Assembly: GCA_963845925.1 (NCBI GenBank)
Contig: CAWJUA010000013.1
Location: forward strand, 33,507 to 97,506
Source: an uncultured Chloroflexia bacterium
GTDB taxonomy: Bacteria; Chloroflexota; Limnocylindria; Limnocylindrales; CSP1-4
DNA: 64,000 bases
Direction: 5' to 3'
Shown here: one piece after another, positions 1 through 64,000 of the stretch
Numbering within the stretch: position 1 is the stretch's first letter
How the letters are laid out: the number at the start of each line of letters is the position of its first letter
The notes under the pieces: model-generated
What the model was told of the DNA's origin: nothing
The model's database searches: none
The model's input: the letters and a program-made list of their open reading frames with translations, nothing else
Program-made: the position numbers and the translations under genes

Positions 1-259
1 CTTGCGGGCAGGCGGCGTGAGGAGCCCCCTGCCCATGACGGGTTGGCTCAGCGTCGTCGATGCGGGCAAGGGAGTCGCGGGGCCCGAACGGGTGACGCCG
101 TTCTTCGCTGATCAAACGGCTACGCGGCGCCGACAGATACCGGCCGGGGGGACCAGCGGCGGCGGTACCTTCGTCATGTCCGGTCTGGTGCGGTAGGGAT
201 CGGAGGGCTCCGGTTCGAGCTGCAGGGTCGCGTGGACCCGGGCGCACCGCCGCCGGGAC

Positions 260-1111
260 CTAGCCGGACGAGCCCTCCGCGGGCGGTTCCGCGTGCCGGC
301 CGGCGTCCCGCAGCCGCTCGTCGTAGCGGGCATCGCGCCAGGCGAGCGCCGCCTTGAGGCCGTCGCGGCGGACGATCTCGTCAAACGCCCGCGACGTCTC
401 CGAGAGGTTGATGAACGACTGGACGTCGAGGCCCATCTCGACGGCCTGCGCGAACCCCGCCGCGTCCATCGCCCGGTTCAGCATCTGCTTCGTCGGGGCC
501 ATGACGTCGGGCTCGACGCGGGCGAGGCGGTCGGCGAGGGCGTCGACCTCGGCGGCGAGGCGGTCCGCCGGCACGACGCGGTTGACGAGGCCGATCCGCT
601 CCGCCTCCCGGGCGTCGATCAGGTCGCCGGTCAGCAACAGCTCGCGGGTCTTCTTCTGGCCGATGACGAACGGCATGAGCAGCGTCACCGGCGCCGAGCC
701 GAACCGGATCTCGGGCTCGCCGAGCCGGGCGTCCTCCGCGGCCACGATCAGGTCGCAGGCCATCGCCAGCTCGAGCCCGCCGGCAATCGCGTAGCCGTGG
801 ACCTGGGCGATGACCGGTTTGGGGCAATGGAGGACCGCGAGCGTCGCCGCCACGTCGCGGCCGAGCACGTCGCGCCAGCCGAGCGCGGTCGCGGGCTGCT
901 CCTCGGACAGGTCGTAGCCGGAGCAGAACGCCCGGCCGGCGCCGGCGATCGCGATGACCCGGACGCGCTCGTCCGCGGCGGCGTCGGCGATCGCGGCGGT
1001 GAGCGCGTCGCGGAGCTCCGCGTTGAGCGCGTTCAGCTTGTCGGGACGGTTGAGCGTCAGCCGGACGCCCCACGGCGTCGGATCGCGCAGGACGAGCGGC
1101 TCGCCGCTCAC
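260..1111 (-). CDS. Enoyl-CoA hydratase/isomerase (crotonase) family protein
   Basis: Motifs LNRPDKLNAL, FCSGYDL, GYAIAGGLELAMACD and PEIRFG. Confidence 0.93.
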   Translation of the reverse strand: MSGEPLVLRDPTPWGVRLTLNRPDKLNALNAELRDALTAAIADAAADERVRVIAIAGAGRAFCSGYDLSEEQPATALGWRDVLGRDVAATLAVLHCPKPVIAQVHGYAIAGGLELAMACDLIVAAEDARLGEPEIRFGSAPVTLLMPFVIGQKKTRELLLTGDLIDAREAERIGLVNRVVPADRLAAEVDALADRLARVEPDVMAPTKQMLNRAMDAAGFAQAVEMGLDVQSFINLSETSRAFDEIVRRDGLKAALAWRDARYDERLRDAGRHAEPPAEGSSG

Positions 1112-3349
1112 GGTGCGGCGAGGACGACGAGGGCGTCGACCGCAACGGCCCCGGACGGGCCGGCAATCAGCGGGTTGAGGTCGATCGCGGCGATGTCCGG
1201 GCGTTCGAACCCGAGCCGGCTGACGGCGGCGACGACCTCGGCGACGGCGGCGCGATCGACGGCCAGCGCGCCTCGGACGCCGTCGAGCAGCCGGGCGCCG
1301 CGCAGCCGGGCGAGCATCGCCAGCGCCTCTTCGCGGTCGAGTGGCGCGAGCCCCACGACGACGTCGTCGAGCGCCTCGGCGAGGGTCCCGCCGAGCCCGA
1401 CGAGGACGACCGGTCCCACCTGGGGGTCGCGGGCGAGCCCGACGATCAGCTCGAGGCCCGGCGGCGCCATCGGCTCGACGACGAGCCCGCGGACGTCAGC
1501 GCCGCCGATCCGCAGCCCGGCGCCGATCGCGAGCAGGTCCGCGGCGGCGCGACGGACCGTTGCCGCGTCCGGCAGGTTGAGCCTGACGCCGCCGACGTCC
1601 GTCTTGTGGGCGAGGCCCGCGGCGTCGAGCTTCAGCGCCACCGGGAACCCGAGCTCTCCGGCGGCGGCCACGGCGCTGTCGGCGTCGATCGCGGGCAGCG
1701 CCTTCGTCACGGACACGCCCGCCGCCGCGAGCAGCGCGAGGCTGTCCCGTTCGGAGAGCGCCGCGCCACGGGGCGCCGGCACCTCGGCCGCCGAAGCCGG
1801 CACGGCCCCGGCCTCATGGGCCCACCGGGTCCGGTCGGCCGCCAGGTCCGGCCAGCCCGGTCGGCGAGGTCCCTCGCGCAGGCGCCGCGCCCGCGCAGCC
1901 TCCCAGCGCGCGATCGAGGCGATCGCCCGGAACGCCTCGACGGTCCCGCGCAGCATCGGGATGCCGCCGGCCGCGTCGAGCTGGGCCTTCGTCTCGGGTG
2001 TCGGCGCCCCCGACGTCAACGAGACGTACACCGGCAGCAGCGCAGGCTTGCCCGCCGTCGCCCGGATCAGCTCCGCGGTCACCTCGCGGGCCGTCTCGAC
2101 CTCCGAGGCCAGCGACCGGTACGGGAAGTCGTGGACGAGGGCGATGACGTCGTACGCGCCCGATTCGGCGAACGTGTCGAAGGCCGCGCCGTAGGCCGTC
2201 GTCGGGTCGGTCGCGCCCCACGGATCGAGCGGGTTGCCGATGTAGCCGAGCGTCGGCAGGCGCTCGAGCAGCGCAGCCCGGGCTTCGTCCGGGACCGGCG
2301 GCAGGTCGACCCCGGTCCGCGGCGCGAGGTCCGCGATCAGCGAGGCCTCGCCGGTCGAGACCGTCGACGACGCCGGTCCGGCCGCGCCCGACGCGCCGGC
2401 CCAGCCGCCGCGCGCCCTCGACCAGCTCGGCCGTCTCGAGCAGCTCGTCGAGGTCGTCGCAGCGGATCACGCCGGCCGCCCGCAGCGCGGCGTCGGTCGC
2501 CCGGTCCTCGCCGGCGAGCGACCCGGAATGGGCGATCGCCGCGGCCTGGGCCTGCGGGCTGCGCCCGACCTTGACGACCATGACCGGCTTGTCGAGCTCG
2601 AGCGCGCGGTCGGCGAGCGCGAGGAACCGCTCCGGGCGCTTGAAGCCCTCGAGGAACAGGATCACGGCGTGCGTCTCGGGGTCGTCGAGGCAGTAGGCGA
2701 GGAAGTCGCACGCGTCGAGGACGACCTCGCTGCCGCAGCCGATGATCCGCGAGAAGCCGATCCGGTTGCCGGCGTGGATGAACGCGTCGGTGACCGAGCC
2801 CGACTGGGCGATCCCGGCGACGCCGCCGCGCGGCTGCCACGGGTTGACGTCGCCGATGTAGGTCGCGGCGTTCGTGGTCCGGTCGACCATGCCCATGCAG
2901 TTGGGTCCGAGGAGCGCGATCCCGTGGTCGCGGGCGATCGCGGCGACCTCGCGCTGCATCCGGGCCGCGGCCTCGCCGCCCTCGACGACGCCGCCGCCGG
3001 GGATGACGACGCTCGGCACGCCGGCGCGGGCCGCGTCCTCGACGACCGTGGTCGCGCGCAGCGGGTTGACCGCGACCAGGACGCTGTCCGGGACCTCCGG
3101 CAGCGCGGCGAGCGACGGGTAGCAGGGCTGGCCGTGGAGCTCCTCGTAGCGCGGGTTCACGAAGTGGCAGCGGGTCGCGCTGCCCATCACCCGGAGGTTG
3201 TTCGCGACGGTCTCGGCGATCCCGCCGCGGGCGGACGCACCGACGACGGCGATCGAACGCGGGGCGAACAGCGGCCGGAGGTCGATCGGCGGGAGGCCAT
3301 GCTCCGCGCTCGCCGGAGCGGCGTCGCTCGTCGTCGCCTCAGGGCTCAT
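1108..3349 (-). CDS. ADP-forming acyl-CoA synthetase (CoA-binding, ligase and ATP-grasp domains); frameshift near 2365
   Basis: N-terminal part PRSIAVVGAS, LGPNCMG, QSGS, HSGSLAG from ATG 3349; C-terminal part HKTDVGGV and IDLNPL in ORF 1108..2082. Removing one base near 2365 restores GVVTVSTGEASLIAD. Confidence 0.85.
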
Positions 3350-4524
3350 CCGACGACCCGCGCGACGCCTCGCCGCTCGAGGGCCCGGGCGATGATCAGC
3401 CGCTGGATCTCCGACGTGCCCTCCCAGATCCGGTCGACGCGGAGCTCGCGGAAGAAGCGCTCGGCGGCGTTCTCCCGCATGTAGCCGCGGCCACCGAAGA
3501 CCTGGACGACGCGGTCGGCGCAGCGGAACGCGGCCTCGCTGGCGAACAGCTTCGCGAGCGACGACTTGGCGTGGACGACCTTCGGGTCGGCGGCCGCGTC
3601 CTGGAGGGCGGCCGCCTCGCGCGTCAGCAGCCGGGCGGCCGCCGCATCCGCCGCCGAATCGGCCAGCGGGAACGAGACGCCCTGGAAGTCGTAGATCCGC
3701 TCGCCGAACTGCTCCCGCCCGGTGGCCCACTCGACGGCCATCGTCAGCAGCCGCTCCATCGCCCCGGCGCAGCGCGCCCCGATGTGGATCCGCTCCTCGA
3801 CGAACCACTCGTTCGTCAGCTCGTCGGCCCTGCCCACCCCGCCGAGGACCGCCGACGTCGGCACGCGCACGTCCTCGAGGACGAACTGCGGATGGCGGTC
3901 GGCGAACGTGTGCGTGTAGTCGGGGTCGTGCTTGAGCGTCACGCCCGGCGTGTCGTAGTCGACGAGGAACAGCGTCGGGTGCTGGGTGTCGGCCGGCTCG
4001 ATGACGTTGCAGTGGAAGATCATGAAGTCCGTGTCCGGGGCGCCGGTCACGAACCACTTCTCACCGTTGAGGACGTACTCGCCCGTGGCGGCGTCGCGCG
4101 TCGCGGTCGCGGCGAGGGTCCGTGCGTCGGAGCCGGCGCCAGGCTCGGTGATCGCGTAGCTGCCGTTGCGCTCGCCGCGGAGCGATGGGTCGAGATAGCG
4201 CCGGCGCTGGTCGGCGTCGCAGTGGATGAGCGCGTTGTAGGCGCCGGGGATGAGCCCCCAGAGGCCGCCGGTCACCTGGCCGAGCTGTTCCTGGACGACG
4301 ACCTGGTCGAGGGCTCCCCAGCCCTGGCCGCCCAGGCTCGTCGGGAAGCTGCCGCCATGGAGGTTCGCGGCGATGGCCGCTCGCTTGACGTCGCCGGCGA
4401 CGGCGTCGTCGAGATGTCCGCCGGCCGCCTCGAACGGCTCCTCGAGCGGCTGGAGCACGTCCCGGGCGAACGCCCGCGCCCGCGTCTGGAGCTCGAGCTG
4501 GGCCGGGCTGAGCGTCAGATCCAC
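3346..4524 (-). CDS. Acyl-CoA dehydrogenase family protein
   Basis: Motifs AITEPGAGSD, LNGEKWFVT, REQFG, QVFGGRGY and IWEGTSEIQR. Confidence 0.95.
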   Translation of the reverse strand: MDLTLSPAQLELQTRARAFARDVLQPLEEPFEAAGGHLDDAVAGDVKRAAIAANLHGGSFPTSLGGQGWGALDQVVVQEQLGQVTGGLWGLIPGAYNALIHCDADQRRRYLDPSLRGERNGSYAITEPGAGSDARTLAATATRDAATGEYVLNGEKWFVTGAPDTDFMIFHCNVIEPADTQHPTLFLVDYDTPGVTLKHDPDYTHTFADRHPQFVLEDVRVPTSAVLGGVGRADELTNEWFVEERIHIGARCAGAMERLLTMAVEWATGREQFGERIYDFQGVSFPLADSAADAAAARLLTREAAALQDAAADPKVVHAKSSLAKLFASEAAFRCADRVVQVFGGRGYMRENAAERFFRELRVDRIWEGTSEIQRLIIARALERRGVARVVG

Positions 4525-4604
4525 GCCCGGAGTGTGACCCCGGCCCGTCGCGCCGCGGCCTGCCGGTTCCGTCAGGCGGCGCGAGCGGCGGCCGCGATCG
4601 GTCG

Positions 4605-5804
4605 TCAGTCCCCGCGAACGACGTCCTGGCGGTTGCTGGTCTGGCCCGCCGTGTAGGAATCGATGACAAGATCGGCGATCCGTGGCCAGCCAAGCGGCCC
4701 GGCTCGGACCGCGGCGACGCCCCGGTCGAGCCGCGAGCGCGACGGCGGGTCGGTCAGCACCCGGACGATCGCCTCGGCCAGGGCGGCGCCGTCGCCCGGC
4801 GGGACCAGCAGCCCGGTCGTCCCATCATCGACGTACTCGGGCAGGCCACCGACTGCGCTCGCCACGACCGGCGTCCCGAACGCATAGGCGGTCATGATCA
4901 CGCCGCTCTGGGTCGAATCGAGATAGGGACACGCGACAAGCGTCGCCTCGGCCATGAGCCGAGCCAAGCGATCGGGGGCCACATGACCTTCGATGACCTC
5001 CATCCGCCCACCGTTCCCGAGGGCTGGCGGGCGCGGCGGCTGGTAGCCGGCGATCGCGCGGCCGGCGACGACGAATGTGACATCGGGGACGCGCTCGGCC
5101 ACACGCGGCGCGGCGGCGTAGAGCACGTCGAGGCCCTTGTATGGGGCGATCCTGCCGGCGAACAGCACCGTCTTCGGGGCTCGCTCCACCGGCCCGGCGA
5201 GCCACTCCCGGGCGACGTCGTAGACACCGAGGGGCGCCACGTCGATCCGGCCGGGCGCGATGCCGTACCGCGCGGCGAACGGAGCGCGCATCGCCTCGCT
5301 GTGCAGGCGATAGCGAGAAACGCGGCGGGAGGCAAGCCGCCTGCCGAGCTCGATCCGCCGGTTGGCGTCACCGGCGTGGGGCACCGGGTCGTGGACGTTC
5401 ATCAGATCGATCCTGGGCAGCCGCGGGAGCGCCATGGCGAGGCGCAGTGAGCCGTCGTCGAAGTGGACGACGTCCGGCTCGAGTTGATCGATCGCACGCA
5501 GCACGCGGAGACTGGTCGGAACCGTGGCCGGATGGACGGTGCGGGCGTTGTCAAAGACCGCGAGGCGGAAGGTGCCCGCATCCTTCCAGTACTCCCGGAC
5601 GCCGGCCGGGACGGTCGGTCCGAGGACTGGGTCTGCGTCGATGACTCCGCTCGGGATCGCGGCCGACGTCAGGGCCAGCATTGAGCCGAGCGACTTCGGC
5701 GTGACCTCCATCATGAGATGGAACTCGCACCGGCGAGACATCTCCCGGGCGAACTCGAGCGCCGGCTCGGCGAAGAACGGGTGCGTGTAGAACAGGACGC
5801 GCAT
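4605..5804 (-). CDS. Glycosyltransferase family 4 (GT-B)
   Basis: FAGRIAPYKG, PYLDSTQSGV and PVVASAVGGLPE motifs. Confidence 0.9.
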   Translation of the reverse strand: MRVLFYTHPFFAEPALEFAREMSRRCEFHLMMEVTPKSLGSMLALTSAAIPSGVIDADPVLGPTVPAGVREYWKDAGTFRLAVFDNARTVHPATVPTSLRVLRAIDQLEPDVVHFDDGSLRLAMALPRLPRIDLMNVHDPVPHAGDANRRIELGRRLASRRVSRYRLHSEAMRAPFAARYGIAPGRIDVAPLGVYDVAREWLAGPVERAPKTVLFAGRIAPYKGLDVLYAAAPRVAERVPDVTFVVAGRAIAGYQPPRPPALGNGGRMEVIEGHVAPDRLARLMAEATLVACPYLDSTQSGVIMTAYAFGTPVVASAVGGLPEYVDDGTTGLLVPPGDGAALAEAIVRVLTDPPSRSRLDRGVAAVRAGPLGWPRIADLVIDSYTAGQTSNRQDVVRGD

Positions 5805-5807
5805 GGC

Positions 5808-7334
5808 TCAGCGGACGCCCGCTCCGTGGACCCACCGGACGGTGGCCAGGGCCACGGAGCGGACCATCTCCCGCTCGGGGCGCGTCGCGTCCAGGAGCGG
5901 GTAGAGCCCGGCGTAGACGGCGAGGCCGACTGCGGCAGGGATCAGGAAGTCGAGTCCGGTCGGTGCCAGCCATTCGCGCATGCCCAGGAGCACCAGCGCC
6001 ATCGGGAGGGCCGGAAGGAGCGGCGGGAGGATCATCTCGCGGAGCCCGACACCCTGGTCGATCCTGACGACGCGAAGCCCGTAGGGCAGCACGAGCATCG
6101 CCTCGATCGCCGTCGGGATGAGCGTCCCGTAGGCGACTCCCGTCACGCCGAGGACCTGGACGAGGACGATGGAGAGCCCGATATTGGCCAGCCCGCTCGC
6201 GATCGACAGGACTGCGATCCGGTGGTGTCGGTCCATGCCCTGCAGCAACGTCGCCGCCGGCCAGGACACGCCCCGGAACAACGCTGCGACGGCAAGAATG
6301 GTGACGAGCGGGGCCGCTGCCGCATAGGCCGGACCGACCCAGGCAGTCAGGACGGGCGCGGCGAAGATCACGAGGATCAGCGAGCTCGGCACCAGAACCG
6401 CGAGCGTGAGCCGCGTCGAGACGATGTAGACGGCACGCAGCCGGACGGCATCCTGGGTGGCGACGAGCTCGGACGACACGGGCAGGAGGACCTTGATGAA
6501 CTGGTCCGCAACCAGCAGGGCGATCTCGGACAGCCGGCGGGCCAGCGCGTAGGGGGTGACCAGGGCGATCGGGAGGAACGCTGCGATGACCACCTCGTCG
6601 GTCCGGGTCTGCAGGGTCGCCGACGCGTTCAGGGCGAATGAGGCACCACCGAACTTCGTGATCCGCGAGAGCTGCCCGCGCCAGGGTCCGGCCCAGCCGA
6701 AGTCGAGCTCTGGAGCGGTCCGCCGGACCAGCGCGACGCTGACGAGCTGCATGAGCACCGTGACCGGCACGCTGGCCGCGACCATGCCGACGAGCCCGGC
6801 GCCGGCGAGGAGGGCCACGACGGTCACGGCGGCCGTGAGCAGCGTTCCGGTCGTGACGACGAGGTTGTAGAGATCGAACCGCTGGAGGCCGCGCAGGACG
6901 GCCGTCGCCGGCATGAACGCGAGCGACACGCCGATGCTGAGGCCGGTCAGGAAGATCGCCCAGCCCGTCGAGGGCTGGTCGGCCGGCGGGATGTTGAGAA
7001 GGGTCGGAGCCACGAAAGCAACGCACGTACCCAGGGCGACCGCGATGAGCCCCAGGACCAGGTAGACGCGGAGGGCCGCGGCCACCAGGGCGTGCGCCTC
7101 GTCCCATTCGCCACGCGCCCGGAACTCGGCGACGTACTTGACGACTGCCCCGGCGACTCCGAGGTCGAGGAGGTAGCCATACGCCCCGATCGAGCCGACA
7201 AGCACCCAGACGCCGTAGGCAACGGGGCCGAGCCTGCCGAGGATGAACGGCGTCAGCAGGAACCACGTCCCGAGCGCGATCGCCTTCCCGGCGAAGTTGG
7301 TGGCGCCCCCGATCGCGACCCGGCGGGCGATCAC
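5808..7334 (-). CDS. Polysaccharide flippase (Wzx/MOP superfamily)
   Basis: Many hydrophobic segments and LGPVAYGVW..LDLG. GTG at 7334 overlaps the upstream stop (GTGA). The longer ORF to 8294 results from an upstream frameshift. Confidence 0.85.
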   Translation of the reverse strand: MIARRVAIGGATNFAGKAIALGTWFLLTPFILGRLGPVAYGVWVLVGSIGAYGYLLDLGVAGAVVKYVAEFRARGEWDEAHALVAAALRVYLVLGLIAVALGTCVAFVAPTLLNIPPADQPSTGWAIFLTGLSIGVSLAFMPATAVLRGLQRFDLYNLVVTTGTLLTAAVTVVALLAGAGLVGMVAASVPVTVLMQLVSVALVRRTAPELDFGWAGPWRGQLSRITKFGGASFALNASATLQTRTDEVVIAAFLPIALVTPYALARRLSEIALLVADQFIKVLLPVSSELVATQDAVRLRAVYIVSTRLTLAVLVPSSLILVIFAAPVLTAWVGPAYAAAAPLVTILAVAALFRGVSWPAATLLQGMDRHHRIAVLSIASGLANIGLSIVLVQVLGVTGVAYGTLIPTAIEAMLVLPYGLRVVRIDQGVGLREMILPPLLPALPMALVLLGMREWLAPTGLDFLIPAAVGLAVYAGLYPLLDATRPEREMVRSVALATVRWVHGAGVR

Positions 7335-8294
7335 CGGAAGCGACGGTTGGAGACCAGCCACTCGAACATTCCGGAAAGGAAACCGCCGATCCAGGCAAGC
7401 TCGGCGCGAGCGAGGTTGGGCGAGCGGGCGGAGCGGCGCACGCTCCGCCAGTACTCGGGCTGCGAATCGGCGAGCGACGCGTGAATGTCGATCCAGGCCG
7501 CCCGCGGCAGTCGCCTCACATGGTTGACGAGCGTCCCGATCATCCGCCGGAGCATGTACCGGTCCTCGAACGAGAGGTGCTTCGCGTAGAAGGCTCCCTG
7601 GCCACGGCCGTAGCCATGCCTGAGGGCCACGTACGATCGATCGTCCCGCCAGGCCCGATGGTAGACGACGGATTCCGGGTCGAACACGATCCGGTATCCG
7701 GCCTCGAGGCAGCCTGAACCCGAAATCATTGTCCTCGGCCGCCGGGAATGGCGTCCCCGGGCCGAGTCTGACGTCAAATCCCCCGATCTCGGCGTGGGCC
7801 GATCGCGGGAAGGCCACGTTGAACGTTGCCAGCGGATCCTGGTAGACGCGGCCCTCGTATTCGACGCGTTCCGTTCCGGGATGGAGGGATGGCGCGAAGC
7901 CCCCGTCGATCTCGGCATCCGTCGCCAGCACCCGACCGGTGACGACGGCCCGCGGCCCGGCAGCGCGGAGCGACCGCACGATCGTGCCGAACCACTCGGG
8001 CGGAACGAGGACGTCGTCGTCCGTGAAGACGATCGTGGGGTGGCTCGCCGCCCTGACCGCGACGTTCCGGCTGCGGCTGAGCCCGACGGTCGCGGAGTGG
8101 AGATAGCGGAACGCGCAGCGTGGAGTCGAAAAGCCGGCCAGGCCGGGGTGTGGCTCGACGCTCTGATCGACGATGAGGAGCTCGTCCGGGACCTCCGCGC
8201 CCTCGAGGACGGACGCGACGACGCGAGACAGGAACTCCGGCCGGTCGCGCGAGCACACGATCAGCGTGGTCCCGGTCGCGTCGTCCCCGATCAC
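7331..8294 (-). CDS. Glycosyltransferase family 2; frameshift near 7708
   Basis: IVDQS, GLSRSRN, FTDDD, GGFD and AEDNDF, continuing as LEAGYRIVFDPESVVYH in ORF 7331..7918 once one base is removed. Confidence 0.85.
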
Positions 8295-9391
8295 ATCAGC
8301 CCAAGCGTTGCGAGCTGGGCCGTGAGCTGTTCGACGGCCCGTTCCCAGGTGAACTCGATCCCCACCATCGACCGACCGCGCGGACCGACTCCCCTGGCCT
8401 CGTCGAATCGCAGCAGCGCCGCGGCCAGGCTCGTTGCGTCAGGCGTCGCCAGGACCGCGGCGTCGTAGCGTTGCAGCACCGGTGCCACGTGGAGCACGCT
8501 CGAGACGATGCTCGGGATCCCCAGCGAGAGGACCTCGAGCAGGGCCACGCTGTGGCTCTCCCAGCGCGAAGGCAGCACGAAGCCCTCAGCGTCGAGCAGG
8601 AAGCGCCGTTTCTCCATGCCGCTGATCGGGCCCCCGATGCGGACCGATCTGTAGAGGTCCGGCCGGCGGGCGAGCTGCTCTCGAAGGCTCGCGAGTCCGC
8701 CGCGGTAGTCATAGCCCCGGAGCATGATCGTCGGCCGCCGATCGGGCGGAATGTGGCCGAGCGCGTCCAGCAGCACGTCGAGGCCTTTGTGCGTGGGATC
8801 GTACCGACCAACCCAGGCGAGGTAGCCGCCGCCACCGCGCCACTCCTGATCCGGGATCTCGACGCCCGTCGGTGCCACGACGGTCTTCGCCTGCGGAGCG
8901 AGGGCCATGACCGACGGCGACTCGGATTGGAAGAACAGGTGCACCGCCGCCGCTCGACTGAGCACCCGTCGCTCGACGGCCTCGCGAACCGCGAGCGGTG
9001 GCCGCAGGTAGCGGCGCCAGGCCGGCTCGTACACGCCGTGCGGCATCACCACGTACGGCACGCCGGCCCGCGACGCGCTCTCGGCGGCGATGGTGTTGCT
9101 TGACACCCAGCCCTCGTGGAGGACGAGGATGTCGCCCGGCTGCAGATGGCGCGCGAGGTCGACCGGGTGCCGGGTGAGTCTGCCCCGGCCGCGATGGGCG
9201 ATGCGCTGATGCTTGACGGTGGCACCCCGCGAGCTGACGAACGGCTCGGCGGCCTGTCGGCTGGCGCGACCGTCGGCGTGGAGCACGACCGACTCGAACC
9301 CGGCCGCGGCGAGGGCCGTGGCCCAGCCCCAGAGGGCCACGGTGACGCCTGAGTCACCCATCGCGTCCGGGTAGTAGTGGACGAAACGCAT
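8291..9391 (-). CDS. Glycosyltransferase family 4
   Basis: VGRYDPTHKGLD and PSRWESHSVALLE; ATG 9391 overlaps the upstream stop. Confidence 0.88.
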   Translation of the reverse strand: MRFVHYYPDAMGDSGVTVALWGWATALAAAGFESVVLHADGRASRQAAEPFVSSRGATVKHQRIAHRGRGRLTRHPVDLARHLQPGDILVLHEGWVSSNTIAAESASRAGVPYVVMPHGVYEPAWRRYLRPPLAVREAVERRVLSRAAAVHLFFQSESPSVMALAPQAKTVVAPTGVEIPDQEWRGGGGYLAWVGRYDPTHKGLDVLLDALGHIPPDRRPTIMLRGYDYRGGLASLREQLARRPDLYRSVRIGGPISGMEKRRFLLDAEGFVLPSRWESHSVALLEVLSLGIPSIVSSVLHVAPVLQRYDAAVLATPDATSLAAALLRFDEARGVGPRGRSMVGIEFTWERAVEQLTAQLATLGLM

Positions 9392-11028
9392 CAGCGCGGA
9401 CCCATGAAGCGCATTGGATTTGTCAGCCAGTCGGGATCGAACGTCGCGATCTCGGCGACATAACCGGCGTATCGGTTCTGTGCCCACGGGTCGCGGTCCC
9501 GCATTGCGAGCTGCTGCAGCCGGTCGAATCGATCGAGGGCCTGCTCGACAACCGTCAGCACGACGAGCGCGGGGACGAGGCGCAGGTCGACCTGCAGCGC
9601 CTCGCTGTACCGATGGATCGCCCCTCGGATGGCCGATTGGCCCGGGTCGTCCTCCAGGGACTCCGTCAGGAGGCGACGAAGCTGGTATCGGCGCGCAGGC
9701 TCGCTCGCCCGGCCGTCATGAGCGAAGCTCCAGTGGAGCGACGCGTACACGAGATCCGTGACGGCGGGCCCGTCCCGAGCCACTTCCCAATCGATCACCC
9801 GAACGGTGTTTCCGTCGACGAGGACGTTCCACGGGCCCAGGTCTCGATGACACAGGACAACGGCGAGCTCGGCGCCGACGGCGGTCGTGTAGTCACGGAG
9901 GCGGCCGAACAGGCGATCCACCTCCGCTCGCGGTCCGAAAGCCCGGGCGAAGCGGGCCAGTGGCTCGTCGACATGTCGTGACCAGCCGGGACTGCCCGGC
10001 GCAGCCGGCGACCGGCTGGTCTGCCGGCCGAGCGAGATCAACCACTCGGCGGTGAGGTCGAGGTCCATCCATGGCCCGTGACCGTGATGCCGGCCGGGCA
10101 TCCTTGCGAGCGCCGACGAGCCACGTGCGGCACCCTGGACGATCGCGGGCCTCCCGCCGACGTCGATGAGCGCGATCGGATCGGGGACCGTCGACCGCGT
10201 GGCGGTATCCAACCGGTCCCGCAGATCGACGAGCACCTCGTGCTCGTGGCGGTTCGCCTCGTCGAACTCCGCGTGGCGGCCGATCTTCACGACGACCGCC
10301 GGTGCGGACCCTTCCTCGTCGAAGGCAAGCAGCGTCATGCGGCCCCACGGCTCGACGCCCGCCGCGACCAGGATCGGCGGGATCGACGACGTGCGGACCG
10401 AGGCGGGAACGTCGGGGTGGCCGAGGGCCGCGGGAATGCACAGGGTGGGCCGCCGGCCCGACGTCGCCACGACCGCGAACCTCGGCACGAGCAGGCTGGC
10501 GATCCGAGGCCACCTCACAAGCCGGCCGGCGAGGCGTCGCAGCGCCCCTCGGACGGGGCTTCGATCGGCGTTCGATGTCGAGAGATACCAGGCGATGGGC
10601 CCGGGGGGGTCGACCGGCAGGAAGCGGCTGGGGCGGGACCATCCGGGGCCAACCCAGTACACGGTCAGCGGTATGAGGCCGGCGGCCCGGATCCGGCTCA
10701 GAGCCCGACCCGGGGTGACGACGCTTCGCCTGATGGATCGGCGGTCGATCTCCCAGTACAGGATCCCGCCCGGCGCGAGTGCGTCGACGGCGCGGCCGAG
10801 GGGTTCGCGTGAGCCATGGAGCAGCGCGACAACGTCGGCAGGCCCGTCGACGCTTTCCTCGGTTGTTGCGGACCCGGCCAGGCCCAGGTCGACCGCGAGC
10901 CGGGGAAGATCCAGCCCGCCGCCGAGCAGCAACCAGTGCCCGGGCGTGTCCGATTGGCGCCGGGGCAGCAGAACGTGCCAATCGAGTCGACGGGCGTTGC
11001 CGGTGGCTACGTCGGGTCCCTCCGCCAT
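9391..11028 (-). CDS. Aminoglycoside-phosphotransferase-like kinase with an extra N-terminal domain
   Basis: Kinase motifs VVKI, HRDLGPWNV and IDWE. The N-terminus (LLLGGG..LAPGG.LY.E) resembles a degenerate methyltransferase. Confidence 0.7.
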   Translation of the reverse strand: MAEGPDVATGNARRLDWHVLLPRRQSDTPGHWLLLGGGLDLPRLAVDLGLAGSATTEESVDGPADVVALLHGSREPLGRAVDALAPGGILYWEIDRRSIRRSVVTPGRALSRIRAAGLIPLTVYWVGPGWSRPSRFLPVDPPGPIAWYLSTSNADRSPVRGALRRLAGRLVRWPRIASLLVPRFAVVATSGRRPTLCIPAALGHPDVPASVRTSSIPPILVAAGVEPWGRMTLLAFDEEGSAPAVVVKIGRHAEFDEANRHEHEVLVDLRDRLDTATRSTVPDPIALIDVGGRPAIVQGAARGSSALARMPGRHHGHGPWMDLDLTAEWLISLGRQTSRSPAAPGSPGWSRHVDEPLARFARAFGPRAEVDRLFGRLRDYTTAVGAELAVVLCHRDLGPWNVLVDGNTVRVIDWEVARDGPAVTDLVYASLHWSFAHDGRASEPARRYQLRRLLTESLEDDPGQSAIRGAIHRYSEALQVDLRLVPALVVLTVVEQALDRFDRLQQLAMRDRDPWAQNRYAGYVAEIATFDPDWLTNPMRFMGPR

Positions 11029-11262
11029 GACTGTCCATCCGGACCGTTGGGCTGTGCCGGGCAGTGTAGGGTCGGCTCGTCTGTCGGATGACCCGCCAGA
11101 CGAGCCATTCCACGTGTCCCCGAAGGTCAGGCTGGCCACGGCCAACACCGATGGGCTAGGATCGGCTCCTCAACCCGGCCGCCCGGGCCAGCTCACCTGG
11201 CCCCGTCTCCCCCCAGTAGTCCGGTCGGGCTCGGCGCGCACAGCGTGCCGAGGGAGGACAGC

Positions 11263-13194
11263 ATGGCACTGCACCCGTTGTCCCTGCGCGCGCGTTCCCG
11301 TCGCACGTCCCCCCTCCGTCGGTCGGGCCGCAAGCGAGCTGTCGCTCTGCTTTGCGCGGTGATGACCACGGTCCCGGCGATCCTCTGGTCGCCGGCGGTC
11401 CGGCTGGGGTCCGGAGGCGCCACAGCCGCGACCTGCCCGTCGTTCCAGGCGCTCGTCAATGCCGCCCCGACCGGCAGCACGCTCACCGTTCCTGCATGCA
11501 CCTATCACGAGACGGTGACCATCAGCAAGAAACTGACGGTCAACGCGAAGGGCGCCGTGATCGACGGCGACAACGTCAGGACCAAGGGCCTCGAGATCAA
11601 GGCCAACGACGTCGTCGTCGATGGCCTCACCGTCAAGCGAATCCTCAATGGAGCGCACGTCGGCGCCGTCCAGGCGACCAGCGTCTCGCGGTTCACGTTC
11701 AAGAACGGCGTTGCCCGCGACAGCGCGACGGTTTGCATCGTGCTGGGCGGCGGCTACGGGTTCCAGATCTTGAACTCCGAGTTCACGGGCTGCGGCCAGG
11801 AGGGCTACTTCCTGAACAACGTCACGGACAGCGTGTTCAGCGGGAACCGGATCCACCACAACAACATGCAGCTCGCGTTCTCCGGCGCCGAGTCTGGCGG
11901 AGGCAAGACGATGGCGAGCAGCCGGATCACGTTCGACCGTAACGAGGTCGCGTACAACCGAGGTCCGGGCATCTGGTTCGACAACGGCGTTCGCGATGTC
12001 GAAGCGACGAACAACCGCGTCCACGACAACGACGACGAGGGGATCTTCTTCGAGATCAGCGACGGCGCGAGGATCGCCGGCAACGCGGTGTGGAACAACG
12101 GGTTCGCGAACCCGCGCTGGGCGTACGGCGCGGGCATCACGATCAGCTCGTCGAACAACGCCGAGGTCGATCACAACACCGTCGCCTGGAACGCTCGCGG
12201 CATCAGCGTCATCAGCCAGAATCGAGGATCACAGCCGCACCACGGCATTCGGGTCTACGCGAACACCGTCATCGGCTCCGCCGGGGACAAGGTCGCGGGC
12301 TGGTACGACGACCACGGCGGCACGCTCTACAACGCCGCCAATGGCAACGGCGGGTGGGGTGGTCGCTACTGGGTGGGCGTCCCGGAGCCCACGAGCTATC
12401 GCTATGAGTGGGCGGGCAGCCGCTCGACCGTTGCTGGATACAACGCGACGCCCGGCGAGGAAGGCGCCGTCAACCTGACGACCGCCCAACGCGACGCTGC
12501 GCTCACTGCCGCGGGGATTCCCACCGGAGCCCTGCCGGCAGTCATCCCCGGCGTGCCCGCCTCGCCGCCGGCGATCTCGTTCCGCGGCGGCACCGTGGGG
12601 ACGACGGTCCCCGGCAGGTATAGCTGGCCGGCCAGCGCCGGTGCCGTGGCGTACCGCCTCCAGGTCCAAGTGGACGGCGGTGCGTGGCAGAACATCGCGC
12701 TGCCCACCCCTACCGCGACCTCGGTCGATGCGTACTTCGCCGTTGGACACACGTACCGGATCCGGGTCGGATTGGCCGTGATCGCGAACCTGTGGAGCCG
12801 ATGGCGGTACTCCGGGTCCCTGCCTGTGAAGCTCTACCAGGAGACGGATTCCCTCCTGGGTTATTCCGGCACATGGGCGCGGGTCGCCCGGACGGGTGCC
12901 TCCGGCGGGTACCTGCGTTACGCCACGGGATCGACGGCCATCGCGAAGGTGACGTTCACCGGTCGCGCCGTCGGGTGGGTCTCGCCGCTGGGGCCCACGC
13001 TCGGTTCAGCCCGGATCTACCTCGACGGGACGAACGTCGCGACGGTCAACCTCAATCGCACGACTGCGTATGTGCGCCAGATCGTCTACGCGATGTCGTG
13101 GCCGGTCGCAGGCGCGCACGTCCTCGAGATCCGAGTCGCCGCCACGCCCGGTCACCCGGAGGTCGACGTCGACGGGATCGCAATCGCGCCCTGA
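11263..13194 (+). CDS. Secreted right-handed parallel beta-helix protein with C-terminal beta-sandwich domains
   Basis: GGGAGG RBS before ATG 11263; signal-like N-terminus; Asn-ladder repeats (NRIHHN, NEVAYN, GIWFD, NRVHDN, GIFFEIS); C-terminal FTG..V..YLDG module. Confidence 0.8.
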   Translation: MALHPLSLRARSRRTSPLRRSGRKRAVALLCAVMTTVPAILWSPAVRLGSGGATAATCPSFQALVNAAPTGSTLTVPACTYHETVTISKKLTVNAKGAVIDGDNVRTKGLEIKANDVVVDGLTVKRILNGAHVGAVQATSVSRFTFKNGVARDSATVCIVLGGGYGFQILNSEFTGCGQEGYFLNNVTDSVFSGNRIHHNNMQLAFSGAESGGGKTMASSRITFDRNEVAYNRGPGIWFDNGVRDVEATNNRVHDNDDEGIFFEISDGARIAGNAVWNNGFANPRWAYGAGITISSSNNAEVDHNTVAWNARGISVISQNRGSQPHHGIRVYANTVIGSAGDKVAGWYDDHGGTLYNAANGNGGWGGRYWVGVPEPTSYRYEWAGSRSTVAGYNATPGEEGAVNLTTAQRDAALTAAGIPTGALPAVIPGVPASPPAISFRGGTVGTTVPGRYSWPASAGAVAYRLQVQVDGGAWQNIALPTPTATSVDAYFAVGHTYRIRVGLAVIANLWSRWRYSGSLPVKLYQETDSLLGYSGTWARVARTGASGGYLRYATGSTAIAKVTFTGRAVGWVSPLGPTLGSARIYLDGTNVATVNLNRTTAYVRQIVYAMSWPVAGAHVLEIRVAATPGHPEVDVDGIAIAP

Positions 13195-13227
13195 GGCCGG
13201 TTCCGGAGCGAGCCGAGCTGACCGGGC

Positions 13228-14673
13228 CTACTGCGGCTGGGCGAGCACCATGATCCGGACCTCGGTCATGTCGTCGATCGCCCAGCGCAGGCCCTCGCGG
13301 CCGAGGCCGCTGTCCTTCACGCCGCCGTACGGCATGTGGTCGATCCGGTAGGTCGGGACGTCGTTGACGATCACGCCGCCGACTTCCAGCTCGCCGAAGC
13401 CCTGCCACGCGTGCGACAGGTCGTTCGTGAAGACGCCGGTCTGGAGCCCGAACATCGAGTCGTTCACCTCGCGGACCGCGTCGCCGAAGTCGCGGAACGG
13501 GAACGCGACGACGAGCGGGGCGAAGGCCTCGTTCGAGCAGACCTGAGCCGTCACCGGGACGTCGGTCAGGATCGTCGGCGGGAAGAACGAGCCGTCGGCC
13601 TTGCCGCCGAGCAGGAGCTTGCCGCCCATCGCGACCGCCTCGTCGACCCAGCGCTGCGTCCGCGACGCCGCGGCGACGTCGACCATCGGGCCCATCTCGG
13701 TCTGGGGATCGAGCGGGTCGCCAACCTTGATCCCCCGGGCACCCTCGACGAAGCGGTCCATGAACGCGTCCCAGATGTCCTCATGCACGAACATCCGCTG
13801 GACGCTGATGCAGACCTGGCCGGAATACGTGAACGCCCCGACGAGCGTCCGCTTGACCGCCCAGTCGAGGTCCGCGGTCTTGTCGACGATCACGCCGGCG
13901 TTGCCGCCCAGCTCGAGCACGACCTTCTTCTTGCCGGCCCGGTCCTTCATCCGCCAGCCGACCGAGGGGCTGCCCGTGAACGTCAGCAGCTTGAAACGCT
14001 CGTCGCTGACCATCCGGTCACCCAGCTCGCGGCTCATCGGGAGGACGCTGACGCTGCCCGCCGGCGCGCCGGCTTCCTCGATGATCTCGGCGACCGTCAG
14101 CATCGTGAGCGGGTCCTTGGACGGCGGCTTGAGGACGATCGGGTTGCCCGATGCGATCGCCGGCGCGACCTTGTGGGCGGCGAGGTTCAGCGGGAAGTTG
14201 AACGGGCTGATGCCGGCGATCGGGCCGATCGGGAAGCGGCGGGTGATCCCGATCCGGCCCTTCGACGCGGGCATCAGGTCGAGCGGGATCGTCTCGCCGA
14301 CCATCCGTTCCGCCTCCTCTGCGCCGAGGCGGAACGTGAGCGTCGCCCGGTCGACCTCGACGAGCGAGTCCCGGATCGGCTTGCCGGCCTCGAGCGCGAT
14401 GAGCCGGCCCAGCTCCTCGCGGCGGGCCTTGATCCCGGCGCTGATGTTCCGGAGGATCGCGCCCCGCTCGTAGGCCGGCAGCGTCCGGGTCACCTCGAAC
14501 GCCGCGACGGCCGCCTCGACCGCCTCCTCGTACTGCGCCTCGGTCGCGTGGAACGTCGCCCCGGCGGGCTGGTCGGGGTGGGCCGGGTTGCTGACCTCGA
14601 GCAGATCGTCGGACTCGACCCAGCGGCCGGCGAGGTAGATCGGGTGGGGCTTCGTGCCGGCGGTCGTGGTCAT
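13228..14673 (-). CDS. Aldehyde dehydrogenase family protein
   Basis: PFNFP, FTGS, LELGG (catalytic Glu), GQVCIS (catalytic Cys), EAFAP and PYGGVKDSG. Confidence 0.95.
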   Translation of the reverse strand: MTTTAGTKPHPIYLAGRWVESDDLLEVSNPAHPDQPAGATFHATEAQYEEAVEAAVAAFEVTRTLPAYERGAILRNISAGIKARREELGRLIALEAGKPIRDSLVEVDRATLTFRLGAEEAERMVGETIPLDLMPASKGRIGITRRFPIGPIAGISPFNFPLNLAAHKVAPAIASGNPIVLKPPSKDPLTMLTVAEIIEEAGAPAGSVSVLPMSRELGDRMVSDERFKLLTFTGSPSVGWRMKDRAGKKKVVLELGGNAGVIVDKTADLDWAVKRTLVGAFTYSGQVCISVQRMFVHEDIWDAFMDRFVEGARGIKVGDPLDPQTEMGPMVDVAAASRTQRWVDEAVAMGGKLLLGGKADGSFFPPTILTDVPVTAQVCSNEAFAPLVVAFPFRDFGDAVREVNDSMFGLQTGVFTNDLSHAWQGFGELEVGGVIVNDVPTYRIDHMPYGGVKDSGLGREGLRWAIDDMTEVRIMVLAQPQ

Positions 14674-14715
14674 CGGGCGGCTCCTTCGGGTGGACGTCAT
14701 GTCATCCTACCGCCG

Positions 14716-15537
14716 ATGGCCCGACAAACCCGCAACCTGCGCACCGCCCTCCGCGTCCGTCCCGGCTCGCGTGTCGATCTCGCGAAGGTCGACCCGGCGG
14801 CGACGCACGGTCACACGAAACAGAGGTCCGAGGCGGAGCTGGCGGCGGGGGTCGAGCGGCTGACCGACCTCCAGGACCGGATCTGGGCCGAGGGCCGCCA
14901 GAAGATCCTCGTCGTCCTCCAGGGGATCGACGCCGCCGGCAAGGACGGCACCGTCCGCCACGTGATGTCGGCGTTCAACCCCCAGGGCTGCTCGGTGACG
15001 CCGTTCAAGGCGCCCTCCGCCGACGAGCTCGCCCACGACTACCTCTGGCGGATCCACCGTGCCATGCCCGGGAAGGGCGAGATCGTCGTCTTCAACCGGT
15101 CCCACTACGAGGACGTGCTCGTGGTCCGGGTCCACGACCTCGTCCCGAAGGCGGTCTGGTCGCGGCGGTACGACCAGATCAACGCGTTCGAGCGGCTCCT
15201 CGTCGAGGAGGGGACGACGATCCTCAAGTTCTTCCTGTACATCGACCGCGACGAACAGCGGGCACGGCTCCAGGCCCGGCTCGACGACCCGTCGAAGCGC
15301 TGGAAGTTCCGCCTCGGCGACCTCGAGGAGCGCAAGCGCTGGGACGACTACACGGCGGCGTACGAGGACATGCTCGACCGCTGCTCGACCGACGACGCGC
15401 CGTGGTACGTGATCCCGGCCAACCGCAAGTGGTTCCGGAACCTCGCGGTCGCAGAGATCCTGGCCGACACGCTCGACGACCTGAAGCCGCGCTATCCCGA
15501 GCCCGCGGAGGACCTCAAGGGCGTCACGGTCGAGTAG
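14716..15537 (+). CDS. ppk2: Polyphosphate kinase 2 family phosphotransferase (class III-like)
   Basis: QGIDAAGKDG Walker A, FNRSHYEDV and APWYVIPANRKW; ATG 14716. Confidence 0.92.
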   Translation: MARQTRNLRTALRVRPGSRVDLAKVDPAATHGHTKQRSEAELAAGVERLTDLQDRIWAEGRQKILVVLQGIDAAGKDGTVRHVMSAFNPQGCSVTPFKAPSADELAHDYLWRIHRAMPGKGEIVVFNRSHYEDVLVVRVHDLVPKAVWSRRYDQINAFERLLVEEGTTILKFFLYIDRDEQRARLQARLDDPSKRWKFRLGDLEERKRWDDYTAAYEDMLDRCSTDDAPWYVIPANRKWFRNLAVAEILADTLDDLKPRYPEPAEDLKGVTVE

Positions 15538-15931
15538 CGGCGGGCGGACGCCGGCCCGCCCGCGAGGACGTTCGCGAGCGGCCTACGGGACCATCGAGAG
15601 CGCCGCGTCCGCCTGGATGAGGCCCGACCCGGTCGCGTCGCTGCCCCAGCTGTACGTCGCGAACTGCGGGCCGCCGGCATTGAACGGATCCCAGACCTGG
15701 GCGCTGCCCGGCGGGATCGGCTGTGCCCGCTGCGACCGCCGCCACCCGATCCGGTCCGGGAGAGACCGGAAGCGCGGCCGGCAAGCCGCGGACGGGTCCG
15801 CGGCCGGCGTGGCCGCCGGGCAGGCGCCGGGAGGTCCGGAGCGCCCCAGCGAGGCGACGGCGGTCGGCGGTGCGGTAACGTTCGACGAACCGGGCGTCGA
15901 TGATGCCCGGGCAAGACGAATACTGTCAACG

Positions 15932-15951
15932 CTGTCGATAAGTTTCGACAG
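15932..15951. promoter_or_regulatory. Palindrome CTGTCGA-N6-TCGACAG, probable operator of the ArsR-family gene
   Basis: Perfect 7-bp inverted repeat between a TACTGT -10-like hexamer (15921-15926) and ATG 15958. Confidence 0.6.
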
Positions 15952-15957
15952 GTCGCG

Positions 15958-17016
15958 ATGCGGAGACCTGTGTTGCATACCGGCACCACGCCCCATGTCA
16001 GCCTGTCCATCGAGGCCTGGCCCGCGGCCGATCTCTCGATGAGCATGCTGGACGTCGTCGAGAAGTCCGCCCATCGCCGGCTCGACGCCGGATCGAGCTG
16101 GCGCGACCTCGCCGCTCCCCTGCCCGACGACTTCCTGCGGCGGGTCGATCGCTACACGAAGGAGGTCTGGATCAACCTTCTCGGGCTGCCGTACGACCAC
16201 CCGGACGGCCGGACCGGGGCGGGCCTCCTCGAGACAATCCGGTCGCTCCCCGCGGATGAGGTCCTGCGCTACGTCACCGGCTACTACCGGCGCGTCTTCC
16301 GGCGCGAGACGCCGCCGGCCGTCATGGACGACGCGATCGCCGGCGACCGGGCGGCCCGGCGCGAGTTCCGCCGGACGTCGTTCCCCGAGACGGCGCCGTG
16401 GCGCGACGCGCTGCGGCACCTGCTCAGCGCGCCCGCGGCGGAGATCCGGGACGAGTTCGCGGGCCTCGTCGCGGAGTGGCTGGAGCACGTCTACGGCGAA
16501 CGCGAGGCGGACCTCCTGGCGCTGACGGAGGCCGACGCCGCGGCGCTCCGCGCATCCGCCGACGGCGAGCGCATCGAGACGGTCGTCGAGCGGGCGGTGC
16601 CGGGCGTCACGTTCGTCCCGGAGGCCGGCCAGACGAGCGTCGTCCTCGTCTCGTCATGGACGATCCGGCCGCTCTGGGCAGTCACCGACCATCGCGCCGC
16701 GAACGTCTTCGCCTACCCGGCCGCGACGCGCTCGGGTGCGGCCTCGCCGCCCGCCCGCCTCGTCGCGCTGGGCAAGGCGATCGGCGACGAGACGCGGCTG
16801 CGGATCCTGCGCGAGCTCGCCACGGAGCCGGCGACGCCGCCGGACCTCGCCGACCGGATGGGCATCCCCCGGACGACGCTCCTCCACCACCTCGCGATCC
16901 TGCGCAAGGCGGACCTGATCAGCGTCCAGGTCCACGACTCCGCGTACCACACCTACGTGGTCCGGGACGAGCACCTCGGCGAGGTGTCGCGGCTGCTGGA
17001 GCAGTTCCTGGGCTGA
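15958..17016 (+). CDS. ArsR-family transcriptional regulator (C-terminal wHTH, long N-terminal domain)
   Basis: KAIGDETRLRIL...TLLHHLAILRKADLI. Confidence 0.85.
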   Translation: MRRPVLHTGTTPHVSLSIEAWPAADLSMSMLDVVEKSAHRRLDAGSSWRDLAAPLPDDFLRRVDRYTKEVWINLLGLPYDHPDGRTGAGLLETIRSLPADEVLRYVTGYYRRVFRRETPPAVMDDAIAGDRAARREFRRTSFPETAPWRDALRHLLSAPAAEIRDEFAGLVAEWLEHVYGEREADLLALTEADAAALRASADGERIETVVERAVPGVTFVPEAGQTSVVLVSSWTIRPLWAVTDHRAANVFAYPAATRSGAASPPARLVALGKAIGDETRLRILRELATEPATPPDLADRMGIPRTTLLHHLAILRKADLISVQVHDSAYHTYVVRDEHLGEVSRLLEQFLG

Positions 17017-17058
17017 GGCGGCACCCGGGCCGCGCCCGCGGGGCCCGTCGCCGGGCGG

Positions 17059-18747
17059 TCAGCGGCCGCTGAACAGCGTCCCGAACACCCCTCGGATGAT
17101 CTCCTGGCCCGTCCTCGACGTCAGGACCTTGCCGCCGGTCCGGATCGCCGTCTCCACCTGGCGGGCCTGGCGCTTCTCGGCCGCGATCCGCTCCCGCTCG
17201 AGCGCAGCCTGCTGGCGGGCCTCGGCCTTGCGCTCGCGCTCGGCGGCCTTCTGGGCCGCGGCGATCTCGCGCGCCTGGCGCTGGATCTCGCGCTGCTGCT
17301 GGGCCGGCGTCATCGTGTTGAGCCCGCCGGCCGTCGTCGGTGGCACGCCGGCCCGCATCGCCTGGTCCGCGGCCGCCTGGGAGGCGGTCGCCCGGGCGGC
17401 GGCGATCCGGCCGGTGATGATCTCGTGGGCGCTCTCCCGGTCGATCGCGGTCGCGTACTTCGTGCCGATGAGGCTCGCGGCGACGCGGGCCGCGAGGTCG
17501 GCCGGCGGGAGGGCGGCCATCAGCGAATCGGGCGGCAGGAGGCGCGTCGCTGCGAGCGGCGTCGGGACGCCGCGAGGCGAGAGCACCGTCACGAAGGCCT
17601 CGCCGGTGCCGAGCGACGTGATCGTCTCCTCGACGTCGTAGTGGGTCGTCGTCGGGAACGTCCGGGCGGTCTTGCGAAGCGCGTCGGCGTCGTCGGGCGT
17701 GAACGCCCGGAGCGCGTGCTGGACGCGGTTGCCGAGCTGGGCGAGGACCGACGAGGGGACGTCGGTCGGCGCCTGCGTCACGAAGTACACCCCCACGCCC
17801 TTCGAGCGGATGAGCCGGGCGGTCCGCTCGATCTGCTCCATCAGCGCGTCGGAGGCGTCGTGGAACAGGAGGTGGGCCTCGTCGAAGAAGAAGACCAGCT
17901 TGGGCTGCGGCAGGTCGCCGACCTCGGGCAGCATCTCGTACAGCTGGGCGAGCATCCAGAGCATGAACGTCGAGAAGAGCCGGGGCTGGTCCATCACGTC
18001 GGACAGCTCGAGGATGCTGACGACGCCCTGGCTGTCCTGCGTCGTCCGGAGCAGGTCGACGACCTGGAACTCGGGCTCGCCGAAGAACGCGTCGACGCCG
18101 GCCTGCTGGAGGACGATGATCGAGCGCAGGAGCACGCCGACCGAGGCCGCCGACATCCCGCCGTAGTCCTCGAGGATCGGCTTGCCCTCGTCCGACGACA
18201 GGTACTTGAGCGTCGTCGCGAGGTCGTCGAGGTCGAGCAGCGGCAGGCTGTTGTCGTCGCAGTACTTGAACACGAGGGCGAGGATCGAGGTCTGGGTCTC
18301 GTTCAGGTCGAGGACCTTGCCGAGGAGCAGCGGCCCGAAGGAGTGGACCGTCGCCCGGACCTGGGCGCCCTGTTTGCCCGACAGCGACAGGAACTCGACG
18401 GGGTGGCCGCTCGGCTGGAACGTCCAGTTCAGCGACGCCGCCCGCTCCTGGACCTTCGGGTTGGTCGCGTCGCCCGGCGCGGCCATGCCAGACACGTCGC
18501 CCTTGATGTCGCTGATGAAGACCGGCACCCCGGCCTTCGACAGCTGGCCCGCGAGCAGCTGCAGCGTCTTCGTCTTGCCGGTGCCGGTGGCGCCGGCGAT
18601 CAGCCCGTGGCGGTTGAGCATCGACAGCGCGACCTGGACCCGGGCGTCGTTGTCGACCTCGCCCTCGAGCATCGGGCTGCCGATCACGACCGCGGGCTCG
18701 GTCAGGGCGTAGCCCGCGATCATCTCGTCGCGGAACGACTGGTCCAT
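17059..18747 (-). CDS. HerA-like P-loop ATPase (DUF853/YjgR family)
   Basis: NRHGLIAGATGTGKT, FFFDEAH, RSKGVG and QHALRAFTP. Confidence 0.9.
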   Translation of the reverse strand: MDQSFRDEMIAGYALTEPAVVIGSPMLEGEVDNDARVQVALSMLNRHGLIAGATGTGKTKTLQLLAGQLSKAGVPVFISDIKGDVSGMAAPGDATNPKVQERAASLNWTFQPSGHPVEFLSLSGKQGAQVRATVHSFGPLLLGKVLDLNETQTSILALVFKYCDDNSLPLLDLDDLATTLKYLSSDEGKPILEDYGGMSAASVGVLLRSIIVLQQAGVDAFFGEPEFQVVDLLRTTQDSQGVVSILELSDVMDQPRLFSTFMLWMLAQLYEMLPEVGDLPQPKLVFFFDEAHLLFHDASDALMEQIERTARLIRSKGVGVYFVTQAPTDVPSSVLAQLGNRVQHALRAFTPDDADALRKTARTFPTTTHYDVEETITSLGTGEAFVTVLSPRGVPTPLAATRLLPPDSLMAALPPADLAARVAASLIGTKYATAIDRESAHEIITGRIAAARATASQAAADQAMRAGVPPTTAGGLNTMTPAQQQREIQRQAREIAAAQKAAERERKAEARQQAALERERIAAEKRQARQVETAIRTGGKVLTSRTGQEIIRGVFGTLFSGR

Positions 18748-18848
18748 GGGTCCCTCCAAGGGCACGCTGGAGGCGAGCGGGGATGAGGCCGAAGCGTACA
18801 GCGGCACCCGTCCGGGCCGTCGTCCCCGTGCGGCCGGCGCTCCGGGCG

Positions 18849-18888
18849 CCCGAAGCCGGCGCGGGCCGGGCGCCCGCGCCGGTTCGGG
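18849..18888 (-). terminator. GC-rich stem-loop downstream of the secreted repeat protein
   Basis: cccgaa(g)ccggcgcgggc ... gcccgcgccggttcggg inverted repeat; no clear U-tract. Confidence 0.45.
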
Positions 18889-18906
18889 TTCTGTGCTCTG
18901 CCCGGG

Positions 18907-21732
18907 CTAGTTGAAGTAGCCCGAGACGTCAAGGATCAGGTTGGTCGTCTTGCCCGTGCCCGCCTTGTAGACGAGGAACTCCTTGCCCGTGCCGTTGAGC
19001 GGCAGCGTCACGCCGTTCGCCCGGACGTCACCGAGGGGGAAGTTCAGGACCGACGTGGTCGGGTTGGGGTCCGACGCGAGCGTCGCCGAGACGAAGCCCG
19101 CGGCCGTCTGGCCGACGACCGTCAGGTTGCCCGTAACGGCCTTCGCCGACGCGGGCACGCCCCAATGGCCCGACACCGACAGTTGCCGCGGTGTGCTCGC
19201 CTTGAACGTCCCGGTGAGCCCCGAGAGCGGCACGCCCGGCCGGCTGTCGAGGATCCGGCCCGGGGTCAGCGGGAAGAACTTGAGGCCGGAAGGGTCGTCG
19301 CGGTAGAAGCCGGTGACGTCGAGCAGGACGTTGGTCGTGCCCGCGGTTGTGGCCTTGTAGACGATCGAGAGGTCGCCGCTCGCGTTCAGCGGGAGCGATG
19401 CCCCGTTGGCCCGCGTGTCGCCGAGCGGGAAGTTCAGGATTGACGTGGTCGGGTTGACGACCGGGTTTGGCGTGATCGAGAGGAAGCCGGCCCTCGTCTG
19501 GCCGACGATCGTGACGTTCGCGGTGACCGCCTTCGCGTCAGCCGGGATGCCGTGGGCGCCGGCGATGCTCAGCGTCCGCGGCGTGTTCGTATGGAACACC
19601 CCGGGGAGGCCGATCGAGATGCCAGGCCGCGAGTCGAGGACCCGGACCGGGGTGATCGTCGAGTAGGTCGCGTGGGTGTTGCCGGCAAGGAAGTAGCCGG
19701 TGATGTCGACGATGAGGTGGGTCGAACGGCCTGCCGCGGCCTTGTAGACGGCGGCCAGCTTGCCGTTGCCGGCCAGCGGCGTCGTGACGTTGTTCGCCCG
19801 GGTGTCGCCGAGAGGGAAGTTGAGGGTCGAGCTCTGCGGGTTGATGACCGGCGTCGGGGTGATCGAGAGGAAGCCGCCCGACGTCTGGCCGACGATCGTC
19901 ACGTTGCCGGTGACGGCGACCGCATTGGCCGGGATCCCGAGGGCGCCCGCGACCTGGAAGCTTCGCGGGACGTTCGCGCTGAACACCCCGGACAACCCGG
20001 TCCCGAACCTCGTGTCGAGCACCCGTACCGGGACAATGGGGACGTACGAGTTGCCGCCGGTCTGGAGCTGCGAGACCTCGGTCGCCCAGAGGTTGGCGCC
20101 GGCCGAGAACTCGTTGCCCTGCCAGACCGCGTTGGGGACCTGCGGGTCCTGGGCCACGCCGACGTAGTCACCCCAGCGGGTGCCGGGATAGTTCCCGGTG
20201 CCGGCCGACAGGAGGCCCCGGGCGCTTAGCGAGTTGTTCGCGGCCTTGGCCGATTGGTACGCGCCGTAGCTCGAGGCGTACTGCCCGGCGTCCGCCGACG
20301 ACCGCGTGTAGACGACGTGGAGGTCGTCGTTGAGGGCATAGCCGATGCCGCCCATGTAGAGATCGGCGCCCTCCTCGGCGACGAGGAAGCTCTGGATGAC
20401 GGATGGCGTCGCGTTGGTCGTGTTGAGCTCGCTCACCCGGACGCAGTCGCGGTCCTCGGCGATGGCGCCGGCCGGGTCGCACGGAACCGTCGAGACGAAC
20501 GCGATGCGGTTGTCCTTCCAGATTGCGTCGGTCGGCCGGCCGTCGACCGCGTTCGTGATGGTCGCGGGGCCCGGAACGGGCTGCTGCGGGGCAGGCGGGT
20601 CGCCGAACCCGGTGAGGATCGACGACAGGTTGGCCGGCGTCGAGATCGAGGTCACGCCGCCACCGGCCGGCGTCCCGGTGATCCGGGCGTAGGCCACGTC
20701 GTTCGTGCTCGTCTCGGCGACGACGAAGACCGTCGGCGACGAGGCCGGCGTCTGCAGCGACGGCCGCCACGAGAAGAAGTCGTTGGCGAAGTTGCTGATG
20801 CTGTTGAGGAAGTCGATGTTGATGTTGCCGGTGCCGAGCAGCTCGGACCAGGCCATGACGTCCATCTCGGTGCCGAGGAACGAGGCGTCGTCGGGTGCGC
20901 AGCCCATGCCGCCGCTGGGGACGAGCGCGAAGACATTCGCGCTCACGACGACCTTGTCGGTCGAGGTGCCGATGCCCGGGTAATCGGGCAGCGCGTCGGT
21001 GTAACCGATCGAGAGGACGCCCCAGCCCAGCGTCGGGTCGGGGCCGTCCGAGATCGCGATGTCAATGAAGCCGGTGCCGACGTCCGTCGTGGCGTCGGTG
21101 AAGCAGTCGAAGCTCGCCTCGATCGCGACCCAGCGCTGGTGGAGGCTGTCGTAGATCACATGCGGGTCGAAGAAGGCGACCTCGCCCGGGTCGTAGAACG
21201 CGCCGAGACCGAAGAAGTCGAACATGTCGGTGGTCTTGACCGCGGTGCCCGAACGGTTGTTGAAGCGGAACGCCGTGTTGACGGCTTGAACGACGTGCTC
21301 CGGCCCGGCGGCCACCCACGGGTCGGGCGGCTCGCCGGCGGTGGAGGTCGGGGGCGTGCCGTCGAAGGCGAGACCGGCGTGGGACGTCGCCTCGGTGATC
21401 GCCGGGTCGGCGTTCGTGGTCGCGAACGTCGGCGCGGTGGCGGCGAGGACGCCGATCGGCGCCTTGGTGTGGAATCGGTCCGCCGGTGCGGCGAGGGCCG
21501 GCTCCACCGGCGACGCCTTGCCGGTCGATTCCGGCAGGTTCGACACGTCGACGTGGCGATACGACCGGACGCCGGACTGTTCGCGGCCGGGGTCCTGCCC
21601 GATCCGGATCGAGCGATCCGTGGCCTGACTTCCGGAGCGGGCGTCCGCGGCGGTGGTCCCGACGATCGACGCGGCGAGGGCCGCGAGCGTCGCGAGCGTG
21701 ACGAGGCGCGAGGCGGCGGGGCGCATGGTCAT
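18907..21732 (-). CDS. Secreted protein with a PPDP..RWGDY domain and three C-terminal P-x-R-x-LD-[TS]-R repeats
   Basis: Signal peptide after ATG 21732; three repeats of about 127 aa containing AVT[GA]N[VL]T[IV]VG, LNFPLGD.RAN and D[IV][TS]G[YF][FY]. Confidence 0.8.
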   Translation of the reverse strand: MTMRPAASRLVTLATLAALAASIVGTTAADARSGSQATDRSIRIGQDPGREQSGVRSYRHVDVSNLPESTGKASPVEPALAAPADRFHTKAPIGVLAATAPTFATTNADPAITEATSHAGLAFDGTPPTSTAGEPPDPWVAAGPEHVVQAVNTAFRFNNRSGTAVKTTDMFDFFGLGAFYDPGEVAFFDPHVIYDSLHQRWVAIEASFDCFTDATTDVGTGFIDIAISDGPDPTLGWGVLSIGYTDALPDYPGIGTSTDKVVVSANVFALVPSGGMGCAPDDASFLGTEMDVMAWSELLGTGNINIDFLNSISNFANDFFSWRPSLQTPASSPTVFVVAETSTNDVAYARITGTPAGGGVTSISTPANLSSILTGFGDPPAPQQPVPGPATITNAVDGRPTDAIWKDNRIAFVSTVPCDPAGAIAEDRDCVRVSELNTTNATPSVIQSFLVAEEGADLYMGGIGYALNDDLHVVYTRSSADAGQYASSYGAYQSAKAANNSLSARGLLSAGTGNYPGTRWGDYVGVAQDPQVPNAVWQGNEFSAGANLWATEVSQLQTGGNSYVPIVPVRVLDTRFGTGLSGVFSANVPRSFQVAGALGIPANAVAVTGNVTIVGQTSGGFLSITPTPVINPQSSTLNFPLGDTRANNVTTPLAGNGKLAAVYKAAAGRSTHLIVDITGYFLAGNTHATYSTITPVRVLDSRPGISIGLPGVFHTNTPRTLSIAGAHGIPADAKAVTANVTIVGQTRAGFLSITPNPVVNPTTSILNFPLGDTRANGASLPLNASGDLSIVYKATTAGTTNVLLDVTGFYRDDPSGLKFFPLTPGRILDSRPGVPLSGLTGTFKASTPRQLSVSGHWGVPASAKAVTGNLTVVGQTAAGFVSATLASDPNPTTSVLNFPLGDVRANGVTLPLNGTGKEFLVYKAGTGKTTNLILDVSGYFN

Positions 21733-21835
21733 CGGACCCCTTCGGCTGCGGTAAGCCGGCATCCTCCCTCCGGCGCGACGAGGATACCGGACGCGATAGC
21801 GGCCGGCGTCTCGGTTCGCGGTCCGGATCCGGCGC

Positions 21836-22693
21836 TCAGTCCTCGCGCGCGGCCGGGTACGACCCGAGGACGCGGACCATCTGGGTCTCGGCCCGGAGGT
21901 CGTCGATCGCGGCCGCGCACGTCGGGTCGGCGGCGTCGGCGTCGATGTCGACCCAGAAGTCGTACTCCCAGCGGGCGGTCCGGGCCGGCCGCGACTCGAG
22001 CCGCGAGAGGTTGACGCCGCGGGTCGCGAACGCGCCGAGGCAGCGGTGCAGCGAGCCCGGCACGTTGCGGACGGCGAAGACGAGCGTCGTCTTCCGCGCC
22101 CCGGGGTCGGCGGCTCGGGCGGCGGCGCTCGCACGCTCGAGGGCAAGGACGGCGAAGCGCGTCCGGTTGCCGTCGCCGCTCTGGACGTTGTCGGCGAGGA
22201 CCTCGAGGCCGTAGAGCCCGGCGACGCGCGGTGACGCGATCGCGGCCGCCGCCCGCTCACGGCCGTCGGCGATCATCCGCGCCGCGCCGGCCGTGTTGTA
22301 GGTCGTCATGACCTGCCAGTCCCGGCTGCGGAGGAACGCGTCGGCCTGGGCCAGGGCCTGGGCGTGGCTGTAGACGCGCTCGATCGAGTCAAGCGACTGG
22401 CCGGGCAGCGCGACGAGCGCGAGACGGACCGGGACGCTCACCTCGCCGACGATCCGGACGCCCCGGTCGTAGAACTCGGACAGCAGGTCGTACGTCTCCC
22501 GGATCGAGCCGGCGAGCGAGCTCTCGATCGCGACGACGCCGGCGTCGTCGCCCTCGGAGGCGACCGCCTCGAAGACCGCCCGCCAGGTCGGCACCGGGTG
22601 GGCGGCGACGGCCTCGCCGAAGAACCCGAGCGCCGCCTCCTCGCTGAACGCGCCCGGCTCGCCCTGGAAGGCGACCCTGGGTGCGTCAGTCAT
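21836..22693 (-). CDS. pheA: Prephenate dehydratase
   Basis: FQGEPGAFSE, SHAQALAQ, NRTRF, ACT domain with LESRP, and LGSY. Confidence 0.93.
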   Translation of the reverse strand: MTDAPRVAFQGEPGAFSEEAALGFFGEAVAAHPVPTWRAVFEAVASEGDDAGVVAIESSLAGSIRETYDLLSEFYDRGVRIVGEVSVPVRLALVALPGQSLDSIERVYSHAQALAQADAFLRSRDWQVMTTYNTAGAARMIADGRERAAAAIASPRVAGLYGLEVLADNVQSGDGNRTRFAVLALERASAAARAADPGARKTTLVFAVRNVPGSLHRCLGAFATRGVNLSRLESRPARTARWEYDFWVDIDADAADPTCAAAIDDLRAETQMVRVLGSYPAARED

Positions 22694-24854
22694 CGCCGCC
22701 CCGGTTCAGGAACACCCGGAACAGCACGACGAAGCTGACGAACAGCGTGATGCCGAAGGCGATCATCGCCGCGTAGGCCACGCCCTGGAACTCCGCCAGG
22801 CTGGGCTGGAGCATGATCGCCATCACGATCGCGGTCCCGATCAGCTGGCCGACGACGATCAGCCCGACCGTCGCCTGGCGGCCGACGTCGCCGACCTTGG
22901 CGACCGCACGGTTGAGCTCCGATGTGTCGACCTCGACGACGATCTTGCCCCGATTGAGGACGTCCAGCCACTTGATGATCGAATCGTCGATCGAGGGAGC
23001 CCGACGGGCGAGCTCCTTGCCGATCTTCACGGCACGCGACTGGACCTCCTTCAAGACGAGGTCGGGATCGAGGGCCGCGGCGATGGCCGCTTGCGCCTCT
23101 TCGACGGCGGCCTGTCCCATGTCGAGGTCGTAGGCGAGCCGGCGGGCCGTGTCCTCCGCCTGCACGATCGCCTTGACCGCGAGCGTCAGCTGGCTGTCGA
23201 GGATCAGGCCGTACTCGAACACCGCGCCAATGAAGCCCGACAGGGCCGTCCCGATCGAATCCGCCTGGCCGTAGACCAGGTACTGCCGGGCGAGGCGGTC
23301 GACTGCCTCGCGGAAGCCGGCCTCATCGAAGGTCGAGGTCGGCTCGCCGAGGGCGATCAGGCTGTCGGCGATGCCCGAGATGTCGACTTCCTTGAGCGCG
23401 TAGACCAGCCCGAGGAGGTCGACCCGCTGCTCCGTCTGGAGCCGCCCCATCAACCCCAGGTCGAGGAAGACGATCCGGTTCGCCACCGGATCGGCGAGGA
23501 CGTTGCCCGGATGCGGGTCGGCGTGGAAGAAGCCGTCGATCAGGACCTGCTTGATGATCGCCCGCATGAAGGTCGCGCCGAGCTGGCTCGGGTCGAGGCC
23601 GGCGTCGCGGAGGATGTCGGGATCCTCGATCTTGATCCCCTTGACGAACTCCATCGTCAGCACCCGGCTGGACGACAGCTCCTCGTACACGACCGGGATG
23701 TGGATCTGCTCGAACTTCGACATCGAGTCGGCGAGCCGCCTCGCGTGATACGCCTCGTTCCGGTAGTCGAGCTCCTGGAGGACGCCGGACGCGAACTCGC
23801 CGACGATCTTGCGGATGCCGACCCGGCGGGCGAGGGCGAAGCGCTGCTCGGCGGTCTTCGCCAGCTCCTGCATGACGCCGAGGTCCGCCTTCGTCTTGGC
23901 GACAATCCGCGGCCGCTGGATCTTGACCGCGACGAGTGTCCCGTCGGCGAGCGTGGCCCGGTGGACCTGGGCGGTCGAGGCGGCGGCGAACGGCTCCTGC
24001 TCGATCGACGCGTAGAGCTCCTCCGGCAGCCGGCCGAGCTCCGCCTTGATCACTTCGACGGCGTCGAGCCAGGGGAACGGCGCGGCGTCGGCCTGGAGCC
24101 GGGCGAACTCCGTCGTCCAGTCCATCGGCAGGAGATCCTGGCGGGCGGCCAGCATCTGGCCGATCTTCACGTAGGTCGGCCCCAGCTGCTGGAGGAGGGC
24201 GGCCACCCGTTTGGGCGCGCTCTCGTCCTCCGTCAGGCGGACCTCGCCGAGGATGTGCTGCTGGAACCAGCGACGGGTGCCGCCGACCGGCGTGCCCTCG
24301 AAGGCGATGTCGATGCTCGTCTGGTAGAGCGCCTCGTAGACCTGCTGGAGGCGGAGGTTCTCGATGAACGCGTTGCGGCGCGGCGTCGGCAGCGACTCGA
24401 GCAACGTCCAGACCGAGCGAGGACCCGGCACGCCGACGTCGGGCCGGCTAAGCCCCAGGACGATGTCGGCGACGAGATCGGCGAGCGTGAAGAGCGCCGC
24501 GACCAGCAGGATCCAGAGGGGCTGCGGGTCGGCGACCACCGCGATCTCCACCGGCGACAGCCGCGACGCGAGCCACAGCATGAAGGCCGTGATGACGACG
24601 ACGAACAGCCCCAGCGTCGAGAACAGCCACCGGCCGAACAGCGCGACGAGGGCCGGTCGAACGACGCGGTTGATGAGAGCGAAGACCACGCCCCAGACGA
24701 AGTAGGCCAGGGCGCCATTCCCGGTCGGCTGGACGATCGGAGCCGAGCCGGTTCCGAACGGGAACGGCTGGGCGATGTGGATCAGGCTGAGAACGAAGAC
24801 GATCGCGGCGGCGATCAGCCCGTCGATGACCGCCTGGACGAGGAAACGGCGCAC
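22686..24854 (-). CDS. AarF/UbiB (ABC1) atypical kinase with an N-terminal 4-TM domain
   Basis: LGPTYVKIGQ, AASTAQVH, VAVKIQRP, FHADPHPGN and LDLG; N-terminal membrane region; two C-terminal TM segments. Confidence 0.88.
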   Translation of the reverse strand: MRRFLVQAVIDGLIAAAIVFVLSLIHIAQPFPFGTGSAPIVQPTGNGALAYFVWGVVFALINRVVRPALVALFGRWLFSTLGLFVVVITAFMLWLASRLSPVEIAVVADPQPLWILLVAALFTLADLVADIVLGLSRPDVGVPGPRSVWTLLESLPTPRRNAFIENLRLQQVYEALYQTSIDIAFEGTPVGGTRRWFQQHILGEVRLTEDESAPKRVAALLQQLGPTYVKIGQMLAARQDLLPMDWTTEFARLQADAAPFPWLDAVEVIKAELGRLPEELYASIEQEPFAAASTAQVHRATLADGTLVAVKIQRPRIVAKTKADLGVMQELAKTAEQRFALARRVGIRKIVGEFASGVLQELDYRNEAYHARRLADSMSKFEQIHIPVVYEELSSSRVLTMEFVKGIKIEDPDILRDAGLDPSQLGATFMRAIIKQVLIDGFFHADPHPGNVLADPVANRIVFLDLGLMGRLQTEQRVDLLGLVYALKEVDISGIADSLIALGEPTSTFDEAGFREAVDRLARQYLVYGQADSIGTALSGFIGAVFEYGLILDSQLTLAVKAIVQAEDTARRLAYDLDMGQAAVEEAQAAIAAALDPDLVLKEVQSRAVKIGKELARRAPSIDDSIIKWLDVLNRGKIVVEVDTSELNRAVAKVGDVGRQATVGLIVVGQLIGTAIVMAIMLQPSLAEFQGVAYAAMIAFGITLFVSFVVLFRVFLNRGGDD

Positions 24855-24974
24855 GGCTCTCCCTCTCGACTCCGGAACGGACGTCGCCTGTGCAGCGTAG
24901 TCCCCCGGCAGGGTCGACGAGTCAGCCAGTGCGCACGATCATCACCCCCGCGTGCGCCCCCCAGCGCGCGATGG

Positions 24975-25529
24975 CTACTGGTTGAACCACTCCGTCGTGT
25001 CGATCTTGCCGGCGTCCTCGTCGAGCTCCGCCCGGCGGGCCTTCGCATCCGACGCGCTGACCTTCGCCCGGCGCCGGTTGCCGGCCTCCTCCGCCGCGCC
25101 CGCCCAGTGCTCCTCGGCCAGGAGGACGTTGATCGCCTCGATGTACGCCTCGATCGAGGCCGCGATGATGTTCGTCGACGTCGCCTCGCCCGGGTAGCGG
25201 CCGTCGCCGCGCGGCCCGGACGCGCCCTCCGGCGGCGCCACCGCGACCGTCACGCGGCCCTCCGCGCCTGGCCCCTCGCCGAGCGCGTGGATGTCGTACG
25301 CGAGGAGCCGGGGGTGGCCGGTCAGGACGTCGTGCAGGGCCGTGTCGACGGCCCGGAACAGCGCGTCGATCGGGCCGTTGCCGTCTGCCGACGCCTCCCA
25401 CTGGTGGTCGCCCGACGCGATCACGACCGCGCCGCGGCTGTTCGCGTTCGAGCTCGAGGTGACCGTCCACCGGGCGAGGTGGAGGGTCGGGGTCTGGGCG
25501 GCGGTGTCGGCGGCGGTCGGGGTCGTCAT
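24975..25529 (-). CDS. Stand-alone LeuA/CimA allosteric (regulatory) domain protein
   Basis: GNGPIDALFRA and STNIIAASIEAY, with no catalytic barrel. Confidence 0.8.
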   Translation of the reverse strand: MTTPTAADTAAQTPTLHLARWTVTSSSNANSRGAVVIASGDHQWEASADGNGPIDALFRAVDTALHDVLTGHPRLLAYDIHALGEGPGAEGRVTVAVAPPEGASGPRGDGRYPGEATSTNIIAASIEAYIEAINVLLAEEHWAGAAEEAGNRRRAKVSASDAKARRAELDEDAGKIDTTEWFNQ

Positions 25530-25557
25530 CGGGAGCCTCCGGGTCGGGTTCGCGGGG

Positions 25558-31102
<5,545 letters not shown>

Positions 31103-31208
31103 GGCTTCTCCCCTGCTTCGACCGTGGAACCGGCACCCTCAGTCATCGAGCCGGCGTTCGCTCTCCGAGGTCGGAGGCTGAGCTCCGCGAAGCCATCCGC
31201 CCGAGGAT

Positions 31209-31871
31209 TCATCGCTTGACCGCCTCCTCGATGGATGACGAGCCGCGCGACATGACGACGGCTCCGGTTCGCACCAGCTCCTTGATCCCGTAGCCCCGGA
31301 CGAGCCCGACGAATGTGTCGACGTCGGCCTCCGGCCCGGTCACCTCGGCGACGATCGACTCGTCGGCGACGTCGAGGACCCGCCCCTTCGAGAGCTCGAC
31401 GAGCTTGAGGACCTCGCCTCGCGTCGACTCGGTCGCCCGGATCTTCACGAGCGCCAGCTCCTGGCCGATCGTCGCCTCGGACGTGACGTCCTGGACCTTG
31501 AGGACGTCGATCAGCCGGTAGAGCTGCTTCGCCGCCTGCTCGACCGCGACGTCGTCGCCATGGAGCGTGATCGTCATCCGGCTGACGTCGGGCTGGTCGG
31601 TCCGGCTGACCGCGAGCGAGTCGATGTTGAAGTTGCGGGCTCGCATCAGCGACGACACCCGGTTCAGGACGCCCGGCTTGTCGAGGACGATCGCGATCAG
31701 CGTGTGACGACGCGTCTCGCCGCCACCCGGCAGCGCTCGCGGCGGCGGGTTGACGTGGCCCGTGTGGGCGGGCGGTGTGATGCCGGGGACGGCACCGGAT
31801 GCGGCGCTGGGAGAGGCGCCGGCTCCGGTGCCGCCCGGCACCCTGCCATTCGAACTCGGGTCGGACGTCAC
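31209..31871 (-). CDS. ilvN: Acetolactate synthase small subunit
   Basis: DKPGVLNRV, NIDSL, QLYRLIDV, ELALVK and ELVRTG; GTG 31871 is coupled to the ilvB stop. Confidence 0.93.
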   Translation of the reverse strand: MTSDPSSNGRVPGGTGAGASPSAASGAVPGITPPAHTGHVNPPPRALPGGGETRRHTLIAIVLDKPGVLNRVSSLMRARNFNIDSLAVSRTDQPDVSRMTITLHGDDVAVEQAAKQLYRLIDVLKVQDVTSEATIGQELALVKIRATESTRGEVLKLVELSKGRVLDVADESIVAEVTGPEADVDTFVGLVRGYGIKELVRTGAVVMSRGSSSIEEAVKR

Positions 31872-33745
31872 TCGTCCGCCCCGTCCCACTTCTCGATCAG
31901 GTCGGACAGGCCCTTGCCGGCCGGCATCATCGGGAAGATGTTCTGTTCCTCGGCGATCTCGAACCAGATGAGCGCCGGGCCGTCGACCGCCTGGGCGGCC
32001 CGGATCGCATCGTCGACCTCATCGGGCGCCGTGGCCCGGAACGCCGGGATGCCGTACGCGTCGGCCAGCTTGGCGAAGTCCGGGCCGGGCAGATGGGCGG
32101 AGTGATAGTTCCCGCCGTAGATGATCTCCTGCCACTGCCGGATCATCCCGAGCTTCTTGTTGTCGAGCAGGGCGATCTTCACCGGGATCCGGTCGGCCAC
32201 CAGGGTCATCAGCTCCTGCGACGTCATCTGGAAGCCGCCGTCGCCGGTGATCGCCCACGTCTCGCGGTCGGGCCGGCCGAGGGCCGCGCCCATCGCCGCC
32301 GGGACGCTGAAGCCCATCGTGCCGAGGCCGCCGGAGCTGACGTGCGAGTTCGGCTGGCGGAAGCCGGCGTAGCGGGCGAGCCACATCTGGTTCTGGCCGA
32401 CGTCGGCGACGTACGTGGCCGCGTGGTCCGTCAGCTCGCCGATCCGGCTGACGACGTAGTCGGCCGAGAGGAGGCCGTCCCGCCACGCCCCCGAGCCGTG
32501 CCACGACGAGCCCTCGGACTCGCGCCGCCACTCGGCGAGCTCCGCGAAGTAGTCGGCCCGGGTCGCCGGCTCGACGGCCGCGACCATCGGCGTCAGCGCC
32601 CGCAGGACGCGGCCAGCGTCGCCGACGATCGGGACCTCGACCGCGACGTTCTTGCCGATCTCCGCGGGGTCGATGTCGACGTGGACGATCCGGGCGTACG
32701 GGGCGTACGTCCGGACGTTGCCGGTGACCCGGTCGTCGAAGCGCATCCCGATCGCGAACAGCAGGTCGGCCGACTGGATCGCCCGGTTGACGTGCTTCCA
32801 GCCGTGCATCCCCATGAAGCCGTAGCTCAGCGGGTGGGTCTCGTCGATGACGCCGACACCGAGCAGCGTGTGGGCGACCGGGATCTGGGTCTTCTCGGCG
32901 AACGCGACGAGGTCGTCCCAGGCCTCGGCGTGGAGGACGCCGTGGCCGGCGAGAATCACGGGCCGCTTCGCGTTCGCGATCTCGGCGGCGGCGAGCTTGA
33001 GCTGGCGGCCGTTCGGCTCGACGTTCGGGCGGAAGCCCGGCAGGCCCGCGATGACCTCATCCTCGGTCGGGTGGCCGGCGGTCGTCTCCTGCTGGAGGGC
33101 ATCCTTCGTGATGTCGATGTGGACCGGGCCGGGCCGGCCGGATCGGGCGATGTGGAACGCCTCGGCGATGACCCGCGGCAGCTCGTCGGCGTCGCGGACG
33201 AGGTAGTTGTGCTTCGTCATCGGCAGCGTGATGCCGTTGATGTCGATCTCCTGGAACGCGTCCTTGCCGATGAGCGCGCCCGGGACGTTGCCGGTGATCG
33301 CGACGATCGGGACCGAGTCGAGGAGGGCGGTGCCGATGCCGGTGACGAGGTTCGTGGCGCCCGGGCCGGACGTCCCCATACAGACGCCGACGCGGCCGGT
33401 GACGCGGGCGTAGCCGTCGGCGGCGTGGGCGCCGCCCTGCTCGTGGCGGACGAGGATGTGGCGCAGCTCGGGGTAGTCGCCGAGGACGTCGTAAAGCGGC
33501 AGGATCACGCCGCCGGGGTAGCTGAAGAAGACGTCGACGCCCTGGTGGAGGAGCGCCTCGCAGACGACGTCGGCGCCGATGCGCGTCCGCCGCCGCGGCC
33601 GCGAGTCGTCGAGCATCGACTTGCGGGCCTGTTCGACGGCCGCCGCGCTCGAGGTGCCGTCGCTGGGGACATGGCTCCGGCGCGCGTCAGGGCTCGGCGC
33701 CGTCGGACTCGGCGGCTTCGCCGATGGACCCTTCGTCATCGTCAT
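31868..33745 (-). CDS. ilvB: Acetolactate synthase large subunit
   Basis: YPGG, RHEQG, TSGPGATN, RFDDRV, TPP motif GDGGF..N and MIRQWQ. Confidence 0.96.
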   Translation of the reverse strand: MTMTKGPSAKPPSPTAPSPDARRSHVPSDGTSSAAAVEQARKSMLDDSRPRRRTRIGADVVCEALLHQGVDVFFSYPGGVILPLYDVLGDYPELRHILVRHEQGGAHAADGYARVTGRVGVCMGTSGPGATNLVTGIGTALLDSVPIVAITGNVPGALIGKDAFQEIDINGITLPMTKHNYLVRDADELPRVIAEAFHIARSGRPGPVHIDITKDALQQETTAGHPTEDEVIAGLPGFRPNVEPNGRQLKLAAAEIANAKRPVILAGHGVLHAEAWDDLVAFAEKTQIPVAHTLLGVGVIDETHPLSYGFMGMHGWKHVNRAIQSADLLFAIGMRFDDRVTGNVRTYAPYARIVHVDIDPAEIGKNVAVEVPIVGDAGRVLRALTPMVAAVEPATRADYFAELAEWRRESEGSSWHGSGAWRDGLLSADYVVSRIGELTDHAATYVADVGQNQMWLARYAGFRQPNSHVSSGGLGTMGFSVPAAMGAALGRPDRETWAITGDGGFQMTSQELMTLVADRIPVKIALLDNKKLGMIRQWQEIIYGGNYHSAHLPGPDFAKLADAYGIPAFRATAPDEVDDAIRAAQAVDGPALIWFEIAEEQNIFPMMPAGKGLSDLIEKWDGADE

Positions 33746-33770
33746 CGCAGTCTCCCGATCCCGCTTCAAG

Positions 33771-33802
33771 CAAACAAAAAACCCTCGCCACCCGGCGAGG
33801 GT
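33771..33802 (-). terminator. Attenuator terminator of the ilv-leu operon
   Basis: Minus strand ACCCTCGCC-GGGT-GGCGAGGGT followed by TTTTTGTTTG, just upstream of ilvB. Confidence 0.88.
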
Positions 33803-33828
33803 CCCTTCGGTCTTCGGTGGTGCGGCGC

Positions 33829-34032
33829 CTAGCGTCCGTTCCTCCGAGGTCCTCCGTTCTCCCGCCGGGAGCCGGTAATAAGCCCGAGAAGGCTGTCCAG
33901 CCCAAGAAGGAGCGAGCGAAGAATCCCGATGAGCGACGCGTCGTCGAGGCCGGAGTCCATTGGCACGGTCAGGCGGCGGCCGTCGGCCGTCACGACGACG
34001 GCAACATGGCGGCGATCACGGCCGTTGAACAT
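33829..34032 (-). CDS. ilv-leu attenuator leader peptide (start at 34032 or 33960)
   Basis: MFNGRDRRHVAVVVT...MDSGLDDASLIGILRSLLLGLDSLLGLITG...; Leu/Ile run using CTT and ATT codons; stop lies just before the terminator. Confidence 0.75.
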   Translation of the reverse strand: MFNGRDRRHVAVVVTADGRRLTVPMDSGLDDASLIGILRSLLLGLDSLLGLITGSRRENGGPRRNGR

Positions 34033-34190
34033 GCCCAACATTCTCTCCCACTGACGCCTATGGCCGGTCTCCCGGTCACGTGAGCGGCAGTCTACGAGGC
34101 CGCGCACGATCGCGCAACCTGCCGGACCCTACCGGACGCCACCGTGTGTCCACCACTGGTCACGTGCGCGGCCTGCTGCCTTCGCCGCGG

Positions 34191-34228
34191 AAACGCATGA
34201 GACCGCCGGTTGCCCGGCGGTCTCATGC
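34191..34228 (-). terminator. Terminator hairpin after the two small peptide genes
   Basis: Perfect 15-bp stem (34195-34209 / 34214-34228), GCAA loop on the minus strand, then GTTT. Confidence 0.8.
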
Positions 34229-34252
34229 CTGTCTGGATCCAGATGGACCCAA

Positions 34253-34354
34253 TTACTTCCAGCGCTGACCGGCCTCGATGACGTAAGCCGAGCTTGCGAG
34301 CGCCGAGAGGACGAGGAGGACCCGGAAGGCCTGAGCCTTGAACATGCGGGTCAT
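34253..34354 (-). CDS. Small peptide 2 (33 aa) MTRMFKAQAFRVLLVLSALASSAYVIEAGQRWK
   Basis: Translated by hand; starts 4 nt after the peptide 1 stop; shares LAS.A....AG.RW. with peptide 1. Confidence 0.75.
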   Translation of the reverse strand: MTRMFKAQAFRVLLVLSALASSAYVIEAGQRWK

Positions 34355-34358
34355 CGCG

Positions 34359-34448
34359 TCAGTCCCAGCGCATCCCAGCGCCGACGGTGAGGGCCATTGA
34401 TGCCAGGAGCATCACTGCCCACGTGAAGCGAGCCAGGTACTTCTTCAC
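34359..34448 (-). CDS. Small peptide 1 (29 aa) MKKYLARFTWAVMLLASMALTVGAGMRWD
   Basis: AAGGAG RBS before GTG 34448; basic N-terminus, hydrophobic core and AG-x-RW tail. Confidence 0.8.
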   Translation of the reverse strand: MKKYLARFTWAVMLLASMALTVGAGMRWD

Positions 34449-34483
34449 GATGTGACTCCTTCGAGTCTGCCTGACGTCGTTCC

Positions 34484-34564
34484 CTCGGCGGCCGGGCGGT
34501 CTTCCGTGACGGGAAGATCCCTGGCTTTGCGTCCCCGTCTCACGACGGGTTTGCCCTGGACGAG
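34484..34564 (-). ncRNA. c-di-GMP-I (GEMM) riboswitch aptamer
   Basis: Minus strand CTCGTCCAGGGCAAACCCGTCGTGAGACGGGGACGCAAAGCCAGGGATCTTCCCGTCACGGAAGACCGCCCGGCCGCCGAG: GGGCAAACC, GNRA loop (GTGA), GGACGCAAAGCC, terminal CCGA and CTCG/CGAG P1. Confidence 0.9.
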
Positions 34565-34668
34565 CTCGCGGCGGAGGAGGTAGTCCTCGTCGTGAACGTT
34601 GCGAGTACGGCTGCCGATCCACTATGGGCCATCGGTACCAGTCGGACACGACTTGCGAGTCAGTGCGT

Positions 34669-35226
34669 TCAGTCATCACCCGTCGGGCCGACCACGCCGG
34701 AGCGCGCGCCGCGACGCATCGTCGTGACGATCACGACCACGACGCCGATCGCCAGGATCGCGTCCCCGACGCTGAAGATGTTGTTGAACGGCAGCCACGT
34801 CGGCAGCGCGAAGATGTCGGTCAGCGGCTCCAGCATCGGATGGGCCAGCACGGCACTGTTTGAGTAGATCACGGGGTCTGCCCTGCCGAGTGCGGCCATC
34901 GCGCCGGGCGATGCCGGCATGAAGCCGCCGTTGGCGAGGATCGCGGCGAGGTTGCAGGCGGCCCCGAGCGCGACCAGCGGGATGCCGGGCACGTCGAGGT
35001 TTCGAAGCACGGCGATCACGACCATGAGCGTGCTCCCGACGTACAGGATCGGCCCGAGGCTACCCACCCGCTCCGCGATCGCGTCCTGGAAGAGGACGAC
35101 CTGCACGAGAAAGCCGGCGAACACGAGCGGCCACCAGCGGAACTTGATCTCGCCGAGGCGGGATGGCCTGCCGCCCAGCAGCAGGCCGATGACCAGGCCG
35201 ATCGCGACGGCGTAGAGGATGAACAT
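34669..35226 (-). CDS. DUF5317-like membrane protein
   Basis: Hydrophobic protein with GG..RL, N..AI.ANGG.MP, L.DIF and FSVGD motifs; GGAG RBS. Confidence 0.8.
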   Translation of the reverse strand: MFILYAVAIGLVIGLLLGGRPSRLGEIKFRWWPLVFAGFLVQVVLFQDAIAERVGSLGPILYVGSTLMVVIAVLRNLDVPGIPLVALGAACNLAAILANGGFMPASPGAMAALGRADPVIYSNSAVLAHPMLEPLTDIFALPTWLPFNNIFSVGDAILAIGVVVVIVTTMRRGARSGVVGPTGDD

Positions 35227-35248
35227 CAACTGCTCCGGGACGAGGCGC

Positions 35249-37918
35249 TCAGGCGCTGCGAAGCTTGACCCGCCGCCGGGTCAGCGCCGCCGGCTCGACG
35301 GGTGGCTCGGCCCCTGAGGCTGCGGGCAGCGGGCCAAACGTCTTCGCGGTGAATGTTGCACCGTCGACCGGCCTGGCGAACAGGTATCCCTGGCCGAACT
35401 CGCAGCCCATCTCCCGCAGCCGATCGAGCTGCCCGGCATCCTCGACGCCCTCGGCGACGATCCGCAGGCCGAGCGTCCGGCCGAGGGCGACGATCGAGTG
35501 GGCGAACGCCCAATCGTCGCTCCCGCCGTCGGCGGCGCCGATGAACTCGCGGGCGATCTTGAGGATGTCGACCTGGAACCGGCGAAGGTAGCCCAGCGAG
35601 GAGTAGCCGGTTCCGAAGTCGTCGATCGCGATCCGGATGCCGAGCTGTCGCAGGGCCTGGAGGCGCGCGATCGTCGTATGCGTGTCGTGGAACATCGCCG
35701 TCTCGGTGAGCTCGAGCACCAGCGAGGTCGCCGGGAAGCCGGTCTCGTCGAGGATCCGCCCGATGTCGTCGACGAAGTCCGCGTCCTGGAGCTGGGCGGC
35801 CGACAGGTTGATCGTCAGGACGAGCGGCTCCGGCCGAGGCCATTGCCGCTGCCAGGTGGCCACCTCGCGGCACGCCTCCAGCAGCACCCAGCGGCCGAGG
35901 CCGAGGATCGCCCCGCTCTCTTCGGCGAGGCGGATGAACTCGTCTGGACCGACGATGCCGCGGGTGGGGTGCCGCCAGCGGACGAGCGCCTCGACGCCGT
36001 ACAGTCCGCCGGTCGCGAGGCCGATGATCGGCTGGTAGTACACGGCCAGCTCCCCGCGGACGATGCCGCGGGTCAGCTCGGACGAGAGCGCGTGCCGTTC
36101 GATGATCGCCGCATGCATCGTCGGCTCGAAGACGGCGTACTGGCTCTTGCCCAGGGCTTTGGCCCGGTACATCGCCACGTCCGCGTTGCGGAGCAGGTCG
36201 TCGGCCCGCTCGCGTGGGTCACGCGCGGCGGCGAGCCCGATGCTCGCGCTGATCGAGACCTCCTGGCCCTCGATCGGGAGCGGGACCTTCAGTGCCTCGA
36301 GGAGACGCTGGCACACCGACAGGGACCGGCTCAGATCGGGGACGTCGTCCAGCAGGATGGCGAACTCGTCGCCCCCGAGGCGGGCCGCGACGTCGCCGGC
36401 CCGGACGCAGCTCCGGACGCGGTCGGCAACCGCGACGAGCAGATGGTCGCCGGCGACGTGGCCCATGCTGTCGTTCACGACCTTGAAGTCGTCGAGGTCG
36501 ACGAAGAGGACCACCGGCAGCAGGTCCGGCGTGGGCAGCACGAGGCGCGCGTTGACCTGCTCGGTGAAGAGGTTCCGGTTGCCGAGGCCGGTGAGCGGGT
36601 CGTGGTAGGCCTGGTGGCGCAGCTCCTCCTTGAGCCGCGACAGCTCGGCAAGCGACTGTTCCAGCTGGCCGTTCTCGAGCGCGGTGGCGGCCTGGTTGGC
36701 GAGCGTCTCGAGGAGCCGTAGATCCTCGTCGGTAAACGACGTGGCTTCGGTCAAGCGGTTGGCGATCTGGATCGAGCCGATCGTGCCGGCTTCTCCGCGG
36801 AGTGGCGCCATCATCGCCTGACGGACGCCGTCCGCATGCGGGTCGCCGACTGCGGGAACGTGAAAGAACGCGTGCGGCTCCGACTCGACTCGCATGCGGA
36901 TCGGGTCGTCCGGCGCGAGCCTGACCGGCACCATCGTGGTCGGCGGCTCGGCCTCGGCGGTCCGCGTGAGCAACGCGTCGCCCTCGGCCGAGCGTGGGTA
37001 AAGCACGACCTCTGCCCGTTCAGCGCGGAACATGGTTCGGGCGTGTTCAAGCAACGCCACGATCGCCGAATCCAGCTCGGGCGAGTGCTGCAGGATGCGG
37101 CCGGACTGATAGAGGAACTCGAGACGCTGGCCCTTCTCGCGCTCGGAGAGGTAGGCGCGGTAGGCGAGGAAGACCGTGCCGAGCGGAACGACGAGGAGCC
37201 AGAGCAGGCGGGGCTCGACCCACAGGATCGAGACCGCCAGCAGCGCCAGGCTCGTATTCGCGACAGCCACGAGCGTGCCGAACTGGATCATCTCCGGCAG
37301 CTTCTGGAACTGCGGGGCGCCACCGGACAGCGAGATCGCGGTGGCGATGGCAAAGGCGCTGACGACGGTCGCTGCGAGCGTTCCGGCGAACGCCGCGAGC
37401 CAGTCGCCGCTCGTCGGCTGGCCGGCCGGCGAAGCGAGGAGGTGGAAGACCGTCAGGGACACCGCGGCCGAGATCGCGAAATTGCTGAGGTTGAAGGCGA
37501 ACTTCAACGGAGGCTGGCGGAAGTAGATCAGGGCCGAGCCAGACCCGAGCAGCATTGCCAGGAGGTACTGGTCCGGCGACAGCAGGAAGAGACCGAGAAC
37601 GGCCGGGAACTCGCTCAGGGAGAAGGAGTGCTTCTCCCTCCGGAAATGGACGTCGACGACCTTGAGCTCGGCGAGGAAGAAGCCGATCGCGAGGACGGGC
37701 CAGGGAATGTTGAAGGGCTGGGCCGGCGCCGGCAGTCCCCGGAGCTGCGTCAGGTAGAGCAGCAGGGCGCATGTCGCGATCCCCGCGCTGAAGCTCCAGA
37801 CCCGCACCGTCACCGGGATCGCCGCGAGGGCACGCCGAATCGGGACGCCGGCGGCGGCGACCGGCCAGTTGCGCGAACCGGTTGGCTCGACCCGTTGGGT
37901 TTTGACCCCTCGGGACAT
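35249..37918 (-). CDS. Membrane diguanylate cyclase/phosphodiesterase (multi-TM, GAF, GGDEF, EAL)
   Basis: GGAGG RBS and ATG 37918; about 6-7 hydrophobic segments; GAF (FTDEDLRLLETLANQ); DLDDFK, RAGD I-site, GGDEF, EAL, DDFGTGYSS, AEGVE and QGY. Confidence 0.93.
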   Translation of the reverse strand: MSRGVKTQRVEPTGSRNWPVAAAGVPIRRALAAIPVTVRVWSFSAGIATCALLLYLTQLRGLPAPAQPFNIPWPVLAIGFFLAELKVVDVHFRREKHSFSLSEFPAVLGLFLLSPDQYLLAMLLGSGSALIYFRQPPLKFAFNLSNFAISAAVSLTVFHLLASPAGQPTSGDWLAAFAGTLAATVVSAFAIATAISLSGGAPQFQKLPEMIQFGTLVAVANTSLALLAVSILWVEPRLLWLLVVPLGTVFLAYRAYLSEREKGQRLEFLYQSGRILQHSPELDSAIVALLEHARTMFRAERAEVVLYPRSAEGDALLTRTAEAEPPTTMVPVRLAPDDPIRMRVESEPHAFFHVPAVGDPHADGVRQAMMAPLRGEAGTIGSIQIANRLTEATSFTDEDLRLLETLANQAATALENGQLEQSLAELSRLKEELRHQAYHDPLTGLGNRNLFTEQVNARLVLPTPDLLPVVLFVDLDDFKVVNDSMGHVAGDHLLVAVADRVRSCVRAGDVAARLGGDEFAILLDDVPDLSRSLSVCQRLLEALKVPLPIEGQEVSISASIGLAAARDPRERADDLLRNADVAMYRAKALGKSQYAVFEPTMHAAIIERHALSSELTRGIVRGELAVYYQPIIGLATGGLYGVEALVRWRHPTRGIVGPDEFIRLAEESGAILGLGRWVLLEACREVATWQRQWPRPEPLVLTINLSAAQLQDADFVDDIGRILDETGFPATSLVLELTETAMFHDTHTTIARLQALRQLGIRIAIDDFGTGYSSLGYLRRFQVDILKIAREFIGAADGGSDDWAFAHSIVALGRTLGLRIVAEGVEDAGQLDRLREMGCEFGQGYLFARPVDGATFTAKTFGPLPAASGAEPPVEPAALTRRRVKLRSA

Positions 37919-38141
37919 CAGACCTCCAGAGTTTCGTCTCCGTCCGGGCATTCTGTGGCCGCTTCGGCACATCTGGCCGTTGAACGAAGGTACGGGTCGG
38001 GGCATGACGAAGGTCACCGGACCGCATTCCTCCTGACCAATCCGCACACCGGATATCGCGGATGGGGATCGGACGACGTCGGGATGAACGCGCCCCTGTG
38101 CTAGCCTGAAAGGCCCCATTTCACGCAGGTTTCGAGTCGTC

Positions 38142-39581
38142 ATGAGCCAGCCGCGAACGATCGTCGAGAAGATCTGGGACGACCACGTCGTCGTCCAGGA
38201 GCCGGGTGCCCCGGCGGTCCTCGCGGTCGACCTCCACCTCGTCCACGAGGTCACGTCGCCGCAGGCGTTCTCGGGGCTTCGCGCCCGCGGCCTGCGGGTC
38301 CGCCATCCGGACCGGACCGTCGCCACCGCGGATCACTCGACGCCGACCCACTCGCGCTCCCTGCCAATGGCCGACCCGATGGCGGCGGCCCAGGTCGACC
38401 AGCTGACGCGCAACTGCGAGGAGTTCGGCGTCCCGCTCCATGGCCTCGGCTCGCCGAGCCAGGGGATCGTCCACGTCATCGGCCCCCAGCTGGGCCTGAC
38501 CCAGCCCGGGATGACGATCGTCTGCGGCGACTCCCACACCGCGACCCATGGCGCGTTCGGGGCGCTCGCGTTCGGGATCGGGACGAGCGAGGTCGAGATG
38601 GTCCTCGCGACGCAGACGCTGCTCCAGCGCCAGCCGAAGACCTACGAGGTCCGCGTCGACGGCCGTCTCTCGCCCGGCGTCAGCGCGAAGGACATCATCC
38701 TCGCCCTGATCGCCCGGATCGGGATCGGCGGCGGGACCGGCCACGTGTTCGAGTACACCGGCGACGCGATCCGCGCCCTGACGATGGAACAGCGGATGAC
38801 GATCTGCAACATGAGCATCGAGGGCGGCGCGCGGGCCGGCCTGATCGCCCCGGACGACACGACGTTCGACTACGTTCACGGCCGGGCGCATGCCCCGCAG
38901 GGCGCAGCCTGGGATGCCGCCGTGGAGCGCTGGCGTTCGCTCCCCACCGACGAGGGCGCGAGCTACGACCGGTCGATCACGATCGACGCCGCCGCCCTCG
39001 AGCCGATGGTCACGTACGGCACGAACCCGGGCATGGGCATCCCGATCACGTCGCTCGTCCCGTCGCCTGATGCCCAGCCCGATCCGTCCGCCCGCCGGGC
39101 CCTCGAGCGGGCCCTCGAGTACATGGACCTCCTTCCCGGCCAGCCGATCCTCGGCCAGAAGGTCGACGTGGTCTTCGTCGGCTCGTGCACGAACGGCCGG
39201 ATCAGCGACCTGCGGCTCGCGGCGTCGGTGCTGAAGGACCGCAAGGTCGCCGACGGCGTCCGGGTGATGATCGTCCCGGGCTCCGACGAGGTGAAGCGCG
39301 AGGCCGAGCGCGAGGGACTCCACGAGGTCTTCCGGGCGGCCGGCGCCGAGTGGCGCGAGTCGGGCTGCTCGATGTGCATCGCGATGAACGGCGACCAGCT
39401 GGCGCCCGGCCAGTACGCGATCTCGACGTCGAATCGCAACTTCGAGGGCCGCCAGGGCAAGGGCGGCCGGACGTTCCTCGCCTCGCCGCTGACCGCCGCC
39501 GCGTCGGCGATCGCGGGCGTCGTCGCCGACCCGCGCAGGCTCGCCGGGATCGAGGCGATCGCCCCGGTCGGTGGGCGGTAG
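38142..39581 (+). CDS. leuC: 3-isopropylmalate dehydratase large subunit
   Basis: [24 protein letters not shown] and [12 protein letters not shown]. Confidence 0.97.
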
Positions 39582-39584
39582 CCG

Positions 39585-40205
39585 ATGGCCGAGCCGTTCG
39601 AAACGTTCACGAGCCGCGTCATCGCGCTGCCCGCAGAGAACGTCGACACGGATCAGATCGTCCCCGCCCGCTACCTGAAGGTCACCGACAAGGCCGGCCT
39701 CGCCGAGGCGCTCTTCCGCGACTGGCGCTTCGAGGAGGACGGATCGTTGCGCGAGCCGCGGTTCGTGCTCGACCAGCCGGCGATGGCCGGGCGCCGGATC
39801 CTGCTCGCGGGCGACAACTTCGGCGCCGGATCGTCGCGCGAGCACGCCCCGTGGGCCCTGACCTCGTGGGGGATCCGGGCGATCCTCTCGACGTCGTTCG
39901 CCGACATCTTCCGCAACAACGCCCTGAAGAACGGCCTGCTGCCGATCGTCGTCGAGGCGGACGAGCACAGCCACCTCTTCGAGCTGGTCGAGGCGAATCC
40001 GGCCACGGAGCTGACGGTCGACCTCGAGGCCCAGGTCGTCCACCTCCCGGGCGACGAGGACCTGCCGTTCGACGTCGACCCGTTCGCCCGGGTGATGCTC
40101 CTCGCCGGCACCGACGAGATGGGCTATCTGCTGGGCAAGACGTCCGACATCGACCGCTGGGAGGCGGCCCACCCTGCCCGCGTCGACACGCTGGTCGCCG
40201 GCTGA
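39585..40205 (+). CDS. leuD: 3-isopropylmalate dehydratase small subunit
   Basis: NVDTDQI, NFGAGSSREHA and FADIFRNN. Confidence 0.96.
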   Translation: MAEPFETFTSRVIALPAENVDTDQIVPARYLKVTDKAGLAEALFRDWRFEEDGSLREPRFVLDQPAMAGRRILLAGDNFGAGSSREHAPWALTSWGIRAILSTSFADIFRNNALKNGLLPIVVEADEHSHLFELVEANPATELTVDLEAQVVHLPGDEDLPFDVDPFARVMLLAGTDEMGYLLGKTSDIDRWEAAHPARVDTLVAG

Positions 40206-40255
40206 TCGCCTTGCGGCGCCGGAACCCGTCGCCGACGACGGTCGTCTCCGGGCGC

Positions 40256-40846
40256 ATGACGACAGCTCACCCCGTCCGACCCGTCCGACGCGTCCGTCTC
40301 GCCCTTGCCCTCGCCCTCGCGCTCACGCCGGCCCTCGGGGCCTGCTCGAGCGCGGCCGCTCCGACGGCTCCTCCCTCGGCTCCGGCTGTGACGTCGCCGC
40401 CGTCGCAGCCACCGTCGTCCGGTCCCGCGACCGGCCCCGATGAGCCGGTGACCCAGCCACCCGGCAGCGGCACTGGCAGCGGCAGCGGCTTCAGCGGCAG
40501 CGGTGACGGAGGCGACCTCGTGATCCCCCACCCCGGCACGATCAACCCCCACCCTGTCGCGGTCGAGTCGATCCTCACCAACGTCGACGGCCGGCACGTG
40601 ACCGCGAAGCTGACGTGGACGAGCGGCGTCGAGCCCTGCTACGTGCTGGATTCGATCGTCGTGTCGCGCGACGGCAGCGCGATCGACCTGACGGTCGTCG
40701 AGGGCGCCGCCGACGCCGGCGCGATCTGCATCGAGATCGCCAAGACGAAGTCGACGATCGTCGACCTCGGCGAGCTCGAGCCCGGCACGTACACGATCGC
40801 CGCCACGAACAGCCGGATCCCACCGGTGGCCGTCACGGTGAGTTGA
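40256..40846 (+). CDS. Putative lipoprotein
   Basis: Arg-rich N-terminus, LGAC lipobox, Pro/Gly/Ser linker and a small domain with two Cys. Confidence 0.75.
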   Translation: MTTAHPVRPVRRVRLALALALALTPALGACSSAAAPTAPPSAPAVTSPPSQPPSSGPATGPDEPVTQPPGSGTGSGSGFSGSGDGGDLVIPHPGTINPHPVAVESILTNVDGRHVTAKLTWTSGVEPCYVLDSIVVSRDGSAIDLTVVEGAADAGAICIEIAKTKSTIVDLGELEPGTYTIAATNSRIPPVAVTVS

Positions 40847-40904
40847 CCGGCGCCTCGTCCGGCCCCGGACCGACGGACCGCGGAGCCTCCCCCATACTCG
40901 ACCA

Positions 40905-42086
40905 GTGAACGGGTTCGACCTCGTGATCGTCGTCCTCGTCGTGGTCGCGGTCGCCATCGGCTTCCGATCCGGCGCGCTGCCCCAGCTGGTCGGCCTCGCC
41001 GGCGCGCTCCTCGGAGGCGGCCTCGCGCTCCTCCTCCTGCCCCACCTCGACGGCCCGATCGGCTCGATCCAATCGCCCCAGCTCAGGGCGTTCGTGGTCC
41101 TCGCCGCAATCCTGTTCAGCGTCGGCATCGGCGAGGCGGTCGGGTCGGCCGTCGGGCGGACGGCGGCGGCGATGCTCGGCGAGGGCGTGTTCGGGGCGAT
41201 GGACCGGGTGTTCGGCGGCGTCGTCGGCGGTGCCCAGGCGCTGCTCGTCGTCTGGCTCACCGGCGGCCTCCTCGCCGCCGGCCCCAGCCCGACGCTCGCC
41301 AGCCAGGCCCAGACCTCGCTGTTCGTCCGGACGCTCGGGGCGTACCTGCCGGCGCCGACGGAGCTCGCGGCCGAGCTGTCCCAGATGCTCGACGACACGG
41401 GCCTGCCGGACCTCTTTGTGGGCCTCGAGCCGCTGCCGGCGCCACCGGTCACGCTGCCCGACGACCCGCTCGTCCAGCGGCTGGCCGAGGCCGCGCAACC
41501 CAGCACGGTCAAGGTGACCGCCGGGACCTGCCTCTCGATCTCGTCCGGGACCGGCTTCGTCGTGGAGCGGGACTATGTCGTCACGAATGCTCACGTCGTC
41601 GCCGGCGCGAGCACGATCCGCGTCGCCGCCGCCCGCGGCGAGGTCCACGACGCGGCGCCGGTGCTGTTCGATCCCGATCTCGACATCGCCCTGCTCTACG
41701 TGCCCGGGCTCGCGGCGCCGCCCCTCCACCTCGCGTCGACGGATCCGAGCCGCGGCGCGAGCGGGGCGACGTTCGGGTTCCCGGGCGGGCTCGGGCTCGA
41801 CATCGAGCCGGCAGCGGTCGCGGACGCCTACCCGGCCCGCGGCCGCGACATCTACGGCGACGGCCACGTCACGCGACGGATCCTCGAGCTGCGCTCCAGG
41901 ATCGAGCAGGGCGACAGCGGCGGTCCGCTCGTGCTCTCGGACGGGACCGTCGGCGGCGTCGTGTTCGCCGAAGCCCGGACCGACCGGGAGGTCGGTTACG
42001 CGCTGACCCCGACGAGCGTCCGGTCGGCGATCGCGCCGGCGCTCGGACGGACCGGCGAGGTCCCGGTCGGGAACTGCATCCACTGA
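40905..42086 (+). CDS. MarP-like membrane serine protease (CvpA-like TM region plus trypsin domain)
   Basis: Four N-terminal TM segments; TNAHVV, DIA and GDSGG triad motifs. Confidence 0.9.
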   Translation: MNGFDLVIVVLVVVAVAIGFRSGALPQLVGLAGALLGGGLALLLLPHLDGPIGSIQSPQLRAFVVLAAILFSVGIGEAVGSAVGRTAAAMLGEGVFGAMDRVFGGVVGGAQALLVVWLTGGLLAAGPSPTLASQAQTSLFVRTLGAYLPAPTELAAELSQMLDDTGLPDLFVGLEPLPAPPVTLPDDPLVQRLAEAAQPSTVKVTAGTCLSISSGTGFVVERDYVVTNAHVVAGASTIRVAAARGEVHDAAPVLFDPDLDIALLYVPGLAAPPLHLASTDPSRGASGATFGFPGGLGLDIEPAAVADAYPARGRDIYGDGHVTRRILELRSRIEQGDSGGPLVLSDGTVGGVVFAEARTDREVGYALTPTSVRSAIAPALGRTGEVPVGNCIH

Positions 42087-42132
42087 CGCCGGGCCGGCGG
42101 CGGCGCGGCCCCGCGACCGCTAGAGTCCGCCC

Positions 42133-43848
42133 ATGACCGACACACCCGCCGCCGACGCGGCCGCCGACCTCCTGTCCCTCGCCGACGAGGTCTGGACCGG
42201 GCTGATGGCCGTCCAGCCGATCTACGCGACCGCGATCGGCGACCGCCGGTACCTGGACGGGCTGCCGCCGAACGACGACGGCGCGATCGATCGCGAGCGC
42301 CGGCGCCTGGCCGAGCAACTGGACCGGACGCGCGAGATCCCCCCGGACGGCATGACGCCGGCCGAGCGGGTGACGCGCGACGCGCTCGTCGACACGCTCG
42401 AATTCGAGCTGGGTGTCGTGGAGAGTGGCGTCGCCCGGTGGGCGGTCGACCCGCTCGATGGCCCGCAGGTCACGTTCCTCAATATTCCCAGCTTCCAGCC
42501 GCTCTCGACGGTCGAGGATGGCGCGGCCCTGCTGGCACGCTGGCGGGAGATGGGCCCGTGGATCGATCGCCACGTCGCGGGCCTGCGGGCTGCGGCGCGG
42601 GACGGGCTCGTCGCGCCCCGTGCGCTGGTGGACAGCGTCGTCGCCGAGCTCGACGACCTCCTGGCGAGGCCCGATGACGTGTGGCCGCTGGCCCGGCCGT
42701 CGGCCGCCGATCCTGCCGGCTGGACCGGCGCGGAGCGGGACCGGTTCGCCGCGGCGATCGGAGCTGCCATTCGCGACGGCATCCGCCCGGCGTTCGAACG
42801 GCAGCGGGCCTACCTTGCCGACGAGCTGGCGCCGATCGCCCGTTCCGACGACCGGGCCGGGCTGGGCCACGTCCCGGGCGGCGAGGCCGCGTACGCCCAC
42901 CTCGTCGCCGCGCACACGACGGTCGATCTCGACCCCTCCGCCATCCATGCGATCGGCCTCGAGGAGGTCGACCGGATCGACGCCGAGTTCGCGGAGCTGG
43001 GCGGGCAGCTGCTGGGCACGTCGACTACCGCCGTGACCCTCGACCGGCTGCGCCTCGATCCGTCGCTCCGGTTCACCACCCGCGACGAGGTGCGCGAGAC
43101 CGCGGAGGCGTCGCTGCGACGGGCGAACGAGGCGATCCCGGCCTGGTTCGGGCGGCTGCCCGTCACGCCCTGCGAGGTCGTCGTCATGGGCGACCACGAG
43201 TCGGCCCATTCGACGATCGCCTACTACCGCCAGCCCGCCGCCGACGGCAGCCGCCCGGGCAGCTACTACATCAACACCACGCTGCCCGAGACGCGGCCGC
43301 GCTACGAGGCCGAGGCGCTCGCTTTCCACGAGGCCGTGCCGGGCCATCACCTCCAGCTCGCGATCGCCCAGGAGCTGGACCACCTGCCCGCGTTCCGGCG
43401 GTTCGGCGGACCAACGGCGTTCGTGGAGGGTTGGGGCCTGTACACGGAGCGCCTGGCCGGTGAGATGGGCCTCTACTCCGGGCCGCTCGACCGGTTCGGC
43501 GTCCTCTCGTTCGACGCATGGCGGGCGTGCCGGCTCGTCGTCGACACCGGGATGCACGCGCTGGGCTGGAGCCGCGGCCAGGCGATCGACTTCATGCTCG
43601 CCCATACCGCGCTCGGCGAGAACAACGTCGTCAACGAGGTCGGGCGCTACCTCGCGCTGCCGGGCCAGGCGCTGGCGTACAAGATCGGCCAGCGCGAGTT
43701 CCTCGCGCTCCGGGCGCAGGCCGAAGACGCGCTCGGGAGCGCGTTCGACATCCGGGCGTTCCACGACGCCGCGCTGGGCGAGGGCACCATCGGGTTGCGG
43801 ACGCTCCGCGGCGTCATCGAGGCCTGGATCGCGCGGACGTCCGCCTGA
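42133..43848 (+). CDS. DUF885 family protein (putative metallopeptidase)
   Basis: HEAVPGHH, EGWGLY, RLVVDTGMH and PGQALAYKIG. Confidence 0.9.
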   Translation: MTDTPAADAAADLLSLADEVWTGLMAVQPIYATAIGDRRYLDGLPPNDDGAIDRERRRLAEQLDRTREIPPDGMTPAERVTRDALVDTLEFELGVVESGVARWAVDPLDGPQVTFLNIPSFQPLSTVEDGAALLARWREMGPWIDRHVAGLRAAARDGLVAPRALVDSVVAELDDLLARPDDVWPLARPSAADPAGWTGAERDRFAAAIGAAIRDGIRPAFERQRAYLADELAPIARSDDRAGLGHVPGGEAAYAHLVAAHTTVDLDPSAIHAIGLEEVDRIDAEFAELGGQLLGTSTTAVTLDRLRLDPSLRFTTRDEVRETAEASLRRANEAIPAWFGRLPVTPCEVVVMGDHESAHSTIAYYRQPAADGSRPGSYYINTTLPETRPRYEAEALAFHEAVPGHHLQLAIAQELDHLPAFRRFGGPTAFVEGWGLYTERLAGEMGLYSGPLDRFGVLSFDAWRACRLVVDTGMHALGWSRGQAIDFMLAHTALGENNVVNEVGRYLALPGQALAYKIGQREFLALRAQAEDALGSAFDIRAFHDAALGEGTIGLRTLRGVIEAWIARTSA

Positions 43849-43881
43849 CGTCGGGCTGACGTGGGCGCGGCGCCTCCGCGG

Positions 43882-44307
43882 TCAGTGCGAGAACGAGTGG
43901 TCGACGTTCCGGAGGCGGTCGACGAGACAGTGCAGGACGCTGTGCTCGATTGACGGGTAGGAGTCCATCAGCGAGCGGAACTCGCGCCGGCCAAGGACGA
44001 GCAGCTTGGTCGGGGTCGTGGTCGTGGCCGTCGCCGTCCGCGGGCCGTCGTCGACGAGCGCGATCTCGCCGAGGAAGTCGCCCAATTCCATCGTCCTGAC
44101 GATCTGGCCGTGGACGTCGATCTCCACGGCGCCGTCGACGATCACGAAGAACTCCGAGCCCGGGGCGCCCTCCCGGGTCAGGACCTGGCCGGCCGGCACG
44201 TCGACCTCCTCGGTCAGCTGACCGACTTGTTCGATGTCGTGGCGCGACAGGTCCTTGAACAGCGGGACCTGCTTGAGCAGCTCGAGCTTGTGGTCGATCG
44301 GTGCCAT
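43882..44307 (-). CDS. Stand-alone cyclic nucleotide-binding domain protein
   Basis: VPLF, GDFLGEIAL and PRTAT; purine-rich RBS before ATG 44307. Confidence 0.88.
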   Translation of the reverse strand: MAPIDHKLELLKQVPLFKDLSRHDIEQVGQLTEEVDVPAGQVLTREGAPGSEFFVIVDGAVEIDVHGQIVRTMELGDFLGEIALVDDGPRTATATTTTPTKLLVLGRREFRSLMDSYPSIEHSVLHCLVDRLRNVDHSFSH

Positions 44308-44438
44308 CTCTCCCTCTCGGATGGTCATGACGGCCGTCGGGTTCGCGCAGCATACCGCTCCCGTCTCCCGGCATCGAGACCGGCCTCACGCCTACACTTG
44401 ACTGCGCCCGTTCCGCACGCTCACGAGGACGACGTCCG

Positions 44439-46171
<1,733 letters not shown>

Positions 46172-46179
46172 GGCGGCGC

Positions 46180-47067
46180 GTGGCGGCTGTCTCGATCGGG
46201 TTCAAGACCTCGCCCCAGAACGTCGACTGGCCGACGCTCGACGCGACGTGGGCCCGGGCCGGCGAGCTGGGCGTCTTCGACAGCGCCTGGCTGAACGACC
46301 ACATCACCGACCCCGCGGTCGAGCACGGCGGCCCCAGCTGGGAGTCGCTCACGCTGCTCGCCGCGCTCGCCCACCGGGTGCCCGGTCTCGCCGTCGGCCA
46401 CGGCGTGCTCTCCAACACGTTCCGCCAGCCGGTCCTCGTCGCGAAGGCGGCGACGGTCCTCGACCACGTGACCGGCGGTCGGTTCATCCTCGGCCTCGGG
46501 GCCGGCTGGCACGAGGGCGAGCATGTCCCGTTCGGGATCCCCCTGCCGCCGATCCGGGAGCGGTTCGACCGGTTCGAATCGGCCGTCGGGACGATCAAGG
46601 CGCTGTTCTCCGACGCCGCCGCCCGCGAGCCGGGCGTCGTCCGGCCCGATCCGTTCTATCCCCTCGACGGGGCGACGAACCTGCCGCCGCCGCTCACGCC
46701 GGGCGGCCCACCGATGTGGCTGGGCGGCCAGAAGAAGCGCGGCCTCGCGCTTGTCGCCCGGGAGGGCGCCGGCTGGATGCTGCCGGCGATCCCGACCTAC
46801 GACTACGACTACTTCGCCGACAAGCTGGACCGGATCCATGCCGAGCTCGCGTCGATCGGGCGCGACCCGGCCGGGTTCGCGTTCGCGGCCCAGCTGCCGA
46901 CCGGGAAGAGGGCCGAAGAGCGACGAGCCGCCGTCGCGGCTGGCGCACGGTTCGCGAAGATCGGGGCGACGCACCTGATCCTCGGGATGCCCGCCGGCCT
47001 GGGACCCGCGGGCATCGGCGTCGTCGCGGCCGAGGTCGCGACGCCGATCCGCGAGGCCATCGGGTGA
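46180..47067 (+). CDS. LLM-class flavin/F420-dependent oxidoreductase
   Basis: WLNDH, TVLDHVTGGRFILGLGAGW and PMWLGG. Confidence 0.88.
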   Translation: MAAVSIGFKTSPQNVDWPTLDATWARAGELGVFDSAWLNDHITDPAVEHGGPSWESLTLLAALAHRVPGLAVGHGVLSNTFRQPVLVAKAATVLDHVTGGRFILGLGAGWHEGEHVPFGIPLPPIRERFDRFESAVGTIKALFSDAAAREPGVVRPDPFYPLDGATNLPPPLTPGGPPMWLGGQKKRGLALVAREGAGWMLPAIPTYDYDYFADKLDRIHAELASIGRDPAGFAFAAQLPTGKRAEERRAAVAAGARFAKIGATHLILGMPAGLGPAGIGVVAAEVATPIREAIG

Positions 47068-47113
47068 GCATCGCGCTCACGGGGCCCGTGCCTGCGGCCG
47101 ACGGAGTCCATCC

Positions 47114-47359
47114 GTGACCGACAGGCCCGACGTCCCGCCGGATCCCACCGAGTACGACTCGGAGCGCAACGCCGCCGCCCGGGCCCGGGGCCTCGCCGCC
47201 CCGTACATCGCCGGCGGCCGCGACCCGGATCCCGAGGCCGGGCTGCAGGAGGAGCGGCGCTACCTGCGGCTGCTCCTGATCATGGTCGGCGTGATCATCG
47301 CCGCGGGCTTCGTCCTGGGCATCCTCGTCAACGCGATCTCCGTCATGACCGCCGGCTGA
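47114..47359 (+). CDS. Small hypothetical membrane protein
   Basis: 81 aa with a C-terminal TM helix; fills the gap between co-oriented genes. Confidence 0.65.
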   Translation: MTDRPDVPPDPTEYDSERNAAARARGLAAPYIAGGRDPDPEAGLQEERRYLRLLLIMVGVIIAAGFVLGILVNAISVMTAG

Positions 47360-47371
47360 GGCGCCCCGCCG

Positions 47372-48802
47372 ATGACGACCGCCCTGCCGTCGGCCGCCCT
47401 CGACCCGGCGACGCTCGACGCCGCGAAGGACGAGCTCGTCGCGACGCTCCGCGACCTCATCCGGATCCCGTCGATCAACCCGCCGCCGGACGACGCCCCG
47501 GACGGCGAGCTGCGAGCGGCCGGCTGGATCGGCGATGCGCTCGAGGACGCCGGGATCCCGGCCGAGATCCACGTCCCGGTGCCCGGCCGCGGCTCGGTGA
47601 CCGCGCGGCTTCGCGGCGACGGGACCGGCGGCGAGCCGCTCCTGCTGATGTCGCACCTCGACGTCGTCCCGGCCCCGCCCGACGAGTGGACCCACGACCC
47701 GTTTGCCGGCGACCTCGCCGACGGCTACGTCTGGGGCCGCGGCGCGGTCGACATGAAGCACCTCGTGGCAATGGAGCTCGTCGTCATGCGGATGCTCGCC
47801 GCCGAGGCCCGCGCCGCCGGTCGCAACCCGGCCAGCGACCCCGTCCCGGGCCTGACGCGCGACCTCCTCTTCGCCTCGACCGCCGACGAGGAGGCGGGCG
47901 GCCTCAACGGGATCGCGCCGCTCGTCCTGGACCGGCCGGAGCTGCTGCGGGCCGCCGGCGCGATCAACGAATCGGGCGCGGTCGCGATCACGCTCGGCGA
48001 CCGCCGGTTCTACCCGATCGGCGTCGCGGAGAAGGGCTACGCCGTGTACCGGATCACGGTCCACGGGACGCAGGGCCACGGGTCGATGCCGCGCGACGAC
48101 AACGCGGCTGTGCTCGCGTCGCAGATCGTGACGCGCCTCGCCGTTTCCGGTCCGCCCCGCCTGACGCCGGCGATGGAGCGCTTCCTGGCGGACGTGGGGG
48201 CAACACTCGGCGAGGACCAGCGCCGCCTCGTCGCCGCTCTCGCCGGCCCCGACCCGCGCCCCGCGGAGCTCGCCCTCGAGGCGGTCTGCGACCCGTTCTC
48301 CGCGCGGGTCCTTCGGGCGCTCCTCCGCGACTCGGTCAGCCCCAACATCATCCACGCCGGCGTGAAGTACAACGTGATCCCCGGCGAGGCGACGATCGAG
48401 GTGGACTGCCGGGTCCTGCCCGGGACCTCCGAGGACGACATGCGCCGGACGGTCATCGAGCGCATTGGCCCCGACCTGGCCGCGGTCAGCGACGTCGAGC
48501 TCGTCGTCCACGCCCCGCCGGTCGAGGCGCCGACGTCCGGCCGGCTCTACGACACGATGGTTGACACGCTGCGCGACCACGATCCGGACGGGACCCCGGT
48601 TCCGATCATCGTCCCGTACGCGACCGACGCGAAGCACACCGCCGCGCTCGGCGTCCTGGCGTATGGCTTCTCGCCGCTCCGCCTCGCCCCACGCGAGCCG
48701 TTCCTCGAGCTCTGGCACGGGGTCGACGAGCGCGTCGGCGTCGAAGCGCTCCGCTGGGGCCTGCCGGTCCTCTACGACGTGGTACGCCGCTTCTGCGCCT
48801 GA
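47372..48802 (+). CDS. M20/M25/M40 family metallo-hydrolase
   Basis: SHLDVV, GRGAVDMK, DEE, GHGS, TD and HGVDE. Confidence 0.92.
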   Translation: MTTALPSAALDPATLDAAKDELVATLRDLIRIPSINPPPDDAPDGELRAAGWIGDALEDAGIPAEIHVPVPGRGSVTARLRGDGTGGEPLLLMSHLDVVPAPPDEWTHDPFAGDLADGYVWGRGAVDMKHLVAMELVVMRMLAAEARAAGRNPASDPVPGLTRDLLFASTADEEAGGLNGIAPLVLDRPELLRAAGAINESGAVAITLGDRRFYPIGVAEKGYAVYRITVHGTQGHGSMPRDDNAAVLASQIVTRLAVSGPPRLTPAMERFLADVGATLGEDQRRLVAALAGPDPRPAELALEAVCDPFSARVLRALLRDSVSPNIIHAGVKYNVIPGEATIEVDCRVLPGTSEDDMRRTVIERIGPDLAAVSDVELVVHAPPVEAPTSGRLYDTMVDTLRDHDPDGTPVPIIVPYATDAKHTAALGVLAYGFSPLRLAPREPFLELWHGVDERVGVEALRWGLPVLYDVVRRFCA

Positions 48803-48969
48803 TCCGGGCACGCGCTAAGGCACCGATACGACCGCGCCCCGGACAAATACGGCGCGGCGCTCCCTCCCGCTAAGGCGGCGACCCGATGGCAGCGCGCCCG
48901 TTCGAGCCGAGGATGCGATGCATCGGTGGCCTCTGGGCGGGCCACCAGCGACCAAGGGAGACAGGAACC

Positions 48970-49161
48970 ATGGACAAGTATTCGAGGCGGCAGTACTTCG
49001 ACCGCCTGTGCGAGCTGCGCAACGACTACCGCGGCCTCGGGCCGGACGACGCGACGAGCGTCATCTCGATCGAGGCGATGATCGAGCGGGCGATCGAGCT
49101 CCTCGACCAGCCGGCGTCGCCGCTCATCGCGACGATCGACCAGCGCGACGCAACGAACTGA
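48970..49161 (+). CDS. Small hypothetical protein
   Basis: GGGAG/AGGA RBS before ATG 48970; 63 aa with GC-rich third codon positions. Confidence 0.55.
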   Translation: MDKYSRRQYFDRLCELRNDYRGLGPDDATSVISIEAMIERAIELLDQPASPLIATIDQRDATN

Positions 49162-49209
49162 CCGGCCGACCGTGGGGGCTCGGCCGCGGCCCCGCCCGAC
49201 GCCGACCGA

Positions 49210-49431
49210 CTATTCGGCGTCGGGCGCGGGCGTCTGCCCGGTTGCGTCCTTCCGTGACAGCAGCCGCATGACCTCGCCGCACGAGACGCAGCGGAACGTC
49301 CGCTGCATCCAGCCGCGCTCGGGGTCGTCGCCCGCGGCGTCGTTGTGGGACGCGTCCTCCGCGAGGCCGCTCCATGAGCCGTCGTTGTGCTGGTGCTCGA
49401 CGCGGTACTGGTATTCCTGGAGCATGTCCAT
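49210..49431 (-). CDS. Small HxH/CxxC protein, paralog A
   Basis: GGAGG RBS; similar to the adjacent paralog. Confidence 0.75.
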   Translation of the reverse strand: MDMLQEYQYRVEHQHNDGSWSGLAEDASHNDAAGDDPERGWMQRTFRCVSCGEVMRLLSRKDATGQTPAPDAE

Positions 49432-49455
49432 GACGGGCGCCTCCGATCGAGTTGC

Positions 49456-49674
49456 TTAGCCGGCGTCGGGGGCGACGGCGTCCGGTTCCTGGGTGAGCGT
49501 CACGACGTCGTTGCAGGCTGTGCAGCGGAAGACCCGCCGGAGGGACCAGCCGCGCTCGGGGTCGGTCTCGGCCGTGTCGTGCGGCGGCCGCTCCTCCTCG
49601 ACCATCTGGCCCCAGCTGCCATCGGGGTGCTCGTGCTCGACCCGGTACTGGAGCTCCAGCATTCGCTGGTCCAT
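49456..49674 (-). CDS. Small HxH/CxxC protein, paralog B
   Basis: GGGAG RBS and ATG 49674; QYRVEH.H.DGSW, DPERGW and FRC..C. Confidence 0.75.
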   Translation of the reverse strand: MDQRMLELQYRVEHEHPDGSWGQMVEEERPPHDTAETDPERGWSLRRVFRCTACNDVVTLTQEPDAVAPDAG

Positions 49675-49757
49675 GGCGCACTCCCTCGTGGGCGGTTCGG
49701 TGGTCGCATTCTGACAGCCGCGAGCGTCACGAGTGCCGCCGCTGTCGGCACGCGGTG

Positions 49758-50339
49758 TCAGGCCGGCTCGGAGGTCGCCTTGATCAGCCGGCCGCGGCGC
49801 GAGATCGCGTGCGTCGCCAGGGCCGCCACGCCCATCGCGATCAGGGCCCGTTCGGCGGTCGGCATCGGCCGCACGGCAGACAGGAACTGGTCGGCCCGGG
49901 CCCGGTCGACGACTCGCAGCAGCGCCTTGCCGCGCTGGGTGAGCATGAGCGTGCGCTGACGGCGGTCCTCGGCCTCGATCCGGCGCTCGACGAGCCGCCG
50001 CCGGACGAGCCCGTCGACAAGCCGGCTCGTCGCCGACGGGGAGCGGTTGATCACCTCGGCGAGGTCGCCGATGGTCATCGTCCCGGAGTCCGCCAACACG
50101 TAGAGCGCGGCCAGCTGGGTGAATCCCAGCCGCATCTCGCCCAGCTGCGAGGCGAACCCGATGACAAGCTCGCGCCACAGGGCCCGGCCCATCGCCACCC
50201 GCTCGGAGATCTGGCGGACGTTCTGGATCCGGGTGCCGGCCGCGAGCACCGGCGCCGAAAGGTCCGCTTCGAACCTACGGGCGATCGCCCGCCGCGGCGG
50301 CGGCGTGAGGCGGCGTGGAACGGAGCGCGGCTCGGCCAT
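49758..50339 (-). CDS. MarR-family transcriptional regulator
   Basis: SATSRLVDGLVRRRLVER..EDRRQ..LT..G. Confidence 0.9.
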   Translation of the reverse strand: MAEPRSVPRRLTPPPRRAIARRFEADLSAPVLAAGTRIQNVRQISERVAMGRALWRELVIGFASQLGEMRLGFTQLAALYVLADSGTMTIGDLAEVINRSPSATSRLVDGLVRRRLVERRIEAEDRRQRTLMLTQRGKALLRVVDRARADQFLSAVRPMPTAERALIAMGVAALATHAISRRGRLIKATSEPA

Positions 50340-50428
50340 GCCCGGAATATAGCCCGTTCGGCCCACTTCCGTGCACTCGCGCACAGGCCGCTCCGCGTGA
50401 CGCGAGGGGAGCGGGTACGCTCCGGGCG

Positions 50429-51391
50429 ATGCCTAGCTACGCACTCGTGTTCCCCGGCCAGGGCTCACAGTCGGTCGGGATGGGCCGATCGCTGGCCGCC
50501 GCCAACCCGTCCGCTGCCGCGATCTTCGCCGAGGCCGACGCGGCGCTGCCCGCGCCGATCTCGACGCTCGCCTGGAACGGCCCGGCAGACGAGCTCGACC
50601 GGACCGAGAATGCCCAGCCGGCGCTCCTCGCGACCTCGATCGCCTACCTGATGGCGCTGCGCGACGCGTGGCTCGCGGCCGGCGTCGAGCCGCCCGCGTT
50701 CGCCGCCGGCCACTCGATGGGCCAATACTCGGCGTTCGTCGCCGCCCAGGTAATCTCCCTCGCCGACGGCCTCCGCCTCGTCCGAGAGCGCGGCCGGCTC
50801 ATGCAGGCGTCGGGCCAGGGCCGCGACGGCGCGATGGCCGCGGTCATCGGCCTCGACGACGCCCGGCTGCCGGAGCTCGTCGAGCGGTCTTCGACGCACG
50901 GCGTCTTCGGCGTCGCGAATCGCAACGCGCCCGGCCAGGTCGTCGTCAGCGGCGAGCGCGCGGCGATCGACGCCGCCGCTGAGATCGGCAAGGAGCTGGG
51001 AGCGCGGAAGGTCATCGTCCTCCCGGTCTCGGTCGCGGCCCACTCCCCGCTGATGGCCGGGGCGGCCGACGGGATGCGAGCGGTCCTCGAGGGCGTGACG
51101 TTCAACGATCCCATTGTCCCGCTCATCGCCAACGCCGACGCCCACGAGATCACGACCGCTGGCGACGCCCGCAACGAGCTCGTCGAGCACCTCACGAAGG
51201 GCGTCGACTGGGTCGGCGCCGTCGAGCACATGGCCGCCGAGGGCGTCACGACCTTCGTGGAGGTCGGCCCCGGCCGCGTCCTGACCGGCCTCGTCAAGCA
51301 AATCGCCCCCGACGCGGAGGCCGTCGCCCTCGATCAGGGCGACGCGTCCGGCGAACTCAACGTACCCTTCCGCTCGCCCTCGCCTGCCTGA
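50429..51391 (+). CDS. fabD: Malonyl-CoA:ACP transacylase
   Basis: FPGQGSQ, AQPA, GHSMG, AAHS and EVGPG. Confidence 0.95.
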   Translation: MPSYALVFPGQGSQSVGMGRSLAAANPSAAAIFAEADAALPAPISTLAWNGPADELDRTENAQPALLATSIAYLMALRDAWLAAGVEPPAFAAGHSMGQYSAFVAAQVISLADGLRLVRERGRLMQASGQGRDGAMAAVIGLDDARLPELVERSSTHGVFGVANRNAPGQVVVSGERAAIDAAAEIGKELGARKVIVLPVSVAAHSPLMAGAADGMRAVLEGVTFNDPIVPLIANADAHEITTAGDARNELVEHLTKGVDWVGAVEHMAAEGVTTFVEVGPGRVLTGLVKQIAPDAEAVALDQGDASGELNVPFRSPSPA

Positions 51392-51424
51392 CCGGCCGCC
51401 AGAACTCGAAAGGATCCACCGAGC

Positions 51425-52699
51425 GTGCGCAGACCCGACTACGACCGCCGCGTCGCCATCACCGGCCTGGGTGTCATCAGTCCGATCGGCAACGACATCC
51501 CGACCGTCTGGCACAACCTGTCCCACGGCGTGTCGGGCCTGGCCGAGCTGACCCGCTTCGACGTCAGCCGCTACGAGCACAAGTGGGGCGGCGAGGTCAA
51601 GGACTTCAATGCCACCGACTGGATGGACCCGAAGCATGCTCGGCGGACCGAATCGAGCGTCCACTTCGGCGTCGCCGCGGCGAAGCAGGCCCTGGCCGAC
51701 TCGGGCCTCGAGATCACCGACGAAAACCGCGAGGACGTCGGGGTGATCTTCAGCTCGGGAGCCGGCGGCCAGGGGCTGATGATCGACAGCTGGATCTCGC
51801 TCCACGACAAGGGGCCGCGGAGCGTCGCGCCGACGTTCATCGCGAACGCCCTGGTCGACTCGACCTCGGGACTGATCGCGATCGAAACGGGCGCGATCGG
51901 CCACAACCTCGCGGTCGTCTCGGCCTGCGCCACCGGCACCCACAGCGTGGGCGAGGCGGCGGAGGTGATCCGGCGCGGCGACTGCACCGCGGTCATCGCC
52001 GGCTCGACCGAGGCGCCGCTGCTCGAAGTGGGTCATGCCGGATTCACGAACATGCGCGGGATGGGCAGCCCCCGGCCAGGCGAGCCGGTCCAGACGCTGT
52101 GCCGGCCGTTCGACCTGACACGCAACGGGTTCGTCCTCGGCGAGGGCGCGGGTGGCCTGCTCGTCGAGGACCTCGAGCTCGCCAAGAAGCGTGGCGCGAA
52201 GATCTACGCCGAGGTCGTCGGCTACGGCTCCGCGGCCGACGGCTGGGACATGGTCCAGCCGATCGAGCACGGCATCGGCTCCGCCCGGGCGATGAAGATG
52301 GCCCTCGACCGGTGGGGCGTGCCGGCCGACGAGGTCGACGTCATCAACCCCCACGGGACCTCGACGCCACTCGGCGACAAGCGCGAGTCCGAGGCGATCT
52401 GGAAGGTCTTCGGCGAGCGCTCCGCGGCGAACGCGAAGTCGCTCGCGATCAGCGGCACGAAGTCGATGACCGGCCACATGATGGGCGCGGCCGGCGCGTT
52501 CGAGGCGGTCGCGACGGTGCTCACCGTGAAGGAGCAGTGCATCCCGCCGACCGTGAACTACCGCGACTTCGACCCCGAGTGCGACCTCTGGGTCATCGAT
52601 GAGGCGATGGCCCACCCGGTCCGATACGCGCTGTCGAACAACATCGGCCTGGGCGGCCACAACGGGGCCATCATCTTCAAGCGATATGACGGTGATTGA
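51425..52699 (+). CDS. fabF: Beta-ketoacyl-ACP synthase II
   Basis: SACATG, HGTST and KSMTGH. Confidence 0.9.
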   Translation: MRRPDYDRRVAITGLGVISPIGNDIPTVWHNLSHGVSGLAELTRFDVSRYEHKWGGEVKDFNATDWMDPKHARRTESSVHFGVAAAKQALADSGLEITDENREDVGVIFSSGAGGQGLMIDSWISLHDKGPRSVAPTFIANALVDSTSGLIAIETGAIGHNLAVVSACATGTHSVGEAAEVIRRGDCTAVIAGSTEAPLLEVGHAGFTNMRGMGSPRPGEPVQTLCRPFDLTRNGFVLGEGAGGLLVEDLELAKKRGAKIYAEVVGYGSAADGWDMVQPIEHGIGSARAMKMALDRWGVPADEVDVINPHGTSTPLGDKRESEAIWKVFGERSAANAKSLAISGTKSMTGHMMGAAGAFEAVATVLTVKEQCIPPTVNYRDFDPECDLWVIDEAMAHPVRYALSNNIGLGGHNGAIIFKRYDGD

Positions 52700-52704
52700 C
52701 GGCT

Positions 52705-52819
52705 GTCGCGGCTGAACGAAGCTGGCCGCGTTGGCCACTGCGCTCCGCGCTCGCGGGGCTTCGCACCGGCTCGCTTGCGGTGCTCGCGGCCGCCTTGCCA
52801 GCCTCGCCCAGCCGCGACG
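52705..52819. repeat. Long imperfect intergenic palindrome (REP-like)
   Basis: gtcgcggctg ... cagccgcgac ends with internal gctccgc, gcttcgc and gctcgc motifs. Confidence 0.4.
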
Positions 52820-52884
52820 AACGCAGTCGGGCTCCGTGGCTGATGTCTCTACAATCCCCGCAACTCCTGCCCTGAGGTATCCCG

Positions 52885-54147
52885 TTGCCTGAACTCGATC
52901 CTGCCCGCCGAGCCGTCGTGACCGGCATGGGCGCGGTCATGCCCATCGGGAACGACTTCCCGACGTACTGGGCGAACCTCGTCGCCGGCAAGACCGGCAC
53001 CCGGCGGATCCAGAGCTTCGACCCATCGGGCTTCGAGGTGCAGATCGCCGCCGAGGTCCTCGACTTCGACCCGACGAAGGCCATGGACCCCAAGATGGCC
53101 CGCCGGATGACGCGGTTCATCCACTTCGCGATGGCCGCCGGCAAGGAGGCCGTCGCCGACAGCGGGATCGACTTCGGGGCGATGAGCCAGGAGCAGCGCG
53201 ATCGCGTCGGCGTCGTCGTCAATACCGGCGGCGGGGGGATCGAGGCGATCATCGACGGGACCCACACCCACGACACGAAGGGTCCACGGTTCGTGTCGGC
53301 CTTCGCGATCCCTGCGCTGTCGGGCTCGATGGGCGCCGCACTGCTCTCGATGGAGTGGGGTCTCACCGGGCCGGTCATGACCCAGGTCGCGGCGTGCGCG
53401 ACGTCGGTCATCGCGTTCCACGACGCGCTGCGGCTCATCCGGTCCGGCGAATGCGACGTCGTCCTGACCGGCGGATCCGAGGCGCCGGTCGTGCCGATGG
53501 GCATCGCCGCGCTCGCGAACATGGGCGCCTTGTCGAAGCGCAACGACGACCCCGAGTCCGCCTCGCGGCCGTTCGACGTGACTCGCGACGGATTCGTCCT
53601 GGGCGAAGGCGGCGGCGTCGTCGTGGTCGAGTCCCTTGAGCACGCGCTGAACCGCGGCGCCACGCCAGTCGCGGAGGTCATCGGCGGTGCGCTCACCGCC
53701 GACGCGTTCCACATCAGCGCGCCCGAGCCGTCGGGCCGCGGCCAGGCCCGGGCGATGACGCTGGCCCTGAAGAACGCCCAGGTCGCCCCGGACGAGATCG
53801 ACTACATCGTCGCCCACGGCACCGCGACGCCGCTCAACGACGCGACCGAGACGCGGGCGATCAAGGCCGCCTACGGCGCCCACGCCAAGAAGGTCGCGAT
53901 CAGCTCGCCGAAGTCGATGATCGGCCACCTCGTCGGCGCCGCGGGCATCGCGTCGGCGCTGGCGGGGCTGGGTGCGATCCGCGACCAGGTGATCCCGCCC
54001 ACGGCGAACCTGCGCACGCCGGACCCGGAGTGCGACCTCGACTACGTGCCGCTGACGGCGCGCAAGGCAAAGATCGAGACGGTCGCGATCAACGGCTTCG
54101 GCTTCGGCGGCCAGAACGCCGTCGCGATCTTCCGCCGCCTGGGCTAG
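52885..54147 (+). CDS. fabF: Beta-ketoacyl-ACP synthase II (second copy)
   Basis: AACATS, HGTAT, KSMIGH and FGFGGQN; its own TACAAT -10-like box at 52849. Confidence 0.92.
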
Positions 54148-56831
54148 GGCTCGACGACCAGCGTGCCGGTCATCCCGGCAGCCGCGTGGCCCGGCACCGT
54201 GCAGACGATCCGGTATGTGCCGGGTTGATCGATCCGGAAGCGGAGCGTCGTCGTCTGGCCGGGCCGGGCTGGCACGTCGACGTTCGCGAGGCCCTCGACC
54301 GTCCAGTCGTGGAACACGGGGTCGGCGTTCGTGAACGTCAGGACCGCGAAGCGGTCGGCGGTCACGTGGACCTCGCTGGGGCTGAAGCGGACGTCCTTCG
54401 CGGTGACCGCGAGTGGCGTGGCCGAGGCGTCGATCGCCCGGTCGGCCGCCATCACCGTGCCGGCGACCAACAATGAGGCGGCGGCGACCGCGATCAGGTA
54501 GCGCCCCCGTCGGAGCGTGCCGAGGACGCCGCCCCGCGTCTCGATGTGGCGCCCGCGCCGGAGGTCGAGGCCGCGCAGCCGGAGCGAGTTCGTCACGACC
54601 GCGACCGACGACATCGCCATCGCCCCCGCGGCCAGCGCCGGCCCGATCGTCACGCCGAGCGGCACGAGGAGGCCCATCGCGACCGGAATGAGCAGCAGGT
54701 TGTAGCCGAACGCCCAGAGCAGGTTCTCGCGGACGACGCTCATCGTCGCCAGTGACAGCTCGATCGCGGTCGCCACTCCGCGGGGGTCGCCGCCGACGAG
54801 CGTCACACCGGCGGCCTCGATCGCGACGTCCGCGCCGGTCCCGATCGCGAGCCCGAGATCCGCCGCGGCCAGGGCCGGCGCGTCATTGACCCCGTCGCCG
54901 ACCATCGCCACGCGCCGGCCGCCGGCCCGCAGCCGCTCGATCGCGGCGGCCTTGTCGGCGGGCAGGACGCCGGCCAGAACGTGCTCCGCCGGGATGCCGA
55001 CACGCTCCGCGACGGCGTGGGCCGTCGCCTCGCCGTCGCCGGTGATCAGCCAGCTCTCGAGCCCGGCGTCGGCGAGGCGGCGGATCGCCTCGGCCGCCTC
55101 GGGCTTGACCGGGTCGGCGATCGCGAGGACACCGGCGACGGCGCCGTCGATCGCGACCCAGGCGACGCTCCGGCCCGCGCCGGCGAGGCGCGCCGCGTCG
55201 GCGTCGAGCGGCGTCGTATCGATTCCGCGCTCGGCGAGCAGACGGCCGCTGCCGACGAGCACGTCCTGTCCGTCGACACGCCCCTCGACGCCCAGTCCGG
55301 GCAGGCTCTCGAATGCCTCGACCGCCCGGAACCCCAGCTCGTCGCGCTTCGCCCGGACGACGATCGCCGCCCCGAGCGGATGCTCGCTCGCCCGCTCCAG
55401 CGACGCCGCGAGGTCGATCAGCGCGGCGGGGTCGACGCCCGGCGCCGGCTCGACGGCGACGACCTCCGGGCGGCCCGCGGTCAGCGTGCCGGTCTTGTCG
55501 AATGCGACGATCGAGACGTGCGACGCCGCCTCGAGCGCCTCGCCGCCCCGGAACAGGATGCCGGCCTCGGCGCCGCGGCCGGTGCCGACCATGATCGCGG
55601 TCGGCGTGGCGAGGCCCATCGCGCACGGGCAGGCGACGATGACGACGCCGATGAACGCGGTCAGCGCGAGCGTCACCCGCGGCTCCGGCCCGAACAGCCA
55701 CCAGCCTGTGAACGCGGCGACCGCGAGGATCACGACCGCTGGCACGAACGCCTCGCTGATGCGGTCGGCGAGCCGCTGGATCGGCGGCTTGCTGCCCTGG
55801 GCCTGCTCGACGAGGGCGACGATCCGGGCCAGCGCCGTGTCGGCGCCGACGCGGGTAGCGCGGAACAGGAACGTCCCGGTCGTGTTGACGGTCGCCCCGA
55901 CGATCTCGTCGCCGGGACCCTTCGCGACCGGCCACGCCTCGCCGGTCAGCATCGATTCGTCGACCGCGGACGAGCCGGAGACGACGATGCCGTCGACCGG
56001 CACCCGAGCGCCGGGCCGGACGCGGAGGACGTCGCCGGGCTGGACCTCGCCGACCGGAACCTCGCGATCCTCACCGCCGGCGACGAGCCACGCGGTCTCG
56101 GGCTGGAGCCCGACGAGGCGCCGGATCGCGCCGACCGCCCGGCCCTTCGCCCGGGCCTCGAGCCAGCGACCAAGCAGGACGAGCCCGAGGATGATCGTCG
56201 AGCTGTCGAAGTAGGTCTCGGGGTGGAGGCCGGCCTGGTGGATGACCTCCGGGAACAGGGTCACGAAGACGCTGTACGCCCAGGCCGCGGTCGTGCCGAT
56301 GACGACGAGCGTGTCCATCGTCAGGCTGCCGTGGCGGAGGGCTCGCCAGGCCGCGACGTAGAACCGCCTGCCGGCCCAGACCTGGACGATCGTCGCCGGC
56401 ACGAGGACGAGCCGGTTGATGTCCTCCATCGGGATCAGGGTCTGGGGCCAGAACATCAGGACCATGATCCCGACGGCCACCGTGAGCGCGACGACCGCCT
56501 CGCGCAGGAGCCCGTGCGCGTAGCGGTCTCGTTCGGCCGCGTCGGCGTCCGCGGCTTCGCGCAACGAGCGCGCCGCCGCCGTCTCGCCCGAGGCGCGCTC
56601 GGGCTTCAGGTCGTAGCCGGCCGCGGCGATCGCTGCGACGAGCTCCGCCCGCCCGGCGGTCTCCGGCAGGTAGCGGATCGTCGCGACCTCGGTCGCGAGA
56701 TTGACCGTCGCGTCGGTCACGCCCGGTGTCTTGCGGAGGAAGCGCTCAATCCGGTTGACGCAGCTCGCGCAGGTCATGCCCTCGATCGGGAGGGCGACCG
56801 TGACGAGGGTCGAGGAAGCGGGCTCGTTCAT
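54144..56831 (-). CDS. copA: Cu(I)-translocating P1B ATPase with a C-terminal cupredoxin domain
   Basis: GMTCASC, TGE, CPC, DKTGT, SEHP, GDGVND, YN and MAMSS; tail with H...CTVPGH....M. Confidence 0.92.
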
Positions 56832-56895
56832 ACTCCCTGGGAGTATACCAGCCGCCGTCGCGCGGACGACCCTGCCAGACGGCACACTTTCGTCC

Positions 56896-57450
56896 ATGCC
56901 ATCGGTCCACGTCGCCGCCGTCGACGCCCCGTGGGGCCCGGTCCACCTCGCGGCCGGCGACCGCGGGCTCGTCGCGTGCGAGTCGATGACGCCCTACGAG
57001 CCGTTCGTGGAGCGGCTGGAGTGGCGGTTCCGGTCGGATGTCTCCGCGACCCGTCATCCGGTCCTCGACGAGGCCGTCCGCCAGCTCGAGGACTTCCTCG
57101 CCGATCGACGACGCGCGTTCGACCTGCCGATCGACCTCTCCGACCGGCCGGCGTTCGACCAGGCGGTCCTCCGGGCGGTGAGCGAAGTGCCGTGGGGCCG
57201 CGTGGCGAGCTACGGCCTGATCGCCCGGGCCATCGACCGGGCCGGCGCCGCCCGGGCGGTGGGCGGCGCCGTCGCCCGGAGCCCGATCGGGATCGTCGTC
57301 CCCTGCCACCGGATCGTCGCCGCGGACGGGTCACTGGGTGGGTATGGCGGAGACGGCGGCTGGGGGTTCGGATCGCGCGAGCAGCACCTCCGGCTGAAGC
57401 GCGAGTTGCTGCTCCGCGAGGGCGTCGATATCCCGCTGCCGCGTGGCTGA
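56896..57450 (+). CDS. ogt: Methylated-DNA-protein-cysteine methyltransferase
   Basis: RAVG, VPCHRIV and LGGY. Confidence 0.9.
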
Positions 57451-57567
57451 CACGACCGTCTCGCGGCGGGCCAGCCCGGCCGGTACACTCCGCCGAGCCA
57501 GAGGGGCAGAGGGAGTGTGCAGGAGGGCGCCCATGGCGCGCTGGACCATGTCCGAGGGCGTGCGCCC

Positions 57568-59397
57568 ATGACCGACGAACAGCCCGAGGCGGTCGCACCG
57601 ACCGGACCCGCCCCGTCGATGTTCGCGGTGTTCCGCAACCATGACTTCCGCTACCTCTGGAGCGCGCAGCTCGTCTCGACGATCGGCTCGTCACTGACCG
57701 ATCTCGCCGCGGGCATCCTCATCTTCCAGAAGACCGGTTCCGCGCTGGCCGTCGGGCTGATGCTCATGGCGACCGCGATCCCCAGCCTCTTCGTGGGACT
57801 CCTCGCCGGCGTCTTCGTCGACCGGTTCAGCCGCAAGAAGATCATGATCGCGTCGGACCTGATCCGGTCAGTGCTCGTCTTCAGCATCCCGTTCCTCATC
57901 CAGATCAACATCCTCCTGCTCTACGTGGTCGTGATCCTGGCGAGCAGCGTGAAGCAGTTCTTCGACCCGGCCCAGCAGAGCGTGCTGCCGGACGTCGCGT
58001 CGGAGGAGGAGCTCGCCGCGGCGAATGCATTCCTGTCGATCAGCTCGTTCGGCTCGACCGCGATCGGCTTCGCCGCCGCCGGGTTCCTGGCCTCGACCGG
58101 CGAGATCGCGGTCGCCTTCTACGTGGACGCGCTGACGTTCCTCATCTCGGCGGCGTGCGTCTCGTTCGTGAAAATCGCGCCGATGCTCGTCGAAGAGGAG
58201 ACGAGCGTCAGGGCGGTCGTCGCCAACCTCAAGTCGGGCGTCGGCATGCTCGTCCGAACGCCGATCCTGCGCTCGACGCTGATCGTCTTCGCGCCGGTGC
58301 TCTTCGCGTTTGGCCTGTGGAACGTGCTGCTGCTGCCGTTCGCCGTCGAGACACTCGGCGGCACCGAATTCCAGTACGGGCTCCAGGAGGGCCTGACGTC
58401 GCTCGGCTTCGTCTTCGGCAGCCTGCTGATGGCGAAGTACATCGAGCGGCTGCCCGAGGGCACCTGGATGGTGATCAGCTTCACCGTGATGGGCATCGTC
58501 GGCGTCCTGTACGGGCTCGCCACGAACATCTGGATCGCGATCGTCCTGGTCACGATCTCGGGATTTTCCCAGCCGCCGTCCTCGATCTCCCGGTCGCTTG
58601 TCCTCCAGCGCAACACGCCGCGGGAGTACCGCGGGAGGGTCTTCTCGGCGTTCTTCGTGTCGCGCGACGTGCTGTTCCTGACCGGCATGGCGGTCGCCGG
58701 CCTCGCGGACGTCATCGAGATCCGGGTGCTGATCGTGCTCTCCGCGCTGATCCTCCTCGGCGCGGCGGTGCTGACCCAGTTGATGCCCGGCCTCGGCCGG
58801 CCGGCTGCCGAGTGGCGGCGGGCGATCCAGCTGCTCCGGACCGCGCCCGCGGTGGCCGGTCCGGCAACCGTCCGGCCCGCGACGATGCTCGACTTCGACA
58901 AGCTCGCGATCCGCCTGCCGGCCCTGGCCCTGCTCGAGGAATCGCGGCGTGAGAGCTTCGTCGCCAAGGCCACGGTCCGGGAGGCCGAGGCGGGCTCGAC
59001 GATCGTCAAGCAGGGCGACGCCGGCGACGCCGCGTACTTCATCCTCGGCGGCTCGGTCGTCGCCGGGACGCCCGACGAGGACGGCTCCTACCGCTCGCTG
59101 TCCTCGATGGGCGAGGGCGACTTCTTCGGCGAGATCGCCGCGCTCACCGGCAGCCGCCGGACGGCGAATGTCGTCGCCGACCAGCCCTCGACGCTGCTCG
59201 AGGTCCCGGCCGCGACGCTCCGGAGCGTCATGGACGTCCCGGCGCTCAGCTCGCTCTTCCTGTCGACGCTGACCGAGCGGCTGACCCGGACCCAGAGCAA
59301 CGCCGACCGGCCGCGGCTCGCGAGCAACGACCAGGAGGCGCTGCGCGACCTGCGGACGCCGAAGCCGACCGTCGAGGCGCTGCCGAAGTCGTACTGA
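57568..59397 (+). CDS. MFS transporter fused to a C-terminal cNMP-binding domain
   Basis: About 12 TM segments and GVFVDRFSRK motif A; tail with GDFFGEIA and RRTANV. The start could be 57517. Confidence 0.9.
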   Translation: MTDEQPEAVAPTGPAPSMFAVFRNHDFRYLWSAQLVSTIGSSLTDLAAGILIFQKTGSALAVGLMLMATAIPSLFVGLLAGVFVDRFSRKKIMIASDLIRSVLVFSIPFLIQINILLLYVVVILASSVKQFFDPAQQSVLPDVASEEELAAANAFLSISSFGSTAIGFAAAGFLASTGEIAVAFYVDALTFLISAACVSFVKIAPMLVEEETSVRAVVANLKSGVGMLVRTPILRSTLIVFAPVLFAFGLWNVLLLPFAVETLGGTEFQYGLQEGLTSLGFVFGSLLMAKYIERLPEGTWMVISFTVMGIVGVLYGLATNIWIAIVLVTISGFSQPPSSISRSLVLQRNTPREYRGRVFSAFFVSRDVLFLTGMAVAGLADVIEIRVLIVLSALILLGAAVLTQLMPGLGRPAAEWRRAIQLLRTAPAVAGPATVRPATMLDFDKLAIRLPALALLEESRRESFVAKATVREAEAGSTIVKQGDAGDAAYFILGGSVVAGTPDEDGSYRSLSSMGEGDFFGEIAALTGSRRTANVVADQPSTLLEVPAATLRSVMDVPALSSLFLSTLTERLTRTQSNADRPRLASNDQEALRDLRTPKPTVEALPKSY

Positions 59398-59435
59398 GGC
59401 CCCACCTCGCGACGTCCGGCACCGCGGATGCCGGG

Positions 59436-59451
59436 TGTGTCGCAGTTGACA
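59436..59451 (+). promoter_or_regulatory. Putative CRP-type site TGTGT-N6-TGACA upstream of the repeat peptide gene
   Basis: Two mismatches to TGTGA-N6-TCACA; -10-like TAGGGT at 59497. Confidence 0.45.
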
Positions 59452-59559
59452 ACCCTTCGGTCGCGGGCGGCATCGGCCGCTCGCCTGCGAGTCGCGTAGG
59501 GTACGGAACACAGATCGGCAAAATGGCGAACTGGCGGACGGAAGAGGGAAGGGGCTGAC

Positions 59560-59988
59560 ATGGACATCAACCGTCGCATCCCCCACGAGCAGGCCAAGGT
59601 CACCGACGACGGGCTCCCTGACGACGTGCACGTCGTCGAGGACACCGAGGCCCACGTTCACCTGACGACCGACTCGGCCAAGGTCATGAACCGAGCTCCC
59701 GACGACGTGGGCCCTGACGACGTCCATGTCGTCGAGGACACCGAGGCCCACGTTCACCTGACGACCGACGACCTGACGGTCAACCCCGGCACCGGCGGCG
59801 ACTTCGCCCCGCGCCGGCCGTCGACCGGCGGCGAGCTCATCGACGAGAACGACGTCGAGGCCCACGTTCACCTGACGACCGACGACCTGACCGTCAACCC
59901 CGGCACCGGCGGCGACTTCGCCCCGCGCCGGCCGTCGACCGGCGGCGAATTCATCGACGAGAACGACGTCGAGGGTCACACCCAGTAG
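59560..59988 (+). CDS. Acidic repeat protein with four D-[TV]-E-[AG]-H motifs
   Basis: GAAGGGG RBS; motif spacings of 96, 114 and 114 bp; hairpin downstream. Confidence 0.8.
   Translation: MDINRRIPHEQAKVTDDGLPDDVHVVEDTEAHVHLTTDSAKVMNRAPDDVGPDDVHVVEDTEAHVHLTTDDLTVNPGTGGDFAPRRPSTGGELIDENDVEAHVHLTTDDLTVNPGTGGDFAPRRPSTGGEFIDENDVEGHTQ
59743..59979 (+). repeat. 114-bp near-identical tandem repeat in frame
   Basis: Units begin at 59743 and 59857, and a partial third unit begins at 59971. Confidence 0.9.
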
Positions 59989-60015
59989 GAACGCCTCACG
60001 TCCTTCGCCATATCG

Positions 60016-60046
60016 ACGCCCCGCCGGCCAGCCGACGGGGCGTTTC
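60016..60046 (+). terminator. Terminator-like hairpin between convergent genes
   Basis: ACGCCCCG...CGGGGCGT followed by TTC. Confidence 0.6.
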
Positions 60047-60069
60047 GCTGCCCTGCGGTCGTGGCGCGG

Positions 60070-60930
60070 TCAGCGCGCCGGCCGGTCCGTCCTCGGCTCC
60101 GTGGCCGCGTCGGCCGTCGCCGCGAGGATCGTCTTGACCTCGAACGGGCTGGCGCCGGGGTGGGTCGCCCGAATCCGCGCCGCGTAGCCCGCGATGTGCG
60201 GTGCGGCGAAGCTGTTGCCCGTTGCGACGATCCGGCCGCCGCCCTTCCAGGCGACGTCGACATCGAGCCCGTATGCCCCGAACTCGACCGGCGGCTGCGG
60301 GTTGTAGAACCAGACGCCGGGGTCGCGGACGTCGTGGGCGGCGACCGAGACGACCGCCGCGAACAGCGACGGGTAGCTGGCGACCGCGATGTTGTTCGCG
60401 GCGCAGACGAGCAGCACGCCGGCGAAGTAGGCCCGGTCGGCCAGGTCGTGGAAGACGCCGAACATCGCGTCGCTGCGCGACGACAGGCTGAGGTTGATGA
60501 TGCCGGCCCCCTGGTCGATCGCCCACTCGAGGCCGGCCGCGAACGCGGTGCCCTTGCCCCGGTTGTCGGGGCCGAGCACCCGGACCGAGACGATGTCGGC
60601 GTCCGGCGCCAGGGCATGGACGATCGACGCGACTGCCGTCCCGTGGCCGACGACGTCGACCGCATCGTCGTCGACGACCGTCGCGTCCTCGCCATCGAGC
60701 TCGACGCGGACGCTCTTCCGGAGCGCGCTACCGATCGCCGGGTGGCCGCCCTCGACGCCCGAGTCGACGACCGCGACCGTGATGCCGGCGCCCCGGCCGT
60801 CACCGAACGCCCAGTCGCGATCGAGCCGGCCTAGCGGGGCGAGGCGCTCCAGGCCGGCCCGGTGGTCGGTGGCGAACGGCGCGCTCCATGCCGGAAGCGA
60901 GCCGTCGCCGGAGGGGATCGGGCCGGTCAC
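60070..60930 (-). CDS. S8 (subtilisin-like) serine peptidase without a signal peptide
   Basis: VVDSG (Asp), HGTAV (His), AANN and GNSFAAP (Ser). Confidence 0.92.
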   Translation of the reverse strand: MTGPIPSGDGSLPAWSAPFATDHRAGLERLAPLGRLDRDWAFGDGRGAGITVAVVDSGVEGGHPAIGSALRKSVRVELDGEDATVVDDDAVDVVGHGTAVASIVHALAPDADIVSVRVLGPDNRGKGTAFAAGLEWAIDQGAGIINLSLSSRSDAMFGVFHDLADRAYFAGVLLVCAANNIAVASYPSLFAAVVSVAAHDVRDPGVWFYNPQPPVEFGAYGLDVDVAWKGGGRIVATGNSFAAPHIAGYAARIRATHPGASPFEVKTILAATADAATEPRTDRPAR

Positions 60931-61796
60931 CGCCCGGACCGGCGCCGCGACCGCGCGTCGCCTCGCTCCGCCCGCCGGACGAGGACACCGAGCAGCTCAC
61001 GGACGAGATCGAGCTCACCGGGATCAGCAGCCCGAAGGCGGGCGATCTCGTCGGCGAGGCTCCACAGCGCGCCATCCTCCTCGCGGGCCAGCATCGCGAC
61101 GGCGTCGGCGACGACCGCGTCGACGTCGCGGGCGACATCGCCGGCGCCGGACCCGCTGGCTGCGACGCCGTCCCCGGCGATGGCCGTCAGCGCCGATGCC
61201 AGCAGGCTGGCCGCATCGCGCTCGAGCCGGCTCGCCCGGATCGCGACGGCCGCCTGGCGGGCGAACACCGCGGCGAGCTCGATGTCGCGCAGGTCGAACG
61301 CGGCCTGCGACCGCCGGTCGAGGACCTCGAGCACGCCGATCGAGCCCTCGTCGTCGAGGAGTGGCACGGCGACGACGGACCGCGGCACGTAGCCGGTCTG
61401 CTCGGCGGCCGACCGGCCGAAGCGGGCGTCGTTCGCGACGTCCGAGAGCGCGAGCGGCAGGCCGGTCGAGAACACGTAGCCGGCGATCCCCTGGTCGGGC
61501 CCGATCGCCAGCCCGACGACGCCGTCGCCCTGGCTGCCGGCCGCGACCTGGAACACGAGCCGCCCCGACGCCGGGTCGTAGAGCGCGATCGAGGACGCCT
61601 CGGCGTCGAACAGGGCGACCGTCGCCTCGACGATCGAGCGCAGCAGGAGCGTCGTCGTCGGCGGGGCGAGCCGGCGGCCGGCCTCGAGGCGGAGGGCGAT
61701 CGCGCGAACAGCCTCCAGCGCGCGCGCGGCCGTCGCGTCGTCCATGGATCGCCCCGTCGCGTCGTCGGTCGGGTCGCCGCCGGCCGGACCCGTCAC
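60927..61796 (-). CDS. GAF-domain protein with no output domain
   Basis: QGIAGYV, DARF, VPL, GVLEVLD and F...D.ELA. Confidence 0.88.
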   Translation of the reverse strand: MTGPAGGDPTDDATGRSMDDATAARALEAVRAIALRLEAGRRLAPPTTTLLLRSIVEATVALFDAEASSIALYDPASGRLVFQVAAGSQGDGVVGLAIGPDQGIAGYVFSTGLPLALSDVANDARFGRSAAEQTGYVPRSVVAVPLLDDEGSIGVLEVLDRRSQAAFDLRDIELAAVFARQAAVAIRASRLERDAASLLASALTAIAGDGVAASGSGAGDVARDVDAVVADAVAMLAREEDGALWSLADEIARLRAADPGELDLVRELLGVLVRRAERGDARSRRRSGR

Positions 61797-62497
61797 CGCT
61801 CGACCGTGCGCGCCAGCCGCTCCCGGTCGGTGACGACGAGGACGTCGTGCTCGATCCGGACGAGGCCCTCCTCGGCGAGGTCCGCGAGGAGCCGGTTCAC
61901 GGACTGGCGCGAGCCGCCGATCATGCCCGCCAGCTCGGACTGGGTGTAGGGCCAGCTGATCCGGATCGCGCCGTCGGGGTCGGGCTCACACTCGACTGAG
62001 AGCCGCAGGATCCGCGACGCGAGGCGGCCGGGCAGGTCGAGGAAGTGGAGGTCCTCGACGTGGCCGGTCAGGCGGCGGATCTCCGTCGCGAGGGAGGCCA
62101 GCAGCGCCCGGCGCAGCTCCGGCTCGCTGTCGATGAGGGCGAGGAACGCGTCGCGATGGAGGACGAGCGTCTCGGTCGGCTCGATCGCGACGATCGTGGC
62201 GGAATGCGGCGCGCCGTCGAGGATCGCCAGCTCGCCGAAGAACTCGCCCGCGCCCAGAACGGCGACGATCGCCGGCTCCGCGCCCTCGTCGGACGGCAGC
62301 ACGACCTTGACCGAGCCGCTCGCGACGATGAACAGCGCATCGCCCGGGTCGCCCTGGTGGAAGACCGTCTCGGCCTTGCGGAACCGTCGGATGCGGAGCG
62401 CGGCGGCGAGGGCGTCGAGAGTGGGCTCGTCGGCGTTGCCGAACAGCCCGCAACCGCGGAGAGCCTCTCGCGCGATGGATCCGCCGAGCACGGACAA
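61793..62497 (-). CDS. Crp/Fnr-family transcriptional regulator
   Basis: GEFFGELAIL, HSAT and the HTH TQSELAGMIGGSRQSVNR; start at 62497 or 62491. Confidence 0.93.
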   Translation of the reverse strand: MSVLGGSIAREALRGCGLFGNADEPTLDALAAALRIRRFRKAETVFHQGDPGDALFIVASGSVKVVLPSDEGAEPAIVAVLGAGEFFGELAILDGAPHSATIVAIEPTETLVLHRDAFLALIDSEPELRRALLASLATEIRRLTGHVEDLHFLDLPGRLASRILRLSVECEPDPDGAIRISWPYTQSELAGMIGGSRQSVNRLLADLAEEGLVRIEHDVLVVTDRERLARTVER

Positions 62498-62578
62498 GCG
62501 ACCTCCCCTGTGCCGTTCCAGAATTCCATCCTACGCGGTGCGACGCGTTTCGGCGGACGCCTCCCGTAGACTCCGCTC

Positions 62579-64000
62579 GTGGAGACCGTCGCCTGCCCGT
62601 CATGTGGCGAGGAGAACCCAGCCCGGTTCAAGCTGTGTGGGTTCTGTGGAACCGCGCTCGCCCCGGTCCCCGAGACGGTCTTCTGCTCGAACTGCGGCGA
62701 GGAGAACCCCTCGAAGTTCCGGCTCTGCGGCTTCTGCGGCACCTCGCTCGCGACCGCGACCGCGACGCCGCCCGCAGCGGGCTCGACGATGGTCGCCGCT
62801 CCGCCGGCCGCCGCGCCCGTCGCTCCCCCGCCACCGGTCGCCGCCGCCCTGCCGCCGACCGAGGTCCGCAAGCTCGTCACCCTCGTCTTCACCGACCTCA
62901 AGGACTCGACCGCCCTGACCGCCTCGATCGACGCCGAGGCGATGAACGAGATCAAGGCCCGCTACTTCGCCGCGATGGCCGCCGAGATCGAGCGCTACGG
63001 CGGTAAGGTCGAGAAGAACATCGGCGACGCGATCATGGCGGTCTTCGGTCGCGTCCGGGCCCGCGAGGACGACGCGATCCGGGGCGTCCAGGCCGCGGCC
63101 AGCATGGTCGACACGCTCCACGTCCTCAACGAGGAGTTCGCGAAGTTCTACGGCGTCCAGCTGACGGTCCGGACCGGCGTCAACACCGGCGAGGTCGTCG
63201 CGAACACCGACGAGCACGCGACGATGAACCTCGCGACCGGCGACGCGGTCAACGTCGCCGCCCGGCTCGAGCAGAACGCGCCGGCGAACGAGGTCCTGAT
63301 CGGCGAGGTCACGTACGCGCTGGTCCGCGACTACGTCGAGGCCGAGCGCGTCGAGCTGACGCTCAAGGGCAAGGCCGAGCCGGTGCCCGCGTACCTGCTG
63401 CGGGGCGTCCACGCCACGACCGCGGTGACGGCCCACCAGGACTCGCCGTTCATCGGCCGCGAGTTCGAGATGGACATCCTGAGCGGCGCGTTCGCCGAGT
63501 CGGTCGGGCAGCGCGGAGCCCGGATCGTCACGGTCATCGGCGACGCCGGCGTCGGGAAGTCCCGGCTGATCGGCGACTTCACCCGGCGCAAGGCGAGCGA
63601 GGCGTTGATCCTCCGCGGTCGATGCCTTGCCTACGGCGACGGCATCACGTTCTGGCCGCTGACCGAGATCGTGCGCCAGGCCGCGAAGATCGCGGAGGAC
63701 GACCCGCCCGATGCCGCCCGGACGAAGATCAGCGGCCTGATCGGGGATGCCGCAGATCGTGAGGTGATCGTCGACCGCGTCGCCTCGGCTGTCGGGCTCT
63801 CGACCGGCTCGTTCGCCGTCACCGATCTCTTCTGGGGAGCCCGACGGCTCCTCGAGTCGCTCGCTGCCGGGAAGCCGCTCGTCGTCGTCGTCGACGATAT
63901 CCACTGGGCGGAGGAGACCTTCCTCGACTTCCTCACCCACCTCGCCACGGCAGTCAAGGATCGCCCGATCCTGATCGTCTGCTCGGCGCGGCCGGAGCTC
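62579..64000 (+). CDS. Double zinc ribbon, class III adenylate/guanylate cyclase and P-loop ATPase protein (runs off the window)
   Basis: Hand translation from GTG 62579: four CxxC pairs, FTDLKDST, KNIGDAIM, GVNTG, GDAVNVAARL, FIGRE, GDAGVGKS and VVDDIHWA. Confidence 0.9.
   Translation, partial: METVACPSCGEENPARFKLCGFCGTALAPVPETVFCSNCGEENPSKFRLCGFCGTSLATATATPPAAGSTMVAAPPAAAPVAPPPPVAAALPPTEVRKLVTLVFTDLKDSTALTASIDAEAMNEIKARYFAAMAAEIERYGGKVEKNIGDAIMAVFGRVRAREDDAIRGVQAAASMVDTLHVLNEEFAKFYGVQLTVRTGVNTGEVVANTDEHATMNLATGDAVNVAARLEQNAPANEVLIGEVTYALVRDYVEAERVELTLKGKAEPVPAYLLRGVHATTAVTAHQDSPFIGREFEMDILSGAFAESVGQRGARIVTVIGDAGVGKSRLIGDFTRRKASEALILRGRCLAYGDGITFWPLTEIVRQAAKIAEDDPPDAARTKISGLIGDAADREVIVDRVASAVGLSTGSFAVTDLFWGARRLLESLAAGKPLVVVVDDIHWAEETFLDFLTHLATAVKDRPILIVCSARPEL

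What the first reader, a model, noticed from the sequence alone, without database searches (positions are those of the whole stretch)
34191..37918. Candidate peptide-signalling loop coupled to c-di-GMP: TM-GAF-GGDEF-EAL, DUF5317, riboswitch and two AG-x-RW peptides
Seen: five co-oriented elements in sequence, namely a multi-TM GGDEF-EAL enzyme, a DUF5317-like membrane protein, a c-di-GMP-I aptamer, two related 29- and 33-aa ORFs, and a 15-bp terminator. Established: Agr- and Rap/Phr-type systems combine a pro-peptide, a processing enzyme and a receptor. Inference: DUF5317 matures the peptides, the TM domain senses the product and alters c-di-GMP, and c-di-GMP feeds back on peptide synthesis through the riboswitch. 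I know of no description of this architecture.
Basis: partly seen in the sequence, partly recalled or inferred. Interest (0 to 1): 0.93.

Follow-up and report, generated by a model that had tools for sequence, protein, structure and literature searches.

The report
Riboswitch-controlled mini-peptides beside c-di-GMP enzyme
A soil Chloroflexota genome carries a conserved gene cassette in which a c-di-GMP-sensing RNA switch sits in front of two tiny membrane-type peptides next to an uncharacterised membrane protein and a c-di-GMP-making/breaking enzyme; the parts are real and travel together in dozens of species, but what the peptides do is still unknown.

Summary
All five elements lie on the minus strand: a 7-8-helix TM-GAF-GGDEF-EAL gene, DUF5317, a c-di-GMP-I-clan aptamer, two paralogous ORFs of 29 and 33 aa ending AG-x-RW-x, and a 15-bp hairpin.

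- **Peptides:** they are a real, unnamed small-protein family. They show coding-type conservation, and 237 clusters were found in public data.
- **Distribution:** solid matches were found only in uncultured soil Chloroflexota whose relatives' records are mostly titled Ca. Limnocylindrales or Chloroflexota.
- **Synteny:** of 56 pepB loci in species-representative genomes, 38 follow the riboswitch. Of 34 of these that can be assessed, 32 have DUF5317 directly upstream. Of 28 of those that can be assessed, 25 have the GGDEF-EAL gene before DUF5317.
- **Variants:** sister lineages put an HD-GYP enzyme, and once a histidine kinase, in the enzyme's place. Both carry a related TM domain.

Processing by DUF5317, secretion of the peptides and sensing by the TM domain are all untested.

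My best reading, at about 0.4, is that these are c-di-GMP-gated single-helix membrane micro-proteins. I think they work with DUF5317 and the TM sensor domain as a feedback module.

The parts
35249..37918 (-). TM-GAF-GGDEF-EAL protein, 889 aa counted from the ATG at 37918. Domains: TM sensor domain 37064-37918, GAF about 36671-37072, GGDEF about 36143-36610, EAL about 35369-36079.
   Evidence: Pfam. NCBIfam c-di-GMP enzyme models match below their cut-offs. Catalytic motifs and hydropathy. TM-domain alignment A6. MASE9 matches only below threshold, in 4 of 19 members.
34669..35229 (-). DUF5317 membrane protein, 186 aa, with about 5 hydrophobic helices. The likely start is the ATG at 35226.
   Evidence: PF17248 at E 8.2e-26. 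In alignment A4 (77 sequences) the invariant residues are N77, G89, N93, M104, P105, D138, G155, D156 and G162. Hydropathy.
34574..34588 (-). Small hairpin in the leader, GAGGA-CUACC-UCCUC. It pairs a Shine-Dalgarno-like arm with an anti-Shine-Dalgarno-like arm just upstream of the aptamer.
   Evidence: Read from the sequence. It recurs in the leader alignment of 21 loci. Its role is inferred.
34483..34564 (-). c-di-GMP-I-clan riboswitch aptamer.
   Evidence: RF03167 at 67.2 bits. RF01051 at 61.6 bits. In the alignment of 35 aptamers, 34 columns are invariant.
34454..34467 (-). Hairpin GACUC-GAAG-GAGUC that half-covers the AAGGAG Shine-Dalgarno (34456-34461).
   Evidence: It is predicted to form both with and without the aptamer enforced.
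34359..34448 (-). pepA, 29 aa, GTG start, one hydrophobic helix, ending GAG-M-RW-D.
   Evidence: Median dN/dS 0.31 and codon-position entropies 0.57/0.29/0.92. CCUGG at nt 12-16 in 45 of 47 sequences.
34253..34354 (-). pepB, 33 aa, one hydrophobic helix, ending EAG-Q-RW-K. It is a paralogue of pepA.
   Evidence: Median dN/dS 0.16.
34195..34228 (-). 15-bp G+C-rich hairpin with a GNRA-type loop and no U-tract. It is a terminator or a stabiliser of the RNA 3' end.
   Evidence: A hairpin of at least 11 bp lies in the same place in 37 of 38 loci, with changed arm sequences.

Best explanation
This is a conserved c-di-GMP module of uncultured soil Chloroflexota whose relatives' records are mostly titled Ca. 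Limnocylindrales or Chloroflexota.

A bifunctional-looking GGDEF-EAL enzyme with a 7-8-helix sensor domain and the DUF5317 membrane protein are followed by a c-di-GMP riboswitch. The riboswitch gates expression of two paralogous peptides of about 30 aa.

I read the peptides as single-helix membrane micro-proteins with the N-terminus inside the cell. Their invariant AG-x-R-W end would then sit at the outer membrane face.

I propose that they act inside the membrane as c-di-GMP-dosed partners of DUF5317 and of the enzyme's TM sensor domain. This would feed back on c-di-GMP turnover, working like small-protein feedback regulators of membrane sensors such as MgrB on PhoQ.

- **Shown:** the parts, that the ORFs are coding, the family, and the synteny.
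- **Inferred:** that the ligand is c-di-GMP, the membrane topology, physical partnership, feedback, and the direction of the switch. A conserved CCUGG in pepA codons 4-6, complementary to the aptamer's CCAGG, hints that ligand binding frees the start region. I hold that with low confidence.
For: **The peptides are real genes**
- pepA has an SD 6-7 nt before a GTG start in 21 of 21 loci, and pepB starts 4 nt after the pepA stop or overlaps it.
- Third codon positions vary most, and median dN/dS is 0.31 for pepA and 0.16 for pepB.
- A profile search finds 237 clusters at E <= 0.001, with the match at the C-terminal end of the predicted proteins.
- No Pfam or NCBIfam family matches them.

**The parts travel together**
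- 38 of 56 pepB loci follow the riboswitch. 32 of 34 assessable loci have DUF5317 directly upstream. 25 of 28 assessable loci have the GGDEF-EAL gene before DUF5317.
- DUF5317, riboswitch and peptides also duplicate as a unit (L118 and L119).
- They stay adjacent when the orientation changes (L075 and L076).

**The TM sensor domain is the constant partner**
- Related TM domains sit on the HD-GYP enzyme of L077 (E 4.7e-5) and on a histidine kinase next to a pepA-like ORF and DUF5317 in G415 (E 2.5e-5).

**DUF5317 is tied to c-di-GMP more widely**
- It lies next to HD-GYP in 10 of 30 loci from other Chloroflexota families.
- The genome's second copy follows a c-di-GMP-II riboswitch and an HD-GYP gene.

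**Other support**
- Each peptide has one hydrophobic segment and a basic N-terminus.
- Contigs from RNA libraries of three studies cover 34260-34625 with 0-2 differences.
Against: - No structure or complex could be predicted, so no binding is shown.
- Conservation along the peptides shows no significant helical periodicity. For pepA, 239 of 2000 shuffles reach the observed value; for pepB, 1531 of 2000.
- Some species replace pepB by a 23-24-aa form that keeps the AGHRW end but has no hydrophobic helix (L007, L008, L015, L028). That fits a functional tail better than a membrane subunit.
- 14 pepB-like loci have neither riboswitch nor DUF5317, and 2 of 34 riboswitch loci lack DUF5317.
- DUF5317 occurs in 118 of 401 Chloroflexota genomes. 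The peptide profile matches at E <= 0.01 in 17 of 401, and the solid matches (E <= 1e-5) are confined to families f1 and f3.
- Folding models show no ligand-dependent change in SD exposure: 0.48 against 0.50.
- Folding models do not predict the CCAGG:CCUGG pairing consistently. It exceeds 0.5 in 0 of 45 leaders at the 5' site and in 10 of 45 at the second site.
- Fusion and adjacency of DUF5317 with MFS exporters fit an export role at least as well.
Confidence: 0.4

Rival explanations
1. The peptides are pro-peptides. DUF5317, possibly with an MFS exporter, cleaves or exports them. The short tail, or the C-terminal 12-17 residues, acts outside the cell and is sensed by the enzyme's TM domain. 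c-di-GMP then re-sets peptide synthesis through the riboswitch.
For: - In size and layout the peptides resemble short hydrophobic pheromone precursors: a basic N-terminus, then a hydrophobic stretch, then a conserved C-terminus (the comparison is recalled).
- Conservation is concentrated in the C-terminal ~17 residues, above all in pepB.
- Variants without a helix still keep AGHRW.
- DUF5317 is fused to, or lies next to, MFS_3/MFS_1 exporters.
- DUF5317 has two invariant Asp residues, and hhalign's best local match to A24 peptidases falls on their GxGD motif.
- Synteny with a TM sensor domain holds across three output types.
Against: - The match to A24 peptidases is not significant: probability 0.8%, E 0.07.
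- DUF5317 has no sequence relative in PDB.
- The tail is invariant across 237 clusters, with no pherotype-like diversification.
- pepB has Glu at position -3 of the putative AG|Q cut, which is poor for signal peptidase I (sequence; the rule is recalled).
- DUF5317 occurs widely without peptides.
- No transporter gene lies inside the cassette in the window.
Confidence: 0.17
2. The peptides are output effectors of c-di-GMP and not regulators of the enzyme. They would be membrane-active mini-proteins, for example depolarising like type I toxins, bacteriocin-like as a two-peptide pair, or modifiers of the envelope or a transporter. DUF5317 would then act as their export, immunity or target partner.
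For: - There are two adjacent paralogous hydrophobic peptides of about 30 aa behind a tight RNA control element.
- Stand-alone paralogues occur elsewhere in the genome with their own SD.
- DUF5317 has links to MFS exporters.
- The other two riboswitches of the same clan in this genome each lie next to an ORF that looks secreted or repeat-rich.
Against: - The cassette sits in conserved chromosomal synteny between leuC and ilvB and is conserved across genera under purifying selection. That is unlike sporadic toxin or bacteriocin loci.
- PADLOC finds no defence family.
- No ABC transporter or immunity gene is in the cassette.
- The constant neighbour is a sensor-type TM domain.
Confidence: 0.22
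3. The small ORFs are only regulatory leader peptides, or chance ORFs of the riboswitch expression platform. One version is that they attenuate the ilvB gene downstream.
For: - ilvB lies downstream on the same strand in at least 25 of the 38 riboswitch loci.
- The peptides are rich in Leu, Val and Ala.
- A hairpin follows them.
- Codons 4-6 of pepA are constrained at the RNA level.
Against: - ilvB has its own upstream ORF and a classic U-tract terminator at about 33770-33803, between the cassette hairpin and ilvB.
- The peptide sequences are conserved at the protein level, including an invariant AG-x-RW end.
- Paralogues exist away from ilvB and away from any riboswitch.
- In tandem cassettes the peptides are followed by DUF5317, not by ilvB.
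Confidence: 0.03

Closest known systems
c-di-GMP-I (GEMM-I) riboswitches controlling downstream genes (Rfam RF01051; clan CL00126)
   Same: The aptamer scores well above the curated cut-offs of both clan members and lies in a 5' leader directly before a coding region. Its genomic neighbours are c-di-GMP enzymes.
   Different: - The regulated genes are two ORFs of about 30 aa from an unnamed family.
- The switch lies inside a co-oriented gene row, directly after an enzyme and DUF5317.
- Rfam's best label is the GGC variant. However, all 35 aligned aptamers have A where that model's consensus has G.
- That this column is the variant-defining one is my recall. The source paper was not held.
Small membrane-protein feedback regulators of membrane sensors (MgrB on PhoQ, SafA; recalled)
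   Same: These are very small single-helix proteins whose synthesis depends on the pathway they would act on. Here the peptides are encoded next to a membrane sensor enzyme.
   Different: Control is by a riboswitch rather than a transcription factor. Two paralogous peptides and a third membrane protein (DUF5317) are involved. No interaction has been shown.
Gram-positive peptide signalling (Agr, Rap/Phr, Rgg/SHP; recalled)
   Same: A short precursor-like ORF with a basic N-terminus and a hydrophobic body is encoded beside membrane proteins and a sensor-like domain.
   Different: - There is no homologue of AgrB, AgrC, Rap, Rgg, Eep or Opp in the cassette.
- The C-terminal motif is invariant rather than strain-specific.
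- The output is a second-messenger enzyme.
- The host is a Chloroflexota lineage.
HD-GYP + DUF5317 gene pairs in other Chloroflexota
   Same: DUF5317 lies next to a membrane-anchored c-di-GMP phosphodiesterase in 10 of 30 loci from other families. The same is true at the second locus of this genome.
   Different: Those loci have no riboswitch: 0 of 20 and 0 of 9. They also have no AG-x-RW ORF, with one exception, G415. No paper in the held library mentions DUF5317.

Membership tests
c-di-GMP-I riboswitch clan (RF01051 / RF03167) | The covariance-model score reaches the curated gathering score. | tested here: met
   RF03167 scores 67.2 bits against 59. RF01051 scores 61.6 bits against 35.
c-di-GMP-I-GGC variant subclass (RF03167) | G in place of the intercalating A, at the first A after GACGC. 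Both the position and its meaning are recalled. | tested here: not met
   The window has GACGCAAAGCC where the model consensus has GACGCGAAgCc. All 35 aligned aptamers have A at that column. By this criterion it is the canonical type.
c-di-GMP-I riboswitch clan | Binds c-di-GMP and switches expression. | not testable with these tools
   This needs in-line probing or a reporter assay. Folding models gave no clear switch.
GGDEF diguanylate cyclase / EAL phosphodiesterase | Pfam domains plus the catalytic motifs GG[DE]EF, an RxxD I-site, EAL, DDFGTG, EGVE and QG[YF]. | tested here: met
   for the domains and for the motifs. The motif list is recalled. Enzyme activity was not tested.
DUF5317 (PF17248) | The profile score exceeds the gathering cut-off. 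| tested here: met
   91.2 bits against 25.
GxGD aspartyl intramembrane proteases (Peptidase_A24) | Profile homology including two catalytic Asp residues. | tested here: not met
   hhalign of A4 against A7 gives probability 0.8% and E 0.07. Only a 21-column local match falls on the GxGD motif. Two invariant Asp residues do exist in DUF5317.
MASE9 membrane sensor domain (PF20972) | The profile score exceeds the gathering cut-off. | tested here: not met
   13.4-16.7 bits against 24.3. Only 4 of 19 homologues match at E <= 1.
Peptide-pheromone systems (Agr, Phr, SHP type) | The mature signal region is variable between strains (pherotypes), and a dedicated processing or export protein and a receptor are present. 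| tested here: not met
   The tail AG-x-[RK]-W is invariant across 150 listed representatives. No known processing or receptor family is in the cassette. Secretion itself is not testable here.
Anti-phage defence systems (PADLOC) | Any component matches a defence model. | tested here: not met
   0 families for all four proteins.
Leader-peptide attenuator of ilvB | The leader ORF is directly followed by the terminator that precedes ilvB. | tested here: not met
   A separate ORF and a U-tract terminator lie between the cassette hairpin and ilvB.

The most novel reading that the evidence does not exclude
DUF5317 together with the AG-x-RW micro-peptides would be a previously undescribed input module for a new family of 7-8-helix sensor domains. 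That sensor domain is plugged onto GGDEF-EAL, HD-GYP or histidine-kinase outputs.

In this reading the peptides are exported, and perhaps cut by DUF5317, whose two invariant Asp residues would be catalytic. They would then be sensed from outside. This would be the first riboswitch-gated peptide signal. It would couple an intracellular second messenger directly to cell-cell communication in an uncultured soil phylum.
Probability: 0.12. Interest if true: 0.9.

Novelty: new variant of a known kind. Interest (0 to 1): 0.64.

Why it matters
**New gene family.** c-di-GMP riboswitches are used as signposts to the messenger's regulon. Here one points to an unnamed family of roughly 30-aa proteins, with 237 clusters in public data, and to DUF5317. 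DUF5317 is not mentioned in any paper of the held library.

**Testable hypothesis.** The strict synteny with c-di-GMP enzymes that share one type of TM sensor domain suggests that micro-proteins tune second-messenger enzymes in the membrane.

**Annotation lesson.** Gene callers either miss these ORFs or over-extend them through the aptamer. Many database entries for these peptides carry the translated riboswitch as an N-terminal extension.

**Access to an uncultured group.** The lineage has not been cultured, so the cassette is an entry point to its signalling through heterologous expression.

Tried and rejected
- Structure prediction, complex prediction, the protein atlas and earlier findings were closed or empty. 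No fold or binding evidence exists either way.

**Searches that found nothing useful**
- PDB sequence search with the DUF5317 profile gave only chance-level hits, E >= 0.54.
- DUF5317 against the enzyme's TM domain showed no relation, probability 0.4%.
- The TM domain against the TM ORF before the second locus's HD-GYP showed no relation, probability 0.3%.
- The search for longer (fused) DUF5317 proteins gave 16 hits. MFS fusions recur. One histidine-kinase fusion and the EAL or GGDEF fusions are singletons that may be gene-call artefacts. Only 8000 candidates were scored.
- I looked for more peptide-DUF5317-kinase triads around G415. Its order holds one genome. In its class, none of the further DUF5317 loci fetched (L180-L189) had such an ORF.

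**Analyses that did not support a claim**
- Helical periodicity of conservation was not significant.
- Modelling of SD accessibility showed no difference.
- Modelling of the CCAGG:CCUGG pairing was inconsistent.

**RNA-library evidence and its limits**
- The enzyme gene is covered only by 90-95%-alike pieces over conserved motifs, which come from other organisms.
- Uncovered parts prove nothing, and contigs cannot show strand, ends or level.
- X16 and X17 look like one data set filed twice.

**Literature**
- DUF5317: 0 papers.
- c-di-GMP-I-GGC: 3 papers. For one of them I read the single passage, which only lists the name.
- 'c-di-GMP riboswitch' + 'small protein' + 'Actinobacteria': 2 unrelated listings.
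- 'c-di-GMP' + 'riboswitch' + 'small membrane protein': 5 unrelated listings.
- 'Limnocylindria' + 'c-di-GMP': 0 papers.
- The paper I recall as the source of the GGC variant was not held. PMC5737381 and PMC7266159 were read only as found passages and say nothing on it. Supplements were not opened.

**A corrected early assumption.** I first took the organism for an actinobacterium. The record titles corrected this.

**Caveats on the counts**
- The dN/dS sequences were picked by a protein regex, which biases the ratio downward.
- L032 was left out of scripts and of A4.
- L009 (a duplicate of L019) and L032 were dropped from A4.
- L177 and L178 were dropped from A7.
- The genus tally of riboswitch loci is 23 of 29, or 22 of 28 without L032, which comes from the unpublished genome G010.
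- The phylum tally of 118 of 401 includes the unpublished genome G240.

Full report
**What is there**

Everything lies on the minus strand.

- **Enzyme gene.** The long ORF 35249..38326 carries GAF, GGDEF (E 1.4e-42) and EAL (E 1.5e-74) domains.
  - Homologues align from about the ATG at 37918. That gives an 889-aa protein whose first 285 residues hold 7-8 hydrophobic segments.
  - GGDEF, an RxxD site five residues before it, EAL, DDFGTG, EGVE and QGY are all present (the motif names are recalled). Both catalytic halves therefore look intact.
  - The TM domain reaches no Pfam cut-off. MASE9 scores 13-17 bits against 24.3, and only 4 of 19 homologues match.
- **DUF5317.** The gene is 34669..35229, and PF17248 scores 91.2 bits.
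- **Aptamer.** About 105 nt further on lies a c-di-GMP-I-clan aptamer, 34483..34564. RF03167 scores 67.2 bits and RF01051 scores 61.6 bits.
- **Peptide genes.** After an AAGGAG Shine-Dalgarno come pepA (GTG at 34448, 29 aa) and, 4 nt after its stop, pepB (33 aa).
- **Hairpin.** A 15-bp hairpin with a GCAA loop and no U-tract closes the unit at 34195..34228. The simple terminator scan did not list it.

**Which riboswitch**

Rfam's clan competition labels the aptamer as the GGC variant. At the column where that model's consensus has G (GACGC-G-AA), the window and all 35 aligned relatives have A.

From memory, this is the intercalating adenine of the canonical aptamer, and the G there defines the variant. 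I could not read the source paper.

The gene neighbours are c-di-GMP enzymes, so c-di-GMP is the likely ligand.

The genome holds two more hits of this clan, each next to an ORF that looks secreted or repeat-rich. It also holds c-di-GMP-II aptamers.

**The peptides are genes of a new family**

- In 21 pepA copies from relatives, the start is GTG with an SD 6-7 nt upstream. pepB follows 4 nt after the stop or overlaps it.
- pepA is invariant at M1, K2, L5, R7, A11, A19, G23, A24, G25, R27 and W28.
- pepB is invariant at K6, A7, A9, R11, A20, S21, A23, V25, A28, G29, R31 and W32.
- pepA sequences are 31-45% identical to the window's pepB.
- Codon-position entropies are 0.57/0.29/0.92 for pepA and 0.56/0.23/1.11 for pepB. 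Median dN/dS is 0.31 and 0.16. The sequences were chosen by a protein pattern, which lowers the ratio.
- No Pfam, NCBIfam or PADLOC model matches either peptide.
- A profile of both peptides finds 237 cluster representatives at E <= 0.001 among 1.84 billion.
  - The match sits at the C-terminal end, and the tails read AG-x-[RK]-W plus 0-4 residues.
  - Many of those database proteins are over-called ORFs whose N-terminal part is the translated aptamer. This shows independently that the riboswitch precedes pepA in many uncultured genomes.
- The own genome has two further pepB-like ORFs with their own SD and no riboswitch.

**Who has it**

Record titles of relatives mostly name Chloroflexota or Ca. 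Limnocylindrales MAGs, with a few other labels. The lineage is confirmed.

In 401 Chloroflexota genomes, solid peptide matches (E <= 1e-5) occur only in the window's family f1 and in family f3 of the same class. DUF5317 occurs in 118 of the 401.

**Synteny**

- **pepB loci in species representatives.** There are 56 loci.
  - 38 have the aptamer just upstream on the same strand. 4 are too short to tell, and 14 have none.
  - Of the 38, 34 can be assessed for the next gene, and 32 have DUF5317 there.
  - Of those 32, 25 have the EAL end of the TM-GAF-GGDEF-EAL gene directly before DUF5317. 3 lack it and 4 cannot be assessed.
  - The 38 loci come from 37 assemblies.
- **Within the genus.** 23 of 29 DUF5317 loci carry the riboswitch. 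The six without it include four DUF5317::MFS fusions and an extra DUF5317 copy upstream of the enzyme.
- **Variants.**
  - Some loci have a second DUF5317 before the enzyme (L081, L082).
  - Some have tandem DUF5317-riboswitch-peptide units (L118, L119).
  - In others the riboswitch and peptides are divergent from DUF5317-enzyme (L075, L076).
  - In family f3, an HD-GYP enzyme takes the place of GGDEF-EAL (L077, L078).
- **The TM domain recurs on other outputs.**
  - The HD-GYP protein of L077 has an N-terminal TM domain that aligns with the window enzyme's TM profile (probability 68%, E 4.7e-5, 176 columns).
  - In a distant family (G415), a 31-aa ORF ending GAGFRW, a DUF5317 gene and a histidine kinase with a related TM domain lie in a row without a riboswitch (probability 75%, E 2.5e-5). 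This is a single case, and no more were found in its class.
- **Other Chloroflexota families.** DUF5317 lies next to HD-GYP in 10 of 30 loci and next to MFS in 4 of 30, without peptides or riboswitch.
- **This genome's second DUF5317.** It is fused to an MFS transporter (697 aa) and follows an HD-GYP gene behind a c-di-GMP-II riboswitch.

**DUF5317 itself**

- It has five predicted helices.
- In 77 sequences the invariant residues are N77, G89, N93, M104, P105, D138, G155, D156 and G162. Most sit in or beside a long loop between helices 4 and 5.
- By the positive-inside rule that loop would face outward. The peptides' AG-x-RW end would face the same way (inference).
- No PDB relative was found by sequence.
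- Against prepilin-peptidase A24 domains, hhalign's best local match is the GxGD motif, but at 0.8% probability. A protease role is therefore not supported.

**Expression platform**

- A small hairpin covers half of the SD in nearly all leaders.
- Upstream of the aptamer, a GAGGA/UCCUC hairpin recurs.
- pepA codons 4-6 read CCUGG in 45 of 47 distinct sequences. Leu5 is CUG in 47 of 47, although CUG makes up only 92 of 203 Leu codons elsewhere in pepA. Residues 4 and 6 also vary among amino acids that keep the flanking C and G.
- CCUGG is the complement of the invariant CCAGG, which occurs twice in the aptamer. This hints that the start of pepA belongs to the switch.
- Folding models did not confirm this pairing or any SD change. 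The direction of control stays open.

**Expression**

Contigs from RNA libraries of three studies cover 34260-34625 with 0-2 differences. One contig covers part of DUF5317. This is compatible with transcription in soil. Contigs cannot show strand, ends or level, and DNA carry-over is possible.

**What it most likely is**

The conserved core is a TM sensor domain with variable output, plus DUF5317, plus riboswitch-gated peptides.

- **Best reading, about 0.4.** The peptides are c-di-GMP-dosed single-helix micro-proteins. They act in the membrane with DUF5317 and the sensor domain and so feed back on the messenger.
The secreted-signal reading remains possible. It gains some support from the MFS links, from the C-terminal concentration of conservation and from the helix-less AGHRW variants. 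The invariant tail speaks against it, and there is no evidence for processing.
- **Effector role, about 0.22.** This reading is also open.
- **Leader-peptide role for ilvB, about 0.03.** This is unlikely, because ilvB has its own upstream ORF and U-tract terminator.

**Novelty**

No paper in the held library mentions DUF5317 or such peptides.

The individual kinds, riboswitch and GGDEF-EAL, are known. The peptide family, its tie to DUF5317 and the cassette are not described as far as these searches reach. I rate it a new variant of a known kind, with a small chance of something categorically new.

Noticed in passing
window 33770-34044 (-): Between the cassette hairpin and ilvB lies a conserved Leu/Ile-rich ORF of about 70 aa. 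It contains ...SLIGILRSLLLGLDSLLGLITG... and ends at 33829. A classic hairpin with a U-tract follows at about 33770-33803, directly before ilvB. This looks like ilvB's own attenuator or a small conserved protein. A homologous ORF is seen in L031. Pfam finds nothing.
   Followed up: partly
G000:C19:94031-97996 (locus L064 4031-7997, minus strand): The second DUF5317 locus of the genome reads: c-di-GMP-II riboswitch (57.1 bits), then a TM ORF, then HD-GYP (PF13487), then a 697-aa DUF5317::MFS fusion. The same fusion locus recurs in relatives (L014, L016, L023, L026).
   Followed up: partly
G000:C13:125028-125126 (+) and C13:136829-136927 (-), outside the window: These are two stand-alone pepB-like ORFs ending EAGRRW, each with its own SD and with no riboswitch or DUF5317. 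Fourteen loci of this riboswitch-less kind exist in other species. Several lie 3-4.5 kb downstream of another GGDEF-EAL gene, and in the own genome the distance is 5.3 kb.
   Followed up: partly
G000:C13:23167-23255 (+) and G000:C11:2208-2282 (-): There are two more aptamers of the c-di-GMP-I clan. The first lies before a 179-aa ORF with one hydrophobic segment. The second lies next to a gene with a long low-complexity repeat.
   Followed up: no
window 34433-34437 (pepA codons 4-6): CCUGG is kept at the RNA level in 45 of 47 pepA genes while the flanking amino acids vary. It is complementary to the CCAGG that occurs twice in the aptamer.
   Followed up: partly
loci L068, L070, L071, L074 (other genera of the family): A third DUF5317 paralogue class lies directly after a DinB_2-superfamily gene, with no riboswitch and no c-di-GMP enzyme. 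In L069 the neighbour is an adenylate/guanylate-cyclase-domain protein.
   Followed up: no
public protein clusters P0004, P0007, P0014, P0021 and others: Gene callers extend pepA ORFs upstream through the aptamer. As a result, database proteins carry translated riboswitch sequence such as RPGQTRREAGTQSQGS, QGKPVARRGRKARDL or SRANPSRGGDAKPGI. pepB ORFs are likewise extended through pepA in another frame (EGEPGALH).
   Followed up: yes
loci L007, L008, L015, L028: In some species pepB is replaced by a 23-24-aa ORF without a hydrophobic helix that still ends AGHRW[FT].
   Followed up: no

What the first reader, a model, noticed from the sequence alone, without database searches (positions are those of the whole stretch)
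34253..34448. Two tiny tandem ORFs share the motif LAS-x-A-x4-AG-x-RW-x-stop
MKKYLARFTWAVMLLASMALTVGAGMRWD and MTRMFKAQAFRVLLVLSALASSAYVIEAGQRWK are diverged yet align without gaps over the last 15 residues, which suggests selection at the protein level. Each resembles a signal peptide carrying only a 4-5 residue cargo (GMRWD, GQRWK) and has no Cys. The final residues carry opposite charges, which could mean agonist/antagonist or two specificities (speculative). Peptide 2 is absent from the ORF track, and peptide 1 appears only as the tail of a longer ORF.
Basis: partly seen in the sequence, partly recalled or inferred. Interest (0 to 1): 0.85.

Follow-up and report, generated by a model that had tools for sequence, protein, structure and literature searches.

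The report
Riboswitch-controlled twin micro-protein genes
The two tiny reading frames are real, conserved genes for 29- and 33-residue membrane peptides that form the only cargo of a c-di-GMP-sensing RNA switch, next to an uncharacterised membrane protein (DUF5317) and a c-di-GMP enzyme in an uncultured soil Chloroflexota bacterium.

Summary
Observation confirmed. On the minus strand, a GTG-started 29-codon ORF (34448-34359) and an ATG-started 33-codon ORF (34354-34253) are gapless paralogues sharing K-x4-R, a small-residue helix and an A-G-x-R-W-x tail. Both ORFs are kept in 23 of 24 genus relatives, with mostly third-position and synonymous change. The family has 216 clusters in 1.84 billion representatives. 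Soil RNA libraries hold the unit. It lies downstream of DUF5317 and a GAF-GGDEF-EAL gene across several families of the class (Limnocylindria-type MAGs). 57 of 80 DUF5317 loci carry such a peptide.

Best reading: c-di-GMP-gated micro-proteins that work with DUF5317. The closest published parallel is the unrelated C. difficile CD1980.2 family (2026). The "signal peptide plus 4-residue cargo" idea is neither shown nor excluded. DUF5317 shows only non-significant likeness to signal peptidase II. The opposite-charge idea fails because the last residue varies freely. In relatives the second ORF shrinks to as few as 9 codons yet keeps [AS]-G-[HQ]-R-W, which remains unexplained. Eight earlier reports of this scan describe the same module in other genomes.

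The parts
34574..34588 (-). Small hairpin (5-bp stem, 5-nt loop) about 10 nt upstream of the aptamer. Role unknown.
   Evidence: Read. A 4-7 bp hairpin at this position, with different stem sequences, appears in most of the 28 leaders folded singly. Mean z is only -1.2, and 11 of 28 fall below -1.5.
34483..34564 (-). c-di-GMP-I-type riboswitch aptamer
   Evidence: RF03167 scores 67.2 bits (cut-off 59), E 1e-13. RF01051 scores 61.6 bits (cut-off 35) at the same place. 7 of 20 predicted pairs show compensatory changes in 28 leaders.
34456..34462 (-). Shine-Dalgarno GAAGGAG of peptide 1. It lies partly inside a local 5-bp hairpin.
   Evidence: MFE of the window leader. An AAGGAG-like box precedes the first ORF in the relatives listed.
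34359..34448 (-). Micro-protein gene 1 (29 aa, GTG start): K-x4-R, hydrophobic helix, G-A-G-x-R-W-x
   Evidence: The start is GTG in 63 of 70 distinct units.
34253..34354 (-). Micro-protein gene 2 (33 aa, ATG start 4 nt after the stop of gene 1): paralogue with an L-E-A-G-Q-R-W-x tail
   Evidence: The exact sequence is in public collections, in a cluster of 17 members all unnamed or 'hypothetical'.
34195..34228 (-). Terminator-like hairpin (15-bp stem, 4-nt loop) followed by GUUUCC. It ends the unit.
   Evidence: MFE -46.1 kcal/mol, z -7.6, and 0 of 200 shuffles fold as well. The inverted repeat recurs in relatives. It is not a consensus T-tail terminator.
34669..35226 (-). DUF5317 membrane protein gene, the conserved upstream neighbour
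   Evidence: PF17248 at 91.2 bits, cut-off 25. Synteny. The 20 aligned relatives have invariant D137 and D155.
35249..38326 (-). Membrane GAF-GGDEF-EAL protein gene (the ORF as listed; the true start lies further in)
   Evidence: Pfam EAL 250.8, GGDEF 145.7 and GAF_3 41.6 bits. It is conserved upstream of DUF5317 in relatives.

Best explanation
The region is a self-contained, riboswitch-gated micro-operon: small hairpin, c-di-GMP-I-type aptamer, Shine-Dalgarno, a 29-codon gene, a 33-codon gene 4 nt later, and a strong terminal hairpin.

Shown:
- Both genes are real, paralogous and under amino-acid-level selection.
- They are the aptamer's only cargo.
- The unit sits behind DUF5317 and a GAF-GGDEF-EAL gene across several families of the class.
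- The sequence is present in soil RNA libraries.

Inferred:
- The level of c-di-GMP sets, through the aptamer, how much of the bicistronic RNA is translated. Only about 20 nt separate the aptamer from the Shine-Dalgarno, so control is most likely at translation initiation or RNA stability. Whether the ligand switches expression on or off is not resolved.
- Gene 1 is read from a weak GTG behind a strong Shine-Dalgarno. Gene 2 is read by coupling. Here the gap is 4 nt; in relatives the stop and start overlap.
- Both peptides insert as single-pass helices with the basic N-terminus inside. They present a face of small residues (A/S/G/T) and the G-A-G-x-R-W / E-A-G-x-R-W tail at the far membrane edge.
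- There they engage the DUF5317 protein, as partners or as substrates. This forms an output or feedback arm of the c-di-GMP enzyme encoded next door.
For: Anatomy.

Riboswitch:
- It passes both clan models: 67.2 bits against a cut-off of 59, and 61.6 against 35.
- 7 of 20 predicted pairs covary.

Conservation:
- 23 of 24 same-genus genomes match the 411-nt unit; 0 of 16 genomes of the small-genome sister family do.
- The ORFs are preserved.
- The codon-position pattern and synonymous codons at conserved residues point to protein-level selection.
- 216 clusters reach E <= 0.001 and 12 reach E <= 1e-10 among 1.84 billion representatives.

Cargo link: of 31 riboswitch loci examined, 7 from other genera or families are followed at 25-36 nt by a first-type peptide. 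The other 24 carry other small hydrophobic ORFs (5), secreted-looking proteins, or nothing clear.

DUF5317 link:
- The order enzyme, DUF5317, riboswitch, peptides is seen in the genus and in L047, L054, L057, L060, L061 and L062.
- L008 has two DUF5317 genes, each followed by its own riboswitch-peptide unit.
- 57 of 80 DUF5317 loci of public Limnocylindrales-type MAGs carry a membrane-type motif peptide on the same strand: 54 downstream, 3 upstream behind the riboswitch.
- The sister family lacks all parts in the genomes searched: riboswitch 0 of 6, DUF5317 0 of 3.

Same logic elsewhere in this genome: a c-di-GMP-II riboswitch (57.1 bits, cut-off 53.5) heads small hydrophobic ORFs, an HD_5 protein and a DUF5317-MFS fusion.

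RNA: contigs from RNA libraries of 3 independent soil or rhizosphere data sets cover 34260-34625. Three of them carry no mismatch: 34260-34355, 34326-34497 and 34408-34540.

Complex prediction, DUF5317 with peptide 2: weak support.
- Score 0.34 (runs 0.34, 0.01, 0.43); best of 3 controls 0.00.
- The mark was reached by 58 of 80 solved complexes and 2 of 110 mismatched pairs. At 0.60 or under it was reached by only 7 of those 80, and by both mismatches.
- The runs agree in at least 16% of contacts, and the partner's pLDDT is at least 40.
- My own alignments were used, so the counts hold only roughly.

Precedent: small membrane-associated proteins behind class I c-di-GMP riboswitches act as c-di-GMP effectors in C. 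difficile (PMC13724677; abstract and sections 7 and 14 read).
Against: - No direct evidence of translation exists (no Ribo-seq or peptide data).
- RNA-library contigs cannot show strand, ends or level, and such libraries can hold DNA.
- The ligand was not tested. Rfam's best model is the 'GGC' variant, and I recall, without having been able to read the paper, that its authors thought this variant might sense another signal. Against that worry, the canonical model also passes, and a 94%-identical orthologue is called canonical.
- The on/off direction is unresolved. My Shine-Dalgarno accessibility calculation gave 0.42 against 0.43 and its constraint mapping was flawed.
- The riboswitch is not obligatory: 8 of 10 peptide-positive loci that failed my aptamer regex also have no Rfam match.
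- 23 of 80 DUF5317 loci show no motif peptide.
- The membrane-partner picture does not explain why the second ORF can lose its helix, or shrink to 9 codons, while keeping [AS]-G-[HQ]-R-W.
- The complex score is weak, and one of the three runs gave 0.01.
Confidence: 0.6

Rival explanations
1. Peptide-signal precursors. The peptides are signal-peptide-like substrates, and DUF5317 is an aspartyl intramembrane peptidase related to signal peptidase II. It would cut after the A-G and release or expose a 3-5 residue x-R-W-x peptide. That peptide would act as a c-di-GMP-gated signal, sensed for example by the membrane GAF-GGDEF-EAL enzyme.
For: - The peptides have a basic N-region and a hydrophobic core, with A-G at -2/-1 as in a lipobox.
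- Only the tail is kept in the shrunken second ORFs, with all four Gly codons, six Ala/Ser codons and both His codons in use.
- DUF5317 has two invariant Asp, D137 and D155, the latter in S-x-G-D.
- hhalign places these two Asp on the two Asp of the G-N-x-x-D-R and F-N-x-A-D boxes of this lineage's LspA. That these are LspA's catalytic residues is recalled, not tested here.
- In the all-against-all fold search, LspA (6ryp_A) appears at rank 36 with Z 5.4, rmsd 3.7 and 96 aligned residues. Its 20% identity is the highest in the list. One search confirms that 6ryo/6ryp are lipoprotein signal peptidase.
- In other Chloroflexota classes, 10 of 24 DUF5317 loci have a small Shine-Dalgarno-preceded membrane ORF just upstream, ending in G-A-P/G-A-G plus a short tail.
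Against: - None of the likeness to LspA is significant. hhalign gives E 0.15 and probability 0.4%.
- Z 5.4 lies inside the noise for helical models, where the best unrelated hit scores 6.8.
- Foldseek found nothing at E <= 0.001.
- Pfam gives no Peptidase_A8 hit at E <= 10.
- There is no Cys at +1, and peptide 2 has Glu at -3.
- Hydrophilic 9-20-residue second peptides could not be intramembrane substrates.
- The helices have conserved small-residue positions, which is more than a disposable signal peptide needs.
Confidence: 0.2
2. Membrane-perturbing peptides (type-I-toxin-like or holin-like). Their c-di-GMP-controlled production would lower membrane potential or growth, with no specific protein partner.
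For: The size, basic N-terminus, single hydrophobic helix and tight control of translation (GTG start, riboswitch) resemble small membrane toxins.
Against: - The peptides are in conserved synteny with DUF5317.
- Specific residues are conserved, including the tail.
- Hydrophilic second peptides exist.
- No antisense RNA was sought or seen.
- A third copy stands alone without a riboswitch.
Confidence: 0.07
3. Cis-acting leader or arrest peptides. The A-G-x-R-W tail would stall the ribosome near the stop codon and so control RNA fate or a downstream gene such as the acetolactate-synthase-like gene.
For: - The motif lies next to the stop codon in the window and in many relatives.
- The Arg codon of the second ORF is CGC in 59 of 61 distinct sequences.
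- A TPP-enzyme gene follows about 430 nt downstream.
Against: - The motif is followed by 6-14 further residues in several members.
- A -46 kcal/mol hairpin ends the unit.
- The TPP-enzyme neighbour is missing within 1.5 kb in 5 of 5 loci of family f4: L047, L054, L057, L060 and L061.
- The N-terminal K and R and the helix are conserved too.
Confidence: 0.04
4. Not translated. The conserved stretch would be part of a longer structured RNA behind the aptamer.
For: No direct proof of translation exists.
Against: - Variation is dominated by the third codon position.
- Conserved residues use synonymous codons.
- The frame, start and stop positions are conserved.
- A Shine-Dalgarno sits at the right distance.
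Confidence: 0.03

Closest known systems
CD1980.2 family of Clostridioides difficile (Nat Commun 2026, PMC13724677; abstract and sections 7 and 14 read)
   Same: - Multi-copy genes for small membrane-associated proteins sit directly behind class I c-di-GMP riboswitches.
- Some paralogues lack a riboswitch.
- The genes were missed by annotation.
- The proteins act as effectors of c-di-GMP.
   Different: - The proteins are 58 aa, against 29-33 aa here.
- The paper reports no homologues outside C. difficile.
- Control there is by premature transcription termination. Here there is no room for a terminator between aptamer and Shine-Dalgarno.
- That family has no tandem coupled pair, no A-G-x-R-W tail and no DUF5317 partner.
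- Its role is sporulation, which is not known in this lineage.
c-di-GMP-I (GEMM-I) riboswitches, Rfam RF01051 and the variant RF03167, clan CL00126
   Same: The aptamer passes both gathering scores, its stems covary, and it lies 5' of its cargo beside c-di-GMP turnover genes.
   Different: The cargo is two micro-ORFs rather than an ordinary gene. The variant label is unstable between close orthologues. The ligand was not tested.
Small hydrophobic pheromone precursors of Gram-positive bacteria (SHP/ComS type, matured by a membrane protease). Recalled from general knowledge, not from a call.
   Same: Unannotated 17-35-residue peptides with a basic N-terminus and a hydrophobic body, in which the function lies in the C-terminal few residues.
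   Different: No RRNPP-type receptor lies nearby, the partner is DUF5317, control is by a riboswitch, and neither processing nor export has been shown.
Lipoprotein signal peptides and signal peptidase II (LspA, Pfam PF01252)
   Same: - The peptides have an N-in hydrophobic segment ending in A-G.
- DUF5317 has two invariant Asp that hhalign places on the two conserved Asp boxes of LspA.
   Different: - There is no Cys at +1.
- No likeness between DUF5317 and LspA is significant (E 0.15; Z 5.4).
- The genome has its own ordinary LspA.

Membership tests
c-di-GMP-I riboswitch (RF01051 / RF03167) | Covariance-model score at or above the curated gathering score | tested here: met
   RF03167 scores 67.2 against 59. 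RF01051 scores 61.6 against 35.
c-di-GMP-I riboswitch (RF01051 / RF03167) | Stems supported by compensatory changes among relatives | tested here: met
   7 of 20 predicted pairs have both-side changes in 28 leaders.
c-di-GMP-I riboswitch (RF01051 / RF03167) | Selective binding of c-di-GMP | not testable with these tools
   Only context speaks for it: a GGDEF-EAL neighbour, and a class II c-di-GMP riboswitch heading a like module in the same genome.
c-di-GMP-I-GGC variant (RF03167) as distinct from the canonical class | Variant-specific nucleotides at ligand-contacting positions | tested here: inconclusive
   The variant model exceeds the canonical one by only 5.6 bits. The 94%-identical orthologue L063 is called canonical. 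The defining paper was not held.
CD1980.2-type riboswitch-associated small proteins | Small protein gene directly behind a class I c-di-GMP riboswitch | tested here: met
   The start codon lies 35 nt after the aptamer.
CD1980.2-type riboswitch-associated small proteins | Sequence homology to CD1980.2 | not tested
The paper states that there are no non-C. difficile homologues. The lengths are 58 aa against 29-33 aa.
CD1980.2-type riboswitch-associated small proteins | Control by premature transcription termination | tested here: not met
   Only about 20 nt lie between the aptamer end (34483) and the Shine-Dalgarno (34462), and no terminator-like site was found.
Sec signal peptide cut by signal peptidase I | Small neutral residues at -3 and -1, and a mature domain | tested here: not met
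   Peptide 1 (G-A-G) fits. Peptide 2 has Glu at -3. The 'mature' part would be 4 residues. No SignalP was available.
Lipoprotein signal peptide (lipobox) | Invariant Cys at +1 after L-[AS]-[GA] | tested here: not met
   Neither peptide has a Cys, nor does any aligned member at that position.
DUF5317 (PF17248), for the neighbouring gene | Pfam score above the gathering score | tested here: met
   91.2 bits against 25.
Peptidase A8 / LspA, for the DUF5317 neighbour | Sequence or profile homology to PF01252 | tested here: inconclusive
   No Pfam hit at E <= 10. hhalign gives E 0.15 and probability 0.4%, though the two invariant Asp fall on the two conserved Asp boxes.
Peptidase A8 / LspA, for the DUF5317 neighbour | Shared fold | tested here: inconclusive
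   VIA-align gives Z 5.4, rmsd 3.7, 96 aligned residues and 20% identity to 6ryp_A at rank 36. The best unrelated hit has Z 6.8. Foldseek found none.
RiPP precursor peptide | A maturation enzyme gene in the conserved neighbourhood | tested here: not met
   The conserved neighbours are DUF5317 and GAF-GGDEF-EAL, and in one family a TPP enzyme. No known RiPP enzyme family was seen.
Ribosome-arrest or leader peptide | Motif at a fixed distance from the stop codon, and a regulated gene downstream | tested here: not met
   6-14 residues follow R-W in several members. A strong hairpin ends the unit. The downstream gene is not conserved across families.
Type I toxin | Overlapping antisense RNA antitoxin | not tested
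   No strand-resolved RNA data: only contigs were available.

The most novel reading that the evidence does not exclude
DUF5317 is a previously unrecognised intramembrane aspartyl peptidase, distantly akin to signal peptidase II. The twin micro-proteins are its dedicated substrates. A c-di-GMP riboswitch would thus gate the production of 3-5 residue x-R-W-x peptides, the smallest ribosomally encoded signals. These would report a cell's c-di-GMP state to the membrane GAF-GGDEF-EAL enzyme of the same or of neighbouring cells. The shrunken, soluble second peptides that keep only A-G-H-R-W would be decoys or competitors for the same site.
Probability: 0.15. Interest if true: 0.9.

Novelty: new variant of a known kind. 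Interest (0 to 1): 0.6.

Why it matters
c-di-GMP riboswitches are known to control ordinary genes. A first family of riboswitch-controlled small proteins was described only in 2026, in C. difficile. This window shows an unrelated and much smaller family in uncultured soil Chloroflexota.

Three features stand out:
- The genes come as a translationally coupled pair.
- The peptides share a conserved five-residue tail.
- They are tied to a membrane protein family (DUF5317) on which the searched library holds no paper.

This gives DUF5317 its first functional lead. It suggests that micro-proteins are a recurrent output of this second messenger. It also shows that riboswitch gene associations can be misjudged when the true cargo is too short to be annotated.

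For this scan the finding is not new. Eight earlier reports describe the same module in other genomes.

Tried and rejected
- **Word-index protein search.** The HMMER scan of representatives was used instead.
- **Defining paper.** The paper that defined the GGC variant is not held. The three papers naming the variant give no gene associations: one search is a listing and one passage.
- **Pfam and NCBIfam.** No family matches either peptide at E <= 10.
- **Consensus scan.** No sigma-70-like promoter and no T-tail terminator in 34100-34800.
- **On/off direction.** Shine-Dalgarno accessibility with and without an enforced aptamer gave 0.42 against 0.43. My column mapping of the constraint was faulty, so nothing is concluded.
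- **RNA libraries.** No contig lay over 34640-34898 (DUF5317) or 34196-34232 (the hairpin) in the four runs laid. No cover is not a finding.
- **DUF5317 fold.** Foldseek against the PDB found nothing at E <= 0.001. In VIA-align the best Z was 6.8, to a designed helical barrel.
- **DUF5317 profile against PDB sequences.** The only hit was CrcB at E 0.22.
- **Deeper DUF5317 profile.** The large search returned only relatives of 58-99% identity among the 120 listed. The LspA comparison therefore could not be sharpened.
- **ilvB leader idea.** Rejected: the unit has its own hairpin, and the TPP-enzyme neighbour is absent in family f4.
- **RiPP idea.** Rejected for lack of a maturation enzyme nearby.
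- **Motif beyond the class.** Only 1 of 26 distant DUF5317 loci (L172) carries an R/K-W-type peptide within 1.5 kb.

Full report
**1.

On the minus strand, an ATG-started 33-codon ORF (34354-34253) follows, after 4 nt, a 29-codon ORF. That first ORF begins at GTG 34448, seven nt behind GAAGGAG, and ends at 34359. The ORF list shows the first one only as the tail of a 106-codon frame. That extension is not conserved.

The two peptides share 8 of their last 15 residues. With 26 relatives they align without gaps over all 29 positions. Invariant are a Lys, an Arg, two Ala and the Arg-Trp. They are therefore paralogues, not merely bearers of a shared motif.

In the whole 3.98-Mb assembly, only 6 of 84,263 stop-delimited frames end in AG.RW. 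Three of those six belong to this family.

**2.

Directly upstream lies a c-di-GMP-I-type riboswitch aptamer (34564-34483). Rfam's variant model RF03167 gives 67.2 bits against a cut-off of 59. The canonical model RF01051 gives 61.6 bits against 35 at the same place. A 94%-identical orthologue is called canonical. I therefore treat the 'GGC' label as unstable and the element as a class I c-di-GMP aptamer whose ligand is untested.

Its stems covary: 7 of 20 predicted pairs show compensatory changes in 28 leaders. Behind the second ORF comes a 15-bp hairpin (34228-34195) of -46.1 kcal/mol, z -7.6. The whole unit is thus a roughly 400-nt block whose only cargo is the two micro-ORFs.

**3. The ORFs are genes**

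- The unit is found in 23 of 24 genomes of the genus and in 0 of 16 genomes of a small-genome sister family.
- Both frames, their starts and their stops are kept.
- Variable columns by codon position are 16/11/22 for peptide 1 and 13/5/22 for peptide 2. Conserved Ala, Gly and Arg use several codons, and TGA, TAA and TAG interchange at the stop.
- A profile of 28 members finds 216 clusters at E <= 0.001 (12 at E <= 1e-10) among 1.84 billion representatives. Most matches sit at the very C-terminus of over-long gene calls or are 29-residue proteins.
- The exact 33-residue sequence is in public collections, in a cluster of 17 members that are all unnamed or 'hypothetical protein'. Its nearest ESM Atlas clusters are also unnamed.
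- Contigs from RNA libraries of three independent soil or rhizosphere data sets cover 34260-34625, and three of them have no mismatch. X16 and X17 look like one data set filed twice and are counted once. Contigs show presence in an RNA library, not strand, ends or level.

**4. Context**

The organism is an uncultured Chloroflexota bacterium of the Limnocylindrales type, judged from the record titles of the 80 nearest DUF5317 loci.

Upstream on the same strand lie a DUF5317 gene (PF17248, 91.2 bits) and a membrane GAF-GGDEF-EAL gene. Downstream lies a TPP enzyme of the acetolactate-synthase type.

The order enzyme, DUF5317, riboswitch, peptides recurs in the genus and in five loci of another family (f4: L047, L054, L057, L060, L061), plus L062 of another genus of the window's own family. 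The TPP enzyme follows only in the window's own family. One relative has two DUF5317 genes, each with its own riboswitch-peptide unit.

Counts among the 80 public DUF5317 loci:
- 57 carry a membrane-type motif peptide on the same strand: 54 within 1 kb downstream, and 3 upstream where the riboswitch precedes peptides and DUF5317 together.
- 23 carry none. Two of these have almost no downstream flank.
- The riboswitch is not obligatory. My loose regex found an aptamer in 45 of 78 loci. Of the 10 peptide-positive loci that failed the regex, 8 also have no Rfam match.

Conversely, riboswitches of this type have other cargo too. Of 31 loci examined, 7 are followed by a first-type peptide, 5 by other 31-35-residue hydrophobic ORFs, 12 by larger secreted-looking proteins, and 7 by nothing clear.

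The sister family lacks riboswitch (0 of 6), DUF5317 (0 of 3) and the unit (0 of 16) in the genomes searched.

**5. The pair**

In 70 distinct units, the first gene starts with GTG in 63, and 62 have a second ORF with the tail motif. Stop and start are 1-13 nt apart or overlap, which suggests coupling.

The first peptide is always a membrane-type peptide. The second is far more plastic. It ranges from a 33-37-residue helix peptide, as in this window, to hydrophilic peptides of about 20 residues and even a 9-codon ORF. Only L-V-x-x-[AS]-G-[HQ]-R-W or just [AS]-G-[HQ]-R-W is kept.

In 27 such hydrophilic sequences, the Ala/Ser, Gly and His positions use 6, 4 and 2 codons respectively. The tail is therefore selected as protein. 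Curiously, its Arg is CGC in 59 of 61 second ORFs.

Some first peptides carry 6-14 residues after R-W, and R can be K. The motif is thus a helix-end feature, not a fixed 'last four residues'.

**6. Mechanism**

The best-supported reading is a c-di-GMP-gated pair of micro-proteins that act together with DUF5317, as an output or feedback arm of the adjacent enzyme.

- The helices carry conserved small residues at helix-packing spacing.
- A complex prediction of DUF5317 with peptide 2 gave weak support: score 0.34, best control 0.00. That mark was reached by 58 of 80 solved and 2 of 110 mismatched pairs. At 0.60 or under it was reached by only 7 of the 80 and by both mismatches. The runs agree in at least 16% of contacts, the partner's pLDDT is at least 40, and my own alignments were used.
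- Control is probably at translation or RNA stability, because only about 20 nt separate the aptamer from the Shine-Dalgarno.
- The direction of control is unresolved.

**7. The peptidase idea**

DUF5317 has invariant D137 and D155, the latter in S-x-G-D. Its AlphaFold model is confident, with pLDDT 82 and pTM 0.77.

- Foldseek finds no solved relative.
- In the all-against-all fold search, signal peptidase II (6ryp_A) appears at rank 36 with Z 5.4, 96 aligned residues and the list's highest identity of 20%.
- hhalign against this lineage's own LspA places the two Asp on LspA's two conserved Asp boxes, but with E 0.15 and probability 0.4%.

This is a lead, not a result. It fits the lipobox-like A-G before the tail. 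It does not fit the missing Cys, the Glu at -3 of peptide 2, or the soluble second peptides.

In other Chloroflexota classes, 10 of 24 DUF5317 loci have a small membrane ORF just upstream that ends in G-A-P or G-A-G plus a short tail. The R-W type appears in only 1 of 26.

**8. Comparison with what is known**

The only published parallel found is the CD1980.2 family of C. difficile: 58-residue membrane-associated proteins behind class I c-di-GMP riboswitches, controlled by termination, that promote sporulation and have no homologues elsewhere (PMC13724677).

No paper in the library mentions DUF5317. A search for c-di-GMP riboswitch together with small-ORF terms listed nothing else relevant among the 25 shown.

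Eight earlier reports of this scan describe the same module in other Chloroflexota genomes. I re-derived their core claims here from this window.

**9. Reliance on unpublished genomes**

One row each of alignments A1 and A2 (L019) comes from the unpublished genome G010. G010, G102 and G344 also enter the tallies. No conclusion depends on them.

Noticed in passing
L187 (G000:C19:92500-99500), minus strand: riboswitch 5497-5416; small ORFs 5298-5218 and 5144-5025; 163-aa membrane ORF 5115-4624; HD_5 protein 4485-3727; DUF5317-MFS fusion 3624-1531: The same genome holds a second module headed by a class II c-di-GMP riboswitch (RF01786, 57.1 bits, cut-off 53.5). It is followed by small hydrophobic ORFs, an HD-GYP-type protein and a 697-aa DUF5317-MFS fusion. 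So two unrelated c-di-GMP aptamer classes each head a micro-ORF plus DUF5317 module in this genome. The conservation of these small ORFs was not checked.
   Followed up: partly
L188 (G000:C13:124300-125800); the ORF ends at G000:C13:125126, plus strand, outside the window: A third paralogue of peptide 2 (32 aa, tail A-G-R-R-W-C) has its own Shine-Dalgarno. It has no riboswitch at E <= 0.01 and no DUF5317 gene nearby.
   Followed up: partly
window 34574-34588 (-), and the same position in 28 relatives (A4): A small hairpin just upstream of the aptamer recurs with different stem sequences. Its 3' arm is often CCUCC-like. It might end the DUF5317 transcript, cap the 5' end, or form part of the expression platform.
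   Followed up: partly
Second ORFs in loci L005-L142: The Arg codon of the [AS]-G-x-R-W tail is CGC in 59 of 61 distinct second ORFs. In the first ORF, CGC, CGG and CGT all occur. This hints at an extra constraint at the RNA or decoding level.
   Followed up: no
P0016, P0062, P0075, P0079, P0113 (63-65 aa); P0001, P0022 (fusions): In some metagenomic relatives the stop of gene 1 reads as Trp (TGA to TGG), and the frame runs on for about 35 residues across gene 2. Two entries fuse a first-type and a second-type peptide in one frame. Whether these are natural variants or assembly errors was not resolved.
   Followed up: no
L034, L040, L042, L050, L051 (riboswitch loci of relatives); G000:C13:23167-23255 and G000:C11:2208-2282 (own genome): Other copies of the same riboswitch type precede different 31-35-residue hydrophobic ORFs without the R-W tail, or 120-230-residue secreted-looking proteins without a Pfam family. 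The c-di-GMP riboswitch regulon of this class is largely unannotated.
   Followed up: partly
L158, L160, L162, L163, L165, L166, L168, L175, L179, L180 (other Chloroflexota classes): A 30-48-residue membrane ORF with a Shine-Dalgarno lies about 230 nt upstream of DUF5317 and ends in G-A-P or G-A-G plus a short tail. This suggests that the pairing of DUF5317 with a small peptide is older than the R-W motif and than the riboswitch link.
   Followed up: partly

Follow-up and report, generated by a model that had tools for sequence, protein, structure and literature searches.

Two genes for very small conserved peptides, pep1 and pep2, stand directly behind a c-di-GMP-I riboswitch aptamer in the genome of an uncultured Chloroflexia bacterium. 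With a probability of around 80%, we believe that a working class-I c-di-GMP switch and its own upstream region form an independent unit that sets the levels of pep1 and pep2 through translation and is tied to the membrane protein DUF5317. The unit covers ca. 370 nt and consists of the aptamer, a linker of 35 nt, pep1, pep2 and a terminator hairpin (Table 1). It was found in a window (i.e., the whole stretch of DNA that was analysed) of 64 kb. As an RNA the aptamer is ordinary for its class, and the unusual part is the micropeptide cargo. Gene callers rarely annotate micropeptides of this kind.

Table 1. Features of the riboswitch-micropeptide unit and of the genes upstream of it (positions in the window).
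Feature	Positions	Strand	Basis
Likely unit terminator: 15-bp GC-rich hairpin with GCAA loop, followed by GUUUCC	34195..34228	-	Fold
pep2, ATG start, 33 aa, pep1 paralogue	34354..34253	-	ORF, pN/pS
pep1, GTG start, 29 aa, basic N-terminus, one hydrophobic helix, C-terminal GAG-x-RW	34448..34359	-	ORF, pN/pS
Linker and candidate expression platform	34449..34482	-	Sequence; minimum-energy fold
c-di-GMP-I (GEMM-I) riboswitch aptamer, 82 nt, P1, P2 (GUGA loop) and P3	34483..34564	-	RF03167 and RF01051 scores, covariation
C, equivalent of Vc2 C92, just 5' of the P1 3' strand	34488	-	Rfam model alignment; 67/67 relatives
A, equivalent of Vc2 A47; the column is G in the RF03167 consensus	34528	-	Rfam model alignment; 67/67 relatives
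G, equivalent of Vc2 G20 (predicted ligand contact)	34555	-	Rfam model alignment; 67/67 relatives
Conserved small hairpin GAGGA/UCCUC, ca. 10 nt upstream of P1	34574..34588	-	Alignment of 20 genus leaders
Conserved blocks GCACUGAC ... UGGUACCGAUGGCCCAUAGUGG, candidate promoter/operator	34619..34666	-	Alignment of 20 genus leaders
DUF5317 membrane protein, 186 aa	34669..35229	-	Pfam PF17248, 91.2 bits (cut-off 25), profile 1-151 of 151
Membrane GAF-GGDEF-EAL protein, longest ORF (true start uncertain)	35249..38326	-	Pfam EAL 250.8, GGDEF 145.7, GAF_3 41.6 bits

The aptamer and its fold

The window contains a single match above the gathering score in a cmscan search against Rfam 15, on the minus strand at 34483-34564. 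The model RF03167 (c-di-GMP-I-GGC) is covered there over its full length (1-80) and scores 67.2 bits (cut-off 59, E 1e-13), and RF01051 (c-di-GMP-I) also passes, with 61.6 bits against a cut-off of 35. An earlier note made from the letters alone had read a c-di-GMP-I riboswitch here and had proposed cmscan as a check; the matches above the gathering score in both models, together with a covarying fold, confirm that reading. The place was right as well, except for one base at the edge, since the note had given 34484-34564. All the hallmarks that it had named could be located in the minus strand, namely AGGGCAAACC and GGACGCAAAGCC, a P2 capped by GUGA (a GNRA-type loop), CCGA close to the 3' end, and a CUCG/CGAG P1 helix in which 34561-34564 pairs with 34484-34487.

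The fold was examined in an alignment of 67 distinct peptide-linked aptamers from related genomes. Over the 24 pairs of P1, P2 and P3, 92.2% of the cells are standard-paired, compared to 29-47% when the partners are slid. Changes on both sides were found in 8 pairs (89 cells), and none of 500 shuffles equalled the observed covariation score. The P1 pair 2-102, for example, occurs as CG (34), UA (21), UG (7) and AU (1). The window aptamer has two non-standard pairs in P3; among the 67 sequences, no standard pair is present in 12 at columns 39-97 (an A.C pair) and in 60 at columns 47-88.

Two conserved micropeptide genes behind the aptamer

The earlier note had described two micro-ORFs behind the aptamer and had taken them for its targets. 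Both ORFs were found as described, and their role as targets is supported by the layout of the locus: the pep1 start lies 35 nt downstream of the aptamer on the same strand, with no terminator between and a hairpin after the genes, and the aptamer precedes the peptides in 39 of the 39 peptide loci from other genomes that were searched with Rfam. In the family to which the window belongs, the aptamer was directly upstream in all 20 peptide loci (Rfam search of 20 out of 30 loci), and in a second family in all 19, these being the better-scoring matches from 29 genomes with a peptide match. The RF03167 model matches 35 of 36 other genomes of the window's genus (a tally that includes one unpublished genome, G010, used for no other claim) and none of the 24 genomes of a sister family with genomes of ca. 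1 Mb. Several relatives have tandem double cassettes, each with its own hairpin. The window's genome carries two further c-di-GMP-I aptamers, each of them preceding a larger protein that has a hydrophobic segment at its N-terminus.

The hairpin that follows pep2 has a predicted energy of -47.2 kcal/mol (z -6.88), and 0 of 200 shuffles were as stable. Comparable hairpins end the units of the relatives, with stem sequences that differ between genera. A simple terminator scan misses the window's hairpin because it is followed by fewer than 5 T.

Within the window's genus, pN/pS was 0.39 for pep1 (17 orthologues) and 0.34 for pep2 (10 orthologues), calculated over rows of common length and leaving out the hybrid single-peptide loci L025 and L026 and the pep2 of L027 and L030, whose length differs. 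The third position is variable in 22 of the 27 codons of pep1 and in 24 of the 32 of pep2, the second position in only 8 and 10, respectively. From these substitution patterns we conclude that pep1 and pep2 are real conserved genes under purifying selection. The two paralogues share positions at which K, R, A, AG and RW are invariant. With a profile of the peptides, matches were obtained in 90 of the 401 genomes sampled from the class and in 30 of 65 genera; by family, they were found in 58 of 137, 29 of 153, 2 of 92 (weak matches), 0 of 16 and 0 of 2 genomes.

As judged from its sequence, pep1 is a predicted single-pass membrane peptide and would thus reside in the membrane. Throughout the second family, as well as in part of the genera of the first, the hydrophobic core of pep2 has been lost and only the C-terminal (V/L)-x-x-AG-H-RW tail is kept. 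This survival of the tail after the loss of the core indicates that the tail is the conserved functional element. Processing of the peptides by signal peptidase looked unlikely by eye, pep2 having E at -3 and many pep2 variants being devoid of a hydrophobic core. The start of pep2 lies 4 nt past the stop of pep1 and has no Shine-Dalgarno sequence of its own, so that pep2 is probably translationally coupled to pep1; in relatives the distance is 1-11 nt, or the two genes overlap. No family matching the peptides was found in Pfam or NCBIfam, and the ESM Atlas offers only unnamed clusters (52, 434 and 152 members) of sequences with 31-33 aa. We found no description of this module in Chloroflexota in the literature searched.

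Upstream region and signs of transcription

Alignment of 20 leaders from the genus revealed two conserved features upstream of the aptamer. The small GAGGA/UCCUC hairpin shows compensating changes in most of these leaders when the alignment is read by eye; it is absent from the RNAalifold call on the same 20 sequences. Further upstream are the blocks GCACUGAC and UGGUACCGAUGGCCCAUAGUGG, a candidate promoter or operator, which also precede peptide genes that have no riboswitch. Simple consensus scans of 33800-35400 detected neither a sigma-70-like promoter nor a canonical terminator.

Contigs from soil and rhizosphere RNA libraries together cover 34256-34625 with 0-2 mismatches. The matches include 34260-34355 and 34326-34497 (run X1) and 34408-34540 (run X2), all without mismatches, and 34409-34625 with 2 mismatches (run X4); the tables of runs X2 and X3 are near-identical, possibly because the same data were filed under two names. 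No contig falls on 34188-34255 or on 34630-34900, the latter being DUF5317 coding sequence, and a gap between contigs proves nothing. All this hints only weakly at transcription of the unit alone, with a start located at 34625 or upstream of it, as contigs neither prove transcription nor show transcript ends and DNA may be present in RNA libraries.

A different role for the aptamer has to be considered here, i.e., that it is mainly a 3'-UTR element acting on the stability or termination of the DUF5317/GGDEF-EAL mRNA, the micro-ORFs being secondary. The aptamer starts 105 nt past the stop of DUF5317 on the same strand and the gap between them has no sigma-70-like promoter, and there is a precedent in Vc2, which governs how stable a small RNA upstream of it is, as described in parts of a preprint (bioRxiv 10.1101/617340). 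However, the peptides are under purifying selection and stand behind the aptamer in each of the 39 loci, and the upstream blocks recur before peptide genes that lack the riboswitch and, in the window's genome, DUF5317 as well, which fits a peptide-specific promoter. The distribution of the RNA-library contigs, which fall on the aptamer and the peptides and not on the DUF5317 coding sequence, is a further weak hint in the same direction. We regard this explanation as improbable, and it could in any case coexist with control of the peptides.

Class of the aptamer

The earlier note had not foreseen that the best-scoring Rfam family would be the model of the GGC variant. Its score of 67.2 bits wins the clan competition here and in most relatives, and if the RNA really belonged to c-di-GMP-I-GGC its altered core might bind another ligand. 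The consensus sequences of the binding core are GACGCAAAgCc for RF01051 and GACGCGAAgCc for RF03167, with one upper-case column that differs. A G at this column, the equivalent of A47 in Vc2, is what we take, partly from the name, to be the mark of the GGC variant.

In passages of PMC4744006, the Vc2 residues contacting c-di-GMP are given as G20, A47 and C92. We infer their equivalents in the window by way of the columns of the Rfam models (Table 1). The GGC consensus GACGCGAA, with G at the A47 equivalent, is found neither in the window nor in any of the 67 relatives, all of which have A there, as in RF01051, and RF01051 itself passes with 27 bits to spare. As the A47 equivalent is the canonical A, we have filed the aptamer as c-di-GMP-I and not as GGC in spite of the higher RF03167 score, and consider membership of the GGC class very improbable. 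The higher score may reflect an overall likeness to the seed sequences of that model. Since RF03167 wins the clan competition over RNAs with a canonical core, GGC annotations in Chloroflexota need checking at the A47-equivalent column. Passages of the review PMC5473149 contain nothing specific on the variant.

By its motifs, core and fold the element at 34483-34564 is an ordinary c-di-GMP-I aptamer, for which c-di-GMP is the predicted ligand. As in Vc2 and Vc1 of Vibrio cholerae and other RF01051 riboswitches, there are three helices, a GNRA-capped P2, and G, A and C at the positions of G20, A47 and C92; the element likewise lies in the 5' leader of its cargo, on the same strand, with c-di-GMP enzymes nearby. 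The stems are also alike overall to those of RF03167, the top-scoring covariance model, with the difference lying at the G after GACGC, which is A here. Contrary to the usual RF01051 riboswitches, the cargo consists of only two micropeptides and the P1-P2 junction is GUCCAGG instead of A-rich. All 22 peptide-linked aptamers compared share the junction GUCCAGGGC, whereas it is A-rich in 11 aptamers with other cargo from the same set of loci. This exclusiveness to peptide-linked copies points to a distinct subtype.

Linker and control of expression

A simple terminator scan found no terminator-like site between the aptamer and the start of pep1. Together with the short and conserved distance from aptamer to start, this makes translation control the best reading, so that regulation is probably exerted at initiation of translation and not at termination of transcription. 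In the minimum-energy fold, the Shine-Dalgarno sequence AAGGAG (34456-34461) lies within a hairpin GACUC/GAGUC, in which 34463-34467 pairs with 34454-34458.

No switching helix gained support from RNAalifold, from the burial analysis or from forcing P1. Folding of the whole leader beats shuffled sequences only marginally (z -1.72, 14 of 200 shuffles as good). Burial of the Shine-Dalgarno core equals that of flank-shuffled controls (0.42 vs. 0.40, below the shuffled mean in 26 of 67), and hairpins burying the Shine-Dalgarno sequence are not more frequent than in such controls. When P1 is forced, the accessibility of the Shine-Dalgarno sequence barely moves (from 0.42 to 0.40) and codons 2-6 open slightly (from 0.42 to 0.46), being more open in 23, less open in 4 and unchanged in 41 of 68 cases.

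In the 20 leaders of the genus, RNAalifold proposed pairing of the junction CCAGG with CCUGG in codons 4-6 of pep1. We do not rely on this pairing because both sides are invariant and CCUGG is recurrent. Further copies of CCUGG are found elsewhere within the GC-rich reading frames of the peptides. A pairing called by RNAalifold in the second family, between the Shine-Dalgarno sequence AGGUGA and UCACCU in codons 8-10, is invariant as well and was also set aside.

Anti-Shine-Dalgarno segments outside the aptamer are typical of off switches. Their presence here, and the fact that the precedent in Clostridioides difficile (see below) is an off switch, make us lean slightly towards repression by c-di-GMP.

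The strong hairpin after pep2 also allows another reading, in which the micro-ORFs would not encode functional products and would be leader peptides that gate read-through of the hairpin into a small ORF and ilvBNC. Leu, Val and Ile are abundant in the peptides, and a conserved ORF of 68 aa (29 of 79 loci) and ilvB (28 of 79) are located downstream in the window's genus. However, the synteny with ilvB is limited to a part of one family while the peptides are found in two (the flanks available for the second being of ca. 700 nt), and conservation resides in the AG-x-RW tail rather than in the stretches of branched-chain residues. The pep2 of many genera has no hydrophobic character at all, tandem cassettes have a hairpin each, and no alternative anti-terminator pairing was seen. 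We therefore consider leader peptides highly implausible.

DUF5317 and the GGDEF-EAL enzyme

The earlier note had the peptides placed right behind a c-di-GMP enzyme. This has to be corrected, as the gene immediately upstream is DUF5317 and the GAF-GGDEF-EAL protein comes next. GGDEF, RxxD and EAL motifs are readable in the translation of the latter, and gene neighbourhood alone suggests the feedback on this enzyme that the note had proposed.

By tblastn, a DUF5317 match was found in 67 of 79 loci, including all 19 of the second family. No match was obtained in 12 loci (L007-L012, L015, L031, L035, L056, L064 and L085), mostly ones where the aptamer has no peptide behind it; among the others, L056 is a short locus cut off by the end of its contig, L064 matches the GGDEF-EAL protein instead, and the third peptide copy of the window's genome is L085. 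The GGDEF-EAL protein was matched in 39 of the 79 loci, the flanks of the second family (ca. 700 nt) being too short to show the enzyme.

We also took the opposite direction, starting from DUF5317 in a sample of 80 loci that was searched with a covariance model of the 67 aptamers and with the peptide profile. Nearly all of these loci are from Chloroflexota/Chloroflexi, uncultured Chloroflexia, Anaerolineaceae/Anaerolinea and Candidatus Limnocylindrales, with three labelled as other phyla. The aptamer was present in 52, the peptide in 59 and both in 50. Only 2 had an aptamer without a peptide, one of them cut by the end of the locus and the other with the aptamer within ca. 30 nt of it. The peptide was found without the aptamer in 9, some of which are second DUF5317 paralogues in genomes where the other copy has the aptamer. 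The third peptide gene of the window's genome, which lies outside the window, has neither aptamer nor DUF5317 within 700 nt and keeps the conserved upstream blocks and its own hairpin. The pairs of DUF5317 and peptide, and the peptide genes without an aptamer, indicate that the link of the peptide to DUF5317 is broader than its link to the riboswitch. As the unit is evolutionarily tied to DUF5317, it is most likely alongside this protein, in the membrane, that the peptides act.

DUF5317 has close homologues in a Chloroflexota bacterium (82-83% identity) and a Candidatus Limnocylindrales bacterium (69%), and we found no mention of the domain in the literature searched. In line with these homologues, the most likely source of the window is an uncultured soil member of the class Limnocylindria. 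Two invariant Asp residues, in TDIFALP and FSxGD, suggest the idea of a GxGD-type intramembrane aspartyl protease. A sequence search of the PDB gave 0 matches at E values up to 10. AlphaFold gave a model of moderate quality (pLDDT 71.3); with it, Foldseek produced nothing at E 0.001 or better, and the best Z in VIA-align was 7.5, on generic helical segments. None of these searches yielded a fold for the protein. As for the enzyme, its N-terminal membrane part has a weak, sub-threshold resemblance to MASE9 (PF20972; 16.7 bits against a cut-off of 24.3, E 0.0072, profile 82-176 of 203). MASE9 has been proposed to bind a ligand within the membrane, according to portions of a preprint (bioRxiv 10.1101/2021.11.05.467447).

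The locus bears as well on the possible confusion with riboswitches for 3',3'-cGAMP. Variants for c-AMP-GMP are described in passages of PMC7266159. The G at 34555, shared by 67 of the 67 relatives, upholds the assignment to the G20 type and not to the A20, c-AMP-GMP type that had been made in the earlier note. Such variants (GEMM-Ib) carry A at the G20-equivalent position. They share their fold with c-di-GMP-I, and covariance models cannot separate the two. In spite of this common fold, a cGAMP sensor of GEMM-Ib type is barely credible here, given the G in every relative and a GGDEF-EAL enzyme in the same locus.

Proposed mechanism

The main reading, a c-di-GMP switch setting peptide levels through translation, could work as follows. 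The aptamer and its own upstream region would make up a small independent transcription unit with pep1 and pep2 as its sole products. Binding of c-di-GMP would alter ribosome initiation at pep1, 35 nt downstream, and this initiation would set the levels of both peptides, that of pep2 through coupling. The two predicted products end in an AG-x-RW tail, and the hairpin would close the unit. The peptides would then act in the membrane alongside DUF5317, the gene of the GGDEF-EAL enzyme being usually located beyond that of DUF5317.

A more elaborate and rather doubtful version can be imagined, in which the peptides form a layer gated by c-di-GMP. Peptides set by the riboswitch would enter the membrane and, by means of their AG-x-RW tail, be bound or processed by DUF5317, and would in this way tune the turnover of c-di-GMP, either through DUF5317 or through the membrane sensor domain of the enzyme. 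If true, there would be a loop from RNA to peptide to enzyme, of a kind not known to have been described for any riboswitch.

Comparison with known systems

The closest described system is, by analogy, the CD1980.2 family of C. difficile, with which the logic is shared. In passages of PMC13724677, these are described as membrane-associated proteins of 58 aa behind class-I c-di-GMP riboswitches, with repression by c-di-GMP through premature termination and with some paralogues that have no riboswitch; the authors state there that the family has no homologues outside C. difficile. Hence, as far as these passages go, in both cases a class-I c-di-GMP riboswitch has as its sole cargo a small multicopy family of membrane-associated proteins, some members of which are riboswitch-free. 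The differences are considerable, on the same partial basis. The phyla are different, and the peptides described here have 29-33 aa and an AG-x-RW tail as opposed to 58 aa, which sets the two families apart by description. No terminator precedes the ORF in our case, in contrast to the premature termination and repression in C. difficile. There is no sporulation context either, and the tie to DUF5317 is specific to the Chloroflexota module.

These small membrane proteins of C. difficile (published in 2026) are the only comparable case that we found in print. That another, unrelated family now turns up in a distant phylum suggests that c-di-GMP may act repeatedly through microproteins gated by riboswitches. 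The peptide family described here is widespread in a class of abundant soil Chloroflexota (the 90 of 401 genomes mentioned above) and is tied to DUF5317, and pep1 and pep2 with DUF5317 may be an undescribed output of c-di-GMP. For the function of DUF5317 this would be the first lead open to testing, and possibly also for that of the membrane sensor domain in the GGDEF-EAL enzyme.

Along similar lines, the actinobacterial SafA, a small single-pass membrane protein, modulates a larger one, a sortase, as described in parts of PMC9282373. To judge from that description, the peptides resemble SafA-like proteins in size, in having one hydrophobic helix and a short conserved motif, and in the linkage to a larger membrane protein, with the difference that the larger partner here is DUF5317; the likeness is one of description.

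Sequence upstream of the aptamer and of the peptide genes

The sequence between the DUF5317 membrane-protein gene and the c-di-GMP-I aptamer contains two elements that are shared beyond this locus (see the table). The more distal one consists of two conserved blocks, which recur in eight other loci (L085, L098, L107, L133, L140, L154, L161, and L163) and stand 5' of peptide genes both with and without a riboswitch. They did not match the sigma-70 consensus in a consensus scan, nor, as judged by eye, the spacing of sigma-54 promoters. We consider them a candidate for a promoter or operator common to the genes of a peptide regulon. The second element is a small hairpin, in which compensating changes maintain the pairing in most members of the genus. 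Its 5' arm reads GGAC, often GGACG, and is complementary to a CGUCC that spans the 5' strand of P1 and the junction in the aptamer, a complementarity that is not found in every sequence but suggests that the upstream flank might take part in switching.

Coordinates of features around the aptamer-peptide unit (within the window) and of related elements elsewhere in the same genome (G000, with contig)
Feature	Position	Strand	Details
Conserved upstream blocks	34619-34666		GCA[C/A]CU.., ~20 nt, then GGUACC..AUGG.C.AU
Upstream hairpin	34574-34588		just 5' of aptamer P1
Hairpin within pep2	34326-34339		codons 5-10, encodes K-A-Q-A-F; AAGGC-UCAG-GCCUU
Conserved 68-aa ORF	33829-34035	-	starts MLGMFNGRDRRHVAVVV...; between peptide unit and ilvB
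Branched-chain amino-acid genes	27252-33769 and 38142-39581		either side of c-di-GMP island; read from translations
c-di-GMP-I aptamer (L001 / L003)	G000:C13:23166-23254	+	67.5 bits; outside window
c-di-GMP-I aptamer (L001 / L003)	G000:C11:2209-2284	-	55.8 bits; outside window
Third peptide-family gene (L085)	G000:C13 ~125020-125123	+	32 aa, tail AGRRWC; outside window

Related aptamers and peptide genes

Elsewhere in the same genome, two further c-di-GMP-I aptamers precede larger proteins that bear an N-terminal hydrophobic segment and are likely surface or secreted proteins. The third gene of the peptide family has its own terminator-like hairpin; it lacks a riboswitch, and no DUF5317 gene was found within 700 nt of it.

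Among the relatives, two tandem aptamer-peptide cassettes, some 500-620 nt apart, were found at eight loci (L019, L022, L048, L052, L053, L063, L099, and L120), and in the first two, which belong to the genus, a separate hairpin closes each cassette. Some genus members (L025, L026, L039, L045, and L050) encode just one peptide, a hybrid whose N-terminus (MKTNLAFF) resembles pep1 and whose body resembles pep2; it looks like the outcome of a fusion of, or recombination between, the two genes.

The small hairpin inside the pep2 coding region is present in most relatives, with the stem GAAGGC/GCCUUC. Third codon positions in this segment are almost invariant (10 orthologues), and loci with a degenerate pep2 still hold remnants of it. 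This hairpin may be an RNA element within a coding region.

Genes flanking the c-di-GMP island

On one side of the island the translations read as ilvB, ilvN, ilvC, and a leuA/leuB-like frame, and on the other as leuC; these names come from that reading, the homology search across loci having used ilvB only. The 68-aa ORF belongs to no family in Pfam or NCBIfam and has a match in 29 of the 79 stored loci.

Follow-up and report, generated by a model that had tools for sequence, protein, structure and literature searches.

Here, we describe a gene unit from Chloroflexota in which a DUF5317 protein, a micropeptide and a membrane-bound c-di-GMP enzyme very probably work as one module; we regard this conclusion as close to shown. 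For the DUF5317 protein itself we tentatively favor the role of a new outward-facing aspartyl peptidase that would cleave the micropeptide via two aspartates, D138 and D156, arranged like the catalytic dyad of the signal peptidase LspA. The tentative peptidase reading is based on a local likeness to LspA and on the lipobox-like Gly-Ala of the peptide. A non-catalytic partner of the same micropeptide is nearly as likely.

The DUF5317 unit of the window

The window is the whole stretch of 64,000 nucleotides that was analysed, derived from an uncultured Chloroflexia bacterium. On its minus strand a GAF-GGDEF-EAL gene, the DUF5317 gene, a riboswitch, two micropeptide genes termed pepA and pepB and a hairpin follow each other in this order:

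35249..38326, minus strand: membrane GAF-GGDEF-EAL protein of c-di-GMP synthesis/breakdown, identified with Pfam; first gene of the unit
34669..35226, minus strand: DUF5317 gene (Pfam PF17248), 185 aa from the ATG
34483..34564, minus strand: predicted riboswitch aptamer of the c-di-GMP-I-GGC type (Rfam RF03167)
34359..34448, minus strand: pepA micropeptide, 29 aa, with a GTG start and GAAGGAG 7 nt upstream
34253..34354, minus strand: pepB micropeptide, 33 aa; its start follows the pepA stop by 4 nt
34196..34227, minus strand: perfect 14-bp hairpin with a 4-nt loop, read from the sequence, 26 nt after the pepB stop

An earlier sequence-only reading had claimed an open reading frame of the DUF5317 type at 34669-35226, and both the frame on the minus strand and its family assignment were confirmed. 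The protein matches Pfam PF17248 over the entire profile (positions 1-151 of 151) with 91.2 bits and E 8.2e-26, at a gathering score of 25 bits; a scan against NCBIfam matched no model. The ORF listing contains a longer frame, 34669..35229(-), that encodes 186 aa from a TTG. The ATG at 35224-35226 is the codon directly after this TTG. Since it has a GGAG 6 nt to its 5' side and the nearest DUF5317 homologues are 185 aa long, 34669-35226 is likely the DUF5317 gene. Residue numbers used here are those of the 186-aa TTG translation, and numbers counted from the ATG are lower by 1. A word-indexed search yielded 1,377 relatives at E <= 0.001 and an exhaustive search 2,816 cluster representatives of DUF5317 at E <= 0.001. 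PF17248 is present in all 120 relatives among the matches listed, and the names given there point to Chloroflexota/Limnocylindria. An ESM Atlas search gave no usable match after DUF5317 clusters had been set aside, and a literature search found no paper naming DUF5317.

The stop codon of the GAF-GGDEF-EAL gene lies 22 nt before the DUF5317 ATG. Pfam recognizes EAL (1.5e-74), GGDEF (1.4e-42) and GAF_3 (2e-10) in the protein encoded by 35249..38326, the true start of which is probably downstream of 38326. The membrane sensor domain MASE9 (PF20972) scores 13.4 bits (E 0.072) with this protein, below its cut-off of 24.3 bits. The membrane part resembles that of an HD-GYP protein encoded next to DUF5317 in the genome G115 (BLASTP E 0.001, 28% over 94 aa).

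The DUF5317 and pepA genes are separated by a spacer of 220 nt, which contains the predicted aptamer. The match to RF03167 extends over model positions 1-80 of 80 and reaches 67.2 bits (E 8.2e-15) against a gathering score of 59. The whole 220-nt spacer folds no more stably than shuffled versions (z -0.2), and a promoter scan found none. The c-di-GMP-I-GGC type appears among the c-di-GMP riboswitch classes in the accessible part of a published listing, and a literature search found no text on the ligand of this variant.

The PepA peptide is built from a basic N-terminus, 15 uncharged residues, Gly-Ala and the tail GMRWD. PepB has a similar build with the tail IEAGQRWK, and a Glu replaces the Gly before the Ala. 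The sequence-only reading had remarked that the neighboring peptides lack a lipobox Cys, and indeed both peptides are present and have no Cys after the Gly. The hairpin at 34196-34227 is likely the end of the transcription unit; it has a weak U tract, and a consensus terminator scan does not list it. Contigs from RNA libraries of soil metatranscriptomes, in which carry-over of DNA is possible, cover parts of the unit. The contigs X15 match 34260-34355 (pepB) and 34326-34497 (pepA) with 0 differences, X16 matches 34408-34540 with 0 differences and X18 matches 34409-34625 with 2 differences; inside DUF5317 a contig of X15 matches 34944-35190 with 1 difference. The stretch 34570-34905 is uncovered in X15-X17, a gap that proves nothing.

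Micropeptides and c-di-GMP enzymes at other DUF5317 loci

A tblastn search with pepA revealed similar small ORFs that adjoin DUF5317 in distant loci. We built an HMM of this micropeptide family, seeded from seven ORFs picked by a regular expression and iterated three times on DUF5317 loci. With this HMM, a micropeptide is found within 1.5 kb in 17 of 32 DUF5317 loci vs 0 of 31 control loci around LspA genes, or 0/30 without the one control locus that comes from G038. The E-values of micropeptides included in the HMM are circular; in the first round, four non-seed loci were recovered at E <= 0.0074. Extension of 12 loci to about 5-13 kb uncovered a micropeptide in eight further loci, where it lies upstream of an intervening HD-GYP (or MFS) gene (L097-L103 and L105, which correspond to L004, L007, L009, L013, L014, L029, L023 and L027). 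L104 was marginal (E 1.3), and the extended flanks of L094, L106 and L107 gave no micropeptide match. Altogether, 25 of 32 Chloroflexota DUF5317 loci have a micropeptide, 17 within 1.5 kb and 8 after flank extension.

Plausible starts with Shine-Dalgarno sequences give peptides of 28-47 aa. In the HMM alignment an Ala is common to all 25 peptides and is preceded by Gly in 21, Asp in two, Thr in one and Ala in one. The distance from the last K/R to the Gly-Ala is exactly 15 residues in 21 of the 25 and 19 residues in the other four, which begin with QHIQ; these micropeptide counts and the fixed spacing lean towards the HMM, because it was iterated on DUF5317 loci and disfavors insertions. A complex prediction of DUF5317 with PepA scored 0.29 and 0.18, below the mark of 0.32, and speaks neither for nor against binding.

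The neighborhood of DUF5317 was surveyed with crude ORF calls within +/-1.5 kb of 30 loci, and all loci examined are from Chloroflexota. An HD-GYP (HD_5) or GGDEF protein is a neighbor in 13 of these, a BTAD regulator in 11, and an MFS_3 exporter is located beside DUF5317 or fused to it in four (a fusion in L029 and a separate adjoining gene in L023, L024 and L027). The c-di-GMP enzymes adjoining DUF5317 carry N-terminal multi-helix membrane domains, and the one in L013 matches MASE9 with E 4.9e-6. The genome of the window encodes a second DUF5317 copy that is fused to MFS_3 and lies downstream of an HD-GYP gene, small ORFs and a c-di-GMP-II riboswitch (RF01786, 57.1 bits). Fusions of DUF5317 with MFS_3 recall peptidase-exporter fusions.

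RF03167 was detected in 27 of the 61 genomes of this class, 21 of them with a match above the cut-off. The order of DUF5317, riboswitch and peptide gene recurs in G115 (L095) and G106 (L096). In G115 the genes run HD-GYP, DUF5317, riboswitch, pepA, pepB, and this is the order of the window with a different c-di-GMP enzyme. A pepA-type ORF followed by a pepB-type ORF is located behind RF03167 in the window and in L071, L072, L076 and L081; in L078 one peptide follows it. Larger secreted-looking proteins come after other RF03167 copies. A pepB-type ORF also lies downstream of DUF5317 in L028/L106, and in G187 the stretch between DUF5317 and the pepB-type ORF gave no riboswitch match. At gathering thresholds, Rfam returned only tRNAs from the remaining 31 short loci around DUF5317, so that the riboswitch is a trait of this class and not of the DUF5317 family at large.

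The aspartate pair and its comparison with LspA

An alignment of 69 DUF5317 sequences has P105, D138 and G155 as invariant positions, and Q43, N77, N93, N100, G101, G102, M104, S153 and D156 are near-invariant. Within a larger set of 270 homologues, D138 in the motif LTDIF is an Asp in 241 of 241 sequences covering the position, and D156 in the motif FSVGD in 233 of 234. The AlphaFold2 model calculated from the 69-sequence alignment (pLDDT 92.5, pTM 0.86) consists of five helices (3-17, 33-46, 49-75, 83-99 and 154-172), with a 50-residue loop carrying short strands between the last two. DSSP assigns a beta bridge at 138, strands at 140-141 and 151-152, and places D156 as the third residue of helix 154-172. 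Lys and Arg residues concentrate in the loop 18-32 and in the C-terminal tail. Based on these K/R loop counts and the positive-inside rule, the N-terminus is predicted outside and the C-terminus inside, and the D138 loop and the helix start with D156 are predicted to be exposed on the outer membrane side. R173 stands where the last helix ends on the inner side, and 16 residues lie between it and D156.

LspA belongs to MEROPS family A8 (Pfam PF01252; structures 5DIR, 6RYO, 6RYP and 9EMZ). According to the accessible text of PMC6952399, the catalytic dyad of the Staphylococcus aureus enzyme is Asp118 and Asp136, at a spacing of 18, and its conserved residues include Val116, Phe132, Asn133 and Ala135. 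In Pseudomonas aeruginosa LspA, PDB alignments identify D124 as the aspartate of VVDF and D143 as that of FNLAD. Since the PDB alignments and the accessible part of PMC6952399 fit the same two motifs, the sequence-only reading had picked the right aspartates of LspA. The spacing of 18 residues is common to DUF5317 (D138/D156), the LspA of this genome (D117/D135) and, as given in that text, S. aureus LspA. We aligned the 69-sequence DUF5317 profile with a profile of 29 Chloroflexota LspA sequences by hhalign. In the 71 C-terminal columns that it aligns, D138 and D156 fall on D117 and D135, respectively, of the LspA encoded by this genome. Both putative catalytic aspartates are thus kept, as had been proposed, with D138 paired to the Asp of VVDF and D156 to that of FNVAD. 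The proposed equivalence of ANGG with the GN..DR motif did not hold: hhalign sets N124, not N100, under the LspA Asn, and the Asp-Arg of LspA is unmatched.

The hhalign probability is 11%, with P 0.0027 and a score of 28.0, and reversed profiles used as controls score 16.3 and 17.9. With a gap-stripped LspA alignment the real score is 24.8. The scores of 100 single-column shuffles have a mean of 13.0 and a maximum of 19.9, and those of 100 four-column block shuffles a mean of 13.9, a standard deviation of 3.1 and a maximum of 27.6, at least one being above 24.8. We take the profile signal between DUF5317 and LspA to be weak but specific. An HMM of the 29 LspA sequences repeatedly matches the FSxGD-helix region; 10 of 270 DUF5317 proteins reach at least 8 bits (top 13.1), and reversed decoys reach at most 3.4 bits. 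A search of 69 DUF5317 members against 24,736 Pfam models, with matches accepted up to E 10, gave Peptidase_A8 more often than any other secondary family (4/69, best E 0.026), and each of the other secondary families occurred in at most two members. This Peptidase_A8 result came independently of the choice of LspA in the sequence-only reading.

The local setting of the two acids is also common to both proteins. In the LspA model, DSSP assigns a helix at 89-112, a strand at 115-123 that contains D117, and a helix at 133-150 with D135 as its third residue. Either AlphaFold model thus has a strand that carries the first Asp and a last helix in which the second Asp comes third. An Asp pair arranged like the catalytic pair typical of A8, a VxD strand and an FNxAD helix start 18-19 residues apart, is found in the sequence and model of DUF5317, in the form of a hydrophobic-x-D-F strand motif and F-x-x-(A/G)-D at the start of the last transmembrane helix. 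Like those of LspA, the aspartates are predicted near the outer membrane surface, and in the candidate peptide substrate a basic N-terminus is followed by a hydrophobic core and, ahead of the conserved position, by small residues (x-Gly).

The resemblance found is a local one. The Peptidase A8 model (PF01252, gathering score 25 bits) does not match the DUF5317 protein of the window at E up to 10, and a search of PDB sequences with the DUF5317 profile gave no LspA and only two chance-level matches (E 0.69 and 1.8). Foldseek with the DUF5317 model against the PDB produced 19 rows with a best E of 3.9, and LspA is absent from these. The best 50 rows of a VIA-align search of 48,161 chains (Z 5.0-6.6) do not include LspA; the top row is a designed helical barrel, and its Z of 6.6 is within the background for helical models. 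A second look with VIA-align, at the 19 Foldseek chains only, gave a top Z of 4.5 and again no LspA. The best structural rows for the DUF5317 model are ordinary helical bundles at background Z. The interpretation of DUF5317 as an LspA-type protease is therefore partly supported: the Asp pair, its spacing and its local setting speak for it, and the A8 HMM, the PDB profile search and the whole-fold searches speak against it.

The accessible part of PMC6952399 gives Asp21, Lys25, Asn52, Gly54, Gly102, Asn106, Asp109 and Arg110 as further conserved residues of S. aureus LspA. Counterparts of Asp21/Lys25, Asn52/Gly54 and Asp109/Arg110 are missing from DUF5317 in the hhalign alignment; N124 (or N100 in the register of the sequence-only reading) may stand for Asn106, with no Asp-Arg after it. 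Unlike LspA with its four helices and beta cradle, the DUF5317 model has five helices, no beta-cradle signature and the 50-residue outer loop between the last two helices. The partner peptide differs as well; it is 28-47 residues long with a tail of 4-11 residues and has an Ala instead of the diacylglyceryl-Cys. The position at which a lipobox would end in Cys is Ala in 25 of 25 partner peptides. Judged by its sequence, DUF5317 falls outside peptidase family A8.

Proposed mechanism, alternatives and related systems

A mechanism can be drawn up in which the micropeptide would insert into the membrane with its N-terminus inside. The Gly-Ala would be positioned 15 residues above the basic residue at the inner face. 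If the peptide helix runs parallel to the last helix of DUF5317, where 16 residues separate D156 from R173, Gly-Ala would therefore be at roughly the depth of D156. Cleavage at Gly-Ala would free the outer tail of 4-11 residues, often with a Trp, while a short membrane helix would stay behind. The neighboring GGDEF-EAL or HD-GYP enzyme might then receive one of the two products as an input to its membrane sensor domain, and in the window, where the peptide genes stand behind a c-di-GMP-type riboswitch, this would close a feedback loop. Topology, depth match, cleavage, signaling and feedback are all steps that we infer, while family membership, the invariance of the aspartates, the local LspA likeness, the synteny, the fixed peptide spacing and the presence of the riboswitch match are shown by the data. 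In its most far-reaching version, DUF5317 would found a new family of outward-facing aspartyl membrane peptidases that has a fold other than that of LspA with the same dyad arrangement, either by distant descent or by convergence, and that matures a ruler-length micropeptide at Gly-Ala; the product would be the long-sought signal, in the membrane or at the surface, of MASE9-type c-di-GMP enzymes, with feedback through the riboswitch. We consider this complete version rather unlikely.

It might well be that DUF5317 is not an enzyme. A stable complex with the uncleaved micropeptide, or DUF5317 alone, could modulate the membrane sensor of the adjacent c-di-GMP enzyme, and the aspartates together with the conserved Asn/Gln could serve as a binding site for a cation or small ligand, or keep the outer loop in place. 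We see this as a serious possibility that nonetheless falls short of an even chance. The synteny is equal for both readings, and the fixed spacing and the conserved peptide tail suit a stable subunit just as well as a substrate: a strict length between basic residue and Gly-Ala and an interfacial Trp fit a helix that is packed in register. The abundance of conserved polar side chains within the helices (Q43, N77, N93 and N100) and the failure of the fold searches to retrieve a known protease fold point in the same direction. Ligand binding to MASE9 is argued to occur within the membrane in the accessible part of a preprint (10.1101/2021.11.05.467447), and this too would suit a non-catalytic partner. 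However, such a role leaves three observations unexplained, namely the match of the two invariant acids to the LspA dyad in spacing, motif and secondary structure, the recurrent secondary match to Peptidase_A8 and the fusion to an exporter. That fusion, present in the second locus of this genome and in L029, and the MFS_3 genes adjoining in L023, L024 and L027 might rather indicate that DUF5317 is an accessory of transport or export, channel-like or substrate-loading, which passes the micropeptide or a small molecule to MFS_3 along a polar path lined by the aspartates. The conserved polar residues within the helices would agree with this, and about 20 of 79 DUF5317 matches in this class lie in open frames of >600 aa. 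Yet 26 of 30 loci, including that of the window's gene, have no MFS neighbor within 1.5 kb, five helices and 185 residues are small for a transporter, and neither Foldseek nor VIA-align gave a transporter match above background. We therefore regard an export accessory as improbable.

The possibility that lipoproteins are processed by DUF5317 as a genuine but strongly diverged paralogue of LspA is close to refuted. It has motif likeness in its favor and nothing else, against which stand the differing helix number, the missing beta-cradle signature and the Ala instead of Cys after the Gly in all partner peptides. Furthermore, searches of Chloroflexota genomes found LspA in 60 of 61, a tally that takes in the unpublished genome G038, and DUF5317 in only 64 of 201. 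The genome of the window has its own canonical LspA between ileS and rluD, which matches PDB entries at E 3.6e-19. A replacement of LspA by DUF5317 is rejected because the genome encodes this LspA.

Should DUF5317 prove to be a peptidase, a new family would join the few known membrane-embedded aspartyl proteases, with a concrete substrate, a cleavage site and a mutant pair to test. The module would then yield candidate signals for c-di-GMP enzymes whose membrane sensor domains have none assigned so far, and a riboswitch that controls micropeptide genes. If DUF5317 is no peptidase, the trio of micropeptide, DUF5317 and c-di-GMP enzyme would still represent an undescribed signaling module. We see in DUF5317 a possible new step of peptide processing within second-messenger signaling, a proposal that is unproven and can be tested.

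Sensor domains of the MASE9 type are among the closest known systems for the receiving side of the module. In its accessible part, the MASE9 preprint (10.1101/2021.11.05.467447) names neither partner genes nor a ligand, and the link to DUF5317 and the micropeptide is absent from it. The likeness lies in the N-terminal multi-helix membrane domains of the DUF5317-adjacent c-di-GMP enzymes.

On the protease side, the GxGD aspartyl intramembrane proteases comprise presenilin and SPP (A22) and the prepilin peptidases (A24), with GxGD in a helix and a second intramembrane Asp. DUF5317, too, has a Gly-Asp where a transmembrane helix begins, in the form S-x-G-D. In contrast to these enzymes, its first Asp is on a strand of the outer loop and not in a helix, and there is no YD-type motif. 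We reject membership in A22/A24 on the motif of DUF5317, which reads SxGD and has the Ser in 234 of 235 homologues.

Short hydrophobic precursors occur in the peptide pheromone systems of Firmicutes, where lipoprotein signal peptides are cut by LspA and Eep, and which include Rgg-SHP, ComR-ComS and the RRNPP systems. The DUF5317 module is similar in that such a precursor has processing or sensing genes next to its own, and its short C-terminal end could be released by a membrane protease. BTAD regulators, which carry TPR-type repeats and adjoin 11 of the 30 surveyed loci, add to this similarity. There is a difference in the output, which would be c-di-GMP turnover and a riboswitch instead of a cytoplasmic peptide-binding regulator. 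The DUF5317 unit also encodes no oligopeptide permease.

Small membrane proteins can regulate sensors, as MgrB does with the sensor kinase PhoQ. The DUF5317 unit resembles this in that it pairs the gene of a membrane signaling protein with that of a single-pass peptide of about 30 residues. Unlike MgrB, the micropeptide is always accompanied by a third conserved partner, DUF5317 with its invariant acidic residues.

Micropeptide genes of the window

In the interval between the riboswitch aptamer and the start of the micropeptide gene pepA (window 34449-34482, minus strand), the predicted fold contains a GACUC/GAGUC pairing that flanks the Shine-Dalgarno sequence GAAGGAG. This pairing is a candidate translational expression platform. 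The second micropeptide gene, pepB (window 34253-34354), retains the invariant alanine, which is preceded here by glutamate and not by glycine (IEAGQRWK). Since the Glu-Ala-Gly-x-R-W tail is kept in the pepB-type ORFs of three other loci (L071, L072 and L028), pepA and pepB represent distinct conserved paralogues. In locus L098 (G077:C28, about 8445-8700, minus strand), an identical micropeptide tail, MKWATLKMKVIYGLMVIASLVMAAGADSRWA, occurs in two tandem copies upstream of the HD-GYP-DUF5317 pair.

The DUF5317 module is flanked on both sides by putative branched-chain amino acid genes (window 27252-33769 and 38142-40205). Judged from the appearance of their translations, the flanking minus-strand ORFs are ilvB-, ilvN-, ilvC- and leuA-like, and those of the plus strand leuC- and leuD-like.

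A second DUF5317 locus in the same genome

The genome carries a second DUF5317 locus on the minus strand at 8100-10000 of L094 (G000:C19:88000-101000). Three elements come first:

9916-9997, minus, c-di-GMP-II riboswitch (RF01786)
9718-9798, minus, 26-aa ORF with the tail AGGASLKGF
9525-9644, minus, 39-aa ORF

They are followed by an HD-GYP gene and then by a DUF5317-MFS_3 fusion. At this locus the membrane domain and the HD-GYP domain (L094 8985-9615; L002 2128-3348) lie in different frames:

end at L094 9124, membrane-domain ORF, 163 aa
second DUF5317 locus, HD-GYP-domain ORF, 252 aa

In the relative G088 (L029) both domains lie within a single 470-aa ORF. The separation stems from a frameshift or from a misassembly of this 73%-complete genome.

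Further copies of the RF03167 riboswitch

Beyond the window's own, the genome holds two RF03167 copies:

G000:C13:23167-23255, RF03167 riboswitch (L091, just outside the window)
G000:C11:2208-2282, RF03167 riboswitch

Several relatives share with L091 an arrangement in which the riboswitch lies upstream of larger proteins that start with M-x-F/Y-W-D-G-x-x-W and have one membrane helix at the N-terminus; these may form a secreted family under c-di-GMP control.
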